Origin: Candidatus Thorarchaeota archaeon | GTDB lineage: Archaea; Asgardarchaeota; Thorarchaeia; Thorarchaeales; Thorarchaeaceae | Assembly (NCBI GenBank): GCA_004524445.1 | Contig: SDNP01000007.1 | Span: forward strand, 1-64,000 | Direction of reading: 5' to 3' | DNA: 64,000 bases | Shown: in pieces, positions 1-64,000 of the stretch | Layout of the letters: every line of letters starts with the position of its first letter | How positions within the stretch are numbered: the stretch's first letter is position 1 | The notes under the pieces: generated by a model | Database searches by the model: none | Seen by the model: the letters and a program-made list of their open reading frames with translations, nothing else | Told to the model about the DNA's origin: nothing | Position numbers and translations under genes: made by a program

Positions 1-3000
1 CAAGCATCATGATGATGGGCGGGAGTTCATTTTGTATCTCTCTGTGTCCGGTCGTGGCTCACCCTCAGCGTCTGCCGCAACTATAGCAGAGAGATGGCAC
101 GGTCTGAAATATCTCTACGATATGGCGCATTACAAGCACAGGGACATCATTTGGTTCGATATGGATGGCGAAATCGCAGACCTGTTGCTCGGGAGCCATA
201 GGCTGAGGCTGGCCTTCCACGACGGATCAGTTCAGCGCTTCTTCAAGAAACGCGTCAAGGTTGTTGACATGTCCTCCACTACTGCCGAGTACTTGCATGG
301 CAGGCAAACAAGCCGAGTAATTAGAAAGTTAATCAAAGAGAATCTGGCTAATGCAAGAAGACCTATTGCTGTAGTGAGTGGTTGGAATTCATTGTGGCGA
401 AGAACCGGCCCATATCAGAACCCCTTGTTGGACGTGATACCCCTGCTCTTCTTGTCGGAGGTCCCTCAAGGGGGAACGATTCTGTGGTTCAATCGTCCGG
501 TTCCTCTCTCTGATAATAGCTCCCTTTACCAGACAAAATGTGTAGCGCCATTCTATGCCAATTCTCAATGGGAGAGTTTTATCGATAGAATCGTCTGGAA
601 CCTCCCTCTGCCTCCACAGAGGTCGAGGTCGTTTACGCCTGTGGATGATTCTATCAGGGTATCCATAGTGGAAGCACCGGGTGACACGGTCATCTCGGAG
701 CCAATCCATATCATCCCCCTTGAGGGATGGGGAGAAACCTTCCGGTCAGAACCCCAGACGCCCTATATCTCGATGATGTATTCTAAGGGAACAGGAATCA
801 CAGGCTCTATTCAGACCTTCGCACACACTGTTGACTGTGAAGATGTGTATGATCTCCTGCCGCACCTTCAAGATACTCCGATTACAGATAGCATCCCTGA
901 GAGGACCAGGTATGCAGTTGAAAAAGCAGATGCGTCATCAAGGATTCAGGAAACACAAGATTCTATCAATCTGATTAATTTTCGACCTTATCAATTTCAG
1001 GAGCGACTGGAGAGAAGCAAGCGGTACAAGAAGCTACTACCGATGGACCAGATTACACAGAAACGCGAATATCGAACCATGACTCTTGGTGTGGAGGAGC
1101 CCCAGAGAAACACAAGGCCTCCGTCTGAAGACATGCTGGTATCACATGATGTTGATGGTATTGACATAGCCCTATCCGAGGTCCGTGGCCTGAGGAATAC
1201 CATCTCATTCCTCTTAGACCAAGCATATCCTCCAAGCCACATTGTGAGGTTGTATAGAGAACTACTCGATATCATTGACCCAATAGATGCTACTCAATCC
1301 AGCCAAGAGGTCATGAACAGACTACGCTTGGTTAGACAGACTATTGAGAATGATACATCCACGGAAAAGCTTTGGACGCAGCTAGAACCGTTCCGGATGC
1401 AAGCCCATCGACAATTGAAACCGTACATACGGACTCATATCGAGCAGCTGTTCCAAAGGTACCCCGATATCATGCTCATCACGGGAAACCATCTCTTCTT
1501 GATGCTGCACACCGTACTCGATACGATTTCTTCCAGCATCCATCCGCGAACTCTAGAGATTCTATGGCAATATCTTGTTCCTTGGCATTACATAAGACTT
1601 GGATTCAGACCAGAATACAGGTATGGAACACATTCAGGTCGGTCAGTGTTGGACCGGCATGTGATCTTTAATAGGCTGGAGTCAAGAGCCTTAGCACTGA
1701 ACGCTTTGATTACCGAAGATGTTTCTCTAGGGAATATTAGGATGGGGGAGGTGATATTCCGAAGAACAGGAATAGAGCACGAACCGTTGGCGATGTGGTT
1801 GATATTCCAGAGAACCATGGGAGGGACTGAGATGAATGCGGCACTCATCACGCCATATGCCTTAGACCCGGGCGAATCCCCATATGAGCTTCTGAAGAGC
1901 CTTGTCTCGGATGCGCCCTTCTGGAGTGAGAGCAATATCAGCAAACTGACCGAGTTTGCACGTAGTGAAAAGCACGAGATTCGAGTGCCACTGATGATTG
2001 CCAACCAGAAGGATATGCAGATTCTGTTCGTACGGCACCAAGATAGTGATATCTGGATGCCAGTTGGACGAGTTGAATATACGACTCATGCATTCCAGAG
2101 TATAACATTGGTTAGAACACTGCAGATACGCGCAGAGGAACATGCAGTTCCGGTCTCTACGAAGGCAGTTCCTGAAGCATTCATGGACAGCCAAGACTTG
2201 GTTGATGTTGCCCTTCTTGTCATTCGTCGAGGTCTGGGTGACCCGGTCAATGCGAAATGCCACATCTCGTTGGATCATGATAGAGGATGCTATCGTGCTG
2301 TCATCGAGGTTAAGCGAGAGGAGGACAATGTATCGGAAACTCTGAAATTGACAACCAAGAACACCAGTGAGTTGGTTGGGCTACTCAGGAAGCCAGACTA
2401 TCAGTGTGAGCCGGTGGTCATTGATGGGATGCGACTCATCTGGAACCGATTCCAGGATATCACCTATCATGAGGATGTTCAACTCATCCGTCCATGGGTT
2501 GAGAGAAGAAATCCATTTCCACACTTGACGATGGAGTTGCCACCCAGTGCTGAAGACCTCCTGGCTGCCAAGCAGGACTTCAATATCAGAGTAGAACCTC
2601 ATCACGACCCTTGGGTGTGTCCCCTTCGACATGTTTCCAAGGAGGACATTGAGAGACAGCAGCGTCTTGCTCCAGTGGCAAATATGCACTATCTCTTCCG
2701 ATACGAGATCCCCATCGGAACACCACGGCACCTGCTTGATGAGGCAGGACTAAGACATGGGTCTTGCTGGGGCATCCGAATCCATACGCCCCACCCAATT
2801 CCGACGGAACTCCAGCAGTTAATGTCAGTTCGTTTCACCGCTGCTCAGCTCGTGACACTTGTGAAGTCTGGTGAGATTGTCTACTGGTCGGACGAGCAGC
2901 AAGACTGGATTATTCACTCGATGGACCTTGTGTGGAGAAACCAAGTCATCTCGGAGGCGCAGGAGGCCTGGCACCTCAGGCGTGTCATCAAGGAGTACCT

Positions 3001-3586
3001 TGGGCAAGAACTGAAACTGGTGAGGCCGGGAACCTATCTGCAGAGGCAAGAACGATGGCGTCCTTACTTCATCATTGAGCAAGAGAGGGTAGTAGTTGGT
3101 CTGGAGTGGGGTGCAACAAAAGAGAAACGAGAGAGGGTGCTTGGGGAGAGGAATGTTACTCTCCGAGCAAGAGAAGAGGTTGAGAATATCCTCAACCAGG
3201 GTATGGCGGATCTTCTTGAAGAGCAGGGCATCACCCCCGAAAGAAGGCTCCAGAGCGAAATTAGAAACGAGATGGAGTTCATACTTGAAGAGATAATGAA
3301 ATCAGAGGGACAGTTGAAGTTAACCTACTCAGGGGCAATGATTCGTAGAGATGAGGTGGGCGGAGAAAGGGTCTACATCTACTTCAAGACAGAAGGTGGA
3401 GAAGAGCACATGGTTGCAGTTACAGAGCATCTTCATACTATGACTCAATTCGGTCGTCTGACAGTAGAAACAGTCCGTGAATTGGTGGAGCAAGAGCTAC
3501 GTGATATTCCAATCGAAAATGGGCACATCAATGCAGCTATTGCAGAAACTATCAATCTTCTCCGAGCTAGAAAGATTATTTCCTAA
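1..3586 (+). CDS. Very large hypothetical protein, 5'-truncated by the window edge (>1190 aa)
   Basis: Frame is open from position 2 (KHHDDGREFILYLSV...) to TAA at 3584-3586; no recognisable domain motif. Confidence 0.8.
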   Translation, partial: KHHDDGREFILYLSVSGRGSPSASAATIAERWHGLKYLYDMAHYKHRDIIWFDMDGEIADLLLGSHRLRLAFHDGSVQRFFKKRVKVVDMSSTTAEYLHGRQTSRVIRKLIKENLANARRPIAVVSGWNSLWRRTGPYQNPLLDVIPLLFLSEVPQGGTILWFNRPVPLSDNSSLYQTKCVAPFYANSQWESFIDRIVWNLPLPPQRSRSFTPVDDSIRVSIVEAPGDTVISEPIHIIPLEGWGETFRSEPQTPYISMMYSKGTGITGSIQTFAHTVDCEDVYDLLPHLQDTPITDSIPERTRYAVEKADASSRIQETQDSINLINFRPYQFQERLERSKRYKKLLPMDQITQKREYRTMTLGVEEPQRNTRPPSEDMLVSHDVDGIDIALSEVRGLRNTISFLLDQAYPPSHIVRLYRELLDIIDPIDATQSSQEVMNRLRLVRQTIENDTSTEKLWTQLEPFRMQAHRQLKPYIRTHIEQLFQRYPDIMLITGNHLFLMLHTVLDTISSSIHPRTLEILWQYLVPWHYIRLGFRPEYRYGTHSGRSVLDRHVIFNRLESRALALNALITEDVSLGNIRMGEVIFRRTGIEHEPLAMWLIFQRTMGGTEMNAALITPYALDPGESPYELLKSLVSDAPFWSESNISKLTEFARSEKHEIRVPLMIANQKDMQILFVRHQDSDIWMPVGRVEYTTHAFQSITLVRTLQIRAEEHAVPVSTKAVPEAFMDSQDLVDVALLVIRRGLGDPVNAKCHISLDHDRGCYRAVIEVKREEDNVSETLKLTTKNTSELVGLLRKPDYQCEPVVIDGMRLIWNRFQDITYHEDVQLIRPWVERRNPFPHLTMELPPSAEDLLAAKQDFNIRVEPHHDPWVCPLRHVSKEDIERQQRLAPVANMHYLFRYEIPIGTPRHLLDEAGLRHGSCWGIRIHTPHPIPTELQQLMSVRFTAAQLVTLVKSGEIVYWSDEQQDWIIHSMDLVWRNQVISEAQEAWHLRRVIKEYLGQELKLVRPGTYLQRQERWRPYFIIEQERVVVGLEWGATKEKRERVLGERNVTLRAREEVENILNQGMADLLEEQGITPERRLQSEIRNEMEFILEEIMKSEGQLKLTYSGAMIRRDEVGGERVYIYFKTEGGEEHMVAVTEHLHTMTQFGRLTVETVRELVEQELRDIPIENGHINAAIAETINLLRARKIIS

Positions 3587-3655
3587 TCTTCTCCCTCAGC
3601 TTTCCATGGTTTATCCTTGGAGGTTATGAGAACATATTCGTTGCCTCCTTCCTTT

Positions 3656-5893
3656 TTATTCTGCTTTGCCAAGGAGCCCCAACATCAGCCCCTCTGTATC
3701 TGCAGTCACAATGAAGCTGCTGGTCCACTCAGGGAAGTCTGGCTCATCCCCCTGGTCCAGTATCTCCCTCCATGCCTCATCGGTCAGACGGTCGCTCATT
3801 GGTTGAGTGAACTCATAATACGAGAAAGTGCCTCCCCTTGCCAGCATAAGTTGCCCATTGATAGGAACTGCCACAATGATGATGTGAGGGTCTCCCACAG
3901 CCTCCTCTAGGACCTTCATGGTGTTAGGGTCAGTGTGTACATCCGCAATGAGAGACATATATTTGTCAATACCAGAGGTGATCAAGGGGTCTTCGGGCAT
4001 GGTCCCAATGTACTCTAGTGTGTGTCGCGCGGATTCGATTACCTGAATATCTGTTTCATTGATGGACTGCCCAGCCAGCTCCTTGATTGCGATGGACCTG
4101 AGATCGAGTAGGAATGAGTGGAGTGTTTCCAGCCTATCTTGAAGCCGCTCCGACAATAGGCTCCGCGTACCAAGTCCTTCAAGCATCATCAAACACAAAG
4201 ATGCAAGCCGTCCGTAGACAGTCGGAACGGGTTCTACATAGCCAGGAGGCTGCTCGGGAGATGGGGCCGCCTCGGGTGCCGCATATGATTGCTTAGCATA
4301 GAGGATTGTGTCGTGTCTAAGTTCTGTCCAAGATGCAAGCGCCGTGTGAAGCTGTTTGTCTACCCAAGCCTGATTTCGCATGAATAAGGGATGTGCATCG
4401 CTGGGCTCATGCAGGAGAGGTAGGAGTGAATAGAGCCACAGGTAGTACAGATTCTGGACCCATTCTGCATCGGTCATATTACTGATTCCTGACCTGAGCA
4501 TCTCCATCTGCTCGACATAGTTCTCATATTCTTTCTGATCTTCCAAGAGTTCCCATGCCCTCTCAGAACCGAAGGCTGCCATGACATCGAGACCCTTTGG
4601 CATGAGTCGTGGATTATTGATGGTTCCAACATGCTGATAGACCAATTGTCCAAGAATGTAGCTATCTGGAATGAACCGTTGCCCCATGAAACGCATACCC
4701 TTCGTGACATTGATGTCTTCACCATAAGCTACTGGGGAACCGAGAATCAATGGGTCATGTAGGTCTTCTGCGGTCTCAATGAACTCCCCAAGAAGACTCT
4801 CGTTTTGAAGGATTGACCAAGAGGGATTGGCGCCATAGACATTTTTGATGACCTGCGAATAGTCGAGTGGAGTGGGATCATCTGCTACTCCAACAAAGAA
4901 TGCTGTTGGCTCATACAGACTGTCCCAGACATCATAGCCTGAAAGCTCTATGTTAAATCCACTGACAGTTTCATTCATCATTAGTGCCATCAGAATTGCC
5001 TGACGGGTGTTGGAAAGGCTCTCTAGTCTGAACTGGACCCGTCCAAGCCACATCATTGCCAAAAAATACTTGCTCAGGACCTCACTTCGTGTGTAGTGCC
5101 CTCTAGGCACAAATTGAGTAAAATCTTCCATATAGCTCATGAACCAGTCATCTGTCATTATGGTATGATTGCCAATGTACCCCAATACTTGGTTGACTTC
5201 CGATACAACATCAGGGTGGATATATGTAGAGTTATCGAGAAGGCACATTGCAACAGTGAAGTAGGCAATATTCAAACGTGCGGCCTCTCTCCATACCCCT
5301 TCCGGTGCGTCTTCGTACACCTCGTAGGCTTCTTGAAGTAATGAATTGGTCAGATTTCCAAGGAGGTCCCAGAATGAATAGACCTCTACCTCCCTAAGGG
5401 CAAGATCGTAACATACATGAAATGCATGAAGCACTGCGTCACTCGTGATGAAGTTAGGAATCTCCGTCCAATAGTTCCCATCAAGGATTTCATAGATTTG
5501 ACTGAATTGATTTTGTGTGATGACTACAAATCCATTCTCAGTTATCTTCTGTTTAGCTCCTTCACTCAAATGACGAAAATCTTCTTGATTGACAACATTC
5601 GATAAGGATGGATCTATAGAATAGCCCGAGCTGGCGAGGATATACCACTCAGCATATGGAATGTATTCGCCAAACGAAGTGGTAATTGAACGATTTATAC
5701 TTCTGAAGTTTCCCCGATATGGTGCGGGAGTAGGTGGATACTCAGGACTAATCGGACTATAGATGCCACCATAGAATGCTAAAGCAACAACAATTGTTGC
5801 TGCCAATAAGGAAGCGACAATCCCTCCTGCACCTATCTTGCGCTTTACCTCGTCATCAATCGCTCTAATCCCACGATTAGTAATCATATCCAA
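3656..5893 (-). CDS. DUF3160 domain membrane-anchored/secreted protein
   Basis: N-terminal TM segment; family-typical motifs FITSDAVLHAFH, PRGHYT, WTELRHDTILYAKQSY, GYVEP, LTDEAW. Start may be a few codons downstream. Confidence 0.85.
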   Translation of the reverse strand: MDMITNRGIRAIDDEVKRKIGAGGIVASLLAATIVVALAFYGGIYSPISPEYPPTPAPYRGNFRSINRSITTSFGEYIPYAEWYILASSGYSIDPSLSNVVNQEDFRHLSEGAKQKITENGFVVITQNQFSQIYEILDGNYWTEIPNFITSDAVLHAFHVCYDLALREVEVYSFWDLLGNLTNSLLQEAYEVYEDAPEGVWREAARLNIAYFTVAMCLLDNSTYIHPDVVSEVNQVLGYIGNHTIMTDDWFMSYMEDFTQFVPRGHYTRSEVLSKYFLAMMWLGRVQFRLESLSNTRQAILMALMMNETVSGFNIELSGYDVWDSLYEPTAFFVGVADDPTPLDYSQVIKNVYGANPSWSILQNESLLGEFIETAEDLHDPLILGSPVAYGEDINVTKGMRFMGQRFIPDSYILGQLVYQHVGTINNPRLMPKGLDVMAAFGSERAWELLEDQKEYENYVEQMEMLRSGISNMTDAEWVQNLYYLWLYSLLPLLHEPSDAHPLFMRNQAWVDKQLHTALASWTELRHDTILYAKQSYAAPEAAPSPEQPPGYVEPVPTVYGRLASLCLMMLEGLGTRSLLSERLQDRLETLHSFLLDLRSIAIKELAGQSINETDIQVIESARHTLEYIGTMPEDPLITSGIDKYMSLIADVHTDPNTMKVLEEAVGDPHIIIVAVPINGQLMLARGGTFSYYEFTQPMSDRLTDEAWREILDQGDEPDFPEWTSSFIVTADTEGLMLGLLGKAE

Positions 5894-6014
5894 TACTATG
5901 GCGAGAACCTATTTAGTTCCATGGTGTAGAACGCTCTGTTCAAGCTTTAGAACAGAATTATCGAAAGATAGTATTATCTGTCTCGATGAGCTGATATATG
6001 GTGTTGGGGTTTGG

Positions 6015-6467
6015 ATGCGAGCGGATGATGACAGCCTTGAGATGGAGAGCGAGTTGCGAGGCAATACGCTCAGAGTCTATTGGTATATGATTCAGCAGAA
6101 TGAACCTGTGGGGGTCAGAGAAGTACAGAAGGCCTTGAATATGAGTAGTCCCTCTGTGGCAAGTCATCACCTCAACAAACTGATTAATTTGGACCTCGCT
6201 CAGAAAATGCGCGACAACTCTTATGGACTAATAGAGATTGTTAAAGTTGGAGTGCTGAGGAATTTCGTTGGGTATCGAGGAAGGCTTCTCCCAAGATATT
6301 CTTTCATAGCAGTCTTCTTTACTGTATTCACAGTCGTATACGGGGCGCTTACGTTCGTCATGCCCATCGGTTTCTTTGATAGGATGATTGCTCTCGTACT
6401 GGGGTTTATTGGAGCAGTGTTTTCTTGGGTTGAAACCTATAGGCTTTGGAATCTCAAAATAGTGTGA
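6015..6467 (+). CDS. Winged-helix transcription regulator with two C-terminal TM helices
   Basis: LRGNTLRVYWY...GVREVQKALNMSSPSVASHHLNKL wHTH followed by hydrophobic segments; ATG 6015 chosen because the track start at 5838 overlaps the divergent gene. Confidence 0.75.
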   Translation: MRADDDSLEMESELRGNTLRVYWYMIQQNEPVGVREVQKALNMSSPSVASHHLNKLINLDLAQKMRDNSYGLIEIVKVGVLRNFVGYRGRLLPRYSFIAVFFTVFTVVYGALTFVMPIGFFDRMIALVLGFIGAVFSWVETYRLWNLKIV

Positions 6468-6480
6468 ATGGACAGCTGTT

Positions 6481-6726
6481 GTGCTCTTTTTGAACGGAAG
6501 CATGCTCGCGGGGGTCTTTGAAGACTTCGTCTTCTTACGTATTCCTCCAGAGGAGCAGGATGCTCTACTCTCGCAGTTTCATGAGCTGAAGCGATTTGAA
6601 CCGAATGAGGGACAAATCATGAGGGAATATATGGCAATGTCCGAAACTCTCTTCTCCAATCCTGTGATTCGTAAGAAACTAATCAAAAGAGCTATCGAGC
6701 ATGTGCTACAATTACCCCCCAAATGA
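6481..6726 (+). pseudogene. TfoX/Sxy N-terminal-domain protein, probably 5'-truncated
   Basis: FLNGSMLAGVFEDFVFLR...FEP..G..MREY resembles TfoX_N, but the usual upstream KMFG segment is absent and an in-frame TAG lies at 6460. Confidence 0.5.
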
Positions 6727-6843
6727 GTGACCAGTTCAGATTGGTTTTATGCGGCATTAGTCCGAAAATCAGCTATTCAATAACTCTCCAGAAATCTATT
6801 TATACAAGAGCTTGAGGGCTTAGAGTTGGGAGGATTTTCATAG

Positions 6844-7758
6844 ATGGCAGAAGACACTTCTGAGATGACAATTCATGAAGCTTGCGGGAGCTCAAAAGAC
6901 AAGGCGTTTGCCTTAGTCGAGGTGATTATGGTCCGGTTCGTAATCTATGCCCTATTAGCAAGAGTCCTGCTCATAACGTTATTCGGAGGCATCGAAACCC
7001 AAAATATCTTGGCCGCGTATGTGGTGGGTTCTTTGTGGTTCATCATTCCTTTTGGCGTGGTTATGGTGACAAGGCGAGATCGCTCTTCCTTTGGATTCAC
7101 TCTCAGACCAATCCGCAGGAATGTAGATCGTGGTATGAGTGCGTTCTTGGTGCTACTGATCGCACTCATGGGATTTGGTATCCTTAGCGCACTGGGCTGG
7201 AGTTATCTTGAGCCGCGCGGTGCAATGTTATTAACGAGCCTTTTTTCCATATCCCTTATCTTGGTTGTTTTACTGATTGGAAGGGATGATGAAGAACAGG
7301 AGATTAGCAATAGCAGTTTCTATGGTGATCTCATCATCATAATGCTTTTGTTGGTTCTTCCTATTCTGGGAGGATTTGTTATGGGGCAGCTATCCATATT
7401 ACTGGTTTCTACAGTGATATGGCAATTTGTCTTCTCGGGGTTTGGGGAGGAAGCATTCTTCAGAGGTTACATTCAATCTCGCCTGAATGAGGCCTTTGGT
7501 CGCCCATATGAAGTAAAGGGAGTCAATTTCGGTGTCGGATTGATTATCTCTGCCCTGATATTCTCGATTAGCCACATGCTGAATACATTTGACCTCTACA
7601 CGCTTACTGGTCAACTGGCTATTTGGTGGGGCACCTTCACTTTTGTGGGAGGCCTAATCTTTGGGCTTCTGAAGGAGTGGAGTGGGAGTATCATGCCTGG
7701 TGGGATTGCTCATGGCTTGGAGGCATTTGGGGAGGCAATAGGGATATTATTCTCATAA
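6844..7758 (+). CDS. CPBP (CAAX/Abi) family intramembrane metalloprotease
   Basis: Multi-TM protein with EEAFFRG, FSISH and a C-terminal H motif. Confidence 0.9.
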   Translation: MAEDTSEMTIHEACGSSKDKAFALVEVIMVRFVIYALLARVLLITLFGGIETQNILAAYVVGSLWFIIPFGVVMVTRRDRSSFGFTLRPIRRNVDRGMSAFLVLLIALMGFGILSALGWSYLEPRGAMLLTSLFSISLILVVLLIGRDDEEQEISNSSFYGDLIIIMLLLVLPILGGFVMGQLSILLVSTVIWQFVFSGFGEEAFFRGYIQSRLNEAFGRPYEVKGVNFGVGLIISALIFSISHMLNTFDLYTLTGQLAIWWGTFTFVGGLIFGLLKEWSGSIMPGGIAHGLEAFGEAIGILFS

Positions 7759-7822
7759 AATGCCCACACGAGATATATATCCGCCTAACTCAATCACGGT
7801 TGATGCAGGACCTGAGGTATTC

Positions 7823-8014
7823 ATGATGGAACTGAAATGTGACAGCTGTAATGGCGATAAATGGAAAATGACAATCTATGAGATGAAAGTCTTCGGACAG
7901 ACTAGTATTTACACTGCAATCAAATGTGAAACCTGCGGCATGGTCTATCCCCTTACACAACTCGCGAAGAACCAACCAAAGGACACCGTTATTGGCATGT
8001 TAAAGAGCGAGTAG
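7823..8014 (+). CDS. Small zinc-ribbon protein
   Basis: CDSC...CETC pair; GAGGT SD-like sequence before ATG 7823. Confidence 0.65.
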   Translation: MMELKCDSCNGDKWKMTIYEMKVFGQTSIYTAIKCETCGMVYPLTQLAKNQPKDTVIGMLKSE

Positions 8015-8133
8015 ACTGCAAAATAGCAACAAGATACTAGCATAAGCAGGTGATGAGTTCCATCTTTCCCAATACTCAAGAAAATGGGGCTTGAGTGATA
8101 TATTGCAGTAGATCACCCCGCTCGAAACCCATA

Positions 8134-8958
8134 CTAGCCAGGGAGTTCTCGCTTTAACATCGACATGAGAGATTCAAAGGTCTTGTCACAGAGCCAAACG
8201 GCACCCTGACTGAAGTTCAAGGGAAGCTTATGAACAATACTGACCTCACGGCAGGCCTCAGCAAGTGTTCGTGCTTGTTCCAGAGGCGAACTACAGTCAA
8301 ACATGATGCCACTCTCTTTTGCCACTCGACGCACACAGGCATCAACAGGAACTAGATAGGTCTGGGAATCGACGGTTTTCGTATACTCATCAAGTTCATC
8401 ATAGAATAGTTCTACGAGGTCTCTCAGATAGGTGGCTGCTCCGATATGACCAACGCCAGGAAACTGACATAGCTGCTCATACACTCCTGCAATACTGTGG
8501 TTTTGTATTTGATTGATGCTATATTGCACGATATTCCCAGAGGGCAATGCCATCAAAAACTGGAGTATTCCCTGACGGGAGTCTTCTCCACTGCTCTTAC
8601 TACCAAATATCATTTGAATGTCGGCTTCGCTCTTGTAGCCCTTGCCATCATATTGTATTTCTTCAAAAGCTAGTCTGGCCTTGGAGAGGGCCTTCTCCCC
8701 TGTTCTGACTATTCCATCTGGGGATGCTATGTCAATGATGCCATCAAAAGTATCTTCCACCATCTCCCGTATTCGCCTGGAAACAATCTCGTTCCTCCCT
8801 CGATTCAGTAGCTTCATGAGTAAGAATCGAAATGCATGCCACCAATGGGTTCGAATCAGTTCTATATTGCTTCCCAGTATTCTCATGTAGTGATTCCTGT
8901 ACAAATATGAGAACTTTGCTACACGAGCAATCATGAGGTTGTCCATCGACAGAGTCAC
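8134..8958 (-). CDS. HhH-GPD superfamily (DNA glycosylase-like) protein
   Basis: HhH-like LCQFPGVGHIGAATYLRD followed by VPVDACVRRV containing the conserved Asp. Confidence 0.6.
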   Translation of the reverse strand: MTLSMDNLMIARVAKFSYLYRNHYMRILGSNIELIRTHWWHAFRFLLMKLLNRGRNEIVSRRIREMVEDTFDGIIDIASPDGIVRTGEKALSKARLAFEEIQYDGKGYKSEADIQMIFGSKSSGEDSRQGILQFLMALPSGNIVQYSINQIQNHSIAGVYEQLCQFPGVGHIGAATYLRDLVELFYDELDEYTKTVDSQTYLVPVDACVRRVAKESGIMFDCSSPLEQARTLAEACREVSIVHKLPLNFSQGAVWLCDKTFESLMSMLKRELPG

Positions 8959-9169
8959 CGATGTATTCTGAAGTAATCGAGATATATATGACCGTGTAAT
9001 TTCGTTATAGCAGTTGTTTACAGAGCAGCAGTCCTATGAAGCATATCAGTCGTTATGGAGTATCCAACTTGAGTGCAAATACATCATAGTCCGTAATAGC
9101 TATTTTCTTAGGGCTCTATGACAATGTCAATTAACTACCTCATACAATTGGAAGTAGGCAAGTGATATC

Positions 9170-9892
9170 ATGCCGAAAAGCAAGTTCTCCAGAGATATCG
9201 ACGCGTTGCTATTGGAGCTGACGCCACACTCCAATTCCGATGTCATGTCGAAATTGGGAAATATACGAGATCGTTTGGTCCAGCTCAAGAAGCAACGAGT
9301 GGTAAAAATCAACCACAGTGTATTGGAATTACTTGTTTCAAAATACCTGTTGGAGTCTGGATATGATGTCTGTGTAGAGGAACCTGTGGACGGAGGCTCA
9401 CTGATTGCTGATATTCTGGCTCATCGCAGACCAATCAAGAAAGCTGAGATGCTGAAGCAATCCATAGAGCAAGAAGTCATGATGGAGGAATCAGAGAGCC
9501 TACTTGTAGAGATTGAAACGGGCTTCGTACCCCCCTTCGCTGCTCTCAATCCAGGAAACTATAGACAGGCTCGCATAGCCGCTAAGATTGCCCGCTATAG
9601 TTGCCTGACTGACAGATTTGCTCTGGGTGCTCCATTCTATCATTTGCTTCAGATACCACGCATGTACTTGAGTAATCCAAAAGAGAGAACTGAGGCTGAA
9701 GCCCAGAAAATCAAGGCCCTATGTGATATTTATTATCGTAATCCTCGTATTCCAATTGAGAGTCTATTTTCAGCAGAACTGGATTCTGTCTACCTTATTG
9801 ATGTAGATAATAGATCCGTTTCCCGCTTATCCGCTCGCTCTTACCTTGAATATCTTCGAGGGCCAAGTGACTTGTTCAAGGCGGTCACATGA
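9170..9892 (+). CDS. Conserved archaeal hypothetical protein with PD-(D/E)xK-like nuclease fold
   Basis: H...E helix, GYDVCVEE, IADILA, LLVEIETG pattern typical of restriction-endonuclease-like folds (ExE variant). Confidence 0.6.
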   Translation: MPKSKFSRDIDALLLELTPHSNSDVMSKLGNIRDRLVQLKKQRVVKINHSVLELLVSKYLLESGYDVCVEEPVDGGSLIADILAHRRPIKKAEMLKQSIEQEVMMEESESLLVEIETGFVPPFAALNPGNYRQARIAAKIARYSCLTDRFALGAPFYHLLQIPRMYLSNPKERTEAEAQKIKALCDIYYRNPRIPIESLFSAELDSVYLIDVDNRSVSRLSARSYLEYLRGPSDLFKAVT

Positions 9893-9914
9893 ACGGCCGG
9901 AAATATCACACGCC

Positions 9915-9929
9915 CCAAACCTTATTAGG
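9915..9929 (+). promoter_or_regulatory. Putative BRE/TATA promoter of the ncRNA
   Basis: CCAAAC-CTTATTAG, 23-30 nt upstream of 9951; resembles CTTTATCT and CTTATAA found upstream of the tRNA-Thr and tRNA-Pro genes in this window. Confidence 0.5.
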
Positions 9930-9950
9930 TTACATTAACTATATTAAATT

Positions 9951-10176
9951 AGCCGTCCGAGGAGTACGCTAACGACTGACGAGCTGAGCATGTTCGTGTT
10001 GGGCACGACCATTAACCCGATCGCAAGGTGGTCGAGCATAAATACAGCACGGATAGCTGATCGGCACATAGCGTGACTAAGTAGTACCCAATAATTCGGT
10101 AGCTGGGTATTGCGTCGAAGTCATGCATACGATGAGATAAGGCCGATAATCAGTCGAGGCTTAGACTCGGACGGCT
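9951..10176 (+). ncRNA. Unannotated structured RNA closed by a bulge-helix-bulge motif (predicted precursor of a 197-nt circular RNA)
   Basis: 11-bp terminal stem 9951-9961/10166-10176; 4-bp helix 9962-9965/10159-10162 flanked by 3-nt bulges ACG (9966-68) and AGA (10163-65); further helices 9973-79/10150-56, 10060-65/10142-47, 10071-78/10119-26, 10081-90/10104-13, 10006-10/10030-34; G-U pairs work only on the + strand. Confidence 0.75.
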
Positions 10177-10252
10177 TCCTTATTGTATGGCACATTCATG
10201 GAACTTTTTCATGATCATCTCAGCAATAGGAAACACGGTTCTTTCTCTTGTT

Positions 10253-11059
10253 TTACTCTCGTAGGGGAAGATTAAGATATCCTCTGATGTTGTAGATATG
10301 TTCTCTCTCATGCTCAAGGAACCTACGAATGATTTTGTAAGTAGACCATTTCTCATTGGGGTATCTTGTATAGTCGGGCCTTGTCAATATCATCCCATTC
10401 TTTGATGGGATTAAAAAACGAAGGGTCTCAGTACTTGCCCCTCTAACTATCTCCATTCTCTCAAGTATTGGCAGTGAATCAGCTTGGGATTCTGGCATAC
10501 CAAGATACTCCTCATAGATTCTGTCAGTTTCTTCACCTAGTCTAGAAATGTAGAATTCTTCTGCATTACAAATATGCGCAAGAATGCCTTGGATATTTCT
10601 GCTCTTGGCTGGAGGTGTCTTCTTCATGACTTCTGAAGGTAGATCTCTCACCAATTCCAAAAGATCCACTCTATTATATCTCATACATCGAATGCATCTC
10701 TCGAGCAGGTCATTGCTTACTCTCTGGCGATCGAAATCATAGAATGCAACCTCTCCTCCCGACTCCCCTAGTTCTGCCACGTTGGACTCAACATCTGTAA
10801 CAGCCAATTCAATTTCGTTAATGGTAGGAGTGGACTCCCCGTGGCCTTCTAACCATTTGACATGATAGGACACTTCTTTCTCAAGGCGAGAAATAACTTC
10901 TTCCTGGGACCTGCCTCGAGCATGTGTGCCAATCAATTCTACTATTCGGCCATACCAGAGGTTATCTCCGCCATGTTCCAAGGCAATTCTCTGAGGCATC
11001 GGATAAGCCACCCTGAGGTGAGATTTGAACTTAATCCATATATCCTTGCTCTTCGACAC
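10253..11059 (-). CDS. HicB-like N-terminal domain fused to DinB/YfiT-like metal-binding domain
   Basis: ELIGTHARGRSQEEVI (HicB-like) plus ILAHICNAEEFY and RRFLEHEREH (DinB His triad). Confidence 0.7.
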   Translation of the reverse strand: MSKSKDIWIKFKSHLRVAYPMPQRIALEHGGDNLWYGRIVELIGTHARGRSQEEVISRLEKEVSYHVKWLEGHGESTPTINEIELAVTDVESNVAELGESGGEVAFYDFDRQRVSNDLLERCIRCMRYNRVDLLELVRDLPSEVMKKTPPAKSRNIQGILAHICNAEEFYISRLGEETDRIYEEYLGMPESQADSLPILERMEIVRGASTETLRFLIPSKNGMILTRPDYTRYPNEKWSTYKIIRRFLEHEREHIYNIRGYLNLPLRE

Positions 11060-11215
11060 TATGAATTCCTCTTTTCCAAGTCACAATCGTCTTCGTTGTA
11101 TCTACTTTACCACCAATACAGTAGTTAGAGGTCGTAGCTGATTCAAAGCTATTCGGAGTAAGTGAGTTCCCCTATTGAGGGATTAATAAAGGCGAATAAA
11201 TTATAGTTAATCACT

Positions 11216-12022
11216 ATGAACGATGTAATCATTCCCCGAATAGGATTAGGCACTTGGCAGAACACCAATCCCGAGCAGTGTGCTACAAGCGTAAAGGCAG
11301 CCCTAGAATTGGGCTACCGTCATATTGACACTGCTCAGATGTACAAGAATGAAGAGTACGTCGGAAATGGAATCAAGCAGTCGGATGTTCCAAGAGAAGA
11401 CATTTTTCTAGCCACAAAGGTATGGATTGATCGACTTGATTATGAAGGAATCAAGCAGAGTACAGAGAAAAGCCTCAAGCGGCTGCAGACTGACTACATT
11501 GATTTATTGTATGTTCACTGGCCTGCAGGGAAATACGATACAAAAGAAACCATGAAGGGTTTTAATCAGCTGGCGGACGAGGGGAAAATAAGACACATTG
11601 GGGTCAGCAACTTCACCCCCGAGCTATTGGAGGAAGCACTAGAGGCCTCTGAAGAACCGCTCATTGCCAATCAGGTGGAAACCCATCCCCTCAATCAACA
11701 GACAGAGCTACACAAATTCCTGCTTGAACATGACATGACGCTAGTAGCATATTCTCCACTAGCCAGAGGGAAAGTACTAGAAATCCCCGAATTAACTGAG
11801 ATAGCGGAGAAATACAGCGCAAGCGAAACCCAAGTCGCACTCGCATGGCTATGGAGCCACAAGGATGTAGCGGCTATTCCAAAGGCCACCAGTAAGACCC
11901 ATATAAAAGAAAATCTTGAAGCAGTATCTCTGAAATTAGATTCTGAAGATATAGAGAAAATCAACTCACTAGATAGAAATAAACGGCTTGTTGATCCTGC
12001 CTTTTCACCAGACTGGGATTAG
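11216..12022 (+). CDS. Aldo/keto reductase
   Basis: GLGTW, GYRHIDTAQMY, ATKVW, DLLYVHWP, IGVSNF, AYSPLARG, IPKA. Confidence 0.95.
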   Translation: MNDVIIPRIGLGTWQNTNPEQCATSVKAALELGYRHIDTAQMYKNEEYVGNGIKQSDVPREDIFLATKVWIDRLDYEGIKQSTEKSLKRLQTDYIDLLYVHWPAGKYDTKETMKGFNQLADEGKIRHIGVSNFTPELLEEALEASEEPLIANQVETHPLNQQTELHKFLLEHDMTLVAYSPLARGKVLEIPELTEIAEKYSASETQVALAWLWSHKDVAAIPKATSKTHIKENLEAVSLKLDSEDIEKINSLDRNKRLVDPAFSPDWD

Positions 12023-12125
12023 TTTGCAGACAATGGTTTCTTCTCTATATGGGCAGAAAGCGGGTTACTGATTGGAAACTATATACTTTATTATAGTTAA
12101 CATCATAACAATCATAGGTGCTATA

Positions 12126-13316
12126 ATGAAAGCCGTTGAAGTTATTGACGATGTCTATTGGGTTGGAGCAATTGACCATAATGTACGGAATTTCCATGGA
12201 TTTAGCTACACGACAAAGCATGGAACAACCTACAACGCTTACCTAGTAATCGGTGAGAAGATTGCACTTGTTGATGCTGTCTTCGGACCCTTTGCAGAGG
12301 AGATGTTTGACAGGATTTCTCAAGTAATAGATATATCAGAAATAGACTACATGATTGCAAATCACGCAGAAATGGATCATTCAGGAGCGGTTCCCGATGT
12401 CCTAGAAAAGGTACCGAATGCTAAGCTTGTATGTAGCAAACGTGCGGTAGACGCTCTAAAGAAACACTATCCCGATGGGTGGGATATCAAAGTCGTTGGA
12501 ACTGGTGATGAGATTGATTTGGGTGGAAAGACCCTAAGATTCTACGAGGCTCCCATGTTACACTGGCCTGAGAGCATGTTCACATATTATGTCGAAGAAG
12601 AGGTTCTAATGCCCAATGATGCATTTGGTCAGCACTATGCAACTGGAAAACGGTTTGCTGATGAAGTAGATGAATATGTTTTGTGGAAAGAAGCCGAGAA
12701 ATACTATGCCAATATTCTCTGGCCGTTGAGTAGACAAGTTGAGAGAAAAATAGAGGAAGTGCTCGAGCTCGGCTTACCAATCAAGATAATCGCACCTTCA
12801 CATGGACTCATTTGGCGAAAAGACCCCTTGAAGATAGTCAAGAAGTACCTCGCATGGGCGAAGGGCGAAGATTTAGAGGATAACGTGATTATTGCATGGG
12901 ACACGATGTGGCAAAGCACAACAAAGATGGCTCGTGCCATAGCCGAGGGAATAGAATCTGAGGGGTTGATACCCATTCTTCATCTTATCCCCACAAGTGA
13001 CAGAAGTGATATCATGGCAGAGCTACTCAAGGCTAAGGGTCTCCTTGTTGGCAGTTCAACACTTCATAATGAGGCTCTTCCCACGATTGCTGCAGTCCTG
13101 TCAGACCTTGAGGTTCTTAAGCCAAAAGGAAAGAAAGGGGCCGCCTTTGGTTCATATGGATGGGGCGGCGGAGCAGTGGAGAAGATTCAGCAAGCTATGG
13201 AAAATGGGGGCATGGATGTAGTAATGGAGCCATTCACTGCAAAATGGGTTCCCTCATCTGAGGAATTACAGGCGGCTTATGACTTTGGCGAGGAGTTTGC
13301 TAAGAGAGTCAAATAG
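12126..13316 (+). CDS. fprA: Flavodiiron protein (FprA family)
   Basis: GTTYNAY, NHAEMDHSG, LHWPE, DAFGQH, PSHG plus flavodoxin domain with FGSYGW. Confidence 0.92.
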   Translation: MKAVEVIDDVYWVGAIDHNVRNFHGFSYTTKHGTTYNAYLVIGEKIALVDAVFGPFAEEMFDRISQVIDISEIDYMIANHAEMDHSGAVPDVLEKVPNAKLVCSKRAVDALKKHYPDGWDIKVVGTGDEIDLGGKTLRFYEAPMLHWPESMFTYYVEEEVLMPNDAFGQHYATGKRFADEVDEYVLWKEAEKYYANILWPLSRQVERKIEEVLELGLPIKIIAPSHGLIWRKDPLKIVKKYLAWAKGEDLEDNVIIAWDTMWQSTTKMARAIAEGIESEGLIPILHLIPTSDRSDIMAELLKAKGLLVGSSTLHNEALPTIAAVLSDLEVLKPKGKKGAAFGSYGWGGGAVEKIQQAMENGGMDVVMEPFTAKWVPSSEELQAAYDFGEEFAKRVK

Positions 13317-13324
13317 ACTCTATA

Positions 13325-14260
13325 TCATGCCTTGTATACAACCCACAGCAGTAAAAGAATGCTCGTGAAGATTCCAATGGCATATGAGGAATCGAGAAAC
13401 AGAATGATGCTGGATGTATCTAAGAAGAAGAAGACATAGGTACTGATTGCAGCAACTGCGCAAACCATAGTTACCAATATTACACGTTCAGAGCGCGTAA
13501 GGGGTTGGTGATGTAGTGAGAACGTTCGAAGCCATAATGCGAAGCCGATCCCTGCAAGGGGTGGAATCATCAAGAGGACTACACATATTGGAAACAGAAG
13601 GAGTCCGCTGAGTTTCACCCTAATTTCCTCAATATCCGTTTGATAGTTGTCAAATTCATCGGCATAAACCTCGCCGAAGTCCCCATGCACTCTCAATTGA
13701 TACCCTTTCCAAATAGAATGCCGAACATCGCCTAGTCGATCCCGAACACCGTCAATAATCCCTAGATCAACAAACCTTGGCTCGTATTTGCCTATGAATG
13801 CCGGACCCAAGTAAATGAAGTATACCAGCGACCAGATACCAAACAGAGAAACAACAATCTCAATCAAACTAAGAGAACTTGAGAAAAATATGGCTGTCAC
13901 AAGCTTGTAGAATCCGTAGATTGCTATAGCCAAAATAGGCAAAACCAGCAAAGCCTTTACTCTATTTGCTGTAGTTTCATCCTTCCTCATAGCATTGGAG
14001 AAGAATCGGAATACAAAGGAAGCCACTGACGAATAGGTCAACATAATTCCAAGCCCGCCCATGAACTTCATAATCACTCCAGAAACTATAGCTAATAGCA
14101 AAACAAAATTGGCATTAATCAAGAGGCCGATTTGGAAATCATACATGTATAATATTCCAACCAAAGCAACAGTCCCCAGAGTAAAAGATATTCCATATAA
14201 TTTGCGTAGATTGTATGCCATGCTTTCCAACAAACGGCTCATCTTGAATTCTCCATTCAA
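13325..14260 (-). CDS. Hypothetical polytopic membrane protein
   Basis: About 7 hydrophobic segments; no motif; start may be 14242. Confidence 0.7.
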   Translation of the reverse strand: MNGEFKMSRLLESMAYNLRKLYGISFTLGTVALVGILYMYDFQIGLLINANFVLLLAIVSGVIMKFMGGLGIMLTYSSVASFVFRFFSNAMRKDETTANRVKALLVLPILAIAIYGFYKLVTAIFFSSSLSLIEIVVSLFGIWSLVYFIYLGPAFIGKYEPRFVDLGIIDGVRDRLGDVRHSIWKGYQLRVHGDFGEVYADEFDNYQTDIEEIRVKLSGLLLFPICVVLLMIPPLAGIGFALWLRTFSLHHQPLTRSERVILVTMVCAVAAISTYVFFFLDTSSIILFLDSSYAIGIFTSILLLLWVVYKA

Positions 14261-14290
14261 AGTAAGAGAAGGATTTGTTTCGATCCAGAG

Positions 14291-14659
14291 TTATACAAGT
14301 TCCTCTGCATCAGGTTTCCATGGAGGATATACGATACATAGAAACTCCAACCTCTTCTCCCCTGTATTTTCTATATGTTGTGTTGCCATGGGAGGAATAT
14401 AGATTGCATCCCCTTCTCTTACCTCCTCCATCTCCTCATCAATGTGCATGAGCCCTCGTCCCTTTGTGATATAATAGACCTCAGAAGCTGTCTTGAAGCG
14501 ATGTGGCAAAGACCTCTCTCCCGGCTCAAGCATCGCTAATGCCAAGCTGTAGTCGAGTGTCAGTTTTTCATCACCATGATTCGGATTCAGAAACTCGATT
14601 ACCTTCGTTTCATCAAGAGCAATCATCTCATCTTGGTCCGCCCGTCTTCGGATTATCAC
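14291..14659 (-). CDS. Cupin domain protein
   Basis: PH...SEVYYITKGRG and GDAIYIPPMATQHIEN cupin motifs. Confidence 0.9.
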   Translation of the reverse strand: MIIRRRADQDEMIALDETKVIEFLNPNHGDEKLTLDYSLALAMLEPGERSLPHRFKTASEVYYITKGRGLMHIDEEMEEVREGDAIYIPPMATQHIENTGEKRLEFLCIVYPPWKPDAEELV

Positions 14660-14726
14660 GTGACAAGCACCTATTCCTCATCAAGGGAATCTTTCATAAA
14701 GATGTCTAGTGACTTCGAACAAGCGA

Positions 14727-15770
14727 CTACTTCCTTTCATCCGACAAATCTTGCTGTGTGTCCTTGCTCTGCGTTTGTGACTTCCACATCCAATATGCTG
14801 GCAACAAGAGTGCAAATACTGCCAGATTTAAGACAGTGAAACTCGTGATACCATACTGAACGATATTTCCGAATCCACTTGCAGCTGCAAGGAGCCTATT
14901 GACCTGTGATCCAACTCGTGCTAGAATAATAAGCAAGATTACCGTTATTGCTTTCATAGGCTGCAAATCCATTTCTTCATGTACCTTTGCGGTGGTTGTG
15001 GAAAGACCGTATATCAAGAGCACTGATTGTATGATGAGGTCTGCCAACGTCCATTGAGGGTTGTTGAGGTTAATGAGCCGTAATGTGTAATAGATGCCAA
15101 ATGCAAAGACAACTAGGATCATGAAGCTGGTCAGGTCAGGTCCTTTTTCCTTGTCTCGGAGTATGATGGTCAGAGTCGGAAGTATGACCATGCCCAAGGG
15201 AAACATAAGAAGCACGATTTGCTGTTCGAAACTAAGTGCCTCTAGATTGAGATACATGTAGACTCCCCCAAAAACAAGGACATTCACTATCAGAAATAGG
15301 AGGAAAGACGCCAGTCTGAGCGACTTTTTGTTTAGGAAACGGGAAGAAATGCTCTTTGAAAGATTCCAGCCCAAGAGAATAGCGAAGTATGCTGTTATCG
15401 ATGCATCAGCAAAAGCTAAGGCTGCACCAACTACAGGCCCTGCTGCGGCAGACGCCCCTCCTAATGCCATGAAAATGGCTATGAACACAATATTGAGGCC
15501 AATTTGGTTTCGAAGTGAGTGATTACCCTCAAAGAAAAGGGTTCTACCTTGTTCATTTAATGAAAGCACCACCAAAGCCATGACGTAGTACTGGAAGGAA
15601 ACTACTACTGAGATAGCTAGTCCTTGGAAGGGATCTGTTAGGCTCGGAGTCAGCGAACCGAACATCAATAACCATCCTGATATGATTCCAGTGGATATCA
15701 ATGCTAGAATGAAGCTGAAGTTATACCATGAGTTTGTAAGCAAAATCCTGAAACCTTTAATGAATTTCAT
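14727..15770 (-). CDS. Hypothetical polytopic membrane protein
   Basis: About 10 TM segments; no recognisable motif. Confidence 0.7.
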   Translation of the reverse strand: MKFIKGFRILLTNSWYNFSFILALISTGIISGWLLMFGSLTPSLTDPFQGLAISVVVSFQYYVMALVVLSLNEQGRTLFFEGNHSLRNQIGLNIVFIAIFMALGGASAAAGPVVGAALAFADASITAYFAILLGWNLSKSISSRFLNKKSLRLASFLLFLIVNVLVFGGVYMYLNLEALSFEQQIVLLMFPLGMVILPTLTIILRDKEKGPDLTSFMILVVFAFGIYYTLRLINLNNPQWTLADLIIQSVLLIYGLSTTTAKVHEEMDLQPMKAITVILLIILARVGSQVNRLLAAASGFGNIVQYGITSFTVLNLAVFALLLPAYWMWKSQTQSKDTQQDLSDERK

Positions 15771-16047
15771 TATTCACACGACCATTTTTTTTAAAGCGAC
15801 CAAAGGTAACTTTCTGGACGGAACATATGTGAGTAATAATCTTGTTCGGGACGTATTCATTGAATGCAGTCAGACCAATGAATCGCAAACTCTGCCCTGA
15901 GCAGATTGCTGAACAGACCAATCCTAGGCAATTACGATTCTTTGGTCACTAGGCAAGTTTTAAAAACAGACTCCCACTTGGCGGCTGTTGTAGTAGTATG
16001 AATAGCCCAGTCTAAAGGCCGTTCGTTATAATGAAAAGGTGTTGTAA

Positions 16048-17055
16048 ATGGCACACAGAAAGAAGCATGCACCAAAACGTGGCAGTCTAGCATTCTTGCC
16101 ACGTGGCAGGGCTCCCAAATTTGTGCCTCGCATCAAGAACTGGCCTGAGTATGACGACTCGGCTGCAAAACTACTTGGATTCGTCGGTTACAAGGCCGGC
16201 ATGACACATGCAGTAGTGACTGTTGACAATCCCAACAGTCCCTTCCAGGGGCAAGAAACTGTTATTCCAGTAACAGTAATCGACACGCCCCCCGTGCGGC
16301 CTTTCTCAATCCGAGGGTATGAAAGAACTCCATATGGGTTGAAACTAGTAACAGAGGTACTGGCAGAAGATCTATCAGATGATCTTCGCAGAGCCATGCC
16401 CTTGCCCAAGGAACATGACCACGAAGCCAAGTTAGAGGAGCTCGAGGATAGAATCGACTCAATTGCCGAGATTCGAATGCTGATACATACTCAGCCACGA
16501 CTTGCCGGGGTACCAAAGAAGAAACCCGATATCATGGAATACAAAATTGGCGCTCCCACAGTAGAGGAAGCTCTCGAATATTCAAAAGGAATACTTGGAA
16601 CAGATGTCCGAGTTGCAGATATTTTTGAAGAGGGTATGCTTGTAGACTCGATAGCAGTTACAAAGGGTCACGGTTTCAAAGGTACTGTACGCAGGTGGGG
16701 TGTCAGAATTCTTCAACATAAGTCTCGAAAGACTAAGCGTGGAATTGGATGCTTAGGACCATGGTCTCCAACCAATATCCGATACACTGTACCTCAACCA
16801 GGTCAAACTGGTTTTCACTCTCGTACCCACTTTAACAATGCTATCGTGAAGCTGGGCGAACGTGGAGAAGAGATTACACCTGATGGCGGTTTTGTAAACT
16901 TTGGAGTTATTCGTGGTGACTACGTGATGGTAAAGGGATCAGTTCCTGGGCCGGTCAAGAGGCCGGTCAGGCTTCGTTATCCAATACGTCCCACTAAAGG
17001 GCATGAAGTCAAGCCATTAACTGTGAGCTATATCAGTACCACATCAAAACAGTAA
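16048..17055 (+). CDS. rpl3: 50S ribosomal protein L3 (archaeal)
   Basis: PKRGSLAFLPR, GYKAGMTH, TKGHGFKG. Confidence 0.98.
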   Translation: MAHRKKHAPKRGSLAFLPRGRAPKFVPRIKNWPEYDDSAAKLLGFVGYKAGMTHAVVTVDNPNSPFQGQETVIPVTVIDTPPVRPFSIRGYERTPYGLKLVTEVLAEDLSDDLRRAMPLPKEHDHEAKLEELEDRIDSIAEIRMLIHTQPRLAGVPKKKPDIMEYKIGAPTVEEALEYSKGILGTDVRVADIFEEGMLVDSIAVTKGHGFKGTVRRWGVRILQHKSRKTKRGIGCLGPWSPTNIRYTVPQPGQTGFHSRTHFNNAIVKLGERGEEITPDGGFVNFGVIRGDYVMVKGSVPGPVKRPVRLRYPIRPTKGHEVKPLTVSYISTTSKQ

Positions 17056-17071
17056 GTGGAGTTGAGAATCG

Positions 17072-17860
17072 ATGGCAACTGTAAAAACATATTCACTAAA
17101 GGGTAAGGCAGGTTCTAAGCTAGATTTACCGTCTCAGTTTGATACTCCTTATCGTCCAGACGTAATCAAGAGGGCAGTCTTAGCACTACGGTCCCGCAGG
17201 TATCAGCCTCATGGCGTTGATATACGAGCCGGCAAGAGGACAACTGCTGAGAGTTGGGGTGTTGGTCATGGTCGCTCACGAATCCCTCGAGTAAAGGGTG
17301 GAGGAACCCCTGCAGCGAACAAAGCAGGATTCGCTCCGAGCACCGTTGGCGGCCGACAAGCACATCCTCCTGAAGCTAGAAAATCTCTTGTTGAACGAAT
17401 CAACAAAAAGGAAAATCGTTTGGCTATCCGTTCTGCAATTGCGGCAACAGCAAATCCAGACCGTGTTAGTTCTCGAGGTCACGTGATTAATTCACTGCCT
17501 GAGCTTCCGTTGGTGATTGATGATAAGCTTCAATCACTCACTACAACTAAAGAGGTTGAAGATGTCATTGAATCCATAGGCCTTGACAAAGATCTACAGA
17601 GGTCTATTCAAGGACGTACTGTTAGGTCAGGCAAAGGCAAAATGCGTGGTAGAAAAATGAAGACCCCGAAATCATTTCTGATTGTTGTGGGCGAGGATCA
17701 AGGAATCGGTCTAGCAGCACGAAATCTCCCAGGCGTTGATATAACTGAAGTGCACGGGCTTAATGCTGAGCTTTTAGCTCCAGGAACACATCCTGGACGA
17801 CTTGTTCTGTGGACCAAGTCCGCAATAGAGCGGTTAAGAGAGGAGAATCTATTCAACTGA
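17072..17860 (+). CDS. rpl4: 50S ribosomal protein L4 (archaeal)
   Basis: AESWGVGHGRSRIPR, GKGKMRGR, LAPGTHPGRL. Confidence 0.98.
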   Translation: MATVKTYSLKGKAGSKLDLPSQFDTPYRPDVIKRAVLALRSRRYQPHGVDIRAGKRTTAESWGVGHGRSRIPRVKGGGTPAANKAGFAPSTVGGRQAHPPEARKSLVERINKKENRLAIRSAIAATANPDRVSSRGHVINSLPELPLVIDDKLQSLTTTKEVEDVIESIGLDKDLQRSIQGRTVRSGKGKMRGRKMKTPKSFLIVVGEDQGIGLAARNLPGVDITEVHGLNAELLAPGTHPGRLVLWTKSAIERLREENLFN

Positions 17861-17871
17861 GGTGGTTATGA

Positions 17872-18135
17872 ATGAAAGATCCGAACTTGATAATCATTCG
17901 ACCGGTAGTAACAGAAGCCAGTCTTGAGGGCGTAGACCAAGAGAACAAGTTGGCATTTTATGTAGACCGCAAAGCCAACAAGAACCAAATTCGATGGGCA
18001 GTTGAGTCTCTCTATGAGGTCATCGTTGAGAAGGTGAACACACTGATAATGCCTGATGGAACAAAGAAGGCATTTGTGCGGCTTGCACCTGAATACAGTG
18101 CTGCTGAGGTCGCAACCAATCTGGGTATATTCTAG
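17872..18135 (+). CDS. rpl23: 50S ribosomal protein L23
   Basis: PVVTE...KVNTLI...KKAFVRL; operon position. Confidence 0.97.
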   Translation: MKDPNLIIIRPVVTEASLEGVDQENKLAFYVDRKANKNQIRWAVESLYEVIVEKVNTLIMPDGTKKAFVRLAPEYSAAEVATNLGIF

Positions 18136-18146
18136 GAGGCGTTCAA

Positions 18147-18866
18147 ATGGGAAAACGAATTCTTGTTCAAAGAAAAGGTCGCGGAACGCAGCAGTGGAGA
18201 AGTCCGAAGCACAAGAAGATTGCTCCGGCAAGACACCCAAAATGGGCACCTGACAAGACGTATGCTGGAAAAATACTTCGTCTTGTGCATGAGCCTGGTC
18301 GAGGTGCTCCTCTGGCTGAGATTGACTATGAGGGAGTACAGAAACTCCATTACATGGTAGCTCCGGAGGGATCCTATATCGGTCAGGAAATTGAATGTGG
18401 TGAAGATGCCCCACTCGCAAATGGGAACACTCTGATGCTTGAGCACATTCCAGAGGGAACTCCCATCTTCAATATTGAAGGCAGTCCGGGCGATGGAGGT
18501 AAGTTTGTTCGCTCTTCAGGATTGACTGCAACAATTGTGTCAACTGATGAGAACAAATCTATGGTTCGATTGCCAAGCGGGACTCAGAAGGCTTTCAGTC
18601 CACGTTGCAGAGCAACTATTGGCATTGTTGCCGGCGGCGGAAGGCCAGAGAAACCATTCCTGAAGGCGGGTTCTGTCTGGCATCACACTCGTGGAAAGGC
18701 TCGTAAGTGGCCCGTGACTCGTGGCGCTGCAATGAATGCTGCATCACATCCACACGGTGGCGGCTCCCACCAGTCTCCTGGTAGACCAACGACTGTAAGC
18801 AGAAATGCACCACCTGGGAGAAAGGTGGGTAACATTGCAGCCAGAAGAACTGGCAGGAAAAAGTAA
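18147..18866 (+). CDS. rpl2: 50S ribosomal protein L2
   Basis: MGKRILVQRKG, AMNAASHPHGGG, PPGRKVGNIAARRTG. Confidence 0.98.
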   Translation: MGKRILVQRKGRGTQQWRSPKHKKIAPARHPKWAPDKTYAGKILRLVHEPGRGAPLAEIDYEGVQKLHYMVAPEGSYIGQEIECGEDAPLANGNTLMLEHIPEGTPIFNIEGSPGDGGKFVRSSGLTATIVSTDENKSMVRLPSGTQKAFSPRCRATIGIVAGGGRPEKPFLKAGSVWHHTRGKARKWPVTRGAAMNAASHPHGGGSHQSPGRPTTVSRNAPPGRKVGNIAARRTGRKK

Positions 18867-18875
18867 TACAGAAAC

Positions 18876-18913
18876 TTGAGGAGGGTCTTCTCCTCAATCT
18901 TTTCTCTTTCTTT
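18876..18913 (+). terminator. Hairpin plus pyrimidine tract after rpl2
   Basis: TTGAGGAG-ggtctt-CTCCTCAA followed by TCTTTTCTCTTTCTTT. Confidence 0.6.
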
Positions 18914-19018
18914 ATAGTATTGAATTCATACTCTATACTCTTTGCTTGGAGTGAGCATTTCCAAGGTAATACATGGACACATATCCATCCATAACCAGAC
19001 CCTTACAGAGGCCTATCT

Positions 19019-19201
19019 ATGCGACTAATAGCCGTGCATCTTCCAGAGAGAATAATCGATGACATTGAACGTCTGATAGAAAATGGGCTCTATCCGAATC
19101 GTTCAGAGGCCATAAGAATTGCAATACGTGACTTGCTGAAACAGGAGCTCTGGGGGCGCGGCGCTGATCGCAATGCAAGGGTGAGTGAAATCATAGGATG
19201 A
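19019..19201 (+). CDS. cdrS: Ribbon-helix-helix (CopG-like) regulator, CdrS-like
   Basis: MRLIAVHLP...GLYPNRSEAIRIAIRDLL; ATGA overlap with ftsZ, the arrangement known for haloarchaeal cdrS-ftsZ2. Confidence 0.8.
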   Translation: MRLIAVHLPERIIDDIERLIENGLYPNRSEAIRIAIRDLLKQELWGRGADRNARVSEIIG

Positions 19202-20463
19202 AGTCACTGATAGATGCGGCCAGGGACCATGGTCGTGGCGAGAGAAGATTTCAAGAGAAGCGTGATGTTGGTCAAGCTCGAATTGTTGTTGTAGGCTGTG
19301 GTGGTGCAGGAAACAACACTGTGAAGCGCTTGATGACTATTGGTGTTCAAGGAGCTGAATGTATAGCTATCAATACCGACCGTCAGCATCTTGCAGTCAC
19401 AACTGCCCATCGAAAACTCCTGATTGGCGAAAAGATCACTCGCGGATTGGGGGCAGGTGGATACCCTCATGTTGGGCAGGCTGCTGCAGAAGAGTCCGCC
19501 CGTCAGATAACTGAATTGCTTCGAGATGCAGACCTTGTCTTTATCGCAGCTGGTATGGGCGGAGGCACAGGTACTGGAAGTGCTCCTATTGTGGCAGAGA
19601 TAGCAAAGAAGAATGATGCTATTGTAGTAGGCGTTGTTACCATGCCCTTTAGCCTTGAGAGGACACGTATTGACAAGGCAAACGCTGGTCTTGCAAGGCT
19701 TCAGGAATATGCAGATACCGTGGTAGTCATTGATAATCAGAAGCTTATGGATTTGGTACCGGACTTACCTCTTGAAGAAGCCTTTGGAGTCGCAGACGAA
19801 GTACTTGCAGGAATGACAAAAGGGATCACTGAAACTATCACCATGCCCAGCCTAATCAATCTCGATTACGCGGATGTTCGGTCGATTATCTGCAATGGTG
19901 GCGTTGCTCTAGTTGGCTTGGGAGAAGCCAGCGGATCAGATAGGGCTGGGGATGCGATAAAGAATGCACTGAATAGTCCTCTTCTGGAAGTGGAATGGTC
20001 AGGTGCGACCGGTGCGTTGATTCACATCACGGGTGGCCCTGACATGTCGCTTGCAGAGGCCAATGGTGTTGGTGAGAAAATATCGGAGAAGATGAGTAAG
20101 GATGCCAATGTCATTTGGGGCGCTAGGGTTGACCCACGGCTAACAGGTATGCTCAGGGTAATGCTTATTCTTACAGGGGTCAAGAGCCCGCAACTTCTCG
20201 CTCGAAGCAAGGACGAATCTGAAAAGCCGAAGACAAGAAGCACCCTCTCTCATTTAGGCATTGCTCAATCATCAGCTGGCTCCCTCGACCCTCGTAGGAT
20301 TAAGGATGAATTTCGTTCGATTGGAAAGATACCCTCTATGGGTGCTCGTTCGTGGGAGGAAAGGCTCAAACCCTTGGAAAAACGGCACCCCGGTAAGAAG
20401 CCTATTCCCGAGCGGAAGAAAGAACAGAACCTTGATGATTTAGGACTACGAAGAATCCTGTAG
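19198..20463 (+). CDS. ftsZ: Cell division GTPase FtsZ (FtsZ2-type by context)
   Basis: [17 protein letters not shown] tubulin signature, T7 loop NLDYAD; long C-terminal linker. Confidence 0.96.
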
Positions 20464-20562
20464 TCCACTCAGCTACATACGATTTTGCACAGATGTCTGA
20501 TGTCTGCTTGAATCTAGTCTCGCCTAGTTGGTAATTCCAATGTGATATTGGTTCATCTCATA

Positions 20563-20997
20563 CTACTCGAGTAAGCCTCTATCTCGGAGCCATGGCTCTG
20601 CTACTTGGACGACTCGTTCATATAACGGTCCCACACCATCAACGCCCTCCGGCGTAATTCTGATTTTATTCATTACAACAATTACGCCAGTATCCGGGAA
20701 GTAGCGCACACCGCCAGGTGGAAATTGTTTTTCCAATTCTTTGGCGAGACCCTCGAGACTGACTTCCTTCTCTGCTACGGCGAATGAAGTTATACTGTCG
20801 CCATAGATGAAAATCTTGGGGATTTCTTCGCCCTCGCTCGGAATGACTTCAGAGAGAACAATACTCAGGGTATCTTGGTCGATCCCAACCAATGTACCTG
20901 TGTATTCCTTGCCGTTCTTCAATTCTACCGTGATGGTTGCGCCGACAACCTGTGCCATCTCTCGGTTGAAGGCTCTCATAGCTGCTACATCAGACAT
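20563..20997 (-). CDS. Sm/Lsm RNA-binding protein with C-terminal domain (SmAP3-like)
   Basis: Sm1 (ITVELKNGKEYTGTLVGID), Sm2 (IFIYGDSI) plus about 70-aa C-terminal extension. Confidence 0.85.
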   Translation of the reverse strand: MSDVAAMRAFNREMAQVVGATITVELKNGKEYTGTLVGIDQDTLSIVLSEVIPSEGEEIPKIFIYGDSITSFAVAEKEVSLEGLAKELEKQFPPGGVRYFPDTGVIVVMNKIRITPEGVDGVGPLYERVVQVAEPWLRDRGLLE

Positions 20998-21289
20998 CTT
21001 GTTTCACCTTGTAAGCTGTAAATCTGAGCTTACTCACACGGCGATTTGCTGTTGTTTTAAAACCTCTGCTCTAGCGAATTCATATCAGCCAGATGAAACG
21101 CAGAGATAGAGTCTTGCCCTTATATAATCCAAGAATGTTTTTGCTCGTGCTATTTAATCTACCCACATTTCTCTGCTAAATCAGTGCCAAATTTGTTCAC
21201 AGATGGATAAATTCAGCTATCAATTCCTGATTTATCGAATATCGGAAATTTTGTTCCTTAGTCGACACTAATTCTTGAGTTGTTTAAGA

Positions 21290-21409
21290 ATGACAGCGAA
21301 ATTTCATGAACGAACTGAATGCATTGACCCATTTGATCCCTACAATCCCGAGCCCTGGACACTGAAAGCGGTAGACCCGTTTGATCCCTACAATCCCGAG
21401 CCCTGGTGA
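21290..21409 (+). CDS. 39-aa small peptide with duplicated core: MTAKFHERTECI-DPFDPYNPEPW-TLKAV-DPFDPYNPEPW
   Basis: ATG 21290; TGA 21407-21409 immediately after the second repeat; the only difference between the two 33-nt copies is synonymous in this frame (CCA/CCG). Confidence 0.65.
   Translation: MTAKFHERTECIDPFDPYNPEPWTLKAVDPFDPYNPEPW
21326..21406 (+). repeat. 33-nt direct repeat, 2 copies, period 48
   Basis: GACCCrTTTGATCCCTACAATCCCGAGCCCTGG at 21326-21358 and 21374-21406. Confidence 0.95.
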
Positions 21410-21613
21410 AGGGCGTTTTCCACAGTCGAAGTTGAAGAGTGAGAACAAACTCTCTCAACTTCGCAACTATTTTTCTGTATCCACAACCACCGAGAAGTTT
21501 CATCTCTTGTCGTCAAGCAGAATGTTTCACTGCTGAACATTCACTGGATTTGACTGTTCCCCTAGAGAATGTGTTATTAAGCAACTCCGTTGAACTTGAA
21601 ACGAGTGGCAAAC

Positions 21614-22441
21614 ATGTCTACTGCAAAGCACTTTGCTCTGAAGTACCTGCGTGAGGAAGCCTTACCAACACCCTTCTGTGCAGGCTGCGGAAACGGCATA
21701 ATCACTGACTCATTTCTCAAAGCTGTGAAAGATCTGGGCCATGAAAATCTACGCAAATTCGCCTTCGTGTCAGGGATAGGCTGCGGAGCATGGATTCCTT
21801 CGCCTCATTTTCAAGCTGATACTCTCCACACGACTCATGGGCGAGCAGTTGCCTTTGCTACCGGCTTAAAGATGTCCCGACCAGAGCTACAAGTCGTGGT
21901 GATATCCGGAGATGGGGACTTGGCTACCATCGGTGGAAACCATCTGATTCATGCAGCTCGGCGCAATATCGATATGACAGTGATAATGAGCAATAATCAC
22001 AACTACGGCATGACTGGAGGACAAGTTAGCGCAACGACATTTACGGGCGATACAACCTCCACAACTCCATACGGCAATCCGGAGCGGCCATTTGATATAT
22101 CCCGTTTGGTGGCTGCTGCAGGGGCTAACTTTGTGGCGCGTTGGACTACTGCTCACCCAAATCAAGCTGCACGAGCAATAAAGACCGCTTTGCAGAGAGA
22201 AGGATTCTCTTTTGTCGAAATTCTGAGCCAATGCCCAACAGCATACGGACGGAGAGCCAAGATAGGGAAACCTAAAGATTTCATCGACTGGTACAAGAAG
22301 TTACCAATACGAAAAAAGGATGCACCTCTGACGTATACGATACCAACCCGGGAGAGCATAGATCTTGGCGTATTCGTAGATCGCAATGAACCTGGATTCA
22401 AGAAAGCTATTGATGCCATGACAAAGAGAGCTCAGGAATGA
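21614..22441 (+). CDS. korB: 2-oxoacid:ferredoxin oxidoreductase beta subunit
   Basis: FCAGCG, SGIGC, HTTHGRA, GDGD TPP motif, YGMTGGQ, SQCPT. Confidence 0.9.
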   Translation: MSTAKHFALKYLREEALPTPFCAGCGNGIITDSFLKAVKDLGHENLRKFAFVSGIGCGAWIPSPHFQADTLHTTHGRAVAFATGLKMSRPELQVVVISGDGDLATIGGNHLIHAARRNIDMTVIMSNNHNYGMTGGQVSATTFTGDTTSTTPYGNPERPFDISRLVAAAGANFVARWTTAHPNQAARAIKTALQREGFSFVEILSQCPTAYGRRAKIGKPKDFIDWYKKLPIRKKDAPLTYTIPTRESIDLGVFVDRNEPGFKKAIDAMTKRAQE

Positions 22442-22447
22442 TTTGAG

Positions 22448-22975
22448 ATGCGAAAGGAAATGCGGATTGCAGGAACCGGCGGCATGGGTGTAGTTCTAGC
22501 GGGAGTAATCGTCGGCCATGCGGCAGTAGTTCATGCCGGATTGAATGCTGTGCAGAGTCAAAGCTATGGATCAGAGGCTCGAGGAACTGCAGCCAAGAGC
22601 GAAGTCATCATCAGCGACGGAGAAATAAAATATCCAAAGGTTCGTGGGTCGGATTATTTTGTTGTAATGAGCCAGAAGGCATTGGAGATGTACATCGATG
22701 ATGCTAAGAAGGGCAGTGTAGTTATAGGAGATCCTGATTTAGTAGACTTATCATCGATTAGTGGTCAATACGAGGTAGTGGCCGTTAAGGCAATCAAGAC
22801 TGCAGATGAGATTGGATTACGGCTAGCGGCAAATATGGTGATGCTGGGCGCATTGGTGAAAGCATCGCGAGTATTTTCAGTTCAAGCATTGGAAAAGGCA
22901 GTTACAGACTTGGTGCCCAAAAAGCATCTCGCCAAGAACATTCAGGCATTGAAGGCAGGCATGGATTTAACCTAG
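22448..22975 (+). CDS. 2-oxoacid:ferredoxin oxidoreductase gamma subunit
   Basis: GTGGMGV, QSYGSEARG, ANMVMLGA. Confidence 0.9.
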   Translation: MRKEMRIAGTGGMGVVLAGVIVGHAAVVHAGLNAVQSQSYGSEARGTAAKSEVIISDGEIKYPKVRGSDYFVVMSQKALEMYIDDAKKGSVVIGDPDLVDLSSISGQYEVVAVKAIKTADEIGLRLAANMVMLGALVKASRVFSVQALEKAVTDLVPKKHLAKNIQALKAGMDLT

Positions 22976-23250
22976 CCCCCATGTATTAACGGCAGAATTA
23001 CTATCTCATCGTTTGAGTTGAGTGCAGTATCAAGTCCGTTCAATATCTCAACATCCTGCTCATTTATCAATACTAGTGCCTCTCTGTTGATACTCTCAGG
23101 TGTATTCCACTCCTTTGCCACCTCGGCGTTGCTGCCAATCAAATGAGCCAGTGCCATTTCCAATGTACTATCTTTTTGAATCTCCACTTTCAGAGAATTG
23201 GAACCAAGTCTTTTTGAAATCGGGCCACGTATTATGAAACGCACAGTCAT
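22972..23250 (-). CDS. Ubiquitin-like MoaD/ThiS/Urm1 (SAMP) protein
   Basis: Beta-grasp size, VLINEQD, C-terminal ILPLIHGG. Confidence 0.88.
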   Translation of the reverse strand: MTVRFIIRGPISKRLGSNSLKVEIQKDSTLEMALAHLIGSNAEVAKEWNTPESINREALVLINEQDVEILNGLDTALNSNDEIVILPLIHGG

Positions 23251-23295
23251 CTAGTTTTCCTCATCTGGTATACCGCGTAACTTGAAGCGGGTTTT

Positions 23296-24063
23296 TCAGA
23301 GTTTCTCAAGCCTAGCTCTGAGGACTGCACCACAATATTTGCATTCTGCTTCCAATGGCCCTGTCCAGTCGATATTGTCTTTCGTCAATGAAGCGCCACA
23401 TGATGGGCAAGTTACCGGCAATCTTACTGTACGAATATCGGAGGTTTTTGGTTCTGATCTATAACGTTCAGGTAGAGCATGGTCCGGTGCCTGCATTTTG
23501 AAGATGTCTTCTATTTTTGGTTGTCCTGCAAACATCCTGAAGACAATAATTCCAACAATGAGAACTCCCCCGATGAGTAGTATGATTGGAATAAGTAGAA
23601 ATGTCGATATCGGAAACAGCGACCCTTCAGTATTAACGGGACTGCTGTCTGTTGGAATGTTTCCCACGTGTGCGTCGTCGTACACCCCAATCTCATAAAA
23701 GCCAGAGTTGCCACCAGTTTCCTCAATTCTAATGTATACAAATTTCGGTTCTTCGAGTGAGAACTCGACAGAAACCCCTTGCTCTCCCGCTCCCTCCCCC
23801 TCTGCCAATAGATCCGATATGTTGCTGTATAATGAAACTCGTATTCTGAACTGCATGTCCCAAAAGGAATCGCATGAGGCGATGACTGTCCACGTCCCTT
23901 CTCCCAGGTCTGCAGAATACAGGTCCTCCCCATTTTCGGTCATGTCTTGATTCGTGCTTGGATCATTCGGTATCAGGTTGTCAGCTGTCTGTGCGCCAAC
24001 CACTGTCACTGAAATCAAGAGTAGAATCATTGAACTACATATTAGGACGTGTCTAACCTTCAA
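23296..24063 (-). CDS. Single-pass membrane protein: signal peptide, beta-rich ectodomain, TM, cytoplasmic zinc ribbon
   Basis: Signal peptide ending VGA|Q; TM FLLIPIILLIGG...; CPSCG...CKYCG. Confidence 0.75.
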   Translation of the reverse strand: MKVRHVLICSSMILLLISVTVVGAQTADNLIPNDPSTNQDMTENGEDLYSADLGEGTWTVIASCDSFWDMQFRIRVSLYSNISDLLAEGEGAGEQGVSVEFSLEEPKFVYIRIEETGGNSGFYEIGVYDDAHVGNIPTDSSPVNTEGSLFPISTFLLIPIILLIGGVLIVGIIVFRMFAGQPKIEDIFKMQAPDHALPERYRSEPKTSDIRTVRLPVTCPSCGASLTKDNIDWTGPLEAECKYCGAVLRARLEKL

Positions 24064-24214
24064 CTAACCACAACTCCTCCACCCATGCGTCACTCTTGGT
24101 ATTAAGTCTTTTAGTAAAATTGGGCTGGTGAAGTCTAGGCGGAGAACCCAAACAATTTATACATTTGAAAATTTCACGGTTTCATTTCATAATACATACC
24201 AGAAGGTAGAACGG

Positions 24215-25666
24215 ATGAGCCTAATAGCAAGAGTTTTCGGATTAGAAAACGCATCAGAACCTGGAGTTCGTCTTGCAAGAATTCTGGCTATCATTCTCCC
24301 GGCATTCGCTGCCTCTTTCCAAATCAGTACAACCTTCTGGACTATTACTATTGCAGAGTCTCTAGGTAACGGGAATTATGTAGCAGGACTGGGTTTGGTT
24401 GGCTTCCTCGTCGTCTTACAGCTTGCTATCCAAACAGGACTGGATTATCCTACAGGTGTACTAGGCGACCACATCGGCCAGCGTTATGTGATTGCATCTG
24501 CACTCCTTTGCTATGCAGGAGCATTTTGGTTGACATCAACTTTGACGCCAACAAGTCCCATTCCTGTTTTTGTAGCAATATATGCCCTAATGGGTATCGG
24601 AGCATCCCAAGAGAGTGGTGCGTTCGACGCTTGGTTTGATAATAATTATAGAGTGGCGGTGCCAGAAGATAAGGACAGAAAACAATATGGAGTATTCATG
24701 GGAAAAGTCGGTTTTCTATGGCGTTCCGTGTCAACGCTCGTTTTGCTTCCTGGTAGCTGGCTTGCTGTACTTTATGGGCGCCCATGGGTATTCCAGCTCC
24801 AGACTATCTTGGCCATCGTTCTAGCCTTCGTTGTATTCCGGCTTATTCGCGATCTTCCGGGTGCAAGAGAAGAATCCCAAACAAAATCAGTGGGCGAGTA
24901 TCTATCACTTATGAAGGACGGATTTGGATTTCTCCTATCAGATAGATTCGTATTCATGACCATCATGGGAGAAGTACTCATATGGGCCACGGGGACTCTC
25001 TGGTGGACACTGATTCTTTTTCCACTATACTTCGCATACATGATTACTGATGTAGCAGTTTCGTCATATCGTACACTAGTCTTCATTCCTGAAGCAGTTG
25101 GTCAAGAACGCAGTGGAATCTGGGCTAAGAGATTTGATCCGGTGAAATGGGCTCCCAGATTTAGAATATTTGAATTCTGTGGGTTCTTCTTCTATGTAGT
25201 CCTAGCTCTTAACACGTTCATTTTCCCCCCACCGTTCCAATCAGAAAACCCTTTGCGCCTTACTCTCCCTTTCACTAACTTACCCATAATCGAAATGCCA
25301 GCAGAGTCAGTTCTCCCCATGATAATCATGTTTGTACTCTTTGTTATAACCGATGTATTTGCAAATCTAGCCAATATACTTACACAACGGGTCATGATTG
25401 ATGTCATCCCTAATAGAATTCGCAATAGTATGTATTCCTTAAAACCCACTCTTTCAATACTGTTTGCTATGCCCCTCCTCGCATTTTTTGGCTGGTTGTT
25501 GCCTTTAGGTGGATTCGGCATCACTTTTGCTTTAGTGTCGCTTATTGCATTAGCGGGGGCAATTCTGATTGCAAGAGGTTTTAGTTACCCCATTCCAAAG
25601 GCTGAAATCATAGTGCCAGCTCAGAAAGAAGAAGTCAAAGGTATCGAACAGCTAGAGGTCACATGA
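24215..25666 (+). CDS. MFS transporter (paralogue 1)
   Basis: About 12 TM; DYPTGVLGDHIGQR motif A. Confidence 0.85.
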   Translation: MSLIARVFGLENASEPGVRLARILAIILPAFAASFQISTTFWTITIAESLGNGNYVAGLGLVGFLVVLQLAIQTGLDYPTGVLGDHIGQRYVIASALLCYAGAFWLTSTLTPTSPIPVFVAIYALMGIGASQESGAFDAWFDNNYRVAVPEDKDRKQYGVFMGKVGFLWRSVSTLVLLPGSWLAVLYGRPWVFQLQTILAIVLAFVVFRLIRDLPGAREESQTKSVGEYLSLMKDGFGFLLSDRFVFMTIMGEVLIWATGTLWWTLILFPLYFAYMITDVAVSSYRTLVFIPEAVGQERSGIWAKRFDPVKWAPRFRIFEFCGFFFYVVLALNTFIFPPPFQSENPLRLTLPFTNLPIIEMPAESVLPMIIMFVLFVITDVFANLANILTQRVMIDVIPNRIRNSMYSLKPTLSILFAMPLLAFFGWLLPLGGFGITFALVSLIALAGAILIARGFSYPIPKAEIIVPAQKEEVKGIEQLEVT

Positions 25667-25782
25667 TACAATCCTTCGAGTTCGATTTCTAGTTGTTTTG
25701 CCTTTCAATCTGATCGAGAAAGAGGAGAAAAAGCATATTGGATACAGAAGAAAGCAAGAGCTATCAGAAGGATATACCTAAC

Positions 25783-27252
25783 ATGGCTGGTCGTAAAATT
25801 GTGCGTCATAGTGTGCTCTGTCGAATTTTTGGTTTCAGGCAACCAACCGAAGCTGGACTTAGTTTGGCGCGAATACTCATTATCTTGCTTCCTGCATTCT
25901 CAGCATCATTTCAGATATCCACATCATTCTTCATGATCTATATCGCTGAATCACTCGGCGGTGGCGATTACATAGCCGGACTAACTCTTGTAGGGGTGTT
26001 GGTTGTGGTACAGACTGCTGTTCAGACAGCGTTGGACTACCCAACGGGAGCTCTGGGTGATTGGATCGGTCAACGTTTTGTTATCGCGTCTGCTCTGGTA
26101 TCCTATGCAATTGCCTTCTATCTTACTTCCACTGTGACACAAAACACTCCCTTTACGACATTCCTGGTGATTTATATTTTGATGGGCTTCGCGAGTTCGC
26201 AGCAGAGTGGTGCATTCGAAGCTTGGTTTGATAACAACTACCGAGTTGCGATGCCTCATGACGAAGACAGAAAACAGTACGGTGTATTCTGGGGAAAGCT
26301 TGGAATGGTCACCCAAGTGATGGCCACTTTGGTTTTAATACCTGGTAGTTGGCTGGCATTGGTCTTCTCACGAACATGGGTATTCATGGTTCAGTCTATT
26401 CTATGTGTCATTCTCTCTATCATGGTCATATTCTTACTAAAAGATCTCCCTGGCGTTAGAGAGGAAAGAGAAGACCGCCCCAGCCTATCAGAATATGTCA
26501 CTCTTCTTAAGGACGGAGTGAAGTTTCTTTTTTCTGCAAAGTTCATCATTTTCATCATTCTAGGAGAAGTCTTTCTATTTGCGGTTGGGCCTGTTTGGTG
26601 GAACCTCCTACTATTCCCCTTGTACTTCTCATATCTATTGACAGATGTTGCCGTATCATCATATAGAACTCTGATTTTTATTCCTAATGCAGCGATGCAA
26701 GAGCGAACTGGAGTCTGGGCGCAACGATTTGAGCCAAAGAAGTGGATTCCACGATTTCGACTTCTTCAATTCAATGGATTTGTCGCTTTTCTATTATTGG
26801 CATGGCTCACCCTCATCTTTCCAACTCCCCAGACAACAGAAACAGTAGCTCTGTCGGTTTTTGGATTGGATATTATTCAGATGCCTGTAGAATCCGTCCT
26901 TCCTATGACGATTATGTTCGTTATCTTTGTAGTAACTGGTATTTTTGGTGGACTTGCAGGAATTTTAACACAGCGAGTTATGATTGATGTATTTCCTAAT
27001 CGAATACGAAATAGTCTCTATTCCTTGAGGCCAACTCTAGTGATGATCATGACAATGCCCCTTTTGGTATTCTTTGGATGGTTTATGCCCCTGTTTGGGT
27101 TTCCAGCAACATTTGTCCTGACTTCACTATTTGGGTTGATAGGGACTATTTTGGTCAGGAAGGCATTTTCTTATCCTGTGCCAAAAGCAGAGGTTGTGAC
27201 CATTGCCACAGAAGAAGAAACCGAGGAAGTAACTGAGATGGAAGTCACATAA
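25783..27252 (+). CDS. MFS transporter (paralogue 2)
   Basis: DYPTGALGDWIGQR; collinear with the upstream gene down to the C-terminal EVT. Confidence 0.85.
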   Translation: MAGRKIVRHSVLCRIFGFRQPTEAGLSLARILIILLPAFSASFQISTSFFMIYIAESLGGGDYIAGLTLVGVLVVVQTAVQTALDYPTGALGDWIGQRFVIASALVSYAIAFYLTSTVTQNTPFTTFLVIYILMGFASSQQSGAFEAWFDNNYRVAMPHDEDRKQYGVFWGKLGMVTQVMATLVLIPGSWLALVFSRTWVFMVQSILCVILSIMVIFLLKDLPGVREEREDRPSLSEYVTLLKDGVKFLFSAKFIIFIILGEVFLFAVGPVWWNLLLFPLYFSYLLTDVAVSSYRTLIFIPNAAMQERTGVWAQRFEPKKWIPRFRLLQFNGFVAFLLLAWLTLIFPTPQTTETVALSVFGLDIIQMPVESVLPMTIMFVIFVVTGIFGGLAGILTQRVMIDVFPNRIRNSLYSLRPTLVMIMTMPLLVFFGWFMPLFGFPATFVLTSLFGLIGTILVRKAFSYPVPKAEVVTIATEEETEEVTEMEVT

Positions 27253-27267
27253 CCATCCATTCCACAA

Positions 27268-28218
27268 TCAATAACTACTTAGTACTTCTTTCAAGGCAGC
27301 TGAATTCACACTTCCCGATGAATACGACTCATGCGTTTCTATATCGGTGAGTATTGCTTCAGAAGGTCCGAACCAGTGTGAGTCAAGGTATTGATGACTG
27401 ATACCAAACTGCGTGCCTAACTCATCTGTCTGAGCTTTATGATGTTCAAACGAATATGGAATCTCATTGGTAATGTGATATAAATCATCATTCTCTCCCG
27501 GCCTAACATACAAGAACACTCTTCCGCCGTGCATAATACACGCATTAGAAACTCCAATCGCTTGTTCGTCGTTATTTGCCACAGGTGCTATTGGTGCCAC
27601 ACCATATGCGCTTCTTACTTTGTCGGGATGAAATCCCAGTTTATGGAGCTTGAACACTCCCGATTGTATGATTCTGGATGCAATTAGGACGGACCCTACT
27701 CTCGACGCAGGAGGTGTTACAATACAAAACAAATCCGAAGTAGTAATGCCACAACCTTCTGCCAAATATTCAACGACTTCGGGTGTTGGTATCTGGCGGC
27801 CTTCGAGCAAGATAACGCCCAAGGTAGATATATCCTCGCAATTCATTTCCAGTCGAAGTTCCCCCTTCTGTGCTAGAGATGTTGCTGGCCCTGCTGCTAT
27901 CGCCATGAAATTTCCCACCTCGATTCTCCAGCCTCCAAATTGTGAGCACATGATAGCCTGTTTCGCCCTATCAGTTGCAACAATCGCTATAGGAAGAATG
28001 AGTTCTCCAAAGAGAGCTTCGCTACACCTCACGACTCCAAGTCCGCCCATTGCAATTTCAGCTACCATCTGACCAAGTTTCTCTGATCCTCTCACATTTA
28101 CGCCTGCATCAATCACAGTAGCACCATTGATTTTCTGCACAGTGCAATCTAGACGGTCAGGACTGTCCATAATCTCTTTCACGATTTTAGCTGCGGTTTC
28201 ATTAATACTCGTTTTCAT
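27268..28218 (-). CDS. Methenyl-H4MPT cyclohydrolase-like paralogue (divergent)
   Basis: Aligns end-to-end with the Mch at 52457-53419 (IDAGV, SQFGGW, APIAP) but has substitutions at conserved active-site positions. Confidence 0.8.
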   Translation of the reverse strand: MKTSINETAAKIVKEIMDSPDRLDCTVQKINGATVIDAGVNVRGSEKLGQMVAEIAMGGLGVVRCSEALFGELILPIAIVATDRAKQAIMCSQFGGWRIEVGNFMAIAAGPATSLAQKGELRLEMNCEDISTLGVILLEGRQIPTPEVVEYLAEGCGITTSDLFCIVTPPASRVGSVLIASRIIQSGVFKLHKLGFHPDKVRSAYGVAPIAPVANNDEQAIGVSNACIMHGGRVFLYVRPGENDDLYHITNEIPYSFEHHKAQTDELGTQFGISHQYLDSHWFGPSEAILTDIETHESYSSGSVNSAALKEVLSSY

Positions 28219-28426
28219 ATTTACCATCCGTAGCATTGAAGAGGTGGAATTAATGTTGCGTTCACACAAGTCGCTGTACTAGCTCGCTAAAGTATCTCCC
28301 AGTGATATAAGCCGTGGGGATTTCCTTCTCCCCATGTATGTTCTATTTTGAGTAGCAAATAATTCCACAGATTAATGTGCAAGGAGAAAACTTTATCTCA
28401 TGCTCAAGAAGGGGAGCATCAGAGAT

Positions 28427-28504
28427 GCCCCAGTAGCTCAGACTGGTTAGATCGCATCCTTGGTAAGGATGAGGCCGCGGGTTCAAATCCCGCCTGGGGC
28501 TCCA
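28427..28504 (+). tRNA. tRNA-Thr(GGT), CCA encoded
   Basis: Acceptor GCCCCAG/CTGGGGC, anticodon arm CATCC-TTGGTAA-GGATG, T-loop TTCAAAT. Confidence 0.95.
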
Positions 28505-28508
28505 CTTC

Positions 28509-28880
28509 TCACTCAAATTTCATTCTACTATTCTTTCTTGCGATATCCTCTGTATCGATGCAGGTGTCCTGCTTAACTTTTTCCCCTTTCTTTACCCTTG
28601 ATAGGGCTCGGATTACCAGATAAGCACCAACAGCGGCAAGGCCCAAAATCCCAAGAATCAATCCAATAATGAATACGAGGACTTCCTGAACAGAATAGTA
28701 TCTTGAAGTAGCAATTAAGATGGTCAAGAGCGACATGGGGACCGTCAAAATACCGATGCCGGTTCTAAGTTCTGCCAAATGAGTCCTCCTCTCGGCCTCA
28801 AGAGTTCTGGCTATGGCTAGCTGAGTTCTAATATCTGATGCGGTGATAGAGCGTTGTGCCACAGCTTCTTCTTCGCTCAA
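28509..28880 (-). CDS. DUF202-like small membrane protein
   Basis: LAIARTLEAERRTHLAELRTG followed by two TM segments. Confidence 0.65.
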   Translation of the reverse strand: MSEEEAVAQRSITASDIRTQLAIARTLEAERRTHLAELRTGIGILTVPMSLLTILIATSRYYSVQEVLVFIIGLILGILGLAAVGAYLVIRALSRVKKGEKVKQDTCIDTEDIARKNSRMKFE

Positions 28881-28899
28881 CTAGGCACTCCCCAAAAAC

Positions 28900-29160
28900 T
28901 TACTCCTGCTGTTCCCCTTTCTTTGCCTTCAGCAGTCTTTTCGCTTTCTTCTCACCTACGAGGCTTCTAAGCTTTTTAATCGTGTCTGAATCGTCTTCTT
29001 TTTCCAACAGTTTCTCTACCTGCTTACGCACAGCAGGGGACAAGTCTCTTGCCAGCTTTTTTCTTCTCTCTTTTTCACTTAAGTCAAAATCATCTGGTCC
29101 AAGAAGACTCATTATTACCACAACTAATTCTGCATCAAAAGGTTTTATGGGTTTTCGCAT
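28900..29160 (-). CDS. Small basic hypothetical protein
   Basis: Helical, charged 86-aa ORF filling the gap; same strand as the downstream gene. Confidence 0.55.
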   Translation of the reverse strand: MRKPIKPFDAELVVVIMSLLGPDDFDLSEKERRKKLARDLSPAVRKQVEKLLEKEDDSDTIKKLRSLVGEKKAKRLLKAKKGEQQE

Positions 29161-29201
29161 TACTGAGTAATCCACAAAAGGGAATCATGGCATGAAAGTC
29201 T

Positions 29202-31556
29202 GTGGTCAAGTTGATGAAGAAAACTCTCGGTGATGTAAAAGAAATCACATCCCATGAAAACCACATTGAAATCCTTTGTGAGGGTGGAAGTGCAAGAGTC
29301 ACCATTGTCACCCCCAAAATCATCCGACTTCAGATGACTAAGAACGATGTATGTAGGCATTTTGATTCACATGCAATAAAAGGGCCACTCCCACATGGGA
29401 AATTCCTATTCGAAGAGGGCGTGGTCGCTAAAATAAAAACGGAAGAAGTCACGCTGGAAATCGAAAAAACACCTCTCAGTTTTAGAGTACTTGAAAAATC
29501 TGGTAAAGTCATTCACCAAGATGCTGAATCCGGGGGTGCACAGTGGACTGGCACATCATTCACATTGAAGAAACACATGAAAAAGAATGCTTGTTTCTAT
29601 GGAATGGGTGAGAAAGCACATGGCCTCAATAAGCGGGGCCTCCGTTATGTCATGTGGAATACCGATAACCCGGACTATGATTCTGGGTCCGACCCTCTGT
29701 ATCAGAGCATACCGTTCTTCATAGTACTAGACGATGGCATATCGCATGGTATCTTCTTAGACAACACCTACAAAACATGGTTCGATTTCGGACGTGCCAC
29801 AAATGACGAATATGCATTCGGTGCTCCCGATGGTCCAATAGATTACTACATAATCTACGGTCCTGCAATGCAGGATGTTGTCGAAGGGTACACAAGAATC
29901 ACAGGAAAACCACATTTCATTCCCAAATGGGCCCTCGGATATCAGCACTCACGTTGGATGGAATATGAATCTCACGAAGATATTCTGCAAATGGCACGAG
30001 GACTGAGGAAACACGAGATTCCATGTGACACAATAGTGTTAGATATCCTCTATATGGACCAGTTCAAGATATTCACTTGGGACACGGAAATATTCCCCAA
30101 ACCACAGGAACTAACAAGGCAGCTTTCCGAGATGGGTTTCAAGACTATGACCATAATTGATCCCGGTGTAAAGAAAGAGAACGGTTATTTTGTGTTTGAT
30201 GAAGGCGTTGAGAAGGATTATTTTCTGAAGAAAGAAGATGGTTCTCTATTTATCGGTCTTGTTTGGCCGGGTTTGACGGTGTTCCCTGCATTTTCACGAC
30301 CTGAAGTGAGAATATGGTTTGGGAATTTCTACCAGAAGCAGCCGAGGTGGGGCGTTAGTAGTAGCAGCTGGTTGGATATGAATGAGCCCAGTGTACATGA
30401 AGGCCTTCAGGGCGAATACTCTGTTTCGGAGGCTGTGACTCAGGATGGAACGCCTTGGGAACCACGCTTACGAAATGTCTACGGCCTTTGCATGGCTGAG
30501 GCCGCCTTCAATGGACTAAGAGAAGCGTATCCCGGAGAGAGGCCCTTTCTTCTGACTCGTTCGGGTTTTGCAGGTTATCAGAAATACTCTGCAACCTGGA
30601 CCGGTGACAACAAGTCCACATGGGAATATTTGCGTCTATCCATCCCTATGATTCTGAATCTGGGTTTATCTGGAGTTCCGTTCAGTGGTGCCGATATTGG
30701 TGGCTTTGGCGGAGATGTAAGTGGGGAGCTACTGACACGTTGGTACCAACTTGGTTCATTCTATCCATTCTCAAGAAATCATTCGCACATCGAAACAATC
30801 AGGCAAGAGCCCTGGCTTTTTAGTGACGAAACACTCCAAGTCGCTCAGAACTATATCTCGTTACGATACTACTTCCTGAGATATCTCTATTCTCTCGCTT
30901 GGCTGGCCTCAGAAACTGGAATGCCAATCATGAGGCCCTTAGTCTTGGAATTCCAAGATGACCAGAATACATATGACCTAGACACTGAATTTCTTGTCGG
31001 TCCGTTTCTATTAATTGCTCCCATACTGGAGGAAGGAGAATCTCAACGGAGCGTCTATCTACCGGAGGGCGTCTGGTTTGATTATTGGACTGGCGTTAGG
31101 CACGAAGGGCCAGCTTCAGTTGAAGTCATTGCACCGATTGATACTATGCCAATGTACTGCCGAGGAGGGTCGGTCTTTCCAACTGGTGAAGTAATGCAAA
31201 ACTCACAGGATTTCCAATCTGATATTATACTATTAATCTACCCTGATGGAACTGGAAGCTTTATTCTTTACGAAGATGATGGTATCTCAGATGAAGGCCC
31301 ATATGCAAAAACTAGGATACAGGTTAACTCAGATAGAAACACGGTAAAGGTTACAGTGGATGAGAGGAAGGGGACATGGAATTCTCCAGCAGAGAATTTG
31401 GTTTTCGAAGTCAACGGATTAACCAATTCCCCGAAAAAGGTAATAATAGATGAGAAGGAACTGGAAGTATCAAAGGCATACCACGCGGATATGAATCTAT
31501 GTCGCGTCGAAACAATCAACGATGGTCATAAGCACGAACTGCTCATCGAAAGGTAG
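29202..31556 (+). CDS. Glycoside hydrolase family 31 (alpha-glucosidase/xylosidase)
   Basis: YGMGEK, PKWALGY, IIDPG, nucleophile WLDMNEP, acid/base WTGDN, GADIGGF, YEDDG. Confidence 0.95.
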   Translation: MVKLMKKTLGDVKEITSHENHIEILCEGGSARVTIVTPKIIRLQMTKNDVCRHFDSHAIKGPLPHGKFLFEEGVVAKIKTEEVTLEIEKTPLSFRVLEKSGKVIHQDAESGGAQWTGTSFTLKKHMKKNACFYGMGEKAHGLNKRGLRYVMWNTDNPDYDSGSDPLYQSIPFFIVLDDGISHGIFLDNTYKTWFDFGRATNDEYAFGAPDGPIDYYIIYGPAMQDVVEGYTRITGKPHFIPKWALGYQHSRWMEYESHEDILQMARGLRKHEIPCDTIVLDILYMDQFKIFTWDTEIFPKPQELTRQLSEMGFKTMTIIDPGVKKENGYFVFDEGVEKDYFLKKEDGSLFIGLVWPGLTVFPAFSRPEVRIWFGNFYQKQPRWGVSSSSWLDMNEPSVHEGLQGEYSVSEAVTQDGTPWEPRLRNVYGLCMAEAAFNGLREAYPGERPFLLTRSGFAGYQKYSATWTGDNKSTWEYLRLSIPMILNLGLSGVPFSGADIGGFGGDVSGELLTRWYQLGSFYPFSRNHSHIETIRQEPWLFSDETLQVAQNYISLRYYFLRYLYSLAWLASETGMPIMRPLVLEFQDDQNTYDLDTEFLVGPFLLIAPILEEGESQRSVYLPEGVWFDYWTGVRHEGPASVEVIAPIDTMPMYCRGGSVFPTGEVMQNSQDFQSDIILLIYPDGTGSFILYEDDGISDEGPYAKTRIQVNSDRNTVKVTVDERKGTWNSPAENLVFEVNGLTNSPKKVIIDEKELEVSKAYHADMNLCRVETINDGHKHELLIER

Positions 31557-31608
31557 AGTTCTACTCCGCTAGTCTTATAACGTGAGATTAAGGAAACCGA
31601 GATTACAT

Positions 31609-31685
31609 GGGTCGGTGGTCTAGCTTGGCATGATTCTTGGTTTGGGTCCAAGGGATCGGGCGTTCAAATCGCCTCCGGCCCACCA
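31609..31685 (+). tRNA. tRNA-Pro(TGG), CCA encoded
   Basis: Acceptor GGGTCGG/CCGGCCC, anticodon arm CTTGG-TTTGGGT-CCAAG, T-loop TTCAAAT. Confidence 0.95.
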
Positions 31686-31804
31686 TTTTTCAGTTCTACA
31701 GGTCACTCCTGGATGTCATATCTCTCTCAGTTTCACATTAATGCCAATAATTATTCGACAAAAGACGTAATCCTTATCTAATACTCCCTTCTCACTGTGA
31801 TAAC

Positions 31805-32530
31805 ATGTCTATTCAGGCGTCTGTCAGAGAAAGACTTGCTCGTCGCATCGCGGGCGAAATTGCCATTTCAGACCAACCCGGTCAAACAATGCGAATGTGG
31901 CGAGAGCGCTTTCGGCTTCCTCAAATAGAACTGGCTGATTATATCGGAATTAGTCCAAGCGTAATTAGTGACTACGAGTCCGGTAGACGGAAATCTCCTG
32001 GAACAGCAACAATACGTCGCTTTGTAATGGCATTACTGGCTCTCGATGAAAAACATGGCGGCCAAGTAATATCGGCTTTTGTGAGATTGATGGATGTCAG
32101 TCTTGTGGATCTAAATATTGTATTGGCAATGAGTGATTTCACGGAGAGCATGACGGCGAAGGAGTTTTGTAATCGCCTGAAATGCGATATTGAAGCAGGG
32201 AAGGAGCATCTTGACAAAGAAATCTTTGGTTATACTCTGGTGGACGTTGAACGAGCTGTAAAAGAACTGGACAGCGATGCTTTCCTCAAGCTATTCGGAG
32301 CTACTACTGAACGATGCTTAATCTTCACTAGAGTCAATACAGGGCGTGCTCCAATGATTGCAATAAAGTCGCAAGAATTCAAGCCTACCTTAGTAGTCTT
32401 GCATGGAGTAGAAAAAGTTGACCAACTTGCTTTGGACTTGTCTGAACAAATGAACATTCCACTCGCAGTCAGTAAAATCAGTTCGATAGATGGTCTCACA
32501 CGAGAACTGCACTCGATAGAACCAGATTAG
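31805..32530 (+). CDS. Conserved archaeal XRE-type HTH transcription regulator
   Basis: RIAGEI, SPSVISDYESGRRKSPG, FTRVNTGRAPMIAI. Confidence 0.85.
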   Translation: MSIQASVRERLARRIAGEIAISDQPGQTMRMWRERFRLPQIELADYIGISPSVISDYESGRRKSPGTATIRRFVMALLALDEKHGGQVISAFVRLMDVSLVDLNIVLAMSDFTESMTAKEFCNRLKCDIEAGKEHLDKEIFGYTLVDVERAVKELDSDAFLKLFGATTERCLIFTRVNTGRAPMIAIKSQEFKPTLVVLHGVEKVDQLALDLSEQMNIPLAVSKISSIDGLTRELHSIEPD

Positions 32531-33441
32531 CCTAACATCATGCTGAGAATGGCCATTCTGGTGACAACACCACTATACACTTGTTCAAAGTACTTAGCCT
32601 GAGGTGTTGAATCCACTTCTGCACTGAGTTCATCAACTCTCGGCAAGGGATGAAGAATAACGGCATCCTTACGCATAAGTGAAACATCTTCCAAACCAAT
32701 CCTGAACTTTCCCTTTACAGCCTCATATTCTCTAATATCTGGAAAACGTTCTTTCTGAATGCGAGTCATATAAACAACATCCACACCCTGTACTGCAGCC
32801 TCAATCGAGGCCACCTCTTCTACCTCAATACCTTTTGCTATCATTTCTTCAATTATGGCCGGTTTCATTCTGAGTGCGTCTGGTGCAGCCAGCTTGATAC
32901 TAACATCATAGTTGGACAATCCCATCCCCAGTGAGTGAACAGTTCTTCCGTACCTAAGGTCACCACATAGCGAAATCCGTAGACCGTCGATACCTCCTTT
33001 GAATTTATTAATTGAGTAGAGATCGAGTAATGCCTGAGTTGGGTGCTCTTCCGACCCGCTTCCCGCATTTATTACTGGGATACTGGAGAATTCCGAGGCT
33101 ACTCTCGCTGAACCATCTAAAGGGTGCCGAATCACTATCACATCAGCATATTTTTCGACAGTTCTAATCGTATCAGCTAAAGTTTCTCCCTTGCCCCCTG
33201 CACTTGATGAAATGACATCAGCAAAGCCTAGTACTCCTCCTCCCAGTCTAATCATGGCGCTTTCGAAGGATAATCGTGTTCGTGTAGATGCCTCAAAAAA
33301 TAAGCATGCCATTATTTTTCCTTTCAAGTCGTCGCTTCTCTCTTTTGCGACTGCTTCCATCTCTGTTGCTTTCCCCAGTATCCGGTCAATACCATCTCGG
33401 TCAAGGTCTTGTATGCTGATTAGGTCATTGAGCGGTTTCAT
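32527..33441 (-). CDS. pyrB: Aspartate carbamoyltransferase catalytic subunit
   Basis: FFEASTRTRLSF, HPTQALLD, YMTRIQKERF, HPLPR. Confidence 0.97.
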   Translation of the reverse strand: MKPLNDLISIQDLDRDGIDRILGKATEMEAVAKERSDDLKGKIMACLFFEASTRTRLSFESAMIRLGGGVLGFADVISSSAGGKGETLADTIRTVEKYADVIVIRHPLDGSARVASEFSSIPVINAGSGSEEHPTQALLDLYSINKFKGGIDGLRISLCGDLRYGRTVHSLGMGLSNYDVSIKLAAPDALRMKPAIIEEMIAKGIEVEEVASIEAAVQGVDVVYMTRIQKERFPDIREYEAVKGKFRIGLEDVSLMRKDAVILHPLPRVDELSAEVDSTPQAKYFEQVYSGVVTRMAILSMMLG

Positions 33442-33524
33442 TTCTTATGTTCTCCAATTGACTAAGACGGGCGGAATCTTCAGTTCCTCTTTAACCTTTC
33501 CAGTAAGCTAGGCTACCTGACAAA

Positions 33525-34007
33525 TTATTGATCAATGCCATGCTGTCGTTCCATGTCTATTTTTCGAATTTTCAGATTGGACTGTTGTACAAGTTCAAGA
33601 GCTAAGTCATCAGGATACCCTTCGATGTAAATGACTTCCTTGATGCCTGCGTTGATTATCATTTTTGTACAGATACTGCAGGGGAGTGTGGTGCAATACA
33701 TCTTAGCCCCTTTCACACTTACTCCATGATATGCTGCTTGGATAATTGCGTTTTGTTCTGCGTGTAAACCTCTACAAAGTTCATGTCTTTCTCCTGATTT
33801 TATTCCTGATTTTTCTCTTAAGCAGCCACCAATTTCTTCACAGTGAGGCAGACCCTTTGGAGCACCATTGTAACCGGTGGATAGAATTTGAGCATCCTTC
33901 ACTATCACCGCTCCAACATGGTTCCGCAGACATGTGCTTCTAGTACTAACTAAATCTGCAATCTCAGCGAAGTATACATCCTTGCTCTTCCTAGCCATCT
34001 CAACCAC
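33525..34007 (-). CDS. dCMP deaminase family protein
   Basis: STGYNG, HAEQNA, PCSIC zinc motif. Confidence 0.92.
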
Positions 34008-34152
34008 ATCTCCGTCGAGTGTTATGGCGCTCTAAGACTTACCATCTTATGAAGTTCCCCCTAGATGGACGTGACACAGAGGAAAGGTAAAAAGTGGACA
34101 TCATGTGAACGTAGTAACAAGAATCGTGTATGATACGGAAGTTAGTTGGACC

Positions 34153-34506
34153 ATGAGACAGAAGAAAGGGAAAGTCATAATTTGGCCAGAATACCTGGAT
34201 TCAGAACTGTCTAGGTCAGAAGGAAGACGAATTCCAAAGAACCTCGGAGCACCTGATGTGGATCTGAAGATTCTGAGAGAAGGGGCAGCTCTTGCTAATC
34301 TTGACGCCCAGGTAGAAACTGGGAAAACATATCCACGAGGTCACGAAGAACGTGGTGGCTACTTGATTGTGGAAAACCCAGATAGCCACAAAAAAGGACG
34401 CCTTCTTTTGATGCTGGCAAAAGGAGTCCGTCGTGCAGTAGCCGAACGGATTAAGGCCAAGAAAGAATCAGCAAAAGGCAAGGGTAGGCGTAGACGAAGA
34501 AGATAG
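34153..34506 (+). CDS. srp19: Signal recognition particle 19 kDa protein
   Basis: IIWPEYLDSELSRSEGRRIPK, KTYPR. Confidence 0.9.
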   Translation: MRQKKGKVIIWPEYLDSELSRSEGRRIPKNLGAPDVDLKILREGAALANLDAQVETGKTYPRGHEERGGYLIVENPDSHKKGRLLLMLAKGVRRAVAERIKAKKESAKGKGRRRRRR

Positions 34507-34508
34507 TT

Positions 34509-34787
34509 TTGGCAGAAGTGATTCCCATGCGACGTTTAGGAAAAGTTCTACATATCAGCAAACGAGGCTCGATTATTGTTCGAACAAACCAAACTCCGCC
34601 TATGAAGGCAAATGTCGTAAACAAAAGGTCAGAGAATATAGGCATTGTTAAAGATGTGTTTGGGCCGGTTAACGAACCCTATGTCACAGTGCAGCCGAGA
34701 AAAAACATGGAAAATCCAGAGGGGCTTGTTGGTCAGATGCTCTACCTCTATAAGAAGAGAAATCATCGCAGAAACCAATCCATGTAA
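34509..34787 (+). CDS. gar1: H/ACA RNP protein Gar1
   Basis: LGKVLH...IGIVKDVFGPVNEPYV. Confidence 0.9.
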   Translation: MAEVIPMRRLGKVLHISKRGSIIVRTNQTPPMKANVVNKRSENIGIVKDVFGPVNEPYVTVQPRKNMENPEGLVGQMLYLYKKRNHRRNQSM

Positions 34788-34895
34788 GAAGTTTAATGTT
34801 CATTTATGTACATTCGTGTTACCTCTTTAACATAATTTAAAGGGTATCTTCCGTAAGTATTAATTTGGTCCATGTCATCCTGTAGCTGTTGACAT

Positions 34896-35270
34896 GTGTC
34901 TACTTCAAAGGTCATGAAAATGGGAGGCATAGTCGACGAAGTGATTCACGCTTTCCGCGTTATAGGTCGTCGAGGTCTTACCGTCGAACAGTTGACTAAG
35001 CAATTGGATTCCGACACTAATGAAATAGCATCAACAATAAAACAATTGATAACGGAGAAACGTATTATGGAAAAAGCTGAATCGAAGGAGGCTAGATACT
35101 TCCTGAGAACACTTATGGATAACGAACAAGGCCAAGGCGGCATTGGCGACCTCGATGGGTGTCCCTGTTTCCACTGCCTCAAGATTGGTAAATGTGGAAT
35201 ACGACAACCAGACTCGCCAGTTGCCTGCCGCGAATTAGATCAGTGGATGGAGAGCTCAGATTCTAACTAG
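34896..35270 (+). CDS. RPC34/TFE-beta-like protein (wHTH plus C-terminal Fe-S cysteine cluster)
   Basis: N-terminal wHTH and CPCFHC...CG...SPVAC..LDQWM motif; start may be 34914 or 34920. Confidence 0.75.
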   Translation: MSTSKVMKMGGIVDEVIHAFRVIGRRGLTVEQLTKQLDSDTNEIASTIKQLITEKRIMEKAESKEARYFLRTLMDNEQGQGGIGDLDGCPCFHCLKIGKCGIRQPDSPVACRELDQWMESSDSN

Positions 35271-35290
35271 TATACAGTCTATGGGATGGT

Positions 35291-35878
35291 CTAATTCTTT
35301 TTCGGACCAATAGCGAGAAGATAAATCTCGGCACTTGTTTTCCTCGAGGCATCGGGCTTCACAAGTTTAACTGAATTATAAGATTTCCTAGTTGCCGTCA
35401 TAAACTCTCTAAACCCTCGCCCCTCAAAGACCTTAGTCAAGACCTTTCCATTTTTTTCCAAGAGCTTATGTCCTATTTCGAGCGTAATTCTCGCCAAGTC
35501 AAGTTGCCTTGCCACATCAATATCCCAGTGACCCGAAACATTCGGAGAACAATCCGATAAGATAAGGTCTGCGGAGCCCCTAGTGAGTTGTTCAATCTTT
35601 TCGAGAGTGGTGTCCTCAGTTATATCTCCTTTAACAAATTTCACTCCTGGTAGAGGTGCCATTGGATTGATGTCTACGGCTACTATTTCCATAGTCCGAT
35701 CCTTCTCACGCAAAACCTGCGTCCACCCCCCAGGGCTGCTACACAGTTCTACAACCACATTAACCCCCTCTAGCAACTTGTACTTTCTAATCATTTGCTT
35801 GAGTTTAAATGCTGATCTTGCCCGGTATCCTTGTTTCTTAGCCTGTCTGTAATATTGGTCCTTTCTCGGTCTAGGCAT
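35291..35878 (-). CDS. rlmE: 23S rRNA 2'-O-methyltransferase RlmE/FtsJ
   Basis: GYRARSAFKL, SSPGGW, SDCSP, KPDASRKTSAEIY. Confidence 0.93.
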   Translation of the reverse strand: MPRPRKDQYYRQAKKQGYRARSAFKLKQMIRKYKLLEGVNVVVELCSSPGGWTQVLREKDRTMEIVAVDINPMAPLPGVKFVKGDITEDTTLEKIEQLTRGSADLILSDCSPNVSGHWDIDVARQLDLARITLEIGHKLLEKNGKVLTKVFEGRGFREFMTATRKSYNSVKLVKPDASRKTSAEIYLLAIGPKKN

Positions 35879-35882
35879 TTTC

Positions 35883-37103
35883 TCATCTCTCTCCTAGAAT
35901 GCTTTTTATAACCTTCACGACTTCTTTCACGGTGGCATTGGTTCTAATGGCTGTAGGTTTGAAATGTGACCTGACACACTTGTAGCCCCTTTCTTCGAGG
36001 GATTTGATTACATCGTCTTGCTTAGGTGGGGGCCAGGAATAGATATCACACATTTGATGTATATCTAAATAGAACTCCTGTATTGATGATTCTTGCGTGA
36101 TGAGATTCAACATCAGTTTAGTCCTCCTACTAATTGAATTCTTATGCTCCTCCATAGTTTCCGCTGTTTGCGTAACAAACTCCGGGTCCTGGATGGAGCC
36201 AATCCACATTGGTCCTGCAACCTCAACTTTGTCGGGGCAGCCGGATCTAATATGCCGGAACTCTGAAGCTCTCTTCAATGCTAGAAGAGGTATTACATCC
36301 CATGCCATGCAATGCCTGCAATACCTTACTAATCCGATTCTTTCTGAATCTTGATTCCCCTCGCTTTTGCTAGCCTTTGTTTCTATCCATACTCGGATGT
36401 AGTGGTCTGTACTGAGAGATAGTATTGGTGATATCGAGAAGTCATTCATTCCCGCGACGGAGAATGCGCTACCAATTACCAGTCTAAGAGCTAACTCGTG
36501 TACAAATGGTGCCCTAATTGATATCCCGCCATACTTCCTTAGTGCTACTCTGGGATATACTCCACAAAGTGCTGGCATATCGGTAGCAGTAATACCAATG
36601 AGCCCTCTGCGGGGGTTAATCCCTTGAATGGCTGCATTGAGGAACGGATTTGGGTTGCCAAACGGGTCAATATCTATGAAATCAAAACGCTTGCCCCTAC
36701 TCTCTGTGAGAAGAAGAATTCTTGCATCCCCTAAGATGACCTGTGCCCTTTCATCAAATCCATTTGATGCTACATTTCTCTCTGCAATCTCTACGGCTTC
36801 TGAATTGGTATCAAACATGACGGAGTGAAAATCACCCTTTACTTCATTCAAATAACGGAGGCTTCTAATGCCTGAGCCTGTGAGCGGCTCGCAAATTAGA
36901 TCCACCTGGTTGGTTTTGCAGTATGTGTCAAGAACTAGGACCGACAGGTCTCTATTGATTCTCATTCGTGGATTGTAAAACACTGGCATATCTGAAGTGG
37001 GTTGCCCCTTCTTTGAACTATAATGGTCTACATCTGCACTCAGGAAAGTCGTCTTTCCCTCTTGATATTCCTTCAGAACGGTCATGAAACAAGATGAACT
37101 CAA
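35883..37103 (-). CDS. trm1: tRNA (guanine26-N2)-dimethyltransferase
   Basis: VFYNPRMRINRD, GSGIRSLRY, DIDPFG, TATD, DHYIRV; start may be 37085. Confidence 0.95.
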   Translation of the reverse strand: MSSSCFMTVLKEYQEGKTTFLSADVDHYSSKKGQPTSDMPVFYNPRMRINRDLSVLVLDTYCKTNQVDLICEPLTGSGIRSLRYLNEVKGDFHSVMFDTNSEAVEIAERNVASNGFDERAQVILGDARILLLTESRGKRFDFIDIDPFGNPNPFLNAAIQGINPRRGLIGITATDMPALCGVYPRVALRKYGGISIRAPFVHELALRLVIGSAFSVAGMNDFSISPILSLSTDHYIRVWIETKASKSEGNQDSERIGLVRYCRHCMAWDVIPLLALKRASEFRHIRSGCPDKVEVAGPMWIGSIQDPEFVTQTAETMEEHKNSISRRTKLMLNLITQESSIQEFYLDIHQMCDIYSWPPPKQDDVIKSLEERGYKCVRSHFKPTAIRTNATVKEVVKVIKSILGER

Positions 37104-37208
37104 TATTCACTCTAATAAGGCAATAGGCTCGGCCTATACCAGCATAGCATAACCTCTAAGTGGGAATCATTATGTGTGCTGGATATGCTTGGGATTGTTG
37201 GTCCCTAG

Positions 37209-37697
37209 TTGGTGATAATGATGACAACGAAAGTGAAAATCGAAACGAAATACGGGGCTATAATTGCAGAGCTATGGGCTGATGAAGCTATGAATACTGT
37301 GAAGAATTTTGTATCTCTTGCACAGAGCGGATATTATGATAATCTCACTTTTCATCGTGTTGTTGATAATTTTGTTGTACAAGGTGGCGACCCTCAAGGA
37401 ACTGGAACCGGCGGACCTGGGTATAGGATTCCATGTGAAACAAAAGGCGAAAACCAAGTTCACGTTGATGGGGCATTCTCTATGGCCCATGCGGGGCAAG
37501 ATACCGGTGGTAGTCAGTTCTTTATCGTTCTGAATTCGGACAATTGTAGCCATCTTGATGGCAGACACACTGTATTTGGCAAGACTATTGAAGGAATGGA
37601 TGTAGTTAGGAAAATTAAACAAGGTGACAAGATGCTCAAAGTGGAAGTCTTAGAGATTGACCCAACCATTGAAGCGCATGAGCTCCAAAAACTATGA
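37209..37697 (+). CDS. Cyclophilin-type peptidyl-prolyl isomerase
   Basis: FHRVVDNFVVQGGDP, SMAHAG, GSQFFI, HLDGRHTVFG. Confidence 0.95.
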   Translation: MVIMMTTKVKIETKYGAIIAELWADEAMNTVKNFVSLAQSGYYDNLTFHRVVDNFVVQGGDPQGTGTGGPGYRIPCETKGENQVHVDGAFSMAHAGQDTGGSQFFIVLNSDNCSHLDGRHTVFGKTIEGMDVVRKIKQGDKMLKVEVLEIDPTIEAHELQKL

Positions 37698-37820
37698 CTG
37701 GATGAATCATCTTTGAGTGGATAATATTTCTAAGGCGGTACATAATACTCTGCAGATAGGGTGTCTAGGAAAAACGATATATAGCAGGCTATTTGGCATC
37801 GAGTTAAAGAGGCCAAATAA

Positions 37821-39959
37821 ATGTCCGAACTGATTTTCCTTTCAGTAAGTATAATTTCAGGCCTCCTTGCAATTTTCGTTGCTCTCTTCACTTTCAAAAA
37901 AGTGAAGAAATATGATGAGGGCGGCGAAAGAATGAGGGAGGTCAGTAGACTGATAGAGGAAGGTGCATATTCCTTTATCAAAATTCAATACAAGATTCTT
38001 GGAATTTTCACTGCGTTCCTTGCGGTAGTATTAGCCCTAGTTTTCGGAGATCTTGGAATCCCGATTGCAGTCTCGTACATTCTGGGGTCCCTCGCAAGCA
38101 TGGCAGCTGGATACGTAGGTATCATAATTGCTACTATTGCAAACAGACGAACTGCGGCTGCTGCTGCATCTGGTGGGCTAAATCCCGCATTCAATGTGGC
38201 ATTCAAAGCAGGCTCTGTTATGGGACTCATGATTGCGGGAATTGCACTTGCTGGTCTAGGGTTGCTCTATATACTCTGGGACCTGATATTTCCTGCACTC
38301 ACAACCATACGCCTTTGGGAAATTGTGACTGGCTTTTCATTCGGAGCTAGCACTGTGGCTCTCTTCGCGAAAGCAGGTGGCGGAATCTATACCAAAACTG
38401 CAGACCTTGCAGCTGATATTGTTGGCAAGATTGAGCGTCACATCCCCGAAGACGATCCTCGGAATCCTGCTGCAATTGCTGATGCAGTTGGCGACAACGT
38501 TGGGGACGTTGCTGGTACCGGAGCTGATATTTTCGATAGCAATGTTGCAGCTATTCTTGCAGCCGCGATATTAGGTGCCGCAATCGATGCTGTATTCGCT
38601 CCAGTTGCTCCCTTTGGACTCCTTCCTCTGATGATAGCTGGTCTGGGTACCCTTGCATCGGTTATCGGTGTATTTTTTGTTAGAGTTGATGAAACAGCAG
38701 ACACAGATCCCGGTCCAATATTGAATCGTGGAACCTATCTGACCACTATCTTGTTTGCTATTTTCACCGTGACAATCACATGGATAATGGGCATTGATTT
38801 ACTCATTGCTGGAGCGGCTATTCTGGGACTATTTACGGGGGTCATTATTGGATTTACTTCTGATGTTTTTACGAACGATCGAGGAATCGGTTTCTTCAAA
38901 CCTGTACCCAATATGGTCGAATCTGCTCAAAAGAGCGCGGCAAATCTAATACTCTCAGGATACTCTTATGGTCTTCTAAGTGCAGTCCCCTCAGTCATCA
39001 TGATTGCGGCTGCATTAGTTGGTTCTTTCCTTCTTGGTTCCAGTGCGACTAGTATTGGACTCGGGACCTGGCAGGGTGGAATATACGCTGTATCAATCGC
39101 TGCCGTAGGACTGTTATCAACTAACGGTATGATAATGAGTTCCGATGCATATGGCCCCATTGTAGATAATGCCAGAGGCGTCATTGAACAGGCCGATGCT
39201 GGGGAACAGGCTGTCGTAGATTGTGATAAACTGGATGCCAGCGGAAATACAGCAAAAGCAATTACAAAGGGCTTTGCTATTGGAGCATCAGCAATATCCG
39301 TGCTGGCTCTCTTTTCTGCATTTCTTGAGTCAGCAAGACCAATCATTGGTTATATTCCCATTGTAGACCTATCAAGTCCTTTCATTCTCGCTGGAGCCTT
39401 CATTGGGTCACTAGTACCTGCAGTGTTCTCCGCCATCCTCATTCTTGGAGTGGGGCGCAACTCGGAGCGCATGATTGCAGAAATCCGCCGCCAGTTCAAG
39501 AGTGACCCAGGTATTCTTGAGGGCACTTCAAAGCCGGACTATGAGAAGTGCATTGCGATTGCAACTTCAGGTGCCTTACGTGAACTGCTACCTGGCACAA
39601 TCCTTGCTATTGTGATAACAATAATCACAGGTATAATCCTCGGCATCGAAGCACTTGCAGGGTATCTTGGTGGAGCTGTTCTAGTTGGTCTGTCAATGGC
39701 ATTACTCATGTCAAACTCCGGTGGAGCATGGGACAATGCTAAGAAAATCATTGAATCCCCAGAATCGCCTATTTTGCCTGACGATCCTGGATATCAAGAG
39801 GTTCATGACAATGCGGTGCTTGGTGACATGGTTGGAGACCCCTTCAAAGATACTGCGGGACCATCTATCAATACGCTGCTAGTGGTTATCTCATTGACAT
39901 CCACTCTGTTTCTCCCAGTGATTGCAGCACTAAATATTGCTCTCTCAGCTCTATTCTAG
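37821..39959 (+). CDS. hppA: Membrane-bound pyrophosphatase (probably K+-independent H+-PPase)
   Basis: GGGIYTK, EDDPRNP, DNVGD, DAYGPIVDNA, GDPFKDTAGP; GNTAKA has Lys at the K+-dependence position. Confidence 0.93.
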   Translation: MSELIFLSVSIISGLLAIFVALFTFKKVKKYDEGGERMREVSRLIEEGAYSFIKIQYKILGIFTAFLAVVLALVFGDLGIPIAVSYILGSLASMAAGYVGIIIATIANRRTAAAAASGGLNPAFNVAFKAGSVMGLMIAGIALAGLGLLYILWDLIFPALTTIRLWEIVTGFSFGASTVALFAKAGGGIYTKTADLAADIVGKIERHIPEDDPRNPAAIADAVGDNVGDVAGTGADIFDSNVAAILAAAILGAAIDAVFAPVAPFGLLPLMIAGLGTLASVIGVFFVRVDETADTDPGPILNRGTYLTTILFAIFTVTITWIMGIDLLIAGAAILGLFTGVIIGFTSDVFTNDRGIGFFKPVPNMVESAQKSAANLILSGYSYGLLSAVPSVIMIAAALVGSFLLGSSATSIGLGTWQGGIYAVSIAAVGLLSTNGMIMSSDAYGPIVDNARGVIEQADAGEQAVVDCDKLDASGNTAKAITKGFAIGASAISVLALFSAFLESARPIIGYIPIVDLSSPFILAGAFIGSLVPAVFSAILILGVGRNSERMIAEIRRQFKSDPGILEGTSKPDYEKCIAIATSGALRELLPGTILAIVITIITGIILGIEALAGYLGGAVLVGLSMALLMSNSGGAWDNAKKIIESPESPILPDDPGYQEVHDNAVLGDMVGDPFKDTAGPSINTLLVVISLTSTLFLPVIAALNIALSALF

Positions 39960-40019
39960 TAGATTCGAGAGCAAAGGACGACTCCACAAGGAGTCGTCCC
40001 CTCACAGAGGAAAAAAAAA

Positions 40020-40907
40020 ATGCGTTTTGGGATTGTTCCACTGGAATTTCGACCTGCTGTTGAGAAGATTGTAGTAGATGGTGTGCCTGATTTCTCTAGA
40101 TTTGATATTGTTCAGATAGTAGAGCAGGCTTTAGACATTGCTCACATAAGTGTCATTGAAGTAACCATGGACATCGCTCACATTATTCCAGATTCGCTGG
40201 GAGATGAGGAAATCGATCGGCTGATTGAACTGAAAGATGAATACGGGCATTCATACACCGCTCATCTTCCTCTTTGGTCGGTAGAACCTGCGACATTCAA
40301 TCAGCAGATTAGAAAAGCCAGTGTAGACACCATCGTCCAGTCAATAGAACTTGCTCAACCACTTGAACCAGAATTCTATGTCCTCCACTCTACCGGGGCC
40401 TTAGCATCAGAATTCTCTCATCTGGAGTTTCCATCTGCGATGCAGGATGTGATTTCGGCTGCACTAGCAGGATTCTCGGCAAACAGTGTAGAAGAGATTC
40501 TAACACAATCCGAAATCGACTCCCGGAAACTAGCAATAGAAAATATTGAATTTCCCTTTGAATTTACTCTCCAAGTCGCAGAAGAATACGACACATCGAT
40601 ATGCTTTGATACAGGACATCTGCTTGCAAGATTTTCAGGTGATGAAGATGTTGTTGATTTCTATACGCAGCATAAAGACATCATTACTGAGATTCATCTT
40701 AATGATGGAAGCTACTTGGAAAAGCATGGTGTGAAAATTGTCGATGACCATCTTGCTCTGGGTGAAGGTCAGATGCCAGTCAAAGCATTCCTTACAGAGC
40801 TTGTTATGGATGATTTCAACGGCCCGCTAATTTTCGAGCTAACTACTGAGGAAGTCTTACAATCGCTAACCCTAATCGAGCGAGAAGTCCCACAAGCCTT
40901 GAATTGA
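40020..40907 (+). CDS. Xylose-isomerase-like TIM-barrel metalloenzyme (AP endonuclease 2 / CbiR-like)
   Basis: HLP, IEN, DTGH, IHLND, DHL, FEL metal-ligand pattern. Confidence 0.75.
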   Translation: MRFGIVPLEFRPAVEKIVVDGVPDFSRFDIVQIVEQALDIAHISVIEVTMDIAHIIPDSLGDEEIDRLIELKDEYGHSYTAHLPLWSVEPATFNQQIRKASVDTIVQSIELAQPLEPEFYVLHSTGALASEFSHLEFPSAMQDVISAALAGFSANSVEEILTQSEIDSRKLAIENIEFPFEFTLQVAEEYDTSICFDTGHLLARFSGDEDVVDFYTQHKDIITEIHLNDGSYLEKHGVKIVDDHLALGEGQMPVKAFLTELVMDDFNGPLIFELTTEEVLQSLTLIEREVPQALN

Positions 40908-41000
40908 TGGATATACCCTGACTATCTTCGACTACTGTTGAGTGCAACGTCACAACGTTTTTATCATCTTTAGCCGTGCAAGAGCCCGTAACAACTATCT

Positions 41001-41110
41001 GGGCCCGTGGCATAGACTGGTTATTGCACCGCTCTGATATGCGGGCGAGAGTCATAATCGCCCCCTCCGAGAGGCGGGGGCCGAGTGTTCAAATCACTCC
41101 GGGCCCACCA
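41001..41110 (+). tRNA. tRNA-Ile(GAT) with 32-nt intron at 37/38 (41040-41071), CCA encoded
   Basis: Acceptor GGGCCCG/CGGGCCC; CCGCT-CT-GAT-A|intron|A-GGCGG; relaxed BHB with bulges TA|T and AG|A. Confidence 0.92.
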
Positions 41111-41217
41111 CTTCCTTTCTGATGGCTCATTTCCCTCGATAACACCGGGATGCGCATTGATTATATCCGTGCAGTCATATGTCCTGTTTAGATAATTGTG
41201 CTGTTCATTGATTTGCC

Positions 41218-41682
41218 ATGAGTCCCAATGACAAAGAGAACTCAGATTTTGAAAATCTTACCAGCAGATTAGAAGAAAGACTATCTGGTGATACCCACAA
41301 CAGTTTTGCTAATGGTCAGCTAAATGAAATACGGTCGGATAATAACTCGTTGGTCATTGACAAGTATAGAACCTCATTACTACTCATCTATCGAAATCAA
41401 TGTCCTTATTGTAAGCAGCTCATGCCAAAATTAGCAGAGCTTGCCAAAGACTATCGGTCTCAAGTCTTTTTCGCAAAGATAAACATAGATACCAATAGAG
41501 ATGTTGCGGAAAGATTTCACGTACTGGGAGTTCCATTAGTCATTGCTCTGAAGAAGGGACACCCAGTGGATCGTATCGAAGGACTTCGCAATATTGCGGT
41601 TTATGATGATTGGATAAACCAAATCCATAGAGGCATCAGGCCAACGAATTTCGAAAAGGGTTCTCTAAGCAAATTGGAATAA
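41218..41682 (+). CDS. Thioredoxin family protein
   Basis: CPYC motif, FAKINID, cis-Pro GVP. Confidence 0.85.
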   Translation: MSPNDKENSDFENLTSRLEERLSGDTHNSFANGQLNEIRSDNNSLVIDKYRTSLLLIYRNQCPYCKQLMPKLAELAKDYRSQVFFAKINIDTNRDVAERFHVLGVPLVIALKKGHPVDRIEGLRNIAVYDDWINQIHRGIRPTNFEKGSLSKLE

Positions 41683-41726
41683 CACGTGGGCAAAATCTCT
41701 TGGAACTAACTGTCGCCTATGCATAT

Positions 41727-43628
41727 CTACAGCTTCAGAGTGAATACGTATTCCTCATCAGCCATTGATAGTTTGCTTTCAACCACTTTTCCGGTCTTAT
41801 GTAAGAATCGAATCATGGGTTGATTTCGTGGATGCACGTATGCTATGAATGCATCTACTCCTTTGCTCTTTGCTATGCGCATAAGATGGTTGAGCAAGAA
41901 TGTGCCAATACCCTTGTCCTGATACTCGTCTTGAATGACGATAGCAAACTCCGCTTGGTTTGTGTTTCGATTGAGCAGATACCTTCCAGCACCAATTATC
42001 TTCTCCGTTTCACCCTCCCTATCAGGATGAATGACTGCAACAATGGACACATCACGATCTTGGTCTACATCATAAAAGTCCTGTAAAGTCTGTCTTCGAA
42101 GGCTTCTAAGCGGAGTCAGGAAGCGGAAGAATATGGACTCCTCTGATAAGTCATAGAAGAGCTCCTTGATTCTGTCGGAATCATCAGGCCTGATTAATCT
42201 GAAGTGGACATTGATATCCCCTCCCTCGGGTCCTTGGAAGGTTTCTTGAGTTTCATATTCCGAAGCAAAGTAGGTTCCTGTCACTTTGAAGGGCACCTGA
42301 TCTTCGAAGACATACCTCATGTTCTTTGCTGCTTCCAGAAGTTCATTTCTGAAATCAGGGTGGGCAATAGCTATTAGTGAGAGTACCCGTTCTCGAATGG
42401 TTTCCCCGTGTAATGTTGCTAGACCATACTCCGTGATAACCACATCAACGTCTCCCCGGGTTGTTACAACTCCAGCCCCCTCACTTAGTCTTGGCACTAT
42501 TCTGGAAACCTGTCCATCCATAGCAGTTGAACGCATACAGATGATGGCTTTTCCGTTGATAGATCTCTCTGCACCACGAATGAAGTCCACCTGACCGCCA
42601 ATTCCGCTGTAGAATTTATGACCTATTGAGTCTGCACATACTTGACCAGTGAGATCAATTTCCAAGGCTGAGTTGATTGCTATCATCTTTCTATTCTGAC
42701 CAATTATATACGGATCGTTGACGTATGCCGTGTCGCGGAACTCAAACATCGGGTTATCGTCGATATACTCGTAAAGCTTCTTTGATCCCATGGCAAAACT
42801 TGCAATCACTTTGTCCTTGTTGATACTCTTTTTCCGATTATTGACAATTCCATTCTGTATTAGTGGAATAAGACTATCACTGAACATTTCTGTGTGGATG
42901 CCAAGGTCCTGAACACCCGTTTCTTGTAGACTATCACAAACTGCTTGTGGGAGGGCGCCGATACCGAGTTCCAGTGTAGATTCGTTTTCAATTAAGCGTG
43001 CCACATAAGCCCCGATTTGGTCAATAGTTTTCCCGCCTGGTTCTCCCTCAAATTCCCGTAGAGGCTCGTTATACGGTACCAAATAATCGATATCTCTGAC
43101 ATTGAAAAAAGAATCCCCATGAGTTATGGGCATCTTTTCATTTACTTGGGCAATGACTAGATCCGCACTCTCTGCTGCTGATTTTGTAATATCAACTGAG
43201 ATACCCAGAGAACAATATCCGTGTTCGTCGGGTGGACTTACTTGAATGAGAGCTACATCAAGAGGCATTCTTCTTGATCGAAATAGAGTTGGAATTTCAG
43301 AAAGCATCATTGGCGTATAATCAGCTCTTCCCTCAGCTACGGCCTCCCTTATGTTCTCAAATACAAAAAACGTATTGTGTCTATACTGTGCCTGAAATTC
43401 AGGGTCTGCTGAAGGAGTGTCTCCTAAAGTCAGAAGATGCACAATCTCGTTGTCAGACATATTCTCTGCATTCTTTGCTAGCTCTTGTACCAAATGATAG
43501 GGTACGCCGCAACCTGTACCAAGAAATATTCTAGTTCCGCGTCTAATCTTCTTGATAGCTGCAGGTGCATTCAAGACCTTCTTCTTGTATTTTTGCATCC
43601 ACTCTTCGGGGGCCATAATTGTACTCAC
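41727..43628 (-). CDS. Acetyl-CoA hydrolase/4-hydroxybutyrate CoA-transferase fused to a C-terminal GNAT acetyltransferase
   Basis: LGIG, HTEM (catalytic Glu), SGIGGQVDF, TEYG; GNAT AEFAIVIQDEYQDKGIGT. Confidence 0.9.
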   Translation of the reverse strand: MSTIMAPEEWMQKYKKKVLNAPAAIKKIRRGTRIFLGTGCGVPYHLVQELAKNAENMSDNEIVHLLTLGDTPSADPEFQAQYRHNTFFVFENIREAVAEGRADYTPMMLSEIPTLFRSRRMPLDVALIQVSPPDEHGYCSLGISVDITKSAAESADLVIAQVNEKMPITHGDSFFNVRDIDYLVPYNEPLREFEGEPGGKTIDQIGAYVARLIENESTLELGIGALPQAVCDSLQETGVQDLGIHTEMFSDSLIPLIQNGIVNNRKKSINKDKVIASFAMGSKKLYEYIDDNPMFEFRDTAYVNDPYIIGQNRKMIAINSALEIDLTGQVCADSIGHKFYSGIGGQVDFIRGAERSINGKAIICMRSTAMDGQVSRIVPRLSEGAGVVTTRGDVDVVITEYGLATLHGETIRERVLSLIAIAHPDFRNELLEAAKNMRYVFEDQVPFKVTGTYFASEYETQETFQGPEGGDINVHFRLIRPDDSDRIKELFYDLSEESIFFRFLTPLRSLRRQTLQDFYDVDQDRDVSIVAVIHPDREGETEKIIGAGRYLLNRNTNQAEFAIVIQDEYQDKGIGTFLLNHLMRIAKSKGVDAFIAYVHPRNQPMIRFLHKTGKVVESKLSMADEEYVFTLKL

Positions 43629-43793
43629 CTGAGGGTCGTGCTACATCATTTACCTACCCCCTATATCTATTTCCAAATGCATGTCAACTCAAATGTCACA
43701 GTTGGCAATCTCGGAGATCCGTCGGAAGGCTTAAAGTACCGTTTTAGTCGCTGACGAGTTAACACAAGACAAACTCTATGGTGTGAAATAAAT

Positions 43794-45074
43794 ATGTCTG
43801 AATCTGTGGGAAATCGTTACTTAGTCATGCTCGGAGCTATCATAGTCCAGTTATGCCTAGGCACCATTTACGCGTGGTCTGAATTCCAGAACACGCTGAC
43901 TTTAGTAAGTTCTGAAGGTGGCCTCTATGGATGGGCTGCACTCAGCACTCAGTGGCCATTTGCTGCCGGTCTTGCATCGTTTGCTATATTTATGGTGATA
44001 GCAGGTCGTTGGCAGGATAATATTGGACCACGAAAAGTAGCCACGTTTGGTGGCATTCTTCTTGGTGCTGGATACTTTCTGGCCTCATTCATTGATACCC
44101 TTGCACTCAACGAAATGATGGGAACAATATACTTGGTCGTCACCTATGGTATAATCGGTGGTGCTGGTATTGGTTTCGCGTATGTCTGCCCAATAGCAGC
44201 CCTTGTGAAGTGGTTCCCTGACAAGAAGGGAAGCGTTTCGGGAATTGCTGTAGCCGGCTTTGGCGGCGGTGCTCTAATATTCCTCTATATTGAGCAGTAT
44301 TTGATTGAAGCAGCTGGCGGTCTGATTGGTCAACCCTTCCTCATTCTTGGCATCGTCTATTTAGTCGGTGTTGTGATAGGAGCTCAAATCCTCGTTGAAC
44401 CTCCCAAGGGGTGGACTCCAGAGGGATACACTCCTCTGGAAACAACCGCTGATGGGTCTGGCGGTGGAATGCTCCCAGGCGAAATGATTCGCACTGGTAC
44501 TTTCTGGTTACTCTGGCTTGCCTTCATCTTCGCTGCAACAGCCGGTCTTATGACTCTCGGTAACGTGAAGAGTGCAGCCGCAGAGGTTGATCCGCTTGTC
44601 ATACCCCTCGGTCTTGGTGCTGCCATTGGAGGCATCATGTCGATATTCAATGCCGCAGGTAGAATCTTCTGGGGTTCAGTGTCTGATAAGTTGGGCCGAG
44701 TCCTGGCCATGATGCTCATGTTTATTGTGCTTGCGATTGCGATGTTCACCTTCGGATACATGGTGACACTACCAGCTGCCGAGGGGATGTGGATATCAAT
44801 CACTGGAATTGCCTCTGTCATTGGCTTTTGCTTCGGCGGAAATTTTGCCCTTTTCCCGTCTGCAACAGCTGATAACTTTGGCTCTGAGAATGTAGGCAAG
44901 AACTACGGAGTAGTCTTCACCGCGTATGGCATTGCAGGCATAGTAGGTGCTTTGGTTGCAGGCTCCTTTGTTGATTTCACGGGAAGTTACTCCCTAGCTT
45001 TTGTGACCACTGGAATCCTAGCTATCCTAGCAGTGATACTAACCATCATCTTGAAGCTGAAAGGTAATAACTAG
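43794..45074 (+). CDS. OFA (oxalate:formate antiporter-like) MFS transporter
   Basis: LGTIYAWS, KWFPDKKG, GFGGG, NAAGRIFWG, FG....GKNYG. Confidence 0.88.
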   Translation: MSESVGNRYLVMLGAIIVQLCLGTIYAWSEFQNTLTLVSSEGGLYGWAALSTQWPFAAGLASFAIFMVIAGRWQDNIGPRKVATFGGILLGAGYFLASFIDTLALNEMMGTIYLVVTYGIIGGAGIGFAYVCPIAALVKWFPDKKGSVSGIAVAGFGGGALIFLYIEQYLIEAAGGLIGQPFLILGIVYLVGVVIGAQILVEPPKGWTPEGYTPLETTADGSGGGMLPGEMIRTGTFWLLWLAFIFAATAGLMTLGNVKSAAAEVDPLVIPLGLGAAIGGIMSIFNAAGRIFWGSVSDKLGRVLAMMLMFIVLAIAMFTFGYMVTLPAAEGMWISITGIASVIGFCFGGNFALFPSATADNFGSENVGKNYGVVFTAYGIAGIVGALVAGSFVDFTGSYSLAFVTTGILAILAVILTIILKLKGNN

Positions 45075-45086
45075 TGATTTGAATTC

Positions 45087-45133
45087 AGGGGAGAAATTAT
45101 CTTTCTTCCCTTCTTTTCTTGTTTTTCACTTTT
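45087..45133 (+). terminator. Hairpin plus T-tract after the OFA transporter
   Basis: AGGGGAGAA/TTCTTCCCT stem followed by TCTTTTCTTGTTTTTC. Confidence 0.5.
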
Positions 45134-45276
45134 CTAAAGACTCGCACTGTATGTACAAGCTGACTACTTCTCAAAAGAATATGTTAGTTATTTTTTTAAA
45201 ATACGGTGTTGGACAAGCTTTTTATCTCGGAATTTTGCGCCGCTACAAAAGCATCGACGCTTCTTGGTGACCAAGA

Positions 45277-47262
45277 ATGTCAGAAGATAAAATTACAGTA
45301 GTTTCAGGAGAAGAACGTCGGTTTCCGCCTCCTAAGAGCTTTGTCAAGAAGGCTTACATCAAAAGCCATGAAGAACGAATGAAGCTCTGGAAGGAGTCTA
45401 TTGAGAAACCCGATGAATTCTGGCTGAAAATCGCAAAAGAATTATGTTATTGGAAGAAAGAACCTACTAAGGGTTTTGAATGGAAAAATCCCAAAGAGGC
45501 CCGCTTCACTTGGTTTGAAGATGGGGTAACCAACATGGCCTACAACTGTCTGGACAAGCATGTCGAGGCAGGTAAGGGCGATCAGGTTGCATTAATATGG
45601 CAGGGCGAACCCTTGGAAGAGGCAAGAACATTCACATACCAACAGCTTCTATCTGAAGTTAGCAAGGCTGCGAACGTTTTGAAGAATCTTGGTGTAGAGA
45701 AGGGTGACAGAGTCACATTTTACCTCCCAATGATTCCTGAGCTCGCAATTCTCATGCTGGCTTGTGTACGTATCGGAGCAGTTCACAGCATTGTGTTTGG
45801 TGGCTTTAGTTCCGATTCAGTCAAAGATAGAATCCTTGATTGTGAGGGTAAAATCCTCATAACTGCAGATGGCTATTACAGAAGTGGTAAGACTATACAG
45901 CAGAAGGCTGGTGCTGATGACGCAGTAGAAGGTCTTGATATCATCGAGAAGGTTCTCGTTGTCAAGCGTTTGGGTCTAGATATCCCCTGGGATGATGACC
46001 GTGATGTCTGGTATCATGAAGAGATGAAAAAGGTTGACGACAAATGTGAACCAGAATGGATGAACGCTGAAGACCCATTGTTCATTCTATATACTTCAGG
46101 TTCAACCGGCAAGCCAAAGGGTGTTCTGCATACTGTGGGCGGATATATGGTATACACAACTCACACTTTCCTGAACATCTTCGATTGGCATCCTGGTGAT
46201 GTCTACTGGTGTACAGCTGACATTGGCTGGATTACCGGGCACTCATACATCACATACGGCCCGCTGTCTGCTGGTGCCACAACCATGATGTTTGAAGGAG
46301 TACCAACCTATCCGGATGTTGATCGCTTCTGGCTAGAGGTGGAACGCTGGAAGGTCAATCAATTCTATACAGCCCCAACCGCTATTCGTGCACTTATGCG
46401 GTACGGTGAGGAGCCTGTGGAGAAACACGATCTCTCTAGCTTGAATCTGTTAGGTACAGTAGGAGAGCCAATTAATCCTGCGGCTTGGACATGGTATCAT
46501 GAAATTGTTGGTAAGGAGAATTGTCCAATTGTGGACACATACTGGCAAACTGAAACCGGCGGTGTAGTAATCACACCCCTTCCAGGTGCGGACGCCACAA
46601 TTCCAAGCAGTGCCACATTCCCATACTTCGGAATCGACCCCTTGATTGTAGATGCTGAGGGTAAGGAGTTGGGTGCTGATGAAGGTGGCTACCTATGTAT
46701 CAGAAAACCATGGCCTGGTCTAATGAGAACGGTCTATGGCGACCATGAGCGGTTTGTTAATACTTACTGGGCTCAATACAAGGATCCCGAAAGCGGAAAC
46801 CCGATGTATATGACTGGTGATGGTGCCCGATTCAACGAAGAGGGCTACTTCTTTATCATGGGACGTATCGACGACGTGCTTAAGGTGTCAGGTCATAGGC
46901 TAGGCACAGCCGAAATCGAATCTGCCCTGGTCAAGCATCCTAAGGTATCAGAAACAGCTGTTGTTGGAATGCCGCATGACATCAAGGGTGAGGCAATTTA
47001 TTGCTTCGTGACCCTGAAGTCCGGCATTGAAGGCGACGAGGCTCTCGTTCAGGAACTTAAGAAGCATGTACGTAGCGAGGTAGGCCCCATTGCAACTCCG
47101 GAGAAAATCCAGTTTGCAGATGCCCTACCCAAGACCCGTTCTGGCAAAATCATGAGGAGAATCCTCAAGAAGATTGCAGCAGGTCAGCTTGATGACTTGG
47201 GCGATACAACCACCTTGGCTGATCCAACAGTTGTTGAAACCCTCATCAAAGAACGTAAGTAG
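45277..47262 (+). CDS. acs: AMP-forming acetyl-CoA synthetase
   Basis: YTSGSTGKPKG, TADIGWITGH, VDTYWQTETG, PKTRSGKIMRR. Confidence 0.97.
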   Translation: MSEDKITVVSGEERRFPPPKSFVKKAYIKSHEERMKLWKESIEKPDEFWLKIAKELCYWKKEPTKGFEWKNPKEARFTWFEDGVTNMAYNCLDKHVEAGKGDQVALIWQGEPLEEARTFTYQQLLSEVSKAANVLKNLGVEKGDRVTFYLPMIPELAILMLACVRIGAVHSIVFGGFSSDSVKDRILDCEGKILITADGYYRSGKTIQQKAGADDAVEGLDIIEKVLVVKRLGLDIPWDDDRDVWYHEEMKKVDDKCEPEWMNAEDPLFILYTSGSTGKPKGVLHTVGGYMVYTTHTFLNIFDWHPGDVYWCTADIGWITGHSYITYGPLSAGATTMMFEGVPTYPDVDRFWLEVERWKVNQFYTAPTAIRALMRYGEEPVEKHDLSSLNLLGTVGEPINPAAWTWYHEIVGKENCPIVDTYWQTETGGVVITPLPGADATIPSSATFPYFGIDPLIVDAEGKELGADEGGYLCIRKPWPGLMRTVYGDHERFVNTYWAQYKDPESGNPMYMTGDGARFNEEGYFFIMGRIDDVLKVSGHRLGTAEIESALVKHPKVSETAVVGMPHDIKGEAIYCFVTLKSGIEGDEALVQELKKHVRSEVGPIATPEKIQFADALPKTRSGKIMRRILKKIAAGQLDDLGDTTTLADPTVVETLIKERK

Positions 47263-47276
47263 AATGAATAGTATAT

Positions 47277-47319
47277 GGGCGGTACACTCCGCCCTCATCT
47301 CTCTTTATTTTTGATTTTG
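47277..47319 (+). terminator. Hairpin plus T-tract after acs
   Basis: GGGCGG-tacact-CCGCCC followed by TCATCTCTCTTTATTTTTG. Confidence 0.55.
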
Positions 47320-47496
47320 AAACCCCTATAACTAGGCTGGACCATCCTGTATCCGGTGCGAGGTATTATTTTAGGTACCAACCAACAGCTCTCGCTGGTG
47401 GTAGAATCACAGGATCGTTTTCAATATGCATATATCACATGCATTCGTTTATTACTGGACATTGTCAATAGTTAATCAACTTGGAGAATATGGGAA

Positions 47497-48045
47497 ATGA
47501 ATAAGAAAGCCGCCGCTGTAATTGTCATCATAATCGGTGCTATTGCGCTTGCCCCAGTTGCGATGTATGGAGTGGAAGTACAAGTTGCCGATGTCAGCAT
47601 GACTCTTGGCATTAGCAGTATATTAGGTTCTTTAAGGTTCAATCCGGCACAGGTTCCGAGCTTCGATATTGGGCTTCAACAGGTACAGATTGATGTAAGT
47701 TCTCAAAGCTCCTATGAATATGCACTCTCACGTATAACCGGAAGAACAGAAACAAGTGAATCGAACTCGAACACTCCTGCAGATGTTCAGATAACTATAG
47801 AATTTACGCTGACTACGCCATCCAATCAAACTATAGTATTTACTCTGAATCCCGGACAGATGCAAGGAACTGGAGAAAAACAGGTGCGCACTATTTTGGG
47901 TCCAGACGAGGGTATCTCTGTAACGGGCGAGTTTCATTTGACCATAGTCATCTCGATTCAGATAACACCCCCGACCTTTGATAACCCTGTAGTTGACTTA
48001 GAGCTCAACCCTGTAAATCGCACTTTCAGCATTCCGAGCAATTGA
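47497..48045 (+). CDS. Secreted/membrane-anchored beta-rich hypothetical protein
   Basis: MNKK plus hydrophobic N-terminus; Thr/Ser/Gln-rich beta-strand pattern. Confidence 0.7.
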   Translation: MNKKAAAVIVIIIGAIALAPVAMYGVEVQVADVSMTLGISSILGSLRFNPAQVPSFDIGLQQVQIDVSSQSSYEYALSRITGRTETSESNSNTPADVQITIEFTLTTPSNQTIVFTLNPGQMQGTGEKQVRTILGPDEGISVTGEFHLTIVISIQITPPTFDNPVVDLELNPVNRTFSIPSN

Positions 48046-48142
48046 ATACGTCAAGATTAGATGTGGAGAGCCCAGGCTCTCCCTAACTCCTTCATTTTGG
48101 CTGCTAAGTGTCCCTATAAATCCAAATTTCAGTGATTTTTCC

Positions 48143-48355
48143 CTATTGTCCTTTATTAGGTGGAAGACGACCTCTCAACGTTCTACGGTATTGAGTCAGT
48201 TGGATTGAACAACCAGTCACTTCACCCTGCTCCATAGTAATGCCTCCCGTGTATTTACCAGGTTCTAGATTGTAGAAGATTTTCACATATTTTGGTACAT
48301 AAACGCCAAGATGCTTCTTATCGAATCGGTCCAATCTAAGAAATCTAATGGACAA
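48143..48355 (-). CDS. Possible small hypothetical protein
   Basis: TTG-start 70-aa ORF downstream of fdhD on the same strand; no motif. Confidence 0.3.
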   Translation of the reverse strand: MSIRFLRLDRFDKKHLGVYVPKYVKIFYNLEPGKYTGGITMEQGEVTGCSIQLTQYRRTLRGRLPPNKGQ

Positions 48356-48380
48356 GTAACAGAAAAACCTGGAAATCTCT

Positions 48381-49178
48381 TTACTTGTCGAAGAGAAGTC
48401 TGGCGGCCCCCGTATTGTAGATGCGCATACCATTTTCATGTAGTGCCCCCACAAGTGTAAGATTCCATTTCCGAGCCAGTTTTATGCCTGCATCAGTTGC
48501 CACCGCGAAGGAAATCAACAAAGGGATGCCAGTCCATACACATTTACTCACAACATCTGCCGTCAGGCGACCTGAAAGAATAGCTAGAGAAGTGTTCAGA
48601 TTCATATTCTTTGCGACTGCTAGTCCTAATACCTTGTCCATTGCATTATGCCTGCCAAGGTCTTCTGCCAAAACGTGTCTGCCACTCAACAGACTCGCCA
48701 CGAGTGCCCCGTGAGTTGCTCCAGTTCTTGAGCGAATTTCTTGGTTTTTCAGCAGGATTTCTGAATGCTCTATGATTTTTGACTCATGAACATCAACTGC
48801 TTGAGAGATACTTGTTGCCTTACCCTCCAATTGCAACAGCTCCAAAACGTCAAAGGCCGATTGTTTCGTATTCATTACCCGACAGACTCGGGACAGGTAT
48901 CTATCCAGATGAATGGAGGCACCATTTCTTGTTTCTATATTGCATCGATGCTTCGAATACTTCGCACCCCTAATATCACGGGGCGAATTGATAACTCCCG
49001 TTGACAATAGATGTCCGACAGATAACTCTCTCTCAAACCCTGGAGTACAGATAAAAGAGGCAAGGAATTCTCCATTGATTCTGAGTTCGAATACAGACTC
49101 TATGGCAACAAGATCCTCTTCATTCTTGACTTCAGAATCCTCCACTTTTAGGGTATCAAGGGGTCTGTAGGGCTTCAT
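48381..49178 (-). CDS. fdhD: Formate dehydrogenase accessory sulfurtransferase FdhD-like
   Basis: TGATHGA, EDLGRHNAMDK, SGRL. Confidence 0.88.
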   Translation of the reverse strand: MKPYRPLDTLKVEDSEVKNEEDLVAIESVFELRINGEFLASFICTPGFERELSVGHLLSTGVINSPRDIRGAKYSKHRCNIETRNGASIHLDRYLSRVCRVMNTKQSAFDVLELLQLEGKATSISQAVDVHESKIIEHSEILLKNQEIRSRTGATHGALVASLLSGRHVLAEDLGRHNAMDKVLGLAVAKNMNLNTSLAILSGRLTADVVSKCVWTGIPLLISFAVATDAGIKLARKWNLTLVGALHENGMRIYNTGAARLLFDK

Positions 49179-49217
49179 TGCTAATCATTCCGGTTCCGTT
49201 CCGAGTCGATAAAAGGA

Positions 49218-49943
49218 TTAAGATGATGACCTCGAATCAATCTCTACCTGCTCTTTCAAAGCCATTCCGAGTATGATGCATACTATCGTTGCCATGGCAA
49301 CCTTAATTGGAGTAATGAACGCAGCCGCCAGCCAGAGCATTTGCAGCTGAGAAGGTGTGAGTCCATAGAAGAACCAATATGTTTGACCTGGAATTAATAT
49401 GAATATACGAAGAAGAATATCTGATTCTAGACCAATAATCCCACTAAACAGGAGTTTACACGTACTCTTTCTCTCATCGGCTTGAGGCCAGATTTTTCCT
49501 ACTGACAACAATGCGGTCACTATGACAAGAGCATATCCAACCAAAACATCCCAAATTCCCCACAGAGGCAGTAGCCACGAAACAGGTGTAATGAAGTATC
49601 CTACAAGAAGTAGTGAATATATCGCAAATACTGGTTGCCAACGTTCACGATATGTGAAACCTGACATTAATGCTCCTAGAGGTGCCCCAATCATGAAAAC
49701 AAGCTCATATGGGTTTCGGAAATAGACCATATGACCCACAAGAGTACCTAAACCCACAGAAAACGCACCAAGATATGGCCCCAGCAGAACGCCTATCAAT
49801 GGACTCAGTAAGAAGGCCCACGAGTCCCATATGCCACTGTAAAATCCAGGAAAAATTGGCACGATATCTAGTACAGATATCATCGCTGCAAACACAGCGG
49901 CTAGTGAAATCAAGCGGCTTTGAAAACCCTCCTTTGACAGCAT
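49218..49943 (-). CDS. ECF transporter S-component-like membrane protein
   Basis: AAVFAA N-terminal helix, PLIGVLLGPYLG motif, about 6 TM. Confidence 0.7.
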   Translation of the reverse strand: MLSKEGFQSRLISLAAVFAAMISVLDIVPIFPGFYSGIWDSWAFLLSPLIGVLLGPYLGAFSVGLGTLVGHMVYFRNPYELVFMIGAPLGALMSGFTYRERWQPVFAIYSLLLVGYFITPVSWLLPLWGIWDVLVGYALVIVTALLSVGKIWPQADERKSTCKLLFSGIIGLESDILLRIFILIPGQTYWFFYGLTPSQLQMLWLAAAFITPIKVAMATIVCIILGMALKEQVEIDSRSSS

Positions 49944-50164
49944 AGATTCCTCTGGTATTTCTTGGTCTATTTAATTTGTCCTGCTCGAGAATAATAACAG
50001 CAAATTACCTCGCGTACTCAAAAAGCAGCTATGATTATTTTTCTTAGGATGGACATGCAATGTACCACCCAAATACAATTGTTGGATAGAAACCGATATC
50101 CATTCAATCGATAGCTTATTGTAGAACAAAAGTGGTATGGCATGCTCAGAGGAGCAACTGCGTG

Positions 50165-51223
50165 ATGCAAATCGGAATAGAGTTTGTCCCAGACAAACCA
50201 ATTGACAAAATCATCAAATGGACCAAACTTGCGGAAAAGGCCGGTTTCGACAATGTCTGGATAACTGACCATTACAATAACAGAAATGTATGGGCAACAC
50301 TAGCTGCATTAGCTTTGAAGACTGATAAAATCATGATGGGGCCTGGAGTGACTAACCCATATCATATCAATCCCGCATTGATTGCGTCTGCAGCTGTGAC
50401 AATAAATGAGCTTAGCAATGGACGCGCGCTCATCGGAATTGGCGCAGGTGACAAAGTCACGCTTAACGCATTAGGAATAAAATGGGAAAAACCTGTTAGT
50501 GCAGTCGTTGAAGCTATCGAGTACATAAGAACGCTAACTGATGGCAGTAGTTACAAAAAGGATGGAAGAGTCTTCAGTGTGAAGAAAGCAAAGCTGGCTT
50601 GTGTGAAAAAGGAGCCTATACTAGATAAGGATGGCAAGCCGGTGCTGGAAGACGGCAAGAAGGTTAAGCGAGGACCGAAGATTCCAATATATGCCGGTGC
50701 TCAAGGTCCAATGATGTTGCGGAACACAGCAGAAGTAGCTGATGGCATTCTCATCAACGCAAGTCATAAGAAAGACTTTGAAATTGCCATTAGGAAGATT
50801 GAAGAAGGTGCCAAGAAGGCTGGCCGTACTCTCAATGATATCGACATTTCTGCTTATACTGCTTTCAGCATTGGGGAAACTCGAAAGGATGCCCTCAAAG
50901 GAGATACCAAAATAGTCGTGGCCTTTATCGTTGCTGGATCTCCAGATCTTGTTCTCAAGCGGCACAGCCTAGACATGGATGAGTGCAACAGGGTCCGAGA
51001 ACTACTTCAGCAAGGTAATTTCAAAGACCTGCCGGATGCTGTGACCGACGAAATGATAGACGCTTTTGCTGTAGTTGGAGATGCACATCAATGTATCGAG
51101 CGCATCCAATCTCTTGAGGAGGTAGGTGTTACTCAGTTCATAGTTGGCTCACCAATTGGTCCTGACAAAGCCAAGGCAATAGAACAAGTAGGTAAAAAAA
51201 TCATCCCGCACTTCAAAGATTAA
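50165..51223 (+). CDS. mer: F420-dependent methylene-H4MPT reductase
   Basis: WITDHYNNRNV, GPGVTNPY, GAQGPMML, DGILINASH, GSPIGPD. Confidence 0.95.
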   Translation: MQIGIEFVPDKPIDKIIKWTKLAEKAGFDNVWITDHYNNRNVWATLAALALKTDKIMMGPGVTNPYHINPALIASAAVTINELSNGRALIGIGAGDKVTLNALGIKWEKPVSAVVEAIEYIRTLTDGSSYKKDGRVFSVKKAKLACVKKEPILDKDGKPVLEDGKKVKRGPKIPIYAGAQGPMMLRNTAEVADGILINASHKKDFEIAIRKIEEGAKKAGRTLNDIDISAYTAFSIGETRKDALKGDTKIVVAFIVAGSPDLVLKRHSLDMDECNRVRELLQQGNFKDLPDAVTDEMIDAFAVVGDAHQCIERIQSLEEVGVTQFIVGSPIGPDKAKAIEQVGKKIIPHFKD

Positions 51224-51546
51224 CCTGAAAACTAGAGAAGTCAAATCCTATTCGATGTGGTTTCTTAATCTATCAATTAGATAAAACATTGCATTGAATA
51301 TACGGCCCATAAGAAACTGGTGATATTTCCCAGCACCTCACGTGGAAGATAGAGGATTGAATTCTGGTCAGATTGACTTTACTCATAAGCCTAGAAAGGC
51401 CGTAGCGAGTGAATTGAGTATGGCAGACGACCAATAACCGTCATTCACCATTCATAGTGAAACCTCTCAGTGGAAAACCATGATAATTAAGACCGGAATC
51501 GTTTTATGAAAAATCCAAGGTTCTATTCTGTTTGGGAGGAAAACAC

Positions 51547-52410
51547 ATGACAAAAGATTGTACAATAGGAATTCTAAAACTAGGTGCTATTGGAGCTGCA
51601 CCGCTTATTGATCTACTATTTGATGAACGCGCTGAACGCAAGGATATTGCCATTAGAACAGTCACGACAGGTGCTTCTTTAGATGAGGAAGCATGCCAAG
51701 AGGCTGCAACCAGACTTGCAGAGATGACTCCCGACTTGGTGATATTAGTGAGTCCTAATGCAGCACTTCCTGGGCCCAAGGGAGCAAGAACGTATCTCTT
51801 GGATGAGGAGTTCAAGGTGCTCTCAATATCCGATATGCCTTCAAAGAACGCATTCTATTCCAAAGATGAATCAGGGAAGAAAGTGCCCTCAGTTCCTGAA
51901 ACAAGTGGTTTCATAATTCTACCAATGGACCCGATGATTGGAGCAAGGAAAGAGTTCTTGGATCCGACAGAGATGACCATTTTTAATGCTGACTTGATAA
52001 AGCTTCTCTCCTGCACTGGGGTGATGCGGTTTCTACAATACGAGCTGGAAAAACTAGTTGATAGTATCAAGACTAAATCCGATATTGATATGCCGACCCT
52101 TATTCTCACACCTGAACTGGCATTAGAGGCAGCTGGATTTGCGAATCCATATGCGCATGCAAAAGCCTACGCAGCACTGAAAATGGCAGAAGCAGTGGCA
52201 GACATCACAACAACGGCATGTTTTATGAGAAAAGACCCTGATGAATACGTACCGATGGTTGCAGCTGCACACGAGTTACTAGGAACTGCAGCAGAACTCG
52301 CAGCATATGCAAGAGAGATGGAGAAAGCAGGAAACTCTGTACTTCGTACACCTCATTCTTCCTCAGGAAAGAACCTCAGAAAAACAGAGTTATTTGAAAA
52401 ACCAGACTAA
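51547..52410 (+). CDS. mtd: F420-dependent methylene-H4MPT dehydrogenase
   Basis: KLGAIG, DERAER, SPNAALPGP, DPMIGARKEFLDPTEM, FANPYA, RTPH. Confidence 0.95.
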   Translation: MTKDCTIGILKLGAIGAAPLIDLLFDERAERKDIAIRTVTTGASLDEEACQEAATRLAEMTPDLVILVSPNAALPGPKGARTYLLDEEFKVLSISDMPSKNAFYSKDESGKKVPSVPETSGFIILPMDPMIGARKEFLDPTEMTIFNADLIKLLSCTGVMRFLQYELEKLVDSIKTKSDIDMPTLILTPELALEAAGFANPYAHAKAYAALKMAEAVADITTTACFMRKDPDEYVPMVAAAHELLGTAAELAAYAREMEKAGNSVLRTPHSSSGKNLRKTELFEKPD

Positions 52411-52456
52411 GATGTGGCTGCGGATGAATATTCATCTCGGGCATTTTCTTTATCGT

Positions 52457-53419
52457 CTACTCTCGCCCTAGAGAGTGCCTAAGAACCTTAGCATTCAGTG
52501 CGCCAGCTTGGTATTTATCACCTGTCTTGGTATTGCGAAGAGTTACTTTGGCAGGGCTGAAAAGAAGGGGATCCACCTTGTAGAAGTCAAAATCGAAGCT
52601 CTTGAAGAGTTCATAAAAAGGCGTCCCGTATTGAGATGAGGAAGATGACGGAACTTGCTGAACCAATATATCCAAGTCATCATCGTCTGAGGGCTCAATA
52701 TCATAAAATGTCTGTCCGGCGTAGAGAATACAATCATTAGTGATTCCCATGGCTTTGGTGTCCTTCTCGACAACAGGGGCTATGGGCGCCATGCCTTTTC
52801 CAGCCTTGATTTTGGCTGGGTCAAACTTGAGTTCATGCAGCTTATGGGCACCAACTTCAACAATTCTTGCTGATATTTGTACTGAACCTACCTTACACGC
52901 TGTAGGGGCAATAATGCAGTACAAATCAGATGTGGACACCCCACATTTACGTGCAATATACTCGGTAACATTCTCTGGAGGAAATCGTCTTGTTTCCAAC
53001 AAAATGACCGCCACATCTGACGAATCTTTGAAGTCGAATTCCTTGAACAGCTTCTCCACCGTGGCGAGAGCTCTTGCTGGACCTGACGCCATGCCGAAAT
53101 ATTTGCCTACATTGATGGTCCATCCCGCATATTGCGAACAAAGAGTTGCAGTTCGTACATGCTCTGTTTCTACTACCGCTGCCGGGAGAGTAAGGTCTCC
53201 AATACTCATCTCAGAAATCTTGACCGTACCCAGCCCAGCTAAACACACCTCACCCACAATCCTCCCCGCTTCCATTGATCCCGGAACCTCCACACCTGCA
53301 TCAATAATAGTCGTTCCATTCGATTGCTTTGTCAATGTACATCCAAGGGCACTGCTATTATCCATAAGCTTCTCAAGAACTAAGAATGCTCTCTCATTCA
53401 ACTTAGTAATCAGACTCAT
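52457..53419 (-). CDS. mch: Methenyl-H4MPT cyclohydrolase
   Basis: SQYAGW, SGPARALA, GSVQISARIVE, GITNDCILY, DFYKVDPLLFSPA. Confidence 0.95.
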   Translation of the reverse strand: MSLITKLNERAFLVLEKLMDNSSALGCTLTKQSNGTTIIDAGVEVPGSMEAGRIVGEVCLAGLGTVKISEMSIGDLTLPAAVVETEHVRTATLCSQYAGWTINVGKYFGMASGPARALATVEKLFKEFDFKDSSDVAVILLETRRFPPENVTEYIARKCGVSTSDLYCIIAPTACKVGSVQISARIVEVGAHKLHELKFDPAKIKAGKGMAPIAPVVEKDTKAMGITNDCILYAGQTFYDIEPSDDDDLDILVQQVPSSSSSQYGTPFYELFKSFDFDFYKVDPLLFSPAKVTLRNTKTGDKYQAGALNAKVLRHSLGRE

Positions 53420-54282
53420 CAACTCACAAGATGTTCATTTAACGCAACCCGTGCATAGATTTCCTCTCTCGGATTTCCTTCAGCAAAATCTCCCACAAAC
53501 TTCACCCATTTCTCTGTTTCAGTCGGTTCCAGGCCTTCTGGCATAAAATCTGGGCGGCGCAGCTTGAGATATCGCAGATAGTATCCAGTAAACTCCCTCT
53601 TTGAAATACCACTGTACTTGTAGGTTGGTGGCAAGGAGTCTACTCTTCCAAGTGCAAAAATCATCCCTCTAGTAGCTCCAATCCCTACTCTGGGCCCCAA
53701 TCCCCCTCCAATCATGATTGATCCTCCTCTCATTCTTACTGCAGCCATCTCTCCTACGTTTCCTTTCACAGCAATGAATCCTCGTCGCATTTGAGAAGCC
53801 AATTCTCGCCCGACATCTCCACCAACATAGACTCTGCCTCCCCTCATCCCTTCCGCGCTCCCTCTGTATCCAGCACAGAGATAGTCTCCTGCATTTCCCT
53901 CTATCTGAATATTTCCGCCCTCCTGTTCTGCAGCTGCCCATGCATCAACAGATCCACTCACTTTGATTCTCCCTGCAATCATTTCAGCTCCCAGATACAT
54001 CCCTGTATCTCCCTCAACACTTAGCCGTCCTCCGTTCATCCCTCTTCCAATCATCTTTACTTGCTTCAAATTCCCCTTCAAAATGATCTCAGTTTCATCA
54101 ATTTCCTTGGTGCCATCACCCTCAATTTCAAAGAATTCTTCTAGAGGCAGAGATCTGTTTCCTTGATGAATTTCAATTTCACCAATCTCCATCAATGATT
54201 TTCCTGCGAACTGTGATGGGGTGATATTATCTGCTTCCAAGGGAATATCAGGTTTCTCTTTCAGAGTAAGGAGTATCGTCAA
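53419..54282 (-). CDS. fwdC: Formylmethanofuran dehydrogenase subunit C
   Basis: EADNITP; repeated M.GG.I.V.G beta-helix; YRGS..GMRGG. Confidence 0.93.
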   Translation of the reverse strand: MTILLTLKEKPDIPLEADNITPSQFAGKSLMEIGEIEIHQGNRSLPLEEFFEIEGDGTKEIDETEIILKGNLKQVKMIGRGMNGGRLSVEGDTGMYLGAEMIAGRIKVSGSVDAWAAAEQEGGNIQIEGNAGDYLCAGYRGSAEGMRGGRVYVGGDVGRELASQMRRGFIAVKGNVGEMAAVRMRGGSIMIGGGLGPRVGIGATRGMIFALGRVDSLPPTYKYSGISKREFTGYYLRYLKLRRPDFMPEGLEPTETEKWVKFVGDFAEGNPREEIYARVALNEHLVS

Positions 54283-54401
54283 GAAGAATCTCTCCTAGTC
54301 GTATCGTCATAGCAAACGCTCTGATAAGCTCTTGGAAAATTGTACTCGGAAGAAAGAAAAGCCTGCATATCCGAAGGAAAACCATCAAGAGGAGAGCTTG
54401 C

Positions 54402-55298
54402 GTGAAGATTAATGGCGTGCCTATCGAAGACACCTTTGCTGAAGCCTTTAGTATGCACATGAATAGAAGCATTATTACAGCCTACGATGCAGAATGGGCA
54501 AGGACTACAGCTTTGGAAGCAACCGGATTTGCCACATCAGTGATAATGACGCCCGCCGAAGCCGGCATTGAGTATATCTTATCTCCCGATGAAACACCAG
54601 ATGGACGTCCTGGCGTACGGGTGATTTTCGCTACAGCAAAGAAGGATGCCTTAGAACAGCAGATTCTGGCACGTCTTGGGCAGTGTGTTTTGACTAGTCC
54701 AACAGCATGTGCATTTGATGACACTCCAAATGTCAAGGATTCGTATGCCATTGGAAACAGGATTGCGATGTTTGGAGACGGATATCAAGTCAAAAAAGGA
54801 ACTATTCATGGCCGTATCTTGTGGCTGGTTCCTCGAATGAGCGGCACATTTGTGATTCAAGAGAAATTTGGGAGAACCAAGGGAGTTGCAGGAGGGAATG
54901 TGATTTACTTCTGCGAGGATATCGATAGTGGAATGAGAAGTGGGAAGGCTGCCGTCAAAGCAATTGAAGGTGTGGAAGGAGCATATACCCCATTTCCGGG
55001 CGGTCTTGTTGGCTCCGGCTCAAAGCCATCTTCCAAATACAAGGCTCTTCTTGCCTCCACTAATGAACGATATTGCCCAACCCTACGAGCTTTGGTCTCC
55101 GACACGTATGTTCCAGACGATAGCGATTTTGTAATGGAAATTGTAATCAACGGTCTCTCCGAGGATACCGTAGGAGAGGCCATGAAGGCCGCAATTCTTG
55201 AGATTTGTCAGCATCAAGGAGTCATCAAAATATCTGCAGGTAATTTCGGAGGAGAACTAGGCAAGTATAAAATCAACCTCCATGATATTGGGCTATAG
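54402..55298 (+). CDS. ftr: Formylmethanofuran:H4MPT formyltransferase
   Basis: IEDTFAEAF, TPDGRPG, FGDGYQ, GVAGGN, EIVING, SAGNFGG. Confidence 0.96.
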   Translation: MKINGVPIEDTFAEAFSMHMNRSIITAYDAEWARTTALEATGFATSVIMTPAEAGIEYILSPDETPDGRPGVRVIFATAKKDALEQQILARLGQCVLTSPTACAFDDTPNVKDSYAIGNRIAMFGDGYQVKKGTIHGRILWLVPRMSGTFVIQEKFGRTKGVAGGNVIYFCEDIDSGMRSGKAAVKAIEGVEGAYTPFPGGLVGSGSKPSSKYKALLASTNERYCPTLRALVSDTYVPDDSDFVMEIVINGLSEDTVGEAMKAAILEICQHQGVIKISAGNFGGELGKYKINLHDIGL

Positions 55299-55473
55299 AC
55301 TTGAAACCTCCTAAGGGTTCAATCATAAATGAGAAATCTATGTCTATATTCCCCCTTGTCATCAAATATCGATGGAAAACACGAGATCTTCCTCGGCGTA
55401 ATCATTGCTAATCAGACCATAACCAATATCACTGACTAATCATACACACGATGAACTATGGGATGCTTTATTC

Positions 55474-55878
55474 ATGAACGATGAAAAGGCTATAGTCCAA
55501 ATAACCTCTGGCCGGACTCTTATACAAGGAAGAGCCATTGAAAAAGGAAAGACAAGCCAAGAGTATCTAGATGCGGTTGCAGTCTGCGAGCTCAGTGATA
55601 AGGACATGAGATCTCTTGGTTTAGAGAAAGGAGATACTATTCTAGTCGAATCAGAGTTCGGAAAGACTATTGTTAGAAGTAAGCTGGACAAGAATCTGCC
55701 TGATGGATTTGCATTTATGCCCTGTGGCCCGTATTTTAATTCGCTCATCGCTTCTGATACACAATTCAGTGGAATGCCTTCATATAAGTCCGTGAAGGCA
55801 TCAATCCGCCGCGCCAATGGTAAGACAATACGGTCCATCGAGGAAATGGCTAATCCTGGCAAGAAGGTTGTTAGATGA
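55474..55878 (+). CDS. fwdD: Formylmethanofuran dehydrogenase subunit D
   Basis: SGRTLIQG, FMPCGP, GMPSYK molybdopterin-dinucleotide-binding motifs. Confidence 0.9.
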   Translation: MNDEKAIVQITSGRTLIQGRAIEKGKTSQEYLDAVAVCELSDKDMRSLGLEKGDTILVESEFGKTIVRSKLDKNLPDGFAFMPCGPYFNSLIASDTQFSGMPSYKSVKASIRRANGKTIRSIEEMANPGKKVVR

Positions 55879-57173
55879 CAGAAACTAACCATATTTTTGA
55901 GAATGTGCCATGCACATTCTGTGGCTGCTTATGTGATGATTTGATCATCGAGGTGAGCGACAACAAAGTTATGAAAAACACGAATGGCTGCGCAATCTCA
56001 AATGAGCGATTTCTTGGTCATGCCGAGAACAGGTTGCTTCGGCCCACTGTTGACGGTACAGATGTATCTCTTGAGCAGGCTGTGGATCGAGCCGTCAAGA
56101 TTCTCAAATCATCAAGGCACCCTCTCATTTACGGACTGAGTTCAACAGAGAACGATGCTCACCGTTATGCTTACAGGATTGCTGAATTAGTTGGTGGTAT
56201 CGTGGACAACACCACTTCTGTTTGTCACGGCCCCACAATCTTGGGGGCCCAAGACTCCGGAGAGGTAACAGCCTCTTTGGCTGAAACTAGGCATCGAGCC
56301 GACTTAGTAATCTACTGGGGGTCAAACCCAGCGGCAGCGCACCCGAGACATATCCCCCGTTATATTCGTCAGCCCGGGGAGTATATTACAGATCCCAAGA
56401 CGGAGCGAGATATTTGGGTTGTAGACATAAGAAAAACAACTACGGCACGAATGGCAGACCGATTCATCCAAATCACACTTGGTACTGATTTAGAGGTTCT
56501 TCTCGTTCTGAGGGCTTTGATTAGAGGACATGAGCTTGATGTATCTGTAGTTGGCGGTTTGAAAATAGATGAACTCAAAGAAATAGCTCAAACATTGAAG
56601 GAAACAAAATACGGTGTTCTCTTTTTCGGACTTGGTCTTACCCAAAGCAGAGGCCGTCATCGAAATGTGGATGCTGCTATTCGTCTAGTCCAAGATCTGA
56701 ACTCCTATACAAAGTGGAATATGATGCCGATGAGAGGCCATTACAACGTTTCAGGAGCTAATAAGACCTGTACATGGCAAACAGGATTTCCGTACGCTGT
56801 TGATTATTCCAGAGGCTATCCAAGGTATCAACCAGGCGAATATTCTGCAGTAGACGCTCTCGCAAGAGAAGAAGTGGATGCAATGGTCAATATTGCAGCA
56901 GACCCAGTGGCACACTTTCCTGAGAGCGTCATTGCCCATCTTCAGAAGATACCTGTCATCAATATTGATCCTAAGGTGAATATGACATCATATGTGGCTG
57001 AAGTCAATATACCTGCAGCCATAGCTGGAATCGAATGTGATGGGGCGGCAACCCGCATGGATGGCCTTCCACTGTATTTGAGAAAAGTCATAGATCCTCC
57101 AGATGGTATTCTTCCCGACCGGGATATTCTACGAATGATATACGACCTACTCAAAAAGGAGATGAAGAAATGA
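55875..57173 (+). CDS. fwdB: Formylmethanofuran dehydrogenase subunit B (Cys form)
   Basis: CTFCGCLCDD, SVCHGP, WGSNP..AHPRH, MRGHYNV. Confidence 0.96.
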   Translation: MTETNHIFENVPCTFCGCLCDDLIIEVSDNKVMKNTNGCAISNERFLGHAENRLLRPTVDGTDVSLEQAVDRAVKILKSSRHPLIYGLSSTENDAHRYAYRIAELVGGIVDNTTSVCHGPTILGAQDSGEVTASLAETRHRADLVIYWGSNPAAAHPRHIPRYIRQPGEYITDPKTERDIWVVDIRKTTTARMADRFIQITLGTDLEVLLVLRALIRGHELDVSVVGGLKIDELKEIAQTLKETKYGVLFFGLGLTQSRGRHRNVDAAIRLVQDLNSYTKWNMMPMRGHYNVSGANKTCTWQTGFPYAVDYSRGYPRYQPGEYSAVDALAREEVDAMVNIAADPVAHFPESVIAHLQKIPVINIDPKVNMTSYVAEVNIPAAIAGIECDGAATRMDGLPLYLRKVIDPPDGILPDRDILRMIYDLLKKEMKK

Positions 57174-58918
57174 CACAGGACATTCTGCTCAAGAATGGCA
57201 CAGTCTACGATCCTATTAATGACATAAATGGAGAGGTCATGGACATATGCATCTCAGACGGAAAAATAGTTGAGAAAGTATCCGGAAGTGCCAAAGAGAT
57301 AGACCTGAGTAGGTCTGCCGTGATGCCTGGCGGAGTTGACATGCATTCCCACATTATTGGGTCAAAACTGAATGTAGCAAGAATGACATCTCCTGATGCT
57401 AATCGACATTTCCCCTTGTATGGGTCGAAGAAGACAAGGTCTGGAGTTGCAGGAATCATACCCTCCTCTTATGCTACTGGATATCTGTATTCACGCATGG
57501 GATATACAACAGTGATTGAGCCCGCTCTTCCTGCTGTAAAGGGATTAGGCGCATGGGAGGAAGCTGAGGATATACCGGGCTTGGACATGGCAATGCTTCC
57601 ACTCTTCTCTAATAGCATGATTACTTTCAGATATATTCAGGATGACGATATCAGTGGACTGGCAGCATATATTGCTTGGACTCTGAAGAGTGTGGGCGGA
57701 TTCGGGGTCAAAGTTGTCAACCCGGGAGGTACCTATGCATGGGCATATGGCAAGAACGTTCGAGAACTTGACACCGAAGTTCCCCAATGGGGTATCACGC
57801 CTCGTGAAATTGTCACAGGAATTGCTAATGCTGTGGAATCACTAGGTCTCCCTCACCAACTTCATTTGCATCCTAATAATCTGGGACGCGTTGGAAATGT
57901 CAAGACGACGATTGAACAACTCGATGCTCTCAAGAATGTGAAGGGCCATGACAAGAGGAAGGAGATAGTCCATCTGACACATATGTCATTTGATTGTCTT
58001 GGAATGACTGAGGATGGTGATCATGAATGGAAAGATGTGTCTTCTGGAGGTGTAGAATTCGCTGAATACTATGACAAGAATGAACACTTCACCACCGATC
58101 TCGGTCAAATCACATTTGGTCCAGCAATGACCATGACGGGTGATGGACCATTTCAATTCTCTCTTTACCAGATGTCCGGAGGAACTACAAAGTGGTCGAA
58201 CATTCCGGTAGATGTCGAACTCCCCGGTGGGGCAGGTATAGTCCCCTTTACATTTACTCCCTCCAGCCCTGCCAACTCTGTTCAGTGGGCCATTCCGCTC
58301 GAATTTGCTCTGAGTATAGATGATGTTTGGCGGTGTGTCATGACAACTGACCATCCAAATGGTGGTCCATTCCAGAAGTACCCCTTGGTCATATCGTGGC
58401 TAATGAGTAAGAAACAGCGCGAGAATTGGATTGATAAGACTCACAAGTACGTTGCAGAGAGAACAGCCTTGCCTGACATTGACAGGGAATACACACTCTC
58501 AGAGATTGCAATCGTTACAAGAGCCGGCCCTGCAAAGATACTTGGTATGGATGTAACGAAGGGACATCTTGGTATTGGCGCAGACGCAGATATTGCAGTC
58601 TTTGGGTTCAATCCCGAAAAGATCGAATTAGCGAAAACCCCCGACAAGATAGTCAGGCATTTCAGCCAGACTTTGTTCACGTTCAAGGGCGGGCAACAAG
58701 TGGCCAAGGGAGGAAGGATTGGGGTGCATCTGCAACCAAGAGTATTTTCCATACGCCCGCAACTTAGGGAGGATCTCCAAAAACGCATAGATAAGGAGCT
58801 TGAGGAAATGATGGGGAAGTGGTTCTCACATTCCTTCAGCAACTATCCTGTTCCCAAACGTTATAGGGTCGGAATTGAACAGCAATCAATTATCGATGCT
58901 ACGTCAGTAGCCGCGTAG
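57170..58918 (+). CDS. fwdA: Formylmethanofuran dehydrogenase subunit A
   Basis: GGVDMHSH, KVVNPGG, HLHPNNLG, TTDHPNGGPF, TRAGPA, GHLG.GADADIA. Confidence 0.96.
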   Translation: MTQDILLKNGTVYDPINDINGEVMDICISDGKIVEKVSGSAKEIDLSRSAVMPGGVDMHSHIIGSKLNVARMTSPDANRHFPLYGSKKTRSGVAGIIPSSYATGYLYSRMGYTTVIEPALPAVKGLGAWEEAEDIPGLDMAMLPLFSNSMITFRYIQDDDISGLAAYIAWTLKSVGGFGVKVVNPGGTYAWAYGKNVRELDTEVPQWGITPREIVTGIANAVESLGLPHQLHLHPNNLGRVGNVKTTIEQLDALKNVKGHDKRKEIVHLTHMSFDCLGMTEDGDHEWKDVSSGGVEFAEYYDKNEHFTTDLGQITFGPAMTMTGDGPFQFSLYQMSGGTTKWSNIPVDVELPGGAGIVPFTFTPSSPANSVQWAIPLEFALSIDDVWRCVMTTDHPNGGPFQKYPLVISWLMSKKQRENWIDKTHKYVAERTALPDIDREYTLSEIAIVTRAGPAKILGMDVTKGHLGIGADADIAVFGFNPEKIELAKTPDKIVRHFSQTLFTFKGGQQVAKGGRIGVHLQPRVFSIRPQLREDLQKRIDKELEEMMGKWFSHSFSNYPVPKRYRVGIEQQSIIDATSVAA

Positions 58919-59295
58919 GAACGGAAAAAACTCGATATAGCCCTGATGTGATTCTACTCGAAACGTTTCTCTAGATAGAAGTGAATCCTGCATTTCTCTG
59001 GAATGCTGCTTGTATCCGGATATTATCCTAAGGCGGAACTTCTCCTGTTATCACAAAACTATCTGCAATTTCCTCGGGGACGGATAAGGAACCCCCCTCC
59101 GCAAACTGGTTCTTCTGCATCAAAGATACGACATCATCCCTTACATCCTGTTCCACTGATATTGACTGCGAAACCATTTATTCGACTGAAGTGTTAGGCA
59201 TTGTCGAACAACAAAACTTTCTTTTTCCGATTTTTATCGGAGGAAATCTTCAAAAAACTACAAATCATGAAAGGAATGTCATGGCTTGATTTGAT

Positions 59296-59892
59296 ATGAA
59301 GTACATGGAGAACCAAGTGGGCATCTCAAACGCTGCGAAACTACTCATAGCAGGCCTACTTGGAGGCAGTCTTGGAGCGGTGAGGGCAGTCATACTAATC
59401 ACAGCAGACCTCTTGGGCTTGCATGTCCCGTTCGGTGCTCTGATTATAAATGCTATAACTTTGTCAGCAATTTTCTTGACAGGCCTTGGATTCTTTGGTC
59501 TTCATATGGGTCTAGACTCTGTGTTTGGATACCGTAGTTTTCAGGTTGGTGTCTTGACATGCGTCTGCTATCTATGCTATATTCTACAGAAGAGCTTTGA
59601 TGGTCGAACCGACTATGTGTTGCCGGCTATTTTGGGTGAAACATTAGCAGAAACCATCACCATTATAGGACTGCTTCTCTTATTCTCAACCTCTCTCTTT
59701 CTAATGCTCTGTGGATTGACTTTGGTACGATTTGGATATGGCTACTCTTTCGGACCGGAATTATCTTGGACTGGCTTCTTCTACATTCTTGCCTCCTTTG
59801 GTATATTCACCCCTATCGAGTACATCTTCTTACTCGTCCCCTTCCTGCTATCCACCTACATCTTCTACTCGCTTGCAAAATGGGTTGATTAA
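59296..59892 (+). CDS. Hypothetical membrane protein
   Basis: About 6 TM segments. Confidence 0.65.
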   Translation: MKYMENQVGISNAAKLLIAGLLGGSLGAVRAVILITADLLGLHVPFGALIINAITLSAIFLTGLGFFGLHMGLDSVFGYRSFQVGVLTCVCYLCYILQKSFDGRTDYVLPAILGETLAETITIIGLLLLFSTSLFLMLCGLTLVRFGYGYSFGPELSWTGFFYILASFGIFTPIEYIFLLVPFLLSTYIFYSLAKWVD

Positions 59893-59968
59893 GTGTTACT
59901 CCCATGTATGGGAAAGGACCGAAAGAATGATTTCTGGCTGGTTGTACCAATATCAAGGCGTTCCTCTC

Positions 59969-61015
59969 ATGAGTATTAGGTTCTATTCCTCAGGTGTGCA
60001 GCTACTCTTAAACAAAGCCAAAAAAGTCAAAACGGGGAGAAAATTAACTTCTAAAGAAATCAACGAAATTCTCGAAAATTCTGATATCGCGGCATGGCTC
60101 TCTGCATATGATAGTTGGATTGAAGATGTTCATAAGACCTTTCGAAGAATTCTCAAGTCTTTGCATAAGAAATCACCCCATAATTTAAACGAATGGGCTG
60201 AGAGAATCGATTTTGGCCTACGAGTGGCACTAGAAGACACAAAACGTCTTCAGAAATCCGTCGAACTCCTACGTCAATTTGACTGGATGGGTGTTGGTGA
60301 GAGCGTTGTCGAATTCTTGCCCCCGGAAACCAAAATTCAAGCCCAAGTTTTTGCGACGATAGATGGCTTCAATGGGGGAATGTATAGGGAAGACAAAATA
60401 TTCCTATCGCTGGTTCTGCTTGATGCAACGTCCCTTGAACCAGGGTTTTTCAGACATGAATTTCATCATAACGGGTTTGACTACTGGTGGAAAAAACACC
60501 CTCTGGTTAAGAAATATAGCGAAGAGGAAAACTCTCATGAAAAATGGTTCCTTGACACCTTCGCTTACTTGGCGTCGGAGGGCTTGGCTAACGCCTTCTG
60601 TTCTCCTTCAGCTATCTCAAAGGTAGATGGGCATTCGGAGCGTATTCGCCTGCATAACTCCATCATAGAGGAATACGAGCAAAACTGGAATGACCTATTT
60701 GAACGGCTTATCAACCTACTTCATTCAATAATCAACGGAGAGGTTGAAGATATAGTGGATTGCTACGAGGATTTTGCCTTGGATATGAAAGGCGAGGGAC
60801 ATCCCATTGGTCACTTCGTAAGCGGAAGAATGGTCCAACGGATGGACACCTGTATCGATGTACCTCGTCAAGATATAATTGATTTGTGTAAGAATCCCTT
60901 CAAGTTTCTCAAAATCTATAACACGGCCGCACAAGGCGACAAATTCCAGCCCATTCCGCCTGATATAATTACTTCTCTTGATAGCATGTTGAAAAAGATG
61001 CGACAGGAATTGTAG
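59969..61015 (+). CDS. Putative Zn-dependent (gluzincin-like) protease, DUF5700/DUF2268-like
   Basis: HEFHH plus downstream SEGLA third ligand; ATG 59969 avoids overlap with the upstream gene. Confidence 0.75.
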   Translation: MSIRFYSSGVQLLLNKAKKVKTGRKLTSKEINEILENSDIAAWLSAYDSWIEDVHKTFRRILKSLHKKSPHNLNEWAERIDFGLRVALEDTKRLQKSVELLRQFDWMGVGESVVEFLPPETKIQAQVFATIDGFNGGMYREDKIFLSLVLLDATSLEPGFFRHEFHHNGFDYWWKKHPLVKKYSEEENSHEKWFLDTFAYLASEGLANAFCSPSAISKVDGHSERIRLHNSIIEEYEQNWNDLFERLINLLHSIINGEVEDIVDCYEDFALDMKGEGHPIGHFVSGRMVQRMDTCIDVPRQDIIDLCKNPFKFLKIYNTAAQGDKFQPIPPDIITSLDSMLKKMRQEL

Positions 61016-61213
61016 TCATCGGGAAATCAAACCAGCAATCAGTCGGCTCTATCATATTTTCAAAAGCCTATCTTTGGATATATATTCTTGCAGGACTCTT
61101 TGTAAACTTAGCTGATTCCTTGCATGAATCTCTCCTTGAATAAGAATTCACCAGTAGGGAAGAGAAAACACATTTCGATAAGCTTCTAAGGCACTCTAAT
61201 TCAGATTGGACAT

Positions 61214-62287
61214 ATGTCAGTTCTTTTCGACCCGTTCAAGATTGGATCGATGCAGCTAAAAAATCGCCTTATGCGTAGTGCTACAACTTCTGCTTTCTCA
61301 AGACCTGATGGAACTATTCGTCCTGCTATTGTAGAGTTATACTCGGATTTGGCCAAAGGCGGAACGGGACTCATTGTAAAAGGTCATCTCTATGTCTTGG
61401 AGACTGGAAAGGCCCATGAAGGCATGGCGGGAATAAGTGACGACAAGCACATTTCCGGATTGAAAGAAATCACAAAGGCTGTTCATGAGCATAACGGGAA
61501 GATAGTCGCTCAGCTCAATCATGCTGGCATCAATCATAAGGGTGATCGTGCAGGCCCAAGCGAATATAAGGGGGATAATTGGCAATCCAGGGCGTTATTA
61601 GAGAACGAAATCGAAGAAATCATCGATGCATTCGGTGATGCCGCTGAGAGGGCGCTACAAGCTGATTTTGATGGTGTTCAAATACATGGCGCTCATGGAT
61701 ACCTGATTAGTCAGTTCCTTAGTAAACTGGTAAACACCAGAGATGACCAGTGGGGTGGCAGCCTCAATAAAAGGATGAACCTTCTCATACGGGTATATGA
61801 TGAGATTCGTAGAAGGGTGGGGAGGGTCCCATTGTTGCTTAAACTCAACAGTGATGACTTCAGCCCAAATGGATTCACTATAGAAGACAGTATTCGGGTT
61901 GCCCAAGTGATGTATGAGAAAGGGATTGATATCATTGAGATAAGCGGGGGCGGCATCGGAAGAAGGCAAGATCTCAGATCTCGTGCGGAACATGACGATG
62001 ATACATTCAGCGAACTTGCTTTTGCGGGACATGCTGCGAGAATTCGAAACCATACTGGTTCTGCGCCAATGGCATTAGTCAACGGATTTCGTCAACAGAA
62101 AACAATGCAAGCATCAATTGAGAGAGGTTTAGTTGACGTTGTTAGTATGAGTAGGCCCTTTATCCGGGAACCCACCTTGGTCAAAAAACTAAAAGAAGGA
62201 CAAGATGAAGTCCAATGCATCAGATGTGACAAGTGTCTGGGAGAAGACGTCTTCGGAAAAGTCATGTTACAGTGTCAGTTGGATTAA
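61214..62287 (+). CDS. NADH:flavin oxidoreductase (Old Yellow Enzyme family)
   Basis: LKNRLMRSAT, QLNHAG, DGVQIHGAHGYLISQFLS, SRPFIREP, CIRCDKC. Confidence 0.93.
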   Translation: MSVLFDPFKIGSMQLKNRLMRSATTSAFSRPDGTIRPAIVELYSDLAKGGTGLIVKGHLYVLETGKAHEGMAGISDDKHISGLKEITKAVHEHNGKIVAQLNHAGINHKGDRAGPSEYKGDNWQSRALLENEIEEIIDAFGDAAERALQADFDGVQIHGAHGYLISQFLSKLVNTRDDQWGGSLNKRMNLLIRVYDEIRRRVGRVPLLLKLNSDDFSPNGFTIEDSIRVAQVMYEKGIDIIEISGGGIGRRQDLRSRAEHDDDTFSELAFAGHAARIRNHTGSAPMALVNGFRQQKTMQASIERGLVDVVSMSRPFIREPTLVKKLKEGQDEVQCIRCDKCLGEDVFGKVMLQCQLD

Positions 62288-62409
62288 CATCTCCCAGTCA
62301 ATACTCTGGAATTTTTCATCCAAGGCATCAGGACAAAATCCGTCTATATGTGAGATTTGATGACGCTATGCACAGCTGGTAATATTTATATATGTATATG
62401 ACACCGTAC

Positions 62410-62429
62410 TATACATCATACAGTGTATA
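62410..62429. promoter_or_regulatory. Candidate PadR operator
   Basis: TATACA-N8-TGTATA inverted repeat about 25 nt upstream of the padR-family start. Confidence 0.45.
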
Positions 62430-62453
62430 ACACACAGTGAAAGGCGATATATA

Positions 62454-62846
62454 ATGGACAATACCACACACCAAAAATGGAGTGATGCTCCGAAAAAAGC
62501 ACTCGATGAGTTTGACCGTTGGTCTAAAGAGGTCAAACGCGGAGCAGCATCTCTTGCCATTCTGGCTGTTCTTGAAGAACAGGAGGCTTATGGTTATGAG
62601 ATCGTCAGACAACTCAGTGAGCGTGTTTCATTCCTGCAACTTGAGCAGGGCACAGTCTATCCTCTCCTTCGTCGACTTGAGAAGAGAGGCCTACTTGCAA
62701 GTGAGTGGAACTATGACGATCCATCAAAGCCAAAGAAATACTATGGATTGACCTCTCCAGGTCAGAGTACGCTTGAGATGATGATGGAAACCTGGGTAAT
62801 ACTATCCCAAGAAATGAATAAGTTGATGAAAGGAGTTGAATTCTAA
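62454..62846 (+). CDS. PadR family transcription regulator
   Basis: YGYEI, GTVYPLLRRLEKRG, KKYYGLT. Confidence 0.93.
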   Translation: MDNTTHQKWSDAPKKALDEFDRWSKEVKRGAASLAILAVLEEQEAYGYEIVRQLSERVSFLQLEQGTVYPLLRRLEKRGLLASEWNYDDPSKPKKYYGLTSPGQSTLEMMMETWVILSQEMNKLMKGVEF

Positions 62847-63916
62847 TGGGCGATTCGCCTAAAGATTTAATCGATAAATATCTAGAACGAGTACGAGTAT
62901 ATCTTCCGGTGGGAAGTGAAGAAACACTACTTGAAATGAGGACCCATCTCATTGAAGAGGCACAAAGGCTAGGAGATGGGAGAATAACGCATGGTTCTGC
63001 TATGATGGCTATTGAACGGTTTGGAGACCCCAAAGAAGCCGCTAATGCATATGCAGGCACTGGGAAGAAAGTGGGTCCGATTCCCGCTGAATATTTCCAT
63101 CCTCTCTTGAGAATTGGATTGATATTAGCAGCATTGAGTGCAGTTTTTATTGTTGCCAGTTACTTCGTGGGATTGGCAGTTCCCGGATTAGGGTTCCTAC
63201 AAAACTTTCCATTTAGTATCCTAGCCATGATTGCTATTTCTCTTGTCTACGCCTTCATTATCATTGGAGGATTGTCTTTATTGGATAGAGGAAAGCCACC
63301 AACAGAAAAGACCACTCTTGAGAGTGTACTTGGCATAGGGAGCGGCGTCTTCAAACCCAAAGGGCGCTGGGAGGCATTAGGTGAGGCTGTGTTTGGAACC
63401 ATTTTTGGCGTCATTTTACTCCTACCCCAAATTATGCTTCTCTTTCGTCCTACGTTTCTAGTATTCCTGTACGCAGGAGCTCTGCTAATCTTTCTTGATG
63501 CTATCAAGGGACTGCTCTTCTTCCTTGCAGGAGAAAACAATGTCACCCTCCTGATACAAGCCGCGATTGCAGCCATGTGGGTTATTCTCGCGGTCTTTCT
63601 CATCAATGTATCATGGCCCCTCGAGTCCTTCTATGTATTCAATGGAGATGTTGGGACCTGGCTGCTCGTGACTGTGGAGGACATCCAGAGTACTCTGCCA
63701 CCTGAAATCAATGTCAGTCTGGGTCTGTCACTTATGTGGATCTTCATCATCTTCATTATCGTAGTGACTAACCTTTGGTCGGTCCTGATATCTGCAATGA
63801 AGATTCCAATGTATCTTGAAGAAGGCAAGGGCTGGTGGTGGCAGGGTAGATGGACTGCTAAGGACTATGAAACCCTTATTGATGTCACGGACATGGATCA
63901 ACAGGCTTCATCATGA
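62846..63916 (+). CDS. HAAS-domain membrane protein (PadR partner)
   Basis: IDKYLERVRVYLP...EMRTHL...RFGDPKEAA.AY followed by several TM; translationally coupled to padR. Confidence 0.8.
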   Translation: MGDSPKDLIDKYLERVRVYLPVGSEETLLEMRTHLIEEAQRLGDGRITHGSAMMAIERFGDPKEAANAYAGTGKKVGPIPAEYFHPLLRIGLILAALSAVFIVASYFVGLAVPGLGFLQNFPFSILAMIAISLVYAFIIIGGLSLLDRGKPPTEKTTLESVLGIGSGVFKPKGRWEALGEAVFGTIFGVILLLPQIMLLFRPTFLVFLYAGALLIFLDAIKGLLFFLAGENNVTLLIQAAIAAMWVILAVFLINVSWPLESFYVFNGDVGTWLLVTVEDIQSTLPPEINVSLGLSLMWIFIIFIIVVTNLWSVLISAMKIPMYLEEGKGWWWQGRWTAKDYETLIDVTDMDQQASS

Positions 63917-63967
63917 CCAAGCCATTTGAATGATGGATACAACAATCGGAGTTAAGAATACGTAATA

Positions 63968-64000
63968 GAGAGGAGAAGGCATCTCCTCTCATGCCCCTTT
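63968..64000 (+). terminator. Hairpin downstream of the padR operon
   Basis: GAGAGGAGA-aggca-TCTCCTCTC 9-bp stem. Confidence 0.45.

Follow-up and report, generated by a model that had tools for sequence, protein, structure and literature searches.

A circular RNA with tandem pseudoknot modules in Asgard archaea, encoded beside a protein of predicted PD-(D/E)xK nuclease fold

A stand-alone gene in a Candidatus Thorarchaeota genome gives rise to a 197-nt circular RNA whose joint is present in environmental RNA, and which belongs to a family found in Asgard and TACK archaea. The precursor gene occupies positions 9951–10176 (+) of the window, the 64,000-nt stretch of contig SDNP01000007.1 analysed here, and the mature circle corresponds to positions 9968–10164 (+). 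We have very little doubt that the circle is real, and consider a functional link between it and the protein encoded next to it likely. The explanation that we tentatively favour is that EndA and RtcB make a stable ring which would bind and regulate this co-inherited, nuclease-fold protein.

The precursor segment lies between a 240-aa open reading frame (9170–9892, +) and a DinB-like gene (10253–11059, −). Consistent with a preliminary description made from the letters alone, it is richer in GC (about 0.50) than the DNA just upstream (0.28) or downstream (0.36–0.38), and is preceded by a TATA-like box, TTATTA (9922–9927). Together with an A-rich BRE this box forms an archaeal promoter-like element (9914–9927, +) with the same BRE/TATA spacing in 27 homologues; a sigma-70 promoter scan returned no matches, as expected. 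Downstream, a terminator-like pyrimidine- and T-rich tract (10176–10186, +) is conserved in homologues. The fold of the element has a z-score of −6.1 against shuffles, none of 200 of which equalled it.

The ends of the precursor pair as an 11-bp outer helix (9951–9961/10166–10176), with 11 of 11 pairs of the Watson-Crick type in the window sequence, 98% of cells paired across homologues and double-sided changes in 6 of the 11 pairs. Inside it, a bulge-helix-bulge (BHB) is formed by a 5′ half (9962–9970, +) and a 3′ half (10157–10165, +). The H helix (9962–9965/10159–10162; pairs G-U, A-U, G-C and U-G) carries bulges of 3 nt each in BHB polarity, ACG (9966–9968) and AGA (10163–10165), which place the cuts at 9967/9968 and 10164/10165, and is followed by the 2-bp helix h′ (9969–9970/10157–10158). 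The 11-bp stem, the 4-bp helix with two G-U pairs and the 3-nt bulges were thereby all found as first described. The CU/AG pairs and the 7-bp inner closing helix (9973–9979, partner 10150–10156, +; top covarying pair 9976–10153) are likewise present, but they do not form a continuous run, as a 2-nt AA bulge overlooked earlier lies between them. The intron of the tRNA-Ile gene in the window (41001–41110) and the identity of its AGA bulge (41070–41072) with that of the element were confirmed; many host tRNAs bear introns, and the genome also holds a tRNA-Sec gene (G000:C49:39356–39446).

The preliminary description had predicted a 197-nt circle from these cuts and proposed a search of metatranscriptomes for the back-splice junction. 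The element's stretch is present in twelve RNA runs, which come from three salt-lake studies, and in four of the four runs examined (X3, X6, X9 and X10, spanning the three studies) a 227-nt contig covers 9968–10164 and joins 10164 to 9968, exactly as predicted; such contigs carry neither strand nor abundance. Their length equals 197 + 30, as expected of a circle at k = 31. The joint shows no microhomology and no letters that fit both sides, which argues against template switching. In these four runs the flanks and both exon arms are uncovered, as are the neighbouring genes, which are therefore unusable as an expression ratio. Two strain differences in the RNA contigs, C10072U and G10112A, retain their base pairs. 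RNA libraries may contain DNA, and a search for the joined form in metagenome DNA gave 39 matches to a 16-mer, none with flanks of the Asgard RNA family.

The 2.8-Mb host genome contains 7 instances of BHB-like geometry closed by at least 11 bp of outer helix, and shuffled genomes contain 9–10; taken by itself, the geometry is therefore at chance level. The BHB of the element is placed above chance because it is conserved and because the RNA joint coincides with its cuts in every run examined. As a separate observation, the strongest BHB-like match in the host genome (G000:C62:25848–26395) has a 21-bp outer helix enclosing a 499-nt insert.

Archaeal circles are known to arise when EndA cuts BHB motifs and the excised piece is ligated (PMC12558985, PMC4731332). 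The host genome encodes two EndA-family (tRNA-endonuclease-domain) proteins and RtcB, which presumably cut and ligate the precursor. We envisage that the gene's own TATA promoter drives transcription, that the precursor ends fold to the BHB and are cut twice, after the second bulge base on each side, and that ligation would yield the covalent circle together with a hairpin by-product. The latter, formed by the ligated exons, has 29 nt and 11 bp and is not tRNA-like, and no tRNA gene is called at the element; the earlier statement that the joined exons are not a tRNA stands, and on the same grounds the element was rejected as a tRNA intron. Conceivably it is this hairpin that functions, the circle being a stable by-product as tRNA introns are. 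Good conservation of the outer helix and of the H strand suits that reading, as does the fact that a 29-mer would be too short for k=31 contigs; we nevertheless judge it very improbable, given that the interior covaries strongly and contains two pseudoknots and loop letters conserved across phyla, and that the hairpin does not resemble a tRNA.

The interior of the circle consists of two homologous tandem pseudoknot modules, A (9988–10064, +) and its second copy B (10071–10147, +). Each is built from a lower helix, a single A facing an A-rich 8-nt strand, an upper stem and a loop, the latter pairing with the segment just 3′ of the arm's base, giving pseudoknots PK1 (10017–10022 with 10059–10064) and PK2 (10096–10100 with 10142–10146). 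Among 44 distinct copies, the 63 proposed pairs are paired in 88% of cells, compared with 29–35% for slid-structure controls, and 49 of the 63 show double-sided changes. The 44-copy alignment was fitted to part of the proposed structure with the pseudoknots left out of the fit, and mutual information recovered PK1 unprompted. PK1 is paired in 99% of cells with compensatory changes, and reaches at least five Watson-Crick pairs in 42 of 43 copies against 25% of cross-species pairings. PK2 covaries more weakly (78% of cells paired) and reaches that number in 36 of 43 copies; its support is less independent because cross-species pairings already reach 53%. In the circular fold, the ligated junction (10158–10164 joined to 9968–9970) can refold as a GGC(UUAG)GCU hairpin, and the letters GC(UUAG)GC are invariant in two Bathyarchaeia/TACK alignments with interiors 52–69% identical. 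The conserved letters of this end cassette reach the exon side of the outer helix. Three other structural or coding proposals were rejected: the minimum-energy structure contains a helix (10060–10065/10142–10147) that most homologues disrupt and that competes with the two pseudoknots, a K-turn in the internal loop would need a G-A register incompatible with the covarying helix, and a coding circle is contradicted by the lack of a conserved ORF and by circle lengths that are no multiple of three.

Comparison with known RNA classes points to a new one. Rfam, searched at gathering thresholds and up to E 10, gave no match for the element or its Bathyarchaeia and Nitrososphaeria homologues, in keeping with the initial impression that hallmarks of SRP RNA, RNase P RNA and 5S rRNA are missing. 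Each of these identities was rejected: a permuted SRP RNA (no RF01857 match to E 10; canonical gene on contig C30), RNase P RNA (no RF00373 match; canonical gene on C49) and 5S rRNA (no RF00001 match; canonical gene at C8:2613–2732). Module A loosely resembles the helix II/III arm of 5S rRNA, and an origin as a 5S paralogue was discarded on account of the looseness of this likeness and the presence of canonical 5S, which is found in 36 of 36 genomes of the host family. Independently of the element, three host-family members (L172–L174; G036:C15:39893–40044, G008:C16:65988–66137 and G002:C2:29256–29407) have expanded 5S genes, 150–152 nt long and carrying roughly 30 inserted nt, and among other Asgard families 5S rRNA was unmatched in f4, f5, f9, f11, f13, f14, f15 and f18 and gave split matches in f3 and f17, which may reflect permuted 5S genes.

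A box C/D sRNA was rejected, as conserved boxes are absent from the alignments and only weak minus-strand chance matches occur. No variable guide segment is evident in the RNA, and across 38 loci its longest complement to the partner mRNA is 7–9 nt (11 in one case), equal to shuffles; a type I antisense antitoxin was dismissed for the same chance-level complementarity to the neighbouring mRNA. A MITE, named in the preliminary description as an alternative, or another mobile repeat was rejected: the element is single-copy in the host genome and its orthologues span genera. These two observations also weigh against a viroid-like or mobile circular RNA that was copied into the genome, as do the element's own promoter, the absence of any match to a ribozyme family, and the lack of a viral or joined-form DNA copy, with neither the element pattern nor a relative of the partner protein found in viral contigs. 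The RNA is circular and non-coding, one Bathyarchaeia type is rod-shaped and 1–4 copies occur per genome there, all as a viroid-like origin might have it, and we still regard such an origin as barely credible. A literature search, with most subscription journals outside its reach, found the RNA family nowhere described. The proposal of a new archaeal circular ncRNA class is thus supported, as a conserved family matching nothing in Rfam or in the literature searched.

When a covariance model was run on Asgard genomes, 31 of 60 further members of the host (Thorarchaeota-like) family gave homologues, as did 1 of 40 Asgard genomes from outside that family. The BHB and inner helices covary among homologues, and the BHB is degenerate or absent in some copies. 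Bathyarchaeia and related TACK archaea carry this same end cassette around differing interiors, namely a two-module type (circle of about 200 nt), a one-module type (106–111 nt), a rod with a conserved apex (115–160 nt) and a fourth type. Structures in the Bathyarchaeia RNA sets covary, with the H helix paired in 99–100%. In Nitrososphaeria, three loci have a BHB-closed RNA of 192–193 nt with other letters just 3′ of the same protein gene. All of these Bathyarchaeia, TACK and Nitrososphaeria RNAs are predicted from their sequences to be circular. The one-module Bathyarchaeia model (R3) matches module A of Asgard copies, with E to 2e-5 when filters are off; the window element was missed in the filtered genome search and its module A was matched with filters off at E 0.03. 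Absences of the RNA from whole genomes are soft because R3 missed the window element in that search.

Several variants of the family deserve mention in their own right. The Nitrososphaeria RNAs (L102:3709–3935, L119:3742–3969 and L123:3696–3917) comprise three hairpins about 100 nt 3′ of the protein gene, and have a differing BHB whose junction would give a GNRA-type hairpin. Two rod-type copies lie apparently head to tail at L273 (G105:C9:21937–22220), and R3 indicates a possible three-module version of about 320 nt (G173:C12:34744–35063) and a possible two-module version (G213:C43:5156–5391). Genome G012, 98% complete and without the protein, has two degenerate-BHB copies 1.6 kb apart (L175:2983–3230 and 4593–4839), the type of which is resembled by a 256-nt RNA contig in run X10. 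A BHB-less paralogue class (L155, L156, L159–L168, L170 and L171) is served by a promoter of its own, contains the two modules and ends in a conserved 3′ tail; it often co-occurs in a genome with the circular type. These paralogues retain promoter, modules and pseudoknots without the protein; since they keep both modules, the interior has a function of its own which none of the readings considered here explains.

The partner gene (9170–9892, +) encodes the 240-aa protein mentioned above, with six residues invariant among 71 sequences (H49, E70, D81, E114, E116 and K139). Its monomer model (pLDDT 90.6) resembles 3dnx (VIA; Z 10.3, rmsd 2.5, 105 residues), 2okf (Z 9.1) and 1y88 (Z 8.4), while Foldseek returned no match at E 0.001 or better and no family of Pfam, NCBIfam or PADLOC was matched. 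By modelled fold and conserved acidic site the protein is a member of the PD-(D/E)xK superfamily and a putative metal-dependent nuclease. It is also predicted to form a symmetric homodimer, with a score of 0.77 (best control 0.00), a mark reached by 20 of 30 solved homodimers and 1 of 23 single chains; pLDDT is 85 and runs agree in at least 96% of contacts. Relatives occur in Asgard archaea, Bathyarchaeia, Nitrososphaeria, Methanomassiliicoccales, Sulfolobales and others, amounting to about 250 clusters at 50% identity and at least 572 places in GTDB genomes. In the tree, Asgard and TACK clades stand apart (99/92 and 99/89) and Methanomassiliicoccales is nested in TACK, the outer rows being unsure owing to long branches. 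Homologues on three bacteria-binned contigs (L072, L090 and L127) nest among Bathyarchaeia proteins, and these contigs are probably mis-binned.

RNA and protein are largely inherited together. Among 101 Asgard genomes, 20 of 20 with a whole or contig-edge partner gene carry the RNA; the two are adjacent in 18 of these, in tandem, divergent or convergent orientation and with changing flanks, and the full BHB is visible in 19, being half masked in the other. Two genomes with truncated partner genes have no RNA. Thirteen RNA-bearing genomes are without a whole gene: six hold only BHB-less copies, four have drifted junction letters with BHB geometry retained, and three, 74–87% complete, have canonical-looking RNA. 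In one genus with the protein in 0 of 10 genomes, BHB geometry persists in four. In a sample of the Bathyarchaeia class, the RNA was found in 31 of 60 protein-positive and 0 of 41 protein-negative genomes; kin among these are not independent, such that Fisher values overstate the association. With the present models the RNA was not found in the remaining 29 of those 60, in five Methanomassiliicoccales-type genomes, or at partner loci of Sulfolobales, Pyrodictium, Korarchaeota and Nitrosotenuis. Two such Sulfolobales loci, one in Saccharolobus islandicus L.D.8.5 (L181:2936–2990) and the other on a Metallosphaera contig (L182 about 2940–2995), have a box C/D sRNA, weakly matched by sR3 (E 0.003), directly 5′ of the partner homologue, and no BHB RNA was seen there. 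The circular form is thus kept mainly where the protein is kept, and the protein can occur alone.

This distribution bears on what the circle does. Were it a housekeeping RNA with another partner, the linkage to the nuclease gene being inherited synteny, its persistence without the protein in 12–13 Asgard genomes would be expected, as would the separate locations of the two genes in G006, in G031 and in roughly one in three Bathyarchaeia that have the RNA. Against this, the genes lie side by side in three orientations and with four kinds of RNA interior amid otherwise varying neighbours, and the RNA is absent from all protein-negative Bathyarchaeia sampled; we hold the idea to be improbable. 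Scarcely less so is a type III-like toxin-antitoxin or defence pair in which the pseudoknotted circle would be the antitoxin of a toxic nuclease. Two neighbouring genes, one for a nuclease-fold protein and the other for an RNA of tandem pseudoknots, suggest such a pair, as does the pattern in the Asgard family, where whole protein genes all come with intact RNA and truncated ones are present in the two genomes lacking the RNA. However, the protein occurs in many genomes without detectable RNA (interiors of other kinds may escape the models), is a slowly evolving single-copy protein with distinct Asgard and TACK clades, and has neither a defence or protein family assignment nor a viral copy; antitoxins are labile and a circle is stable. 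A strict antitoxin role fits poorly, and since the circle is kept mainly with the protein and the protein is also found alone, a regulator of a non-toxic enzyme, or a maturation or turnover protein, fits better.

The last of these, a protein acting as biogenesis or turnover factor for cassette circles while the RNA functions through its modules with another partner, we consider unlikely on balance. Such a protein would recognise the BHB or the junction, and would aid or make the cuts or open old circles. EndA recognises shape, and the conserved letters on the exon side of the outer helix exceed its expected need; the RNA is never found without the protein in Bathyarchaeia, the BHB is lost in 6 of the 13 protein-less Asgard genomes, the modules survive in BHB-less paralogues, and a two-fold nuclease dimer would suit a two-fold BHB. 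In contrast, the cut positions are canonical for EndA in a host that has EndA and RtcB, and BHB geometry persists in the genus without the protein. PD-(D/E)xK cleavage moreover leaves 5′-P/3′-OH ends, an end chemistry that RtcB does not join.

We therefore return to the circle as a regulatory ligand of the partner protein, a role that we regard as possible. The stable product would be the circle, comprising the junction hairpin, the closing helix and the two pseudoknot modules, and would act as a ribonucleoprotein with the homodimeric PD-(D/E)xK protein. The dimer most likely reads the end and junction cassette, because the cassette alone is common to all RNA types beside the protein. As an exonuclease-proof ligand, the circle might then restrain or position the nuclease, as a decoy or regulator rather than a guide or antisense RNA; this is the weakest step of the proposal. 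More broadly, we cautiously hypothesise an ancient system common to Asgard and TACK archaea. In it, the tRNA-splicing machinery would use one reusable BHB end cassette to turn several interiors into dedicated circles, and the hairpin made by ligation would be read by the homodimeric nuclease, circularisation thereby switching control of this enzyme.

The family, spread over Asgard and TACK archaea, would serve to make a ring of novel fold, and the junction of the 197-nt ring is seen in environmental RNA. If the proposed pairing is true, it represents a prokaryotic class of circular RNA that is produced for its own sake, has a dedicated protein partner and is no rearranged housekeeping RNA. The system would offer a direct test of whether dedicated circular RNAs act as protein regulators in prokaryotes, as well as a short natural cassette for producing RNA circles with EndA and RtcB.

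The BHB-derived archaeal circles known so far are introns, rRNA intermediates and rearranged familiar RNAs. The permuted circular SRP RNA of Thermoproteus tenax (Plagens et al. 2015, PMC4731332) is such a rearranged RNA, whereas the present host has a normal SRP gene, the interior of the circle matches no Rfam family and a nuclease-fold gene is co-inherited. Circular tRNA introns and BHB-derived circular 16S/23S (pre-)rRNA (PMC12558985, PMC12918454) have the same BHB geometry and cut positions, but here no tRNA or rRNA lies around or inside the circle, the excised piece is conserved and the exons form the short hairpin. The circular omega-RNAs of IS200/IS605 elements are also archaeal circular ncRNAs tied to a nuclease gene, but arise without a BHB and are transposon-borne with TnpB (PMC12558985). 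The element, in contrast, is accompanied by no IS or TnpB fold and contains no variable guide segment. Type III toxin-antitoxin systems (ToxIN, CptIN and TenpIN) likewise encode tandem pseudoknot RNA units beside a nuclease gene, the toxin cutting the RNA into repeats. The present RNA differs in being circular and BHB-processed, and the protein in having a PD-(D/E)xK rather than a ToxN fold (no profile match to the ToxN/CptN/TenpN endoribonuclease family) and in occurring often without detectable RNA. With the PD-(D/E)xK nucleases SPO1766 (3dnx), XisH (2okf/2inb), AF1548 (1y88), NucS and CdiA-CT (4g6v), the partner has the core fold and acidic site in common; it differs from them in its 7–18% identity, its lack of an existing family model, its E-x-E motif with a separate conserved Lys and its extra N-terminal helices. 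The route of cutting and joining is the known part of this system. New are the class of RNA with its module, the cassette that several interiors reuse and the pairing with a nuclease-fold protein.

Follow-up and report, generated by a model that had tools for sequence, protein, structure and literature searches.

Glu-Pro-Trp-tailed micro-peptides of Thorarchaeota and their synteny with a tandem Lrp-like protein

A 39-codon open reading frame (ORF) in a 64,000-nucleotide stretch of Thorarchaeota DNA (hereafter the window; contig SDNP01000007.1, positions 1 to 64,000) is a real gene, and it belongs to an undescribed family of Thorarchaeota micro-peptides composed of Pro-rich units that end in Glu-Pro-Trp (E-P-W) or Glu-Pro-Phe (E-P-F). 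Based on the selection acting on these units, the restriction of the family to one lineage, its synteny with a tandem Lrp-like protein of ~660 aa (hereafter the partner) and the agreement of cores between partner-linked and unlinked copies, we infer that the peptides are gene-encoded ligands or modulators of the partner, a reading to which we assign a probability of about 0.5.

The ORF is read on the forward strand from an ATG at 21290 to a TGA at 21407-21409, and the encoded peptide consists of a 12-residue lead, a core, a 5-residue spacer and a second core. A 33-nt direct repeat (21326-21358 and 21374-21406; period 48 nt, in frame) encodes the 11 residues DPFDPYNPEPW twice, with the TGA directly after the last Trp. 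A single synonymous mismatch (A/G at 21331/21379; CCA/CCG) separates the two copies of the repeat. The original prediction, which was made from the letters of the window, had described a hidden 39-aa ORF with two identical cores, a synonymous mismatch and a stop after Trp, and all of these were re-found in the sequence. Its placement of the ORF between SmAP3 and korB also agrees with the domain assignments of the flanking genes (LSm + Lsm_C on the - strand, and an oxidoreductase beta subunit on the + strand). Features of the locus, with the basis of each assignment in brackets, are:

20563..20997, - strand: SmAP (LSm + Lsm_C), a flanking gene outside the system (domain assignment)
21289..21425, + strand: RNA-library (metatranscriptome) fragment with adapters at both ends (contig match)
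21290..21409, + strand: 39-codon micro-gene, consisting of lead, core 1, spacer, core 2 and TGA (ORF and family membership)
21326..21358, + strand: core 1, DPFDPYNPEPW (repeat comparison)
21374..21406, + strand: core 2, repeating the 11 residues of core 1 with one synonymous base change (repeat comparison)
21424..21468, + strand: stem-loop 3' of the stop codon (folding energy)
21470..21474, + strand: T-run 3' of the stem-loop, forming a terminator-like element (sequence)
21614..22441, + strand: TPP-binding 2-oxoacid:ferredoxin oxidoreductase beta subunit (korB), outside the system (domain assignment)

The fold of 21400-21500 has an energy of -30.9 kcal/mol (z -3.5). The window copy is best read as a self-contained unit (promoter region, small ORF (sORF), hairpin/T-run) in a divergent intergenic gap; no convincing TATA/BRE was seen at the expected distance from the fragment end at 21289, and we claim no promoter. 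Six-frame scans of the rest of the genome returned no further copy of the window core, a word-indexed protein search with a 44-residue form of the ORF returned no candidate, and metagenome contigs searched with a back-translated pattern of the exact core returned nothing. Rfam, applied to 20900-21700, returned nothing beyond one chance-level row.

The original prediction had allowed that the duplication might be an assembly artefact. A DNA contig from a 2025 freshwater-sediment run of a different study spans 20903-21464 and carries both repeats without an indel, and the duplication is therefore not such an artefact. This contig derives from a related strain, in which an A>G change at 21336 replaces Asp by Gly in core 1 only, so that core identity is not absolute. 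Among RNA libraries, metatranscriptome run X5 yielded one 174-nt contig that is 100% identical over 21289-21425 and is bounded by Illumina adapter on both sides; given the adapters at both ends, it represents a fragment that begins 1 base 5' of the ATG and ends 16 bases 3' of the stop codon. This fragment weakly suggests a short, nearly leaderless transcript, as it is a single contig that may stem from one molecule or from DNA carry-over, and no other RNA contig was found over the sORF. In RNA run X4, coverage was confined to the SmAP 5' region. Separately, a salt-lake metatranscriptome contig covers 20918-21160, that is, the first ~80 nt of SmAP and ~160 nt upstream, and hints at a long SmAP 5' leader or at DNA carry-over.

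To place the ORF among its relatives, 400 genomes of the phylum (86 in the taxonomic family of the window and 314 others) were scanned for a DNA pattern of E-P-W, 9-19 codons, E-P-W and stop. The pattern occurred at 10 places in 9 of the 86 genomes and in 0 of the 314, and a reversed-control pattern occurred at 2 places. Each of the ten matches is a short ORF in which a Pro-rich unit occurs two or three times in identical form. Members of the peptide family as a whole have 12-60 codons and 1 to 4 or more Pro-rich units ending in E-P-W or E-P-F, with the stop 0-2 codons later; in some members the last E-P-W is followed by 1-2 residues or by a further tail. The most conserved element is the Glu-Pro-Trp (or Phe) at or beside the C-terminus, the rest of the unit being variable and lineage-specific. 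The peptides are hydrophilic and rich in Pro, Asp and Glu, have 0-12 residues before the first core and no signal sequence, and the shortest of them (12-15 aa) comprise Met and one core. A hairpin and T-run lie 3' of most of these sORFs (median z -3.1; 38 of 51 with z < -2), so the peptide gene looks like its own, or an attenuated, transcription unit. The window ORF shares the short length, the E-P-W units, the synonymous repeats and the stem-loop with T-run. No description of an E-P-W/F-tail family was found in the literature on Asgard/Thorarchaeota peptide systems and on RRNPP in archaea; the family is restricted to one Asgard lineage, Thorarchaeota, and is undescribed.

Selection on the units was assessed by comparing fixed nine-codon windows ending at each E-P-W/F across 24 adjacent unit pairs. 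Between adjacent units, 73 codon differences were synonymous and 10 non-synonymous, with 9 of the latter falling within two divergent genes; by codon position, 77 changes were at third positions and 16 at first or second positions. These comparisons are strong evidence, read from sequence, that the family is translated and that selection keeps the repeated units identical as protein. From the window alone such selection is invisible because its two repeats are almost identical as DNA. Variable core number and synonymous-biased change in relatives, two checks that the original prediction had put forward, were both observed, and instead of lacking a homologous sORF or breaking the frame of the repeats, relatives share the frame, start, E-P-W ends and stop.

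Among longer arrays, one partner-linked sORF (L061; G043 C100) has at least four units ending in E-P-F, with a stretch of N inside the array; short-read assemblies may have collapsed longer arrays. Of two further loci, L106 (G004 C4) and L116 (G014 C40), one carries four units in which two core types alternate (ABAB), with ends L-P-W and T-P-W, and the other carries three identical units ending in D-D-P-F followed by a fourth, divergent unit.

The same SmAP-korB gap is present in a sister species of the same genus (G001), in which SmAP is 94% identical. There a 40-codon ORF (L002:1167-1289) runs along the other strand of the gap; it has the same first three residues as the window ORF and encodes two identical 15-residue cores (IGPGDFPPDSEQEPW) with the 16-codon period of the window and a stop directly after the last Trp. 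Between its 45-nt repeats there are 9 nucleotide differences spread over 7 codons, including TCT vs AGC for Ser, and every one of them is synonymous. When the two gaps are compared (window 20998-21613 vs L002:1012-1551), only ~65 nt beside korB aligns (85%), while the flanking proteins are ~94% identical; the intergenic region has undergone complete turnover between the two species, with the micro-gene on opposite strands. A search of 40 relatives with the gap DNA gave a match only at the korB-proximal end, the remainder not being alignable as DNA. The partner gene of the sister species lies on another contig and has no adjoining sORF, from which we conclude that in the genus of the window the peptide gene moved to the SmAP-korB gap, where orientations are now opposite and the sequence is fully diverged.

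One further suggestion of the original prediction, that DPF might be the linear motif bound by the AP-2 alpha-appendage (DPF/DPW ligand motif), was rejected since DPF is not conserved: it is absent from the sister core and from most members, which have only the terminal E-P-W/F in common.

Clustering of the neighbours of the ten pattern matches placed the ~660-aa partner directly downstream and on the same strand in 6 of the 10 loci, and this protein was the only neighbour common to several genera (10 loci, up to 20 kb). A profile built for the partner found matches in 75 of the 86 genomes of the taxonomic family, with each of the 16 genera represented and frequently 2-3 copies in a single genome; in a one-genome-per-species scan, its relatives all came from MAGs labelled Thorarchaeota, apart from one labelled Promethearchaeota. 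At 50 of 72 partner loci, an sORF that finishes with, or shortly after, an E-P-W/F unit lies 115-230 nt upstream on the same strand, and 5 more loci have variant sORFs ending in T-P-W, G-P-W or D-P-F. When the sORF was strictly required to read ATG...EP[WF]-stop and to lie no more than 600 nt upstream of the partner, 35 of 71 loci qualified, rising to 45 of 71 when up to 2 trailing residues were permitted; the antisense strand, reversed sequence and out-of-frame gene interiors, used as controls, all scored 0 of 71. Where a genome carries several paralogous partner genes, a different peptide accompanies each: in one paralogue group a 15-residue peptide is nearly invariant across species, and in another the peptides change fast and are often multi-core.

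The window ORF does not occupy the position 115-230 nt upstream of a partner gene. Unlinked copies are present in three genomes besides that of the window, and in two genomes the unlinked sORF carries the core of the partner-linked copy of the same genome. One of these (G081) has the same 11-residue core in both copies, the unlinked one being a 236-nt duplication of the upstream region and sORF (78% identity), and in the other (G096) the linked copy has one core and the unlinked copy three. Searches of the 90%-complete assembly of the window with a single partner protein, with the profile and, by tblastn, with the sister-species orthologue found no partner gene, and the 12-kb region around that orthologue has no counterpart there (blastn, tblastn); the gene may have been lost or may simply not have been assembled. 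Metagenome contigs searched with the sister-species partner protein contained no relative.

Genus-specific inverted repeats (e.g., TGTAGAA-N4/5-TTCTGCA and GAAGTTAACGTTC) were seen 25-50 nt upstream of many sORF starts, at the following loci:

Inverted-repeat loci: L055, L058-L061, L064, L067, L094 (g2); L074, L087-L089, L104; L056, L057, L068, L091 (g7)

They are possible operators for the Lrp-like partner, and no clear equivalent was seen upstream of the window sORF. At two loci of another genus (L045 and L048; g5), two tandem TFB/TFIIB paralogues (Zn-ribbon and two cyclin-like repeats) precede the peptide gene and partner on the same strand, and a ~2600-aa protein is encoded convergently to the partner gene.

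The partner has no match in Pfam or NCBIfam, and a PDB sequence search with its profile gave 0 hits. A confident AlphaFold2 model (me5238ca66dfd) was computed from a 29-sequence alignment (pLDDT 85.7; pTM 0.82). Residues 320-657 of this model match the Lrp-fold siroheme decarboxylase NirDL, itself a fusion of two Lrp/AsnC-like modules (Foldseek E 7e-6, probability 1.0; Z 11.8 over 269 residues, with the next rows at ~7), and the second module of the partner also aligns with single Lrp regulators (Z 5.5-5.7). The C-terminal half is accordingly predicted, by structure only, to be a pseudo-dimer of two Lrp/AsnC-like modules, the order of a winged helix and then a RAM domain (beta-alpha-beta-beta-alpha-beta) being apparent in the model and no sequence model of Lrp/AsnC matching. 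The N-terminal half (residues 1-320), folded alone (m389837d7a1df; pLDDT 78.7), is modelled as a beta-rich domain followed by a helical domain; neither Foldseek (E <= 0.001) nor VIA (Z >= 5) returned a match for it. Its weak rows, which are at noise level, comprise catalytic domains of zincin peptidases (Z 3.8-4.9) and PH-like and SH3-like barrels, and no HExxH motif was seen in the zincin-like region. For the partner, ESM Atlas returned only sub-threshold leads, to archaeal HTH proteins (score 0.86).

A second locus in the genome of the window (C53:243-452; L143/L144) holds two tandem sORFs with the same 12-residue end (EPDLGAPSPEPF), which terminates in E-P-F. Between their cores 10 of 12 codons differ synonymously, and a GGAGG-like site lies upstream of each sORF. 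The pair comes after a conserved 40-residue small protein, which contains a hydrophobic segment and has Phe as the last residue of its Pro-rich tail, and precedes an 83-aa ORF (no Pfam match) and an MFS transporter, with no partner gene nearby. Counterparts were found on G001 C37 (L145) and G003 C46 (L146), with 91% identity in the sister species. The first 149 nt of C53 are identical to the end of C54, and both assemblies therefore break here. As these E-P-F sORFs occur at a locus free of the partner, the shared tail may serve other machinery.

In the ligand reading, the E-P-W end would act as a common anchor on the partner and the variable part of the unit would confer specificity. The RAM domains of Lrp-type proteins are known to take up small ligands at their interfaces. 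Where two or three identical units are encoded, cleavage after Trp could release several copies of the ligand, or else one multi-core chain might engage both modules of the partner at once; binding and regulation, together with any processing or export, are the inferred parts of this reading. Against it stand the genome of the window, in whose 90%-complete assembly no partner was found, the sister-species partner that has no adjoining sORF, the closest structural match of the partner, NirDL, which is an enzyme rather than a regulator, the Asp to Gly change confined to core 1 in the related strain, and the E-P-F sORFs of C53 at a locus free of the partner.

Several other explanations were weighed. 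The original prediction had likened the ORF to a multi-core RiPP precursor. In a reading of this kind, the repeated cores would be substrates modified or excised by the ~660-aa neighbour or by an unlinked enzyme. Identical cores in numbers of 1 to 4 or more agree with this, as do the residues that follow the last E-P-W in some members, which would fit trimming; the best structural match of the neighbour is an enzyme with an Lrp-like fold, and its N-terminal half bears the weak zincin-type resemblance noted above. We nevertheless consider it unlikely: many members are Met and a single core, and the shortest thus have no leader; none of the radical SAM, YcaO, ATP-grasp and peptidase families recurs as a conserved neighbour of the sORFs; and the search for co-occurring peptidases or modifying enzymes that had been proposed yielded across genera, in 10 loci of up to 20 kb, only the ~660-aa protein, which has no recognisable maturase domain and no Pfam/NCBIfam match, lacks HExxH in its zincin-like region and matches in its N-terminal half at noise level. 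An unlinked enzyme might nonetheless act on the cores. That the terminal Pro-x-Pro-aromatic sequence is a general tag, read by export, a protease or an adaptor, with the Lrp-like neighbour regulating only peptide production, is quite unlikely in our estimate. The tandem E-P-F sORFs on C53, which neighbour an MFS transporter and are remote from partner genes, would suit such a tag, and the palindromes upstream of many sORFs would fit operators, but the MFS link is seen at one locus type and no exporter or protease is conserved beside the partner-linked sORFs.

A cis-acting leader peptide, in which a nascent chain ending in Pro-Glu-Pro-Trp would halt the terminating ribosome and, acting with the hairpin/T-run, adjust read-through into the next gene, would account for the conservation of the residues directly preceding the stop and for the strong hairpin and T-run that in most loci separate the sORF from the downstream gene. 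The minimal members would fit the exit tunnel, and the same-strand downstream gene in the window is korB. It is likewise quite unlikely in our judgement, given that selection extends beyond the last four residues to the variable parts of the units, that unlinked copies share a core with a linked copy, that several members have extra residues after E-P-W and that the downstream gene differs between sister species (korB here vs SmAP there), the cassette having been inverted. Finally, the repeat might be no gene at all but a DNA-level element (e.g., a protein-binding site) or an assembly artefact. The window repeats differ at one base, and selection is not demonstrable from them; yet the same structure is present in the independent contig, relatives share the frame, start, E-P-W ends and stop but not the DNA, and the synonymous bias between units is strong, so that we give this explanation almost no weight.

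In its logic, the ligand reading comes closest to the RRNPP(A) systems of Bacillota and their phages (Rap/Phr, PlcR/PapR, Rgg/SHP, AimR/AimP). Common to both are a very small peptide gene beside the gene of a cytoplasmic receptor, specificity residing in a short C-terminal unit, some precursors with several identical or near-identical units, paralogous pairs each with its own peptide, and fast turnover of peptide sequences between lineages. Phr propeptides with tandemly duplicated pheromones are known in RRNPP(A) cassettes (PMC11343458), and pheromone repeats arise during the divergence of specificity (PMC5199041). At the level of the genes, the Thorarchaeota system differs in that it belongs to an Asgard archaeon, tandem Lrp/AsnC-like modules take the place of TPR repeats in the partner, the peptides have no secretion signal and are as short as 12 residues, and the peptide gene is upstream of the partner with its own hairpin/T-run. 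Membership of RRNPP itself was rejected: no TPR match was listed for the partner model, the partner has no Pfam match, and the peptides show neither an N-terminal secretion signal nor the character of a hydrophobic exported peptide.

With Lrp/AsnC regulators and the Lrp-fold decarboxylase NirDL/AhbAB (PDB 4ch7, 4czc), the C-terminal half of the partner shares two winged-helix and RAM modules, but the partner has no Pfam Lrp/AsnC sequence match and possesses an extra N-terminal half of ~320 residues without a fold match. To our knowledge, the ligands of the Lrp/AsnC-NirDL family are free amino acids or tetrapyrroles, and not gene-encoded peptides. Identical repeated cores in variable number are also found in multi-core RiPP and pheromone precursors (cyanobactins, plant lyciumins, fungal dikaritins), and lyciumin cores likewise end in Trp; unlike these, the Thorarchaeota family has no recognisable neighbouring maturase or protease and no conserved leader or recognition sequence. 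Regulatory arrest peptides of the TnaC type are encoded by a short sORF with its most conserved residues before the stop and a structured element before the downstream gene. The Thorarchaeota sORFs resemble them in all three respects, whereas here selection spans whole repeated units and unlinked copies, and neither the orientation nor the downstream gene is conserved.

In these genomes, genes well below the usual annotation cut-offs are under strong selection. The peptide-partner pair is compact and testable, consisting of a 10-15-residue peptide and one soluble protein, and it bears evolutionary signs of specificity: purifying selection on identical repeats, an own peptide for each paralogue, and unlinked copies that match linked ones. 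Lrp-type folds normally sense free amino acids, and here they may have been recruited for reading peptides. It is possible, though on balance doubtful, that in Thorarchaeota such Pro-rich, Trp-terminated peptides are specific signals for tandem Lrp-like regulators; this would constitute an independently evolved archaeal counterpart of bacterial peptide-receptor communication, in which multi-core and unlinked genes would boost or diversify the signal.
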